A stretch of 18,432 nucleotides of DNA, taken from the IMG/VR virus record IMGVR_UViG_3300045988_002400. One strand, 5' to 3'. The notes below the pieces were generated by a model. That model saw only the letters and a list, made by a program, of their open reading frames with translations, was not told the origin of the DNA and ran no database searches. The stretch comes from a virus. Position 1 is the first letter of the stretch; each line of letters begins with the position of its first letter. Made by a program: the position numbers and the translations under genes. Below are positions 1 through 18,432 of this stretch, piece by piece.

Positions 1-10
1 AGGGGAGGGG
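1..10. repeat. Terminal tandem pentamer AGGGGAGGGG (mirrored at 18423-18432)
   Basis: Direct reading of the first 10 nt; the same sequence is present at the other end through the ITR. Confidence 0.9.
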
Positions 11-217
11 TCCCAGCCACTAGCCTTTTTCCACTGCCGCTCTATCCTGTATCTTGCTGTTGCGTTGCGTTGTGTGTTTTTCATTGCTTCTTCCGTTCTA
101 TCCTGTCATATCCTCTTTGTTGCTTTCTATTTTACCTATCTTTTTTTCGTTGTCAATTCCGCGTGTTGTTTTGCGTGCATTTTTTTTGCGTCTTTCGGTG
201 TGTTGTTTTTTGTGGTG

Positions 218-226
218 TGGTATACT
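218..226 (+). promoter_or_regulatory. Extended -10 promoter TGgTATACT inside the left ITR, firing inward
   Basis: TG at 218-219 and TATACT at 221-226, about 34 nt upstream of the ATG at 260. A GGGAAAGGAAA SD-like stretch lies at 244-254. Confidence 0.55.
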
Positions 227-259
227 GTAGTTGTCCGTTTCGAGGGAAAGGAAATAAAA

Positions 260-643
260 ATGAACATCATTCTTAATCATAAGCATGATGCGGAAGTCCA
301 GTCTCAGCTTGACAAAGCCAACTATCTCGCACGCACCCGCACCGTCGATATCGACGATGTGTACGACGCTGTTTATATTATCGAACGGAAGTTCGAGGAT
401 TGCACTAGAAAGAGTCTAGAGGGCTTGACTGTTCGTGTTGATTTAAACTCTCAGCATTTTCCGAACGCCTATCACGGCGTTCCTATGAGCACTTACTTCA
501 TGCTTGCTTACGAGAAGCGTTCGTGGCGGTTTATTCTTGCGGGGCGGTCTCGTTGTGGCGAGTATGGCAGGTATGAGGTGACGTATTTGCCTGACGCTAT
601 GCGTGAAGAATTGTTGAATAGTTTTGAATCGTTTGACTGCTGA
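260..643 (+). CDS. Hypothetical early protein (127 aa), first gene inside the left ITR
   Basis: In-frame ATG at 260 follows the SD-like GGGAAAGGAAA. The upstream extension to 65 in the ORF track is F/C/V-rich ITR sequence. No motif recognised. Confidence 0.75.
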   Translation: MNIILNHKHDAEVQSQLDKANYLARTRTVDIDDVYDAVYIIERKFEDCTRKSLEGLTVRVDLNSQHFPNAYHGVPMSTYFMLAYEKRSWRFILAGRSRCGEYGRYEVTYLPDAMREELLNSFESFDC

Positions 644-658
644 TTGAGGGGGCGTGAC

Positions 659-727
659 ATGTTCGCTTCGGTGCTTGTTATTTGCGCGTGCGTTTTTGGT
701 GTGGTTGTCGTTTTTGGCATGGTTTAA
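659..727 (+). CDS. Possible 22-aa hydrophobic micropeptide (MFASVLVICACVFGVVVVFGMV)
   Basis: ATG at 659 sits about 7 nt after GAGGGGG. It lies in a T/G-rich segment resembling the ITR interior, so it may be a composition artefact. Confidence 0.25.
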   Translation: MFASVLVICACVFGVVVVFGMV

Positions 728-750
728 GCCTGATAGGTGGTGAGGTTATA

Positions 751-918
751 ATGGTTGGCGTGATTGTTGCCGTCTGCATTCTCTCCGTGCTGTTTCTCGC
801 GATGGCGGCTACAGTGTTTTGCGAACTACCGCGCAACGCGCGTGACGCATTCTGCTTTTTGGTCATGCTTGGCGTGAGCGTGGCTATTGTATTGGTTTTC
901 TTTGTGAAAGGGGTTTGA
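751..918 (+). CDS. Small membrane protein (55 aa, two hydrophobic helices)
   Basis: ATG at 751 lies 5 nt after GTGAGG (740-745). The sequence MVGVIVAVCILSVLFLAMAATVF...FLVMLGVSVAIVLVFFV shows two TM-like stretches. Confidence 0.55.
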   Translation: MVGVIVAVCILSVLFLAMAATVFCELPRNARDAFCFLVMLGVSVAIVLVFFVKGV

Positions 919-919
919 A

Positions 920-1165
920 ATGGTTAAGGATGATAGGAAGATTGCCACGTTCCACTCTCCGTTTAGGGGTGGTGACGTTGGGCTATGGTATTGCGCTCAC
1001 CGCAACGTGTACGAACTTCGGTATGATGTCCGATTTTATTCGATGGACGGATTGACCGATGCAGTTGCATTAACGCCATATGACGCATGCGACTATGATC
1101 AAGTGGTTGACATCATCGTTGACGCTACCGATTTGGCGCTCACTCCGCTTTTAGAAAGGAATTGA
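920..1165 (+). CDS. Hypothetical early protein (81 aa)
   Basis: ATG is preceded by GAAAGGGG and is tightly packed after the previous stop. No motif recognised. Confidence 0.7.
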   Translation: MVKDDRKIATFHSPFRGGDVGLWYCAHRNVYELRYDVRFYSMDGLTDAVALTPYDACDYDQVVDIIVDATDLALTPLLERN

Positions 1166-1168
1166 ATT

Positions 1169-1372
1169 ATGTATTTTCGCGGTTGGATTCATTCATGGAC
1201 TTGCGGCAATTGTCCTGACGCTAACGTATATTGGCGGTTACGTGCGTTTTGGGCAGGCGTGAAGCATAGGCGTAGCGCGGATAATCCGCCGAAACATTGC
1301 CCGAGCGGCTTCCTGTGGGAATCGATGTGGCTGGACGGTTATGATAGTAACGAAGATACATTGGAGTTTTGA
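1169..1372 (+). CDS. Hypothetical early protein (67 aa, Trp/Cys-rich, CGNC motif)
   Basis: AAGGAA SD lies upstream of the ATG at 1169. It has a CxxC plus a later Cys. No family recognised. Confidence 0.65.
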   Translation: MYFRGWIHSWTCGNCPDANVYWRLRAFWAGVKHRRSADNPPKHCPSGFLWESMWLDGYDSNEDTLEF

Positions 1373-1374
1373 TT

Positions 1375-1905
1375 ATGAAATTGAAGAATTTGAATTTTGA
1401 TGAAGGCGATGAACGTACAAACTGGTTTGACGATGGCGTGCTGGATGACGACCGTGTGCGCCGTGTCATTCGGGGGCGCCGCCGTAATCTGCACTTGCGC
1501 GAATACAATCGAGGTGAGGGCGATTGGGAAACATTATGCCGTAGTATAACACTGCTCAAGAACTTTTACGAGCCTCAAGGGTCACAAGTGGCGTTCGCCG
1601 ACGGGGTGGAACATGCGGCAAACGTTTGCTTATCACTGTCCTCTCGCACATCCCGCATCGGAGCGTTGGCGCGAACTCAGGACATTGAAATGCTGGGCGG
1701 CGTCATTTATGCCCCGGCTATGGTGGCGTGGTGCGCCGTCTGCCATGTCAAGGGCGCGTCATGCTATGAAATGTGCAAAGTCTGGGATGGCAATGAATTT
1801 GCTCAGACTGTCGTTAAAATCGCGTGTCGTTGTTTTGACAATCTGACAGATGTGCGGTATACTGATGAAGATATTGCAAGAATGTCACAACAGCAGCAAC
1901 AATAA
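1375..1905 (+). CDS. Hypothetical early protein (176 aa, Cys-rich centre, poly-Q C-terminus)
   Basis: ATG at 1375 is 8 nt after GGAG (1363-1366) and 2 nt after the previous stop. No family recognised. Confidence 0.75.
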   Translation: MKLKNLNFDEGDERTNWFDDGVLDDDRVRRVIRGRRRNLHLREYNRGEGDWETLCRSITLLKNFYEPQGSQVAFADGVEHAANVCLSLSSRTSRIGALARTQDIEMLGGVIYAPAMVAWCAVCHVKGASCYEMCKVWDGNEFAQTVVKIACRCFDNLTDVRYTDEDIARMSQQQQQ

Positions 1906-1922
1906 GATAAGGCGGTATGATT

Positions 1923-2237
1923 ATGGCATACATTAAGAGGGCCAAGCATTACAGTATCGTGCGCGGCATCACGCGCGGTGAAAACGGTGAACTTGTTGAT
2001 ACCGAGGTGGTCGTGAATGGCGCGTGCCGTACTGCTGACATGGCTATGAAGAAAGCCCGCAAAATCAACAAGGACATGCTGCCCATGTCCGCCGAGTATC
2101 ATGCGCAGGTAACGCGCATGGATGAGGCGATTTATTGGGCTAATTGCGAATTTGGGGATGATACCATTATTGACTATCCGGGGCCGGTTAACGGCAACGT
2201 GGTCGAAGATGATATTATCACCGAGGAAAATAATTAA
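1923..2237 (+). CDS. Candidate p6-like dsDNA-binding (histone-like) protein, 104 aa with acidic tail
   Basis: Its position directly upstream of the SSB homologue matches phi29 gene order 6-5-3-2. It is the same length as phi29 p6, with a basic centre (MAMKKARKINK) and an acidic C-terminus (VEDDIITEENN), but only loose by-eye similarity. ATG at 1923 has better SD spacing (AAGGCGG 1909-1915) than ATG at 1917. Confidence 0.45.
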   Translation: MAYIKRAKHYSIVRGITRGENGELVDTEVVVNGACRTADMAMKKARKINKDMLPMSAEYHAQVTRMDEAIYWANCEFGDDTIIDYPGPVNGNVVEDDIITEENN

Positions 2238-2264
2238 TAATCCCTATAAGGAAAGGCGACACTA

Positions 2265-2702
2265 ATGGCTGACAACGAACTTACCGTAACGAACGGCAAC
2301 AATTTTTCTGCGAACGGCACTAACGCCGTATCCCACTTCTTCGATACCTCTACGATGGACGGCAAGATGGCGCTGTACAACGCCATGCAGACCGCCGATA
2401 AGGTAGATGAACACCTTAATGAACCGTTGCATGTCACCAACGTGCTGGCGCAGGCTATCGAAGTCGCCAATCAAGAGACAGGTGAAATCAATTCGTCTAC
2501 CCGCGTAGTCATTCACGCGGAGGAAGGCGACTTTGCCGCAGCCTCCCCCACGCTGGCGCACGCATTCGGCAATCTGTTCGCTATTTTCGGGACGCCGGAC
2601 ACGTGGAATCAGCCACTCGCCCTCAAGGTGGTGGAAAAAAAGAGTCGCCGTGGCTACAAGTTCTTCGACCTTGAACTGGTGTCGGAAAACAAGCGCAAGT
2701 AA
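2265..2702 (+). CDS. phi29 p5-like single-stranded DNA-binding protein
   Basis: By-eye alignment to phi29 p5: FDTSTMDGKMALYNA vs FDTETLEGQIKIFNA; RVVIHAEEGDFAAASPTLAHAFGNL vs VTTIFAADGSLYSAISKTVAEAASDL; LALKVVEKKSRRGYKFFDLEL vs FKVKVVQGTSSKGNVFFSLQL. It is also syntenic. Confidence 0.65.
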   Translation: MADNELTVTNGNNFSANGTNAVSHFFDTSTMDGKMALYNAMQTADKVDEHLNEPLHVTNVLAQAIEVANQETGEINSSTRVVIHAEEGDFAAASPTLAHAFGNLFAIFGTPDTWNQPLALKVVEKKSRRGYKFFDLELVSENKRK

Positions 2703-2721
2703 CACGATTGTCCGCACCGTA

Positions 2722-2730
2722 TGATATCAT
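2722..2730 (+). promoter_or_regulatory. Extended -10-like element TGaTATCAT
   Basis: The 15-nt block TGATATCATGGCAAT is nearly identical to TGATATAATGGCAAT at 9967-9981. It is intergenic, after the SSB gene. Confidence 0.4.
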
Positions 2731-2756
2731 GGCAATGTCCCTATAGGGATGTTGCC
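2731..2756 (+). terminator. Hairpin (11-bp stem with two G-U pairs, TATA loop) after the SSB gene
   Basis: ggcaatgtccc-tata-gggatgttgcc. There is no U-tract, so it could be a terminator, a processing site or a translational structure. It contains the ATG at 2749. Confidence 0.35.
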
Positions 2757-3768
2757 GCCAGACTCACCCCCCGCCGTTCCCATCCTTTACGGCGAGGGGT
2801 GTTTCATACTCACAGGGGGAACCGTGGCGAAACGCAAAAACCGCCGACGCGCTGACAATCTGAAACGCAACGCCGCAATCAGGTCGGCACAGGCGCGCCG
2901 GGAACGAGCCGTCAGAGATTACAGTACCGGACGACTCCCCAAGAAAATCACCGAAACGTTTTTAGGAAATCTCAGTGCCCAACAGCTTGAACAGGTCGCA
3001 CGACGCATTGGGCAGGAGTTCGGAGAGCAACAGCAAGCCTTAAGAGCGCGAGATAATGAGCCGTATCAGGTTGCCCCCGACGTTCGTATCACGAAACTTG
3101 ACCGTGAGATGGCCGCGCGTCCGCTGATAACCGACGCGGAAATCGCCGCCGCCCCGTCGAAACGGCGGAAAACATTGCGGCAGCAGCAGCGCCGCAGAGT
3201 TGAGGCACGGCAGAAAATCAAGCGCGCCCAACAATTCGAAGCCTTGAGTATGGCCCGCTATACCGTAGGGGAGATGCGTGAAATGGAACGCGCAGGGGAA
3301 TCACCGTTCGACGTGTTAGGCACTCATACAATTGGCGGTTCAGCACGCGATGAACTTACGCGGAGCCGTGCGAACGTGTTCGGTACAGAGCGTGGCTTAA
3401 GCCATGCACGCGCGATGATTCGAGAGGGGAGCCGTAGGAAACTTGAACAAGAAATGCTCGAATACGCCGGACTTATTGGACGTGCGCCATTACGTGCGGG
3501 AACTAGAAAGGTTCCCGAGAGCGAGGGTGTTTCGAATTTTGATAAAGTCGCACAGCAACTTGAAGCGTTCGACTTTAGCGTAGCTCAAAAATTCGCCGCC
3601 TTGTCGAACCGTCAAAAACGATGGCTTATAAACAACACGAATTTCAGCGCCGTAGTACGCGAAGCAACATGGTATAATGATAAGGCGCATAAATGGGAAA
3701 CTAAATCGGACGCGGGGGATGTGGAGACGCGAATCGATGAATGGATGACCAACGCAGCAAGACACTAA
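2749..3768 (+). CDS. Candidate terminal protein (very basic; alternative GTG start at 2824)
   Basis: It lies immediately upstream of the protein-primed DNAP, as in phi29 (gene 3 then gene 2). It has an Arg/Lys-rich N-terminal region (AKRKNRRRADNLKRN...) and a size near 300 aa. There is only weak C-terminal resemblance to phi29 TP. GTG at 2824 has a GGGGGA SD, whereas ATG at 2749 is buried in a hairpin. Confidence 0.55.
   Translation: MLPPDSPPAVPILYGEGCFILTGGTVAKRKNRRRADNLKRNAAIRSAQARRERAVRDYSTGRLPKKITETFLGNLSAQQLEQVARRIGQEFGEQQQALRARDNEPYQVAPDVRITKLDREMAARPLITDAEIAAAPSKRRKTLRQQQRRRVEARQKIKRAQQFEALSMARYTVGEMREMERAGESPFDVLGTHTIGGSARDELTRSRANVFGTERGLSHARAMIREGSRRKLEQEMLEYAGLIGRAPLRAGTRKVPESEGVSNFDKVAQQLEAFDFSVAQKFAALSNRQKRWLINNTNFSAVVREATWYNDKAHKWETKSDAGDVETRIDEWMTNAARH
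3670..3678 (+). promoter_or_regulatory. Possible internal promoter TGgTATAAT inside the 3' end of the TP gene
   Basis: Perfect extended -10 consensus about 108 nt upstream of the DNAP ATG at 3786. It could be a chance match in coding sequence. Confidence 0.3.
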
Positions 3769-3785
3769 AAAAAAAGGATGGAATC

Positions 3786-5246
3786 ATGCGAGAGCGTCGA
3801 ACGGCGGCAACAGACGGCGCAACATTATTGACGGATGACGGTATAACGCCATTGACGGCGAATGCCGTCATCCGGCTAACTATGCTTGATCATCATACGC
3901 GCGTATGGTGCGCACATGGATGGCAGGATATAAAGCCAATAGCGGCCGAGCTGTTGAGACGCCTCCCCCTGCAATCGAATCCGGCCAAGGATGGAGTGTA
4001 TGGCACTTTTAATATTCGCGGCCACTTCTACAGTTTCCGCGTGCGCATGGGCGGCGTCACCGTGGATTTTCTGGACGTGCGCAACATCACACGCGATGAC
4101 GGATTGAACGTTTCACGTGAAACGTTTGGAGGAGCCACCGACTTGGAAACCACATGGAATATCGCACAGGAATGCGACGCCCTGCAACTCAAGGGCACCA
4201 CCATAGCGTCTATGGCAATGAGCGATTACGTCGGGGGAGATTACGCAGGATTCAAACAGCACTTTCCGCCATTGGATAAAGCGGAATATCATCGGATGCG
4301 CCCCGCATACTATGGAGCGATAGTGTACAGCAGGCCGGGTGAATATCGGGATTGCAGGAGTTGGGATGTGAACAGTCTCTATCCGAGTATCATGCGCGAC
4401 TTTGCCATGCCGGTAGGCTCTCCCGTCTGGTATGAGGGGGAATATCATTATGACGCTGATTATCCGCTGCATATCGATGTTATCGCGTTCGACGCGCGGC
4501 TGAAAACGGGAAAAACGGCGACACTCACCAACATCCTACCCGTATGGGGGTACGAGGGCGAACGTATGGACAGCACGTTAGGCGTCGTCACCATGCCGGT
4601 AGCCGATGTGGATTGGCAGACCCTGACGGAAAACTATGATGTCCATGTGTGGGATTATGCGGGCGGCTGGAAATTCCGTAAATCGCATGGACTTTATTAC
4701 AACTACGTTGATAAATGGTTCCACGTGAAACAAACCGAAACCGGAGAGGGTCGTCAAATGGCGAAACTATTGCTTAATTCGTTGGTGGGAAAATTCGGAG
4801 CCTCACTTTACCGGCCTATGCTGCACCCGAAACCCTCTGGCGACGGCGGCGTGGATTTTACTGTGGACAAACCCGAGTCGGCCAACTCGCTCGCATGGCT
4901 ACCGACCGCCGCATATATCAACGCCTACGGTCGGCAAATACTGTCCCGTGCAATGAATGCGAACGCCGGTCGTGTACTCTACGCCGATACGGACGGCATG
5001 ATATTGGAGGGGTCAGATGCGCCCGCAGATATCGAAATGGACGATAAGAAACTGGGTGCGTGGAAAAACGACCACACCTACAGAAAACTCCGCATTCTCG
5101 GCAATCGCAAATATTGCGGCGTAGAGACAGATGGCAGCACGGTGATGCGGTTGAGTGGCGTGCATCGGGCAGCCCCTATTCCCTACGACGATTTTCTGCC
5201 GGGGTCACGCCACGTCAACGATGACGGCTGTTTTTTTGTGCTATAA
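3786..5246 (+). CDS. Protein-primed family B DNA polymerase (phi29 gp2-like), 486 aa
   Basis: - Motif A: WDVNSLYPSIM.
- YPLHI shared with phi29.
- Motif B: KLLLNSLVGKFG.
- Motif C: VLYADTDG.
- KKLGAWKNDHTYRKLRILGNRKY vs phi29 KKLGYWAHESTFKRAKYLRQKTY.
- TPR1- and TPR2-like insertions are present.
- ATG at 3786 has an AAGGA SD at 7 nt; the upstream ATG at 3741 overlaps the TP gene. Confidence 0.95.
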   Translation: MRERRTAATDGATLLTDDGITPLTANAVIRLTMLDHHTRVWCAHGWQDIKPIAAELLRRLPLQSNPAKDGVYGTFNIRGHFYSFRVRMGGVTVDFLDVRNITRDDGLNVSRETFGGATDLETTWNIAQECDALQLKGTTIASMAMSDYVGGDYAGFKQHFPPLDKAEYHRMRPAYYGAIVYSRPGEYRDCRSWDVNSLYPSIMRDFAMPVGSPVWYEGEYHYDADYPLHIDVIAFDARLKTGKTATLTNILPVWGYEGERMDSTLGVVTMPVADVDWQTLTENYDVHVWDYAGGWKFRKSHGLYYNYVDKWFHVKQTETGEGRQMAKLLLNSLVGKFGASLYRPMLHPKPSGDGGVDFTVDKPESANSLAWLPTAAYINAYGRQILSRAMNANAGRVLYADTDGMILEGSDAPADIEMDDKKLGAWKNDHTYRKLRILGNRKYCGVETDGSTVMRLSGVHRAAPIPYDDFLPGSRHVNDDGCFFVL

Positions 5247-5247
5247 T
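5239..5247 (+). promoter_or_regulatory. Extended -10 promoter TGcTATAAT overlapping the DNAP stop codon
   Basis: Consensus TGnTATAAT. The GTGCTATAAT block recurs as GTGCTATACT at 15573. The predicted TSS near 5254 has no start codon. Confidence 0.6.
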
Positions 5248-5253
5248 GACTGG

Positions 5254-5420
5254 TAGCGGGGTGTGCGTCCCAAGCCGATTCAATGGCCCGACCGGTAGGC
5301 AATCGGTAAGGCGATTCGGTTGGATGTAGACGTGCGTAGCCAACGCCCATCGACGGCGAGGGAACCCGCACAGCCTAGCAATCCGGCACGGTGGCGTGAT
5401 TGCCGCCGTGCCATTTATCT
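5254..5420 (+). ncRNA. Candidate structured non-coding RNA (pRNA-like packaging RNA, or late-operon leader/attenuator)
   Basis: This is the only long non-coding gap in the genome. A promoter sits at 5239-5247 and a terminator-like hairpin at 5385-5412, followed by ATTTATCTT. There is no ORF longer than 8 codons. Long-range pairing of 5258-5271 with 5360-5376 encloses hairpins at 5274-5307, 5319-5344 and 5344-5358. Confidence 0.4.
5385..5420 (+). terminator. Intrinsic terminator-like hairpin (ggcacggtggc / gccgccgtgcc) plus ATTTATCTT
   Basis: GC-rich 11-bp stem with one G-U pair and a 6-nt loop, followed by a U-rich tail. It lies 13 nt upstream of the scaffold gene ATG. Confidence 0.55.
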
Positions 5421-5432
5421 TAAGAGGTGATT

Positions 5433-5774
5433 ATGGACGACACCGAAAATGACGACAAGCCGGACACCACGTCCGACGCCGAACCGGACGCGACCGCCGA
5501 CGACAATACGCCGAACCCGGAGCCTGAAACGCAGGACGATAACGAACCTGAAGACGCGGGCGACGACAAGAACGCCGACATGGCCGACCGGTTGAGCGCA
5601 TTGGAGGCGACTGTGGCGGAATTGTCCAAAACCATTGAGGCGATGCGCGACGCCGCCGCCGACCATGTGCTGAACGATGGCCCCGACGACAATGCGACGC
5701 CGGAATCGGCTGAAATGACCGACGACGACTATAACGGCACCTACAGCACTTTCGACGACCTGTATGAAGACTGA
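5433..5774 (+). CDS. Putative scaffolding protein (113 aa, highly acidic, helical C-half)
   Basis: It lies directly upstream of the major capsid gene, as phi29 gp7 does. It has an Asp/Glu/Pro/Thr-rich N-half and the heptad-like segment MADRLSALEATVAELSKTIEAMRDAAA. An AAGAGG SD lies 5 nt before the ATG at 5433. Confidence 0.6.
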   Translation: MDDTENDDKPDTTSDAEPDATADDNTPNPEPETQDDNEPEDAGDDKNADMADRLSALEATVAELSKTIEAMRDAAADHVLNDGPDDNATPESAEMTDDDYNGTYSTFDDLYED

Positions 5775-5796
5775 CGATTAGGAAGGAACAACTATC

Positions 5797-7527
5797 ATGG
5801 CAACTACTCCCGTGGTGACGCCGAAGCAGCAGCTTCGCCCGCTCACCGAATTTAACAACGCTCAGATTCTGAACATGATTCGCAACGAGGCGTCGCCGGA
5901 ATACCAGCGGCGAATGCCCTCGGCCACTCAGATGAACATGGATAGGCAGATGGCTACACTCATGTCGTCCACCCAGCTCAAGAATGAGTTTTACTCGGCG
6001 CTGGTGAACCGCATCGGCGGCACTTATGTGAACACGTGGCGTTGGAACAATCCTCTCAGCGTTTTCCAGCGTGCATCGCAGGCGTATGGCGATACGTGGC
6101 AGGAAATCGCCGTTGGCATGCCGCTTGCGCAGGTCTATGATCCTGATGCGGAATATCTCGGCGCGGATAACTTCCGCAAATGGAAAATCGACGTGGACTC
6201 GCTCTATCACCGTTTAGACTTCGCCCATTGGTATCCCGCGACCACGGATGACAAGACGCTTCAGCGTGCCTTCACGTCCGAAAACGGTTTGGCCTCGCTC
6301 ACTTCGCAGATTCTCACATCCTGCTATAACGCGGCTGAAGTGGACTTGTTCGAGGCCTTGTGCCACCAATTCGTCGAGTATGCGAAGCTTGGCGGATATT
6401 GGCGTGTCCATATGGATAAGGACCTGAACAACATGGGTAGTTCGGAAACGGACGCGCGTGATATGTTGCGCCAGATTCGCGCATGGGCCGACACGCTTAA
6501 ATTCGTTTCCACCAAGTACAACGCCCGTCACATGCCGACGTTCGCTCGACCGGACGAACTCGTACTGTTCTGTTCTCCGGAAGTCAAGTCGGCGCTTGAC
6601 GTGCAGGGCCTCGCCACGGTATTCCAGCGCACCGACGCCGAACCGACCATCGACCGGATTATCGTCATTCCGCAAGACAGATTCGGCATGAATGGCGTGC
6701 AGGCCATCCTGACGACCGATAAATTCCTGATTGATATTCCGGTCATTAACGAGATGACTCAGCAGACCAATCCGGTCAACATCAATTCGGTTAACCATTA
6801 TCTGCATGTCCAGCACATCATTTCAGTGTCCGGCTTCGCTCCGGCTGTCATGTTCTGGACGGGCGCCGGTTCCACCGCGAACGTGGTGGCCCCTACCGGC
6901 ACGCAGGCTCAGACGCCGACATTCCAGCTTAAGCTTGCCATGTATGGCGGTGGCTCGGAAACTCCGAGCGATGTGGCGCGTGGTGGCGCGGTGCAAGTCA
7001 CTGCCGACACGTCTATCGGCAATGACGGTACCGCCACGTTCCGCTCCAACGCGGTCGAGTATCGTATCGGTGACACCGCCAAGCCGAAGAGCGATTACAC
7101 CTACATTTCGCCCACCGGCGTGCTGGTGGTCGGCCTCGACGAACCGAACACCACCATTCCGATTACCGCAACCGCCTTGTACACGAACCCGGCGACGCCG
7201 GAAGTGCCGGGCACCGTGTCCGCAGCCTTGGACGTGCCAGTGGTCGGTGACGGTGTTATCGGATTCAACCCGTCGATTGTCGCGTCCATTGCCGTGACAG
7301 TCCCGGGCGTGACTGTTGGACATACTGCGCAGGCTACTGCCGTGGCGACAATGATTGACGGACGCACCGCCGACGTGACCGCACAGGCGGCATGGACGTC
7401 CGGCACTCCGGCGAACGCCACCGTGTCCGAGTCCGGCGTGGTGACTGGCGTCAAAGAAGGCAGCTCTGATATCACCGCCACGCTGTTCGGCGTGTCCGGG
7501 AAGAAGAGCGTGACAGTGACCGCGTGA
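5797..7527 (+). CDS. Major capsid protein (phi29 gp8-like) with C-terminal Ig-like Big_2 domain
   Basis: By-eye alignment to phi29 gp8: NEFYSALVNRIGGTYV vs NDFITSLVDRIGLVVI; NPLSVFQRA vs NPLKKFKKG; CYNAAEVDLFEAL vs IYNSAEVDEYEYM. The C-terminus ATVSESGVVTGVKEGSSDITATLFGVSGKKSVTVTA is a typical Big_2 signature. Confidence 0.93.
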   Translation: MATTPVVTPKQQLRPLTEFNNAQILNMIRNEASPEYQRRMPSATQMNMDRQMATLMSSTQLKNEFYSALVNRIGGTYVNTWRWNNPLSVFQRASQAYGDTWQEIAVGMPLAQVYDPDAEYLGADNFRKWKIDVDSLYHRLDFAHWYPATTDDKTLQRAFTSENGLASLTSQILTSCYNAAEVDLFEALCHQFVEYAKLGGYWRVHMDKDLNNMGSSETDARDMLRQIRAWADTLKFVSTKYNARHMPTFARPDELVLFCSPEVKSALDVQGLATVFQRTDAEPTIDRIIVIPQDRFGMNGVQAILTTDKFLIDIPVINEMTQQTNPVNINSVNHYLHVQHIISVSGFAPAVMFWTGAGSTANVVAPTGTQAQTPTFQLKLAMYGGGSETPSDVARGGAVQVTADTSIGNDGTATFRSNAVEYRIGDTAKPKSDYTYISPTGVLVVGLDEPNTTIPITATALYTNPATPEVPGTVSAALDVPVVGDGVIGFNPSIVASIAVTVPGVTVGHTAQATAVATMIDGRTADVTAQAAWTSGTPANATVSESGVVTGVKEGSSDITATLFGVSGKKSVTVTA

Positions 7528-7533
7528 TATAAT
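7525..7533 (+). promoter_or_regulatory. Extended -10 promoter TGaTATAAT whose TGA is the capsid gene stop codon
   Basis: Consensus TGnTATAAT at the capsid/tail junction, with the same TGATATAAT block as at 9967. Confidence 0.5.
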
Positions 7534-7561
7534 GAGAGGGTAGCCGGTTGGCTACTCTCTC
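7534..7561 (+). terminator. Hairpin 1 after the capsid gene (12-bp stem, GGTT loop)
   Basis: gagagggtagcc-ggtt-ggctactctctc with one G-U pair. There is no clear U-tract. Confidence 0.45.
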
Positions 7562-7577
7562 TCACGGTGTGATGCAG

Positions 7578-7622
7578 GACAAGGCCCGGAGCGTAATCCA
7601 CGTGATTGCTCCGGGCCTTGTC
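7578..7622 (+). terminator. Hairpin 2 after the capsid gene (perfect 15-bp stem, extendable by 4 bp)
   Basis: gacaaggcccggagc ... gctccgggccttgtc. The loop can add aatc/gatt pairs. It ends 5 nt before the GGAGG SD of the tail gene and has no U-tract. Confidence 0.5.
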
Positions 7623-7632
7623 ATACCGGAGG

Positions 7633-9969
7633 ATGATGATGATGATTGACGACGTGAACCCTTATGTGGAGTCGAATTTCTCGTGGGCGGAATGGACGCC
7701 AAACACGACACTGAAACTCTGCCGTGTGCCGTGGGATGCTTCATACCGTGATATCGTGCGGTTTGGTTCACGTGAAACACAGCAAGAATGGTTCGACAAA
7801 CTGGACGGCGTGGAATGCCGTCCGGCCACCATGCATATTTTCAACGCGCCCGCCCGCGTCGAACTGCCGTTTAACGAAGCGTCGAACTGGAATTATCTTG
7901 TAGCCTATAACGATTACCCCGAATTGGAGGGGCCACGCGCATGGTATTACTTCATTCAGCGCGTCGAATACGTCAACGCCCATTGCACACAACTCGTTTT
8001 GATGCTGGACGTGTGGCAGAGTTTCCAGCATGACGTCACATTCGGCAGCTGCTATGTGACGCGCGGCCATATCGGCGTCGCCAACGAACGCCAGTGGAAC
8101 GACTACGGGCGCACATATCTGGCGCTTCCTGAAGGTTTGGACACCGGCAGTGAAATGGTCACAACGTCACAGGAATATCAGAGCATCATCGAAGGTCGGC
8201 ATTATGACATAGACGGCGGTGCCGTCGATTGGGTCGATTACGGTCTGATTGTGGTCAGCACCACGAATCTTACCGACGACCCCGGCAGCACTTCCGAACC
8301 AAAGCTTACCACCGCAACCGGGGCCATCTTCGAGCAGGAGACGGACGGCTGTTCCGTCTACTATTGTGAAAATCGAATGGCGTATGTCGCCAACATCATG
8401 GCGCTTGGCACGCTATTCCCTTGGGTGACGCAAGGTATTTGTGCCGTATACATGGTGCCGAAAATTCCACAGGATTACGTGAGTCGATATGGACATAGGG
8501 TTACGGAGATTTACGGACAGCAGGTGTCCGAGGAATATGGCAGCATCTATTCTTTCAATTCCTCCCTCGATTCGGATTTACGCTACGAAGACGTTATGTC
8601 TGTTGCGAACTTTCGTAATAAATTCAACATCCCCGCCCGATACCGGAATCTGCGCAAACTCTACTGTTATCCGTTCTGCCTTATCGAATGCAGCTGCCTG
8701 AACGGTACGGTCATTACTTATCGACCTGAAGATGTCCAATCCGATACGCTCACTATCCGTGAGACCTACACTTACGCACCGTCCGGCGCAAGAATCAATT
8801 TCTACATTCCCGGATACAATGAGGCCGGAGCGAGTACTACGGTTCCGCTGCGCATTGACGGCAAGGATATGGGGCTGCCGATAGACGGCGGCGAAATGCT
8901 CAACGCAAGTTTCGGCATCACCAATCTGCCCCATTTTTCCGTAGTCAACAACGGCGGCGCGCTGGCGATGGCGAACAGCGCGTACACCCGCGCCTACGCG
9001 CAGGAGTCAGCCCAATGGACTAGACAGAAGGCGTTGGCTTCGGCAAACGTGGCCAACTCTAATGCCGCATTGCAGCGCGAATACGCCACGCGGCAAACCA
9101 ACTGGGCAAACGAGAACAGGACGGCAACCAATGCCATCACGGCAAACTCGCTAAACCAGTCTCTTGCCATAGGACAGAATCAAACCAGTCAGATGGCTAA
9201 TCTCCAAGTGGAGCAGAACATCAAGAGCAACAATCTCAATGGTATGGCCGGCATCATTGGCGGGGGACTGAACGCCGTCGCATCCCGCAGCCCGTTAGGC
9301 GCGGTGAACGCGGTTGGCGGCGCGTTCCTCGGCTCCGCGCAGACAGATCTCGCCAATTACGGTATCAATTCGTCGGCTGCTGTCTCCAACTCTACGGCGG
9401 CGGCGAATACGGCGAATCAGATTGCCACCAATGCGGCGGCTACATCGCAGGCCAACGCCTACGCGAGCGGAGCGACCGCACTGGGCAACCAGCTGAACGC
9501 CGTCGTGTCGCAGGCGAATTACGGACTGGCCTCGTATGCGGCTCAAGGCGATTACCAGAACGCCATCGCTGGTATCAACGCTCAGGTGCAGCAGATGCAA
9601 CTGACTCCGCCAACCACTTCGGGAGCGCTTGGTGGTGACATGTTCAACTTAAGCAACGGAATCATGGGCGTGTTGGTGCGGTTCAAGACGTGTGCGCCAA
9701 GCGCACTGAGGGCGGCAGGTGAATACATGCTGCGCTATGGATATTTTGTCCAGCGTTTCGTTACCCCTCCCGCCTCGCTGGAGTGCATGGAGAAATTCAC
9801 GTTCTGGCAGATGCAGGAAGCGTATGTGCGGGGCACGTTGCCCGAGGAATACCGCTTGACCATCAAGGGCATGTTCGAACGTGGCGTGACGGTCTGGAAC
9901 AAGCCCGAATATATCGGCGTGACCGACTGGGCGGACAATGAGCCACTTCCGGGCATTGGTTACGAGTGA
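7633..9969 (+). CDS. Tail knob protein (phi29 gp9-like)
   Basis: By-eye alignment to phi29 gp9: [28 protein letters not shown] vs [65 protein letters not shown] vs [37 protein letters not shown]. Four consecutive ATGs lie at 7633-7644 after GGAGG (7628-7632), and 7639 or 7642 have the best spacing. The 7606 start lies inside hairpin 2. Confidence 0.9.
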   Translation: [778 protein letters not shown]

Positions 9970-9975
9970 TATAAT
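9967..9975 (+). promoter_or_regulatory. Extended -10 promoter TGaTATAAT (TGA is the tail-knob stop) set 6 nt before the connector ATG
   Basis: TATAAT at 9970-9975, spacer ggcaat, ATG at 9982. No SD is present. Confidence 0.55.
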
Positions 9976-9981
9976 GGCAAT

Positions 9982-10935
9982 ATGAGCAGGTCTAAAAAAA
10001 AGAATCGAGTTGGCGGCGCGTTGCACCCGCGCGGCAATTACGCGAAAACACGCGCCGTCACACTTGATGACATGTATCTTCATTTACTGATGGAACTCGC
10101 GCTGAACCGTTTCAGTTGGCGCGGATTGCCGCCCACTGTGGATGAACGTTGGCTGGAAATATGTCTGTGCGAATACGGTTGCGCGTTGTTTTTCGAGGAC
10201 AAGCGTATCGGCAGGTTCCTCGTGACTCAGGCCGGATATCAGGGCAGACTGAACGTGTACAATAATCCGACACGCTTCGAACCGGTAGGCGTCAACTACC
10301 ACTACAGGCAGCTCAAAGCAGGGGCGGAATGCATTCCAATTTGGGATAATCGAATGCGCGTCGGATTCAAACCGACGTTATGGCAGTACGCGCGACGACT
10401 GGCCGATATCGACAAGGCGTATGACGTGAACTTGGAGAGTCTGAAACTACCCACCATCATCACCGCCGACCCCCGCACAAAACTCACCGTACAGAACATG
10501 CTTCAACAACGGCAGGACGGTCAGGATTATATCATCGGATACGATTCGCTTGACCCCGGCAGCATGTTCCAGCCGTGGCCGAACACTACGCCTTACCTGT
10601 TGGACAAGTTCATTCAACAGAAGACGCAGGTGACTAACGAGGTGCTGGGATATCTTGGCATTCAATCTTCCGGCACGGAGAAAAAGGAACGGCTGATATC
10701 CGATGAGGTGGCGCAAGCCAATGAAAAAGTAGACGTTTTCCGATTAAGTTTTCTGAAGGCGCGGCAGACTGCGGCGACCGAGATTAACCGATTGTGGCCG
10801 CAGCTTAATATCTGGGTGGAATACGCGGACGCGCAAAGCTCCGGCGTGCCCAACGCGCTTGATTCGAGCGCAAGCGGTACGACGGATATTGATATGCCCG
10901 CATCATATGACGCGGGTATCGGAGGTGTGTTGTAA
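9982..10935 (+). CDS. Head-tail connector / portal (upper collar, phi29 gp10-like)
   Basis: By-eye alignment to phi29 gp10: FSWRGLPPTVDERWLEICL vs FEWENLPPTINPSFLEKSI; EKKERLISDEV vs EKKERMVTDEV. It has a basic N-terminus and a similar length (317 vs 309 aa). Confidence 0.93.
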   Translation: MSRSKKKNRVGGALHPRGNYAKTRAVTLDDMYLHLLMELALNRFSWRGLPPTVDERWLEICLCEYGCALFFEDKRIGRFLVTQAGYQGRLNVYNNPTRFEPVGVNYHYRQLKAGAECIPIWDNRMRVGFKPTLWQYARRLADIDKAYDVNLESLKLPTIITADPRTKLTVQNMLQQRQDGQDYIIGYDSLDPGSMFQPWPNTTPYLLDKFIQQKTQVTNEVLGYLGIQSSGTEKKERLISDEVAQANEKVDVFRLSFLKARQTAATEINRLWPQLNIWVEYADAQSSGVPNALDSSASGTTDIDMPASYDAGIGGVL

Positions 10936-11723
10936 TGCAGGATTTTAGCGCCTACGCGATGGCGACGCCGGGGGAATACACCGAGACCCTTGGCAATCTT
11001 ATTGCATTCGGATATGATACCGACGATAAGCTGCATCTTAGCGCCGACTATTATCCGATTCACAACGAATCTCACCGTGCGGAATTGAACGAGAAAATCG
11101 TTCGCCATTACGCATTAAGGGAAATCGGACAGGAAACCGCCCAACAGTTCGTTTTCTACCTAGGCATGACAATGGCGGAAATCATGCCATATTTCAATGA
11201 ACGTTACCGGACGCTGGACATGGAATATAATCCGTTGGACTCCATGGACATGACCACGGATAGCGAGAGCGGCAGCGAATCCCAGTCGTCCGGCAAAGCG
11301 TCCAGCACGCAGGATTCGACCAGCTCCAGCACATCCAAGTCGGATAATTCCAGCACCACCACGTCGAAGAGTTTTGATAGTGACGTGCCGCAAACCGGCG
11401 TCGTAGGCGATTTCGCACGCTACGCCTCCCACGCGAACGAATCACAGGCGGACAGCTCCGGCACCGCGTCCAGTTCACAGGATTCAGCCAGCCACACCAC
11501 CGCGCAAAGCGCAACCGACTACCAACACGATTCAAGCAACGCTAAGGGCAAGAGCCATGTGAGCGGGCGTAGTCAGAGCGCCATGAGTCTGATTCAGGAA
11601 TACCGGCAGGCGATCATCAATGTGGATATGGAAATCGTGCGCAGCCTCGAACCGTGTTTCATGCAGGTGTGGGGCACTTATGATACAATTTTCAGCAACC
11701 ACCATAATTATTGTGGAGAATGA
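10935..11723 (+). CDS. Putative lower collar protein (phi29 gp11 position)
   Basis: It directly follows the connector gene with a TAATG overlap and a GGAGGTG SD. The N-terminal YALREIGQETAQQFVFYL block resembles my recollection of lower-collar proteins. It has a long Ser/Thr/Asp-rich centre. Confidence 0.65.
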   Translation: MQDFSAYAMATPGEYTETLGNLIAFGYDTDDKLHLSADYYPIHNESHRAELNEKIVRHYALREIGQETAQQFVFYLGMTMAEIMPYFNERYRTLDMEYNPLDSMDMTTDSESGSESQSSGKASSTQDSTSSSTSKSDNSSTTTSKSFDSDVPQTGVVGDFARYASHANESQADSSGTASSSQDSASHTTAQSATDYQHDSSNAKGKSHVSGRSQSAMSLIQEYRQAIINVDMEIVRSLEPCFMQVWGTYDTIFSNHHNYCGE

Positions 11724-11731
11724 GGGTAATC

Positions 11732-12367
11732 ATGGTTACTATTAACGCTTTGATTCCACGGCAACGCTTATTCGACGGGGTGCCCACATCCATTCCGTTC
11801 ACCTATCGAGATGGGTTGACAACCTTACAGTTAATCGAATGCTTGCGCCACAATCTCGATATCACCCAGCGCGACTTAAGCAAAGTCGAAAAAGCCACAG
11901 CCGACCTAGCGGCATCCGTAGACAAGGCTTTCGCGGATACCATTGCACAGCTCAATCAGGACATGGCCGCATTGCGTGCGGAATTGCTTTCGCTGATTCA
12001 TGATATGGAGCAGCAGGGTGCGGCGACATCGCCGGTCTACGGGATTACACAACCGCTCGGGGACGTGTTGGGCGGCATGTACGACAATTCGCGCATTCAC
12101 GGGCTGTTCTTCGGTGATTATGACAAGATGCAGCTAACCGCGCAGGAATACGACGGGCTTACCCTTGGTGCCCGCGAATACGACTTGAGGGCGACCGCCG
12201 TGGATAATTGTGTTCCCGGCGACTTTCCGGGCCGCTCACAATTCCCCTACGGCAAGAGCATGCCCGAGAATCCACCCGCCGACATGTCGTTCATCACGCA
12301 ATCAGAAGCCGATGCGCGATATGTCGAACGCAATCCAACCGCCAACAATTTTGACAGTAAGGAGTAA
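11732..12367 (+). CDS. Putative tail appendage / fibre-associated structural protein (coiled-coil)
   Basis: It sits between the collar and fibre genes. It contains the heptad-like segment DLSKVEKATADLAASVDKAFADTIAQLNQDMAALRAELLSL. ATG at 11732 follows GAGGG. Confidence 0.45.
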   Translation: MVTINALIPRQRLFDGVPTSIPFTYRDGLTTLQLIECLRHNLDITQRDLSKVEKATADLAASVDKAFADTIAQLNQDMAALRAELLSLIHDMEQQGAATSPVYGITQPLGDVLGGMYDNSRIHGLFFGDYDKMQLTAQEYDGLTLGAREYDLRATAVDNCVPGDFPGRSQFPYGKSMPENPPADMSFITQSEADARYVERNPTANNFDSKE

Positions 12368-12370
12368 ACA

Positions 12371-12790
12371 ATGACCGCAACTAACCATACCGAAAACTAT
12401 AATCTTTCTCAGTTTGTCGGCACCGACCGCCCCACATGGCTCGTTGATTATAACGGCGACATGTCGAAAATCGACGCGCAGATGAAGCAAAACGCGGACG
12501 ATATCGCATCTGCCGCTGCGGGCGGGCTTACGTCGGTGTCGCACACCGCCGACCTCACCGGTAACGGTACGTCCGGTTCACCGCTGGGCGTGGCGAGCAC
12601 CATCGCCAAGAAAACCGATATCCCGGACGTGAGCGGATTCGCCACCACCTCCGCCCTCACCTCGGGGCTTAATGGTAAGGTCGATAAAACCGCTTCGCAG
12701 CCCGGAACGCTCGGATTGACGGCGACCGAACTTGATTCGATGTACAAGGATGCGAACGGCATCGTTCGCGTTGGTGGCGCTGAAGCCTGA
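12371..12790 (+). CDS. Short tail-fibre-like protein (139 aa) sharing its N-terminal adaptor with the next gene
   Basis: An AAGGAG SD precedes it. The N-terminus HTENYNLSQFVGTDRPTWLVDYNGDMSKIDAQM parallels HTGHYNLPTFGDNPNDRPSWRGDFTDAMTKIDNQM of the 12807 gene. The remainder is Thr/Ser/Gly-rich and fibre-like. Confidence 0.55.
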   Translation: MTATNHTENYNLSQFVGTDRPTWLVDYNGDMSKIDAQMKQNADDIASAAAGGLTSVSHTADLTGNGTSGSPLGVASTIAKKTDIPDVSGFATTSALTSGLNGKVDKTASQPGTLGLTATELDSMYKDANGIVRVGGAEA

Positions 12791-12806
12791 AAAGAGGAGT
12801 ATAACA

Positions 12807-18432: not shown

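Follow-up and report, generated by a model that had tools for sequence, protein, structure and literature searches.

A candidate pRNA-like RNA gene between the DNA polymerase and scaffold genes of a phi29-like phage related to Bifidobacterium phages

Introduction

To our knowledge the prohead or packaging RNA (pRNA) is the sole RNA that is essential as a structural part of a viral DNA-packaging motor. Complementarity between a bulge and the loop of the D hairpin is a hallmark of the ring that pRNA forms, and a gene at the left end of the genome, transcribed from an early promoter, is typical of the phi29-type RNA although not strictly defining. According to a 2024 review, pRNA is still unique to phi29 and related Bacillus phages (PMC11476376). 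The only other proposal concerns the Streptococcus phage Cp-1, for which the citing passage of one article credits a putative pRNA to earlier work (Martin et al. 1996, as cited in PMC6266182); this RNA was not recovered with covariance models, and models derived from Bacillus-phage pRNAs cannot find it reliably (PMC6266182).

We describe here a non-coding gap in a phi29-like phage genome that lies in a different position from the phi29 pRNA gene. An earlier note on this DNA had read the gap as a promoter-to-terminator unit for a candidate pRNA-like packaging RNA, and had proposed looking for covariation among related genomes and scanning with the Rfam pRNA model. Its central reading agrees with what the in silico comparisons indicate, namely a shared position, constraint on the sequence, and a covarying fold of pRNA topology; several of its details needed revision.

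Results

The window, by which we mean the whole stretch of 18,432 nucleotides that was analysed (18.4 kb), is a complete phi29-like genome. Pfam matches in the window include DNA_pol_B_2 (E = 5e-31) and, for the phi29-type capsid protein, Phi29_MCP (E = 5e-86), and a gp9 tail knob is also encoded. The gp10 connector and gp16 ATPase that the earlier note had assigned are both borne out by Pfam, the connector at 9982-10935 (+ strand; Phage_connector, E = 4e-42) and the packaging ATPase at 15571-16692 (+ strand; Podovirus_Gp16, E = 2.5e-43, with residues 17-355 covered). The translated connector begins with a basic N-terminus, MSRSKKKNR. With its terminal repeats and these matches, the phage fits the phi29 type in its packaging motor and in protein-primed replication. 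The type-B DNA polymerase ORF (3741-5246) ends at the gap, and an ORF in the scaffold position starts after it with an ATG at 5433. The gap had been put at about 185 nt and described as the only long one; it is 186 nt (5247-5432) and is the sole internal gap of more than 100 nt, the only other non-coding stretches being the inverted terminal repeats (2 x 260 bp). No tRNA or tmRNA was found in the window, and in a nucleotide search of GenBank phages the genome has no near match and the gap gives chance matches only.

In genome comparisons, over 150 related phages from metagenomes have a gap at this position, as do the cultured Bifidobacterium phages BD811P2, BP1 and BadAztec1. The unit is found there in every relative examined, including cultured Bifidobacterium phages whose capsid proteins are only 36-42% identical; in BD811P2, BP1, BadAztec1 and BadAargau2 the corresponding gap likewise carries the promoter motif and a terminator hairpin. 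The gap is present in 80 relatives at 86-96% identity. Its core (5260-5379) has about six variable columns per 30 nt as against 11-16 in the flanking genes, and is more constrained than the adjoining coding DNA.

Among more distant phages, the Arthrobacter phage Anjali and the Curtobacterium phage Reje have gaps that differ in size and position. When the capsid protein of the 82% sub-clade was used as query against the viral collection, only the window's clade was found again.

The gap opens with an extended -10 element, TGCTATAAT (5239-5247, + strand), lying across the polymerase stop codon TAA (5244-5246) just as the earlier note had described; no -35 element is evident at this promoter. The motif TGnTATAAT is invariant in 78 relatives and the C-terminal polymerase codons around it vary, and the polymerase gene ends with the same motif in BD811P2, BadAztec1 and the 77% and 82% sub-clades. 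Other perfect copies on the + strand occur at 3670, 7525 and 9967, each just 5' of a gene start. Conservation sets in at about 5253-5256, 6-9 nt past the -10 element, and a primary transcript of about 165 nt is predicted at 5254-5421 (+ strand), its start and end both deduced and the end set by the terminator. The covariance model R1, which describes the window-type RNA, has exactly one + strand match in the window (5251-5417, 194 bits).

The 3' domain of this RNA would be the terminator hairpin at 5385-5412 (+ strand), which has 12 bp and a UGAU loop, with AUUUAUCUU directly after it (5413-5421). The hairpin ranks first among the terminator-like sites of the window, with nine G-C pairs among the twelve, a 4-nt loop and the tail ATTTATCTT; the GC-rich terminator of the earlier note thus stands, its 11 bp becoming 12. 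Double compensatory changes occur in six of the 12 pairs, and 97% of cells are paired across 84 sequences. Motifs for a transcription unit of its own are present and conserved, and a discrete small RNA is predicted from sequence.

The fold was examined in a MAFFT alignment of 84 sequences by targeted pair counts, with slid-register controls and 500 shuffles; these counts replaced an all-against-all covariation scan allowing G-U, which was swamped by phylogenetic correlation and uninformative. Compensatory base changes are found in the relatives, with double changes in 26 pairs (316 cells) and 95.9% of cells paired over the 84 sequences, as compared with none of the 500 shuffles matching the observed values and 29-41% of cells paired, with at most seven double-change pairs, in the slid registers. 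The same helices are given independently by RNAalifold, the + strand of the gap folds better than shuffles (z = -3.5), and the comparative fold lies only 1.7 kcal/mol above the minimum free energy (MFE) structure. G-U pairs make up 331 of the 4525 paired cells (7%) and would be C-A on the opposite strand, which ties the pairing to the + strand RNA.

The folded domain spans about 124 nt (5256-5379), in which a closing helix of some 26 bp, interrupted by internal loops, leads into a three-way junction. This helix (5256-5286 with 5347-5379) is 92-97% paired, carries double changes in ten pairs, and is found by both RNAalifold and the MFE calculation. Its outer part, the A helix, pairs the segments GC, GGG, UGUGCG and UCCC of the 5' strand (5256-5271, + strand) with GGGA, CGCACA, CCU and GC of the 3' strand (5360-5379, + strand), the latter interrupted by an ACC bulge after GGGA. 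Double changes at 5262:5372, 5263:5371, 5267:5367 and 5270:5361 and the RNAalifold result back the pairing of 5258-5271 with 5360-5376 that had been predicted from the letters, and the A helix is also present in the single-sequence MFE structure. The inner extension pairs GCCG and UCAAUGG (5274-5286, + strand) with 5347-5357 (+ strand) and is drawn from covariation, with double changes at 5274:5357, 5276:5355, 5282:5351, 5283:5350 and 5285:5348.

Two arms leave the junction. In the first, the 7-bp C helix, which rests on covariation, pairs CCGACCG (5288-5294, + strand) with CGGUUGG (5317-5323, + strand); it is 99.7% paired and shows double compensatory changes in five of its seven pairs. There follows a one-sided 5' bulge of 6 nt, GUAGGC (5295-5300, + strand), with no nucleotides opposite and in the position of the CE (right-hand) loop of phi29, and then the E hairpin (5301-5316, + strand), in which AAUCG and CGAUU enclose a GUAAGG loop. 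Three of the five E pairs are double-changed, and the loop sequence is kept across the 77-99% sub-clades. The single-stranded C-D junction linker, AUGUAGACGU (5324-5333, + strand), is conserved in sequence, with GAUGUA.A kept even in the 77% sub-clade, where the adjoining helices have changed. The second arm is the D hairpin (5334-5346, + strand), also based on covariation, with a 4-bp stem (GCGU and ACGC) and the 5-nt loop AGCCA; in a model-fitted alignment the stem is 100% paired and three of its four pairs have double changes.

The interior of the domain had been drawn differently in the earlier note, as hairpins at 5274-5307, 5319-5344 and 5344-5358. Instead, 5274-5286 pairs with 5347-5357, and the arms lie at 5288-5323 and 5334-5346. 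The interior of the single-sequence MFE structure (a hairpin at 5292-5307 and others) was likewise rejected, because the compensatory changes of the 77% sub-clade and of variants within the clade fit the C/E/D model.

The final bulge bases, GGC (5298-5300), are complementary to GCC of the D loop (5339-5341), are 99.6% paired with it without variation, and are proposed to supply the kissing bases together with it. Across the 84 sequences the D-loop GCC is invariant and the bulge GGC at least nearly so; the other three bulge bases, at the 5' end, vary freely. This invariant contact comprises three G-C pairs and is not significant by itself, as shuffled loops give at least 3 bp in 19% of trials (P ~0.19). 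In 13 of the 84 sequences the loop-bulge duplex reaches 5 bp, and these form two separate sets with P ~0.005 each: UGGCA with UGCCA in the 77% sub-clade, and GGCAA with UUGCC in L032, L053 and L068.

A related organization is seen in the BD811P2-like sister clade (68 sequences), where 95.6% of cells are paired and 19 pairs have double changes. The C helix here has 9 bp and a 1-nt 5' bulge and is followed by a one-sided bulge and an E stem of 4 bp; the D stem has 6 bp and bears a 5-nt loop. The last four bases of the bulge pair with the last four of the D loop (98.5% paired), and one contact pair, 57:103, covaries (G-C in 57, G-U in 7 and A-U in 4). The BadAztec clade was sampled with five distinct sequences, a metagenome scan included; by-eye inspection shows an A helix, a C helix, a 9-nt bulge and an E hairpin backed by compensatory changes, and no D arm or kissing partner could be assigned among the five. 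An MFE stem formed by GGUGCC self-pairing in this type is contradicted by the variants. Model R1 has no match to the BD811P2-type, BadAztec, Arthrobacter or Curtobacterium RNAs.

Contrary to the statement that no ORF in the gap exceeds eight codons, ORFs of 27-62 aa overlap it, for example 5246-5329 (+ strand) and a 62-aa ORF at 5183-5371 (- strand). Close relatives carry a frameshift in the minus-strand ORF, and within the gap region there are polymorphic 1-nt indels. A protein-coding gap was rejected since the ORFs are frameshifted or indel-broken in relatives and none is conserved.

The Rfam pRNA family, RF00044 (Phage_pRNA), was unmatched in a gathering-score scan of the whole window, so that the earlier suggestion of recovering the RNA with this model came out negative. 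RF00044 also left 5150-5500 unmatched at E <= 10 and the loci of five relatives unmatched at E <= 1, with phi29 as the positive control scoring 145 bits (E = 1.5e-35). The lone Rfam match, to a mycobacterial sRNA at 19 bits, is on the wrong strand and was set aside as chance. The terminal non-coding regions, where phi29 has its pRNA, are unstructured in the window (z = +2.9 and +1.75). An outward-facing promoter-like match in the terminal repeat (156-129) raised the possibility of a pRNA at the genome ends, which was rejected because the ends fold worse than shuffles.

Discussion

These comparisons identify the gap RNA as a deeply divergent pRNA-like RNA with a putative role in packaging. By analogy with phi29 we think it probable, with some room for doubt, that it is the Bifidobacterium-type counterpart of the phi29 prohead (packaging) RNA. 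Common descent is inferred from position and shape and not from sequence, because RF00044 and R1 fail across clades. The balance tips slightly towards a broader view, in which an RNA-containing motor is ancestral and widespread in phi29-like phages and the Bifidobacterium-type pRNA has been kept in shape, not in sequence.

A working scheme can be borrowed from phi29. Several copies of the RNA would attach by their C/E/D ends to the empty prohead at its portal vertex, with the gp10-type connector as the presumed docking site. The connector's basic N-terminus would help in this binding, and the link between connector and RNA is one that we carry over from phi29 gp10 as an assumption. Pairing of the bulge with the D loop would join neighbouring copies into a ring, and the long closing helix would point outward to dock the gp16-type ATPase, the presumed partner of the A helix. 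The RNA would be let go once the terminal-protein-capped genome is packaged. In the window's clade the scaffold and capsid mRNA probably comes from transcription that partly reads through the terminator, in which case the efficiency of termination would set the ratio of free RNA to late mRNA. A transcript that doubles as the leader of the scaffold and capsid mRNA may in this way couple the supply of motor RNA to that of head proteins.

The same layout raises the question of whether the RNA acts in cis, as a 5' leader or attenuator of the scaffold/capsid operon whose terminator gates the late genes, e.g. by way of a phage or host factor bound to the folded domain, and has no packaging role. As in the attenuator leaders of phage late operons, the scaffold and capsid genes are directly preceded by a promoter, a structured RNA and an intrinsic terminator. 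The promoter at 5239 is the sole promoter-like site that the window's clade has upstream of these genes; none was found between the terminator and the scaffold gene, where just 20 nt, holding only a ribosome-binding site, separate the terminator end from the start codon. The BadAztec type has this same promoter-RNA-terminator-scaffold layout, and some alternative pairings of 5-6 bp can be drawn between upstream segments and the terminator arms. However, these pairings are short and wobble-rich, the terminator arms covary only with each other, and among the 5-6-bp runs no conserved antiterminator alternative of the attenuator kind was seen. The BD811P2-like clade, moreover, keeps the RNA yet places a conserved promoter of its own, TGATATAAT, after the terminator and ahead of the scaffold gene, so late mRNA started there would be free of the RNA structure. 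The leader explanation also leaves a 124-nt domain of pRNA topology, with a closing helix of some 26 bp and loops that are invariant and complementary, unaccounted for, a domain far larger and more elaborate than attenuation needs. We therefore regard a leader that works in place of a packaging RNA as unlikely. As an additional role a structured leader, the alternative raised in the earlier note, is possible, since the window-clade RNA is the 5' part of the scaffold/capsid transcription unit.

Could the unit encode a trans-acting phage small RNA with another job, such as regulating or sponging transcripts or sequestering a protein? It is a discrete promoter-to-terminator unit that matches no Rfam family and has conserved single-stranded segments (GUAAGG, GGC, GCC and the AUGUA linker). 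But the conserved loops complement each other rather than an obvious target, and the element-by-element match to pRNA in a phage that has gp10 and gp16 makes an unrelated function less parsimonious; we give this explanation rather little weight. That the gap has no RNA function, and is instead a DNA-level element (a protein-binding site or cruciform) or a missed small protein gene, as the overlapping ORFs of 27-62 aa (among them 5183-5371 on the minus strand) might suggest, is highly improbable and already largely refuted by the polymorphic 1-nt indels, the shift of frame in close relatives, compensatory changes that keep pairing and not sequence, and the 7% of paired cells that are G-U.

A pRNA-like reading of the gap suggests that RNA-containing packaging motors exist also outside the Bacillus phages. 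If this is a genuine pRNA, its occurrence in Actinobacteria phages would show the RNA component to be old and general, and would bear on the debate over whether it is a relic of an RNA world or a late replacement of a protein domain. It would also make available more than 150 natural sequences from several clades for sorting out which features of the fold matter, and G+C-rich three-way-junction scaffolds for RNA nanotechnology. The proposal is testable, as the BD811P1-3, BP1 and BadAztec phages are cultured and their hosts are known. Annotation that relies on Rfam misses such RNAs, and position together with covariation detects them.

With Cp-1 the window shares the status of a non-Bacillus phi29-like phage with a proposed pRNA that Bacillus-phage covariance models do not reliably find. 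The Cp-1 GenBank record annotates no pRNA; just 5' of the Cp-1 scaffold gene is a non-coding stretch with strong structure (L268:4683-4875, z = -4.2). Cp-1 has no visible sequence similarity to the window RNA and its host belongs to a different phylum.

The comparison with the pRNA of phi29 and its Bacillus-phage relatives (Salasmaviridae) shows differences first in sequence, for which no similarity is detectable either directly or by covariance model, and in composition, the window RNA being G+C-rich (62% vs 41%). The genomic position also differs, as the earlier note had recognised: this gene is in the middle of the genome, flanked by the polymerase and scaffold genes (5239-5421 of 18432) and on the late-gene strand, whereas that of phi29 is close to the left end. 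The window type has a C-D linker of 10 nt vs UUU in phi29, a D stem of 4 bp vs 6, a C helix of 7 bp vs 9, and a kissing core of GGC/GCC vs AACC/GGUU, and the 3-nt bulge of its closing helix sits on the 3' strand. The plan of the two RNAs is nevertheless alike. Each belongs to a phi29-like phage that also has the gp10 connector and the gp16 ATPase, and each is a stand-alone unit of about 165-175 nt, predicted from sequence in the window. In both, the 5' and 3' ends form a long bulged helix that closes some 120 nt, and a 3' hairpin domain comes after the closed domain. With phi29 pRNA taken as drawn in RF00044, both have a three-way junction in which one arm runs from the C helix over a one-sided 5' bulge to the E hairpin and the other is the D hairpin, and the last bulge bases are complementary to bases of the 5-nt hairpin loop, in the window type over three invariant positions. 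The correspondence is closest in the BD811P2-like clade, in which helix and loop sizes fit the Rfam pRNA consensus almost one for one and the bulge-loop contact has the same register as AACC/GGUU in phi29.

The genome and its relatives

The window (18,432 bases, G+C content ~54%) comprises the entire linear genome of a phi29-like podovirus, as its 260 bp inverted terminal repeats show (1-260 and 18173-18432; 96% complementary). Nearly all of its genes are on the + strand, including those coding for a type-B DNA polymerase (3741-5246), a phi29-type major capsid protein (5797-7527), a gp9-like tail knob (7606-9969), a gp10 connector (9982-10935), a gp16 packaging ATPase (15571-16692) and cell-wall hydrolases. 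The polymerase is unusually short (501 aa) and its start is overlapped by 28 nt by a 339-aa ORF (2749-3768) that has no match in Pfam or PHROG and, judged by position, probably encodes the terminal protein; an unannotated ORF of ~318-321 aa occupies the matching place in BD811P2, BadAztec1 and the sub-clade with 82% capsid identity. Each terminal repeat carries an outward-facing consensus-like promoter, TTGACA-16-TAAAAT (156-129, - strand; 18277-18304, + strand). An 11-bp hairpin at 17875-17902 scores as a terminator on both strands and is probably bidirectional. It separates the amidase gene, the last rightward one (end at 17851), from a leftward ORF of 85 aa (17915-18172), whose transcription would start in the right repeat.

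A nucleotide search of GenBank phages revealed none close to this genome. Judged by the capsid protein, the closest cultured phages are those of Bifidobacterium (BadAztec and BadAargau, 42%; BD811P1-3 and BP1, 36-37%). IMG/VR is rich in close relatives, most from one metagenome collection and the rest from other metagenomes. We note that the capsid protein has a C-terminal bacterial Ig-like domain (residues ~490-576) that the capsid proteins of the Bifidobacterium phages share; alignments to these proteins cover 97-98% of the query.

A predicted promoter-to-terminator unit

The gap between the polymerase and scaffold genes (5247-5432, 186 nt) is the sole internal non-coding stretch longer than 100 nt. 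It opens, as the earlier note described, with an extended -10 element, TGCTATAAT (5239-5247), that overlaps the polymerase stop codon, and it closes with a G+C-rich hairpin (5385-5412, + strand) that is the top-ranked terminator-like site of the window; this hairpin has 12 bp and not the 11 counted previously, with nine G-C pairs, a 4-nt loop and the tail AUUUAUCUU. The gap folds better than shuffled sequence, with z = -3.5 on the + strand and -2.1 on the - strand. A statement that no ORF exceeds eight codons is mechanically wrong, as ORFs of 27-62 aa overlap the gap; a protein-coding role was nonetheless rejected because in close relatives the 62-aa ORF, on the minus strand, shifts frame and because the region contains polymorphic single-base indels.

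Perfect copies of TGNTATAAT occur on the + strand at three other sites just upstream of gene starts: ahead of the polymerase gene (3670-3678), at the capsid stop codon ahead of the tail-knob gene (7525-7533), and at the tail-knob stop codon ahead of the connector gene (9967-9975). Allowing at most one mismatch there are 27 matches where 11.9 are expected. Together with GTGCTATAAT, found at three gene boundaries in BadAztec-type phages, these positions indicate that the motif behaves as the promoter type of this phage group, and the sites look like the phage's own promoter set.

The unit is retained in all 80 relatives fetched (capsid identity 91-99%), with 86-96% identity across the gap, and TGnTATAAT is invariant. 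Across a 1-kb alignment, variable columns number ~6 per 30 nt within the core (5260-5379), compared with 11-16 in the polymerase and scaffold coding regions on either side. A protein search added two sub-clades whose capsid identity is 82% and 77%; both retain the unit, with numerous base changes. In the cultured Bifidobacterium phages the corresponding gap is 178-230 nt long; its first element, at the stop codon of the polymerase, is TGCTATAAT or TGCTATAGT, and its last is a strong G+C hairpin.

A conserved RNA fold

Covariation was examined in a MAFFT alignment of 84 distinct window-type sequences that was not fitted to the structure. The fold is paired in 95.9% of cells, and changes on both sides occur in 26 pairs (316 cells); none of 500 shuffles reached these values, and slid-register controls gave 29-41% pairing with at most seven such pairs. 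RNAalifold independently predicts the closing, inner and C helices, the E hairpin and the terminator (45 pairs, 25 with compensatory changes). A model-fitted alignment corrects a one-column shift made by MAFFT, and in it the D stem is 100% paired with three of four pairs doubly changed. Since 7% of paired cells are G-U, the signal belongs to a + strand RNA rather than to DNA.

The conserved structure comprises an A helix (5256-5271 with 5360-5379) and its inner extension (5274-5286 with 5347-5357), a C helix (5288-5294 with 5317-5323), a one-sided bulge GUAGGC (5295-5300), an E hairpin with loop GUAAGG (5301-5316), a conserved C-D linker AUGUAGACGU (5324-5333), a D hairpin with loop AGCCA (5334-5346) and the terminator hairpin. 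The outer helix proposed earlier is thus borne out by both the MAFFT covariation and RNAalifold, whereas the three inner hairpins proposed with it are replaced by the inner extension and the C, E and D elements. On the window sequence the comparative fold has -51.9 kcal/mol, against a minimum of -53.6. In the linker, a single-stranded junction motif, GAUGUA.A persists even in the 77% sub-clade, although the helices around it have changed there. We regard the gap with high confidence as a real, conserved, structured RNA gene.

Gene or leader

The earlier note also raised a structured leader or attenuator gating the late operon. The terminator and the scaffold start codon have no more than a ribosome-binding site between them in BadAztec and in the window's clade, so scaffold and capsid mRNA would probably be made by terminator read-through. 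No convincing antiterminator was found in the window-type RNA, and in the BD811P2-like sister clade a conserved TGATATAAT promoter lies between terminator and scaffold gene; there the RNA is predicted to be a separate gene. From this arrangement of signals we conclude that the RNA would be a trans-acting product, whose terminator in some clades may also meter late transcription.

Candidate RNAs in other phages

Streptococcus phage Cp-1 has, at the matching relative position, a strongly structured non-coding stretch between its early genes and scaffold gene (4683-4875, z = -4.2), to which the late promoters PL1 and PL2 have been mapped. No pRNA is annotated in its GenBank record; one was proposed in 1996, and according to a 2018 paper (PMC6266182) it escaped reliable detection by a covariance model built on Bacillus-phage pRNAs. 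Arthrobacter phage Anjali has two long, strongly structured gaps (3336-3637 and 5636-5962; z = -4.6 and -4.9), and its scaffold-position gene directly follows one of the two; Curtobacterium phage Reje has only short gaps there, and 553 nt (1-553) ahead of its first annotated gene. The Anjali gaps and this Reje segment are candidate places for further pRNA-like RNAs. The only full-text match for prohead RNA together with Bifidobacterium was a 2024 review (PMC11476376), which describes pRNA as so far known only from phi29 and its relatives among Bacillus phages.

Comparison with phi29 prohead RNA

The Rfam Phage_pRNA model (RF00044) scores phi29 at 145 bits and has no match in the window RNA, and the covariance model of the window-type RNA gave no cross-detection between clades; as to membership in RF00044, the sequence model speaks against and the architecture for. 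The Rfam consensus consists of an A helix, a 9-bp C helix with a 1-nt 5' bulge, a 9-nt one-sided bulge, a 4-bp E stem with a 6-nt loop, nothing opposite the 9-nt bulge, UUU, a 6-bp D stem with a 5-nt loop, and the A helix again. The BD811P2-like RNA (80 members, 68 distinct versions, 71-89% identity) follows this plan almost element for element. Its closing helices are long, and the consensus sizes recur in the C helix (9 bp, with the 1-nt 5' bulge), the E stem (4 bp) and the D hairpin (6-bp stem, 5-nt loop); the one-sided bulge has 7 rather than 9 nt and the E loop 7 rather than 6 nt. This RNA is paired in 95.6% of cells with 19 pairs doubly changed (slid controls, 35-48%). Its closing-helix region also contains a nearly invariant direct repeat, GAUUUUCG, on both strands of the helix (4746-4753 and 4835-4842 in the BD811P2-like sequence L083; columns 21-28 and 118-124 of alignment A2), which is only partly paired in the model (GA with UC, UCG with CGA) and could be a protein-binding site. 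In the BadAztec-type RNA the assignable part of the fold comprises the A and C helices, the bulge and the E hairpin.

The window-type RNA has the topology of phi29 pRNA with different lengths: a 7-bp C helix, 6-nt bulge, 5-bp E stem with 6-nt loop, 10-nt linker and 4-bp D stem with 5-nt loop. The 5' strands of the closing helices are about equal (31 nt, and 28 nt in phi29). Position differs: the phi29 pRNA gene sits near the left genome end, the gap RNA mid-genome. Both ends of the window fold worse than shuffles, and so do the terminal repeats, of which the left one is T-rich on the + strand.

In phi29 the last four bases of the bulge, AACC, pair with the last four of the D-loop, GGUU, of a neighboring molecule; both positions can be read from the Rfam alignment to phi29. 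The corresponding bases in the BD811P2-like clade, (G/A)CCA and UGG(C/U), are 98.5% paired, and one contact pair is G-C in 57, G-U in 7 and A-U in 4 sequences, the last on three different sequence backgrounds. The window lineage has GGC/GCC at this contact, unchanged in 83 of 84 sequences although the other bulge bases vary, which is weak on its own because shuffled loops reach at least 3 bp 19% of the time. UGGCA/UGCCA in the 77% sub-clade and GGCAA/UUGCC in three main-clade sequences lengthen the contact to 5 bp, for which the shuffle probability is ~0.005. The basic N-terminus of the phi29 connector binds pRNA, and that of the window connector, MSRSKKKNR, is similar to it. A plausible interpretation of these likenesses, and the one we consider most likely, is that the gap RNA is a deeply diverged prohead, or packaging, RNA.

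Follow-up and report, generated by a model that had tools for sequence, protein, structure and literature searches.

A compact protein-primed DNA polymerase with a probable pseudo-exonuclease domain in a phi29-like phage genome

Introduction

The phi29-type DNA polymerase is the textbook single-subunit replicase, one polypeptide that initiates on a protein primer, displaces the strand ahead of it, is highly processive and proofreads. Strand displacement in phi29 depends on a downstream-template tunnel to which the exonuclease domain contributes; the same domain also touches the terminal protein (TP). To our knowledge, the structural and catalytic roles of this domain have so far been approached only through engineered D12A/D66A mutants. 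These mutants are also impaired in strand displacement (PMC6351526). According to a recent survey, mavirus-type protein-primed family B polymerases (pPolBs) are essentially the only members of family B in which the exonuclease domain is not conserved (PMC11161782). In the literature searched we found no account of a phi29-like or Bifidobacterium phage polymerase that has lost its exonuclease, which is not proof of absence.

A preliminary description of the DNA analysed here had proposed that a compact polymerase related to phi29 gp2 carries substitutions at its exonuclease catalytic residues. The proposal concerned positions 3786-4412, which encode residues 1-209 and thus the N-terminal domain together with motif A. 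Here we examine the polymerase, its genome and its relatives in the light of that proposal.

Results

Genome context

The window, by which we mean the whole 18,432-nt stretch of DNA analysed, is a complete phi29-like podophage genome of 18.4 kb. It displays the genome-level features of phi29-like podophages (Salasmaviridae-like; Badaztecvirus-related), namely a size of ~18-20 kb, inverted terminal repeats (ITRs), a single-stranded DNA-binding protein (SSB), a pPolB and a phi29-like structural set comprising major head/capsid, collar/connector and tail proteins and the encapsidation (packaging) ATPase. The ITRs are 260 nt each and extend to both genome ends. The features relevant to replication are as follows.

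1-260, no strand assigned: left ITR, with the 5' end AGGGGAGGGG
2265-2702, plus strand: phi29-type SSB (PF17427, E=4e-15; phrog_6243)
2749-3768, plus strand: candidate TP, from the synteny SSB, ORF, polymerase
3786-5246, plus strand: protein-primed family B polymerase gene (PF03175, E=4e-31; phrog_1907, E=1.5e-53; phi29 DNA polymerase, E=2e-43)
18173-18432, no strand assigned: right ITR

The candidate TP is homologous to the ORFs upstream of the polymerase in phages BadAztec1, BD811P2 and BP1 (E values of 1e-15 to 1e-22), and no similarity was found to the known terminal proteins of phi29, Voltaire and Prophecy. The real start of this ORF may lie further downstream. Of 22 candidate ORFs, 21 (all except the 124-aa ORF at 16689-17063) were searched against Pfam and PHROGs, or PHROGs only in the case of late genes, and none matched an exonuclease or helicase family. 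Several early ORFs had no detectable family in Pfam or PHROGs. The largest of them encodes 176 aa, has homologues restricted to the same phage group and yielded an all-helical AF2 model of low confidence (pLDDT 45) that does not resemble the DnaQ fold.

The host is most likely Bifidobacterium. The nearest isolates are Bifidobacterium phages, and one protein-database cluster carries the name of a Bifidobacterium breve MAG. A nucleotide search of the window against deposited phages gave no match.

Identity and fold of the polymerase

The product of the gene at 3786-5246 is the phage replicase, a protein-primed, strand-displacing family B polymerase. The ORF runs from an ATG at 3786 to a stop at 5246 and encodes 486 aa, with an RBS-like AAGGATGG upstream; dozens of homologues are likewise 486 aa with 100 % coverage, confirming the start and length given previously. 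The PF03175 match scored 108.7 bits (cut-off 25.8) and was confined to residues 135-340, whilst residues 155-444 aligned continuously to phi29 residues 206-501 (E=2e-43), spanning both TPR1 and TPR2. For the first ~150 residues, direct sequence comparison gave no match. The AF2 model of the polymerase had a pLDDT of 91.2 overall and 88-95 in the N-terminal blocks, and its best PDB match was the phi29 polymerase itself over the full length (2pyj_B; Foldseek E=1e-39, TMq 0.84). A model of the BadAztec1 polymerase matched that of the window polymerase with a TMq of 0.87 and an rmsd of 2.4.

The N-terminus has a DnaQ-like fold, with elements in the order b1-b2-b3-aA-b4-aB in the confident AF2 model. 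Comparison with canonical exonuclease domains in hhalign gave a probability of 99.4 % for residues 1-194 and 93 % for residues 1-135 alone, the first 10 residues, D10 included, aligning only in global mode.

Residues of the exonuclease site

We mapped the residues that define the exonuclease active site (PMC4974454) onto the window protein, with equivalences based on sequence and profile alignment (MAFFT, hhalign) and on the order of secondary structure in the AF2 model. The resulting features are listed below.

3786-4247, plus strand: N-terminal exonuclease-fold domain, residues 1-154, ~50 residues shorter than that of phi29 and catalytically degenerate
3810-3824, plus strand: ExoI remnant TDGAT (T9-D10-G11-A12-T13), D10 corresponding to phi29 D12 and A12 to phi29 E14
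3909-3929, plus strand: ExoII remnant CAHGWQD, in which H44 takes the place of phi29 Asn62 and D48 that of Asp66 or an adjacent one
4074-4094, plus strand: DVRNITR, replacing the (S/T)Lx2h ssDNA/TP-contact motif (phi29 D121-S122-L123)
4128-4160, plus strand: ExoIII remnant GGATDLETTWN, D119 corresponding to phi29 D169

Three of the four exonuclease carboxylates are kept (D10, D48 and D119), whereas the ExoI Glu, the catalytic Tyr and the auxiliary Lys are gone. The D-x-E of ExoI reads D10-G11-A12, and among 80 close relatives position 12 is A, T or V whilst D10 is present in every one. The N-x3-D of ExoII reads H44-x3-D48, with Asn replaced by His and the Asp kept, although the two aligners differ by one residue in register: MAFFT places D48 on D66, and hhalign places it one residue off with a gap. 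The AF2 model has strand 37-42 followed by helix 46-59, with D48 in the first helical turn. Both H44 and D48 are invariant (80/80) in the close relatives. At ExoIII, a 27-residue deletion just before D119 takes out the positions of phi29 K143 (Kx2hxA) and Y165, so that neither Y-x3-D nor Kx2hxA is present and D119 (79/80) is the sole survivor. The phi29 ssDNA ligands Asn62, Phe65, Ser122 and Leu123 are all replaced; N100, within the DVRNITR segment, is invariant across the compact clade described below.

This map departs from the preliminary one, whose anchoring was off by one strand and whose listed substitutions were wrong as a result. There, RVWCAHG had been equated with phi29 RVWAYG and FNIRGHF with HNLKFDG. 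By MAFFT, hhalign and AF2 strand order, RVWCAH (residues 39-44) instead falls on the ExoII strand, phi29 DLYFHN, and FNIRGHFYSF aligns with phi29 IISRMGQWYMI. It follows that ExoI is TDGAT and not V-I-R or D-H-H; in addition, the ExoII Asp position is occupied by D48 rather than His, H44 lying at that of Asn62, and the ExoIII region read as E..N contains D119, aligned with Asp169. That Asp belongs to DLE (residues 119-121), correctly identified before as the only D-x-E within the first 190 residues. The broader claim that the catalytic residues are substituted stands for the ExoI Glu, the Tyr and the Lys, but was overstated in so far as it took in all of them. Profile alignment did not place acidic residues at every metal-ligand position, A12 lying at E14. 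Judged from these residues the site is non-canonical and probably inactive, as had been suggested, yet with three Asp in place it may have residual or altered activity, and a different carboxylate (E121, D17 or D18) might reach the place of E14 in space.

Polymerase half and thumb

The following features were located in the remainder of the protein.

4365-4385, plus strand: motif A, DVNSLYP (residues 194-200), with catalytic D194 and steric-gate Y199; invariant
4764-4796, plus strand: motif B, KLLLNSLVGKF, in which V334 replaces the family B Tyr (phi29 Y390)
4812-4880, plus strand: TPR2 insertion, beta-hairpin residues 345-361, aligning with phi29 398-420 (strands 345-350 and 356-361 in the AF2 model)
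4980-4997, plus strand: motif C, YADTDG (residues 399-404), with D401 and D403
5106-5114, plus strand: RKY (R441-K442-Y443), replacing KxY (phi29 K498-T-Y500)
5154-5243, plus strand: shortened thumb, which has no counterpart of the phi29 553-572 hairpin

The metal-binding Asp residues of motifs A and C are both present, D194, D401 and D403 being found in 80/80 close relatives. The similarity of this half to phi29 gp2 reported earlier was borne out by these motifs, by TPR1 and TPR2 and by the E value of the alignment, but KxY is present only as RKY and the motif B Tyr is Val. The latter residue is Val in 78 of the 80 close relatives, and its column holds V, I, T or A in the compact clade versus Y in 87/97 of the canonical group. 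Similarly, the KxY Lys column is K in all 97 canonical sequences and never K in the compact clade. Both changes are clade-wide deviations inside the family and give no ground for excluding the protein from it. Following the KxY Tyr, the thumb comprises 43 residues versus 62-81 in full-size relatives, making it about 20-40 residues shorter.

A compact clade under purifying selection

The window protein belongs to a clade of compact polymerases (445-496 aa) that includes those of the cultured Bifidobacterium phages BD811P2, BadAztec1 and BP1. On the polymerase domain alone, 21 compact representatives were monophyletic in 58 of 60 NJ bootstraps. A second profile search, aimed at more distant compact members, contributed no more than six further proteins (P0121-P0126, including a 256-aa fragment). 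A 543-aa sister, P0266, shows partial degeneration of the site. When 23 compact members were aligned on their own (the clade-only alignment), none carried Asp or Glu where phi29 has E14; a broader alignment of canonical and compact sequences aligns this column differently. Of 92 representatives whose N-terminus is full-size, defined as a motif A Asp at residue 230 or beyond and counting three isolates, 85 had the complete canonical set (four carboxylates, Asn62, Lys143 and Tyr165). No compact-clade member had it, so the deviation of the exonuclease site is not a matter of chance.

Conservation of the remaining site residues differs within the clade. In the subclade of the window (at least 46 % identity), only 4 of the 19 acidic positions are conserved, D10 and D48 being two of them, and the CAHGWxD motif is maintained throughout; in more distant compact members D48 and D119 drift or vanish, the D119 position being variable or deleted. 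The invariance of D10, H44 and D48 in the subclade, and near-invariance of D119, suggest constraint on the site. Across the 80 relatives dN/dS was 0.08 for the N-terminal domain and 0.07 for the polymerase domain, indicating strong purifying selection on the former.

Alternative explanations

The conserved residues are the main argument for an exonuclease that is attenuated or altered but still works, in which D10, D48, D119 and H44 of the window's subclade would be enough for 3'-5' excision, weak or metal-specific, even though the Glu, Tyr and Lys are missing. Their retention in all, or for D119 all but one, of the close relatives, the survival of D10 and D48 down to 46 % identity and the conservation of CAHGWxD across the subclade speak for such an enzyme. 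We nevertheless consider it unlikely, given that E14 has no acidic counterpart anywhere in the clade-only alignment, that the segment bearing Tyr165 and Lys143 is deleted, that the ligands N62, F65, S122 and L123 are replaced and that the thumb hairpin is truncated. Sister lineages, cultured phages included, have additionally lost D48 and D119. Moreover, phi29 D12 and D66 contribute to strand displacement as well (PMC6351526), which offers a non-catalytic reason for retaining the equivalent Asp residues.

Proofreading in trans, with the domain itself dead and fidelity kept by another exonuclease encoded by phage or host, appears less probable still. Bacterial Pol III is well known to proofread through a DnaQ-type subunit acting in trans, and several early ORFs of the window lack a detectable family and could in principle encode such a function. 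The family searches described above, which covered 21 ORFs out of 22, nonetheless returned no exonuclease, and the 176-aa early protein is group-restricted, with an all-helical model (pLDDT 45) that is not DnaQ-like. Least credible of all, to the point that we give it hardly any weight, is an artefact, be it a miscalled start or frameshift concealing a real ExoI upstream or a gene that is decaying into a pseudogene and was picked up by metagenomic assembly. An alternative ATG does exist at 3741, adding 15 residues, and the upstream ORF terminates in GDVETR, superficially like the D-x-E-T of ExoI. However, the added residues contain no motif, the GDVETR-ending ORF is in a different frame and the ExoI position is already filled by strand b1 and D10 in the confident AF2 model, and an upstream start or fusion supplying ExoI was accordingly rejected. 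The 486-aa homologues, the dN/dS of ~0.08 among 80 intact relatives and the presence of the architecture in cultured isolates effectively refute a pseudogene or assembly artefact.

Discussion

We consider it probable (roughly 0.7) that the N-terminal region is a folded, structural pseudo-exonuclease domain in a replicase that lacks proofreading. Under this reading the DnaQ-like fold has been kept whilst its chemistry was dismantled: Ala stands in place of the ExoI Glu, a deletion has removed the catalytic Tyr and auxiliary Lys, other residues replace the ssDNA ligands, and the thumb hairpin, which steers the primer end to the exonuclease site, is truncated. Selection for architecture would maintain the domain, given the part of its phi29 counterpart in strand displacement and TP contact and the lack of any helicase hit in the ORFs searched. 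The data show the family and fold of the protein, the loss of motifs, how this is distributed over the clade and the purifying selection; from these we infer the absence of exonuclease activity, the structural role of the domain and a lower fidelity. As several residues of the proofreading chemistry are gone, the genome is probably copied without error correction, and at 18 kb it may be able to tolerate this. Insertion selectivity is probably also reduced by the loss of the motif B Tyr; in phi29, the Y390S mutation lowers insertion discrimination (PMC1976434).

A more far-reaching proposal is tentative, and we regard it as possible but doubtful: that a gut Bifidobacterium phi29-like lineage replicates by a naturally proofreading-deficient, low-selectivity pPolB with an inactive exonuclease, no motif B Tyr and a truncated thumb, making these phages natural DNA-phage mutators, with the D10/H44/D48/D119 cluster of the window's subclade repurposed for a role other than that of a nuclease, for example strand displacement or TP handling.

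Should the pseudo-exonuclease reading hold, proofreading would be dispensable for a tailed phage of 18 kb, and the structural role of the exonuclease domain would have been separated from its catalytic role in nature. The clade would offer a natural and widespread case, with cultured phages, of a domain kept and its chemistry dismantled. Higher mutation rates would be predicted in abundant Bifidobacterium phages of the infant and adult gut, and amplification and sequencing chemistry would gain strand-displacing enzymes of only 445-486 aa that are exonuclease-minus by nature.

Among known systems, the full-size phi29-like pPolBs (phi29 gp2, PDB 1XHX/2PYJ; GA-1; Glutamicibacter phage Voltaire; Curtobacterium phage Prophecy; Eggerthella phage LE1-1) share with the window protein the fold, motifs A and C and TPR1/TPR2, and their genomes share its context of SSB, candidate TP upstream, ITRs and structural module. 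They are 560-583 aa in length and keep every exonuclease residue, whereas the 486-aa window protein differs from them by the change of Glu to Ala, deletion of the K143/Y165 segment, the change of N62 to His, replacement of the S122/L123 motif, Val for the motif B Tyr, RKY for KxY and a truncated thumb hairpin. The polymerases of BadAztec1 (Badaztecvirus), BD811P2 and BP1 belong to the same compact clade, lie in the same order of SSB, candidate TP and polymerase and likewise lack the exonuclease motifs. Their identity with the window protein is only 34-36 %, however, and unlike it they have also lost the equivalents of D48 and D119, with an additional ~10-residue deletion at ExoIII in BD811P2 and BP1. 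Deposited records name all three merely 'DNA polymerase'.

Beyond the phi29-like phages, the pPolBs of mavirus-type virophages and polinton-like viruses resemble the window protein as a protein-primed PolB lineage without intrinsic proofreading, but there the exonuclease domain has been reduced to a remnant or replaced and a helicase gained (PMC11161782), in contrast to the folded, selected domain of the window, where no helicase was detected in the ORFs searched. Eukaryotic Pol alpha and Pol zeta, archaeal PolB2 (PMC7544198) and phage divPolA1 (PMC11348598) parallel the window protein in having kept the exonuclease fold whilst losing its catalytic motifs. These enzymes, however, are RNA/DNA-primed, multi-subunit or accessory, or of family A, and none serves a small phage as its only protein-primed replicase.

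Genome termini and gene content

The window comprised a complete linear genome of 18,432 bases with inverted repeats of 260 nt at both termini (1-260 and 18173-18432; 96 % complementarity). The 5′ ends were identical over the first 120 bases and both opened with AGGGGAGGGG, a direct pentanucleotide repeat; terminal reiteration of this type serves sliding-back or jumping-back after protein-primed initiation. Judged by sequence, the gene content was phi29-like, and included a major head protein, a tail protein, upper and lower collar proteins, two lysins and an encapsidation ATPase, in addition to the following replication-region features.

2265-2702, phi29-type SSB (PF17427)
2749-3768, ORF of 339 aa immediately preceding the polymerase gene, candidate terminal protein
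3786-5246 (+), polymerase

The major head protein (gene 5797-7527) carried an Ig-like domain at its C-terminus (residues ~490-575), and the two lysin-like proteins were encoded separately (14314-15567 and 17060-17851). A Megablast search gave no nucleotide-level match to any deposited phage. The nearest isolates by protein were the Bifidobacterium podophages BD811P2, BadAztec and BP1 (about 35 % identity), and metagenomes contained dozens of relatives at 85-95 % identity, one cluster of which bore the label of a Bifidobacterium breve MAG.

The candidate terminal protein was ~70 residues longer than those of phi29, Voltaire and Prophecy and had no detectable similarity to them; its only homologues were ORFs upstream of the polymerase in Bifidobacterium phages, and its acidic C-terminus (GDVETRxDEWM) was kept in close relatives. 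Scanning of 21 of the 22 candidate ORFs revealed no recognizable helicase or exonuclease. The one sizeable unknown, a 176-aa early ORF (1375-1905), matched no known family and had homologues confined to the same phage group. It was Cys-rich, with invariant residues including C55, C85, C120, C123, C134, C151 and C153, and its low-confidence model was all-helical.

Polymerase fold and exonuclease residues

The polymerase ORF began at the ATG at 3786, downstream of a Shine-Dalgarno-like AAGGATGG. Its length of 486 aa agreed with the preliminary description and was shared by homologues with full coverage. The match of the polymerase half to phi29 gp2 proposed there was likewise recovered (residues 155-444 against 206-501 of phi29 DNA polymerase, E=2e-43). 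The Pfam match (PF03175) was limited to residues 135-340, leaving the first ~150 residues without a direct sequence match. An AlphaFold2 model generated from a 43-sequence alignment (pLDDT 91.2, pTM 0.88; N-terminal blocks 88-95) displayed the DnaQ-fold order b1(4-9), b2(13-16), b3(19-22), aA(25-32), b4(37-42), aB(46-59), with a helix beginning at residue 119. Its top PDB match was phi29 DNA polymerase (2pyj_B, E=1e-39, TMq 0.84) and its top viral match was the BadAztec1 polymerase (TMq 0.87, rmsd 2.4). The protein belongs to the protein-primed family B polymerases (pPolBs), as judged by its profile match, its fold, motifs A and C, and TPR1/TPR2, but departs from their pattern at motif B and KxY. 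Compared with the motifs expected of an active DEDDy exonuclease, it fell short at ExoI, ExoIII and Kx2hxA.

The phi29 exonuclease site is defined by Asp12, Glu14, Asp66, Asp169, Tyr165 and Lys143 (PMC4974454). The window protein and compact relatives (445-496 aa) were compared with phi29 and full-size relatives by MAFFT and by hhalign profile-profile alignment. The hhalign probability was 99.4 % over residues 1-194 and, when only residues 1-135 were used, 93 % (E=3e-7).

Correspondence between phi29 residues and the window protein
phi29 D12: D10
phi29 E14: A12
phi29 T15: T13
phi29 N62: H44
phi29 F65: Q47
phi29 D66: D48 (exact by MAFFT; shifted by one residue, with a gap, by hhalign)
phi29 S122/L123: V98/R99
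phi29 K143, Y165: none (within a 27-residue deletion)
phi29 D169: D119

Acidic residues therefore occupied three of the four carboxylate positions, with D48 at or beside that of D66, and the ExoI glutamate, catalytic tyrosine, auxiliary lysine and most ssDNA ligands were missing. The preliminary description had anchored RVWCAHG on phi29 RVWAYG and FNIRGHF on HNLKFDG by eye; both MAFFT and hhalign instead placed RVWCAH (39-44) on the ExoII strand DLYFHN and FNIRGHFYSF on IISRMGQWYMI, and the order of secondary structure in the model fitted the profile alignment but not the by-eye anchoring. Its proposal of an inactive proofreading site was right in direction but named the wrong residues, and three Asp residues (D10, D48 and D119) are retained. 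A complete set of acidic metal ligands, which would have refuted that proposal, was not observed. DLE (119-121) was indeed the sole D-x-E within the first 190 residues. The preliminary observation was partly confirmed, and its interpretation, a predicted loss of exonuclease activity that would affect fidelity, is partly supported by sequence and model.

A clade-specific DVRNITR (4074-4094), with an invariant N100, stood in place of the (S/T)Lx2h motif. In phi29, Ser122 of that motif binds ssDNA and also contacts the terminal protein.

Distribution of exonuclease-site loss

When 1.84 billion representative proteins were searched exhaustively with HMMER, 2,433 relatives were recovered with E values of up to 0.001, and motif columns were read for 118 hits and reference isolates with a locatable motif A. 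Of the 92 representatives whose N-terminus was full-size (motif A Asp at residue 230 or later; three isolates counted in), 85 had D, E, N, D, K, Y and D at the seven positions. No compact protein, with its motif A at ~154-207, carried the full set. DFETT, HNLKFDG and YxxxD were retained in Glutamicibacter phage Voltaire (560 aa), Curtobacterium phage Prophecy (583 aa) and Eggerthella phage LE1-1 (562 aa).

Neighbour-joining on the polymerase domain alone united the 21 compact representatives, including the window protein and those of the cultured Bifidobacterium phages BD811P2, BadAztec1 and BP1, as one clade in 58/60 bootstraps. The sister of this clade, the database homologue P0266 (543 aa), already had a partly degenerate site. 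In a clade-only alignment, position 12 varied among A, V, T, R, S, L and G, with no acidic residue in any member. Retention of D48 and D119 was confined to the subclade of the window protein and extended to about 46 % identity; in the other lineages, T, S, A, L, I or V stood at the D48 position, and P, V, A, R, N or a deletion at that of D119. This alignment pattern can be read as activity having been lost in an ancestor, with lineage-specific erosion afterwards.

Degenerate exonuclease motifs were also observed outside the core compact clade, in the homologues P0319, P0266, P0362, P0328, P0263, P0354 and P0276; the full-size P0319 (561 aa) had DFL where DFE was expected. The site may therefore have been lost several times over. 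The deposited BD811P2 polymerase (445 aa; genome L002, 3387-4724) begins past the conserved N-terminal CTDG segment that BP1 and P0121-P0124, which are closely related to it, possess, indicating either a start codon annotated too far downstream or a real further truncation.

Changes in the polymerase domain

Each of the 21 compact representatives had V, I, T or A in the motif B tyrosine column (phi29 Y390), compared with Y in 87 of 97 phi29-like polymerases outside the clade. The window residue was V334 (motif B, 4764-4796), with V in 78 of 80 close relatives. This tyrosine has been called invariant in family B, and phi29 Y390S shows reduced insertion discrimination (PMC1976434). The KxY lysine was conserved in 97/97 others but never Lys in the compact clade, the window reading R441-K442-Y443 (5106-5114). 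The first motif C Asp was Asn in 8/21 compact representatives, with D401 (4986-4988) retained in the window; primer-independent PolBs likewise lack this residue. The thumb after the KxY tyrosine (window 5154-5243) comprised 42-44 residues versus 62-81 in full-size enzymes, being about 20-40 residues shorter than in those relatives and without an equivalent of the phi29 553-572 hairpin. Residues within this hairpin have been linked to the coordination of synthesis with degradation (PMC1475753). At the sequence level, the motif B, KxY and thumb changes point the same way as exonuclease-site loss.

Retention of the domain and comparison with known systems

Among 80 intact IMG/VR relatives, residues 1-154 had a dN/dS of 0.081 and residues 155-486 one of 0.073, and the variable-site fraction was equal in the two regions, indicating that the N-terminal domain is functional in some sense and not decaying. 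The phi29 exonuclease domain is part of the strand-displacement architecture, and D12A/D66A is impaired in strand displacement (PMC6351526); from this role we infer that the window domain would have been retained as a structural pseudo-exonuclease. A weak or altered nuclease is an improbable alternative, argued for mainly by D10 and D48, which are among only 4/19 acidic positions conserved across the window's subclade, although a structural role could also account for their conservation.

With regard to the favoured structural pseudo-exonuclease, our literature search returned no account of a proofreading-deficient polymerase in phi29-like phages; a 2024 review covering Badaztecvirus and BD811P1 was silent on such exonuclease loss, and the isolates' database records gave only 'DNA polymerase'. 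Precedents without proofreading exist in family B, namely Pol alpha, Pol zeta and archaeal PolB2 (PMC7544198), and in phage divPolA1 (PMC11348598). In mavirus and polinton-like-virus pPolBs, the domain has been physically lost and a helicase gained (PMC11161782).
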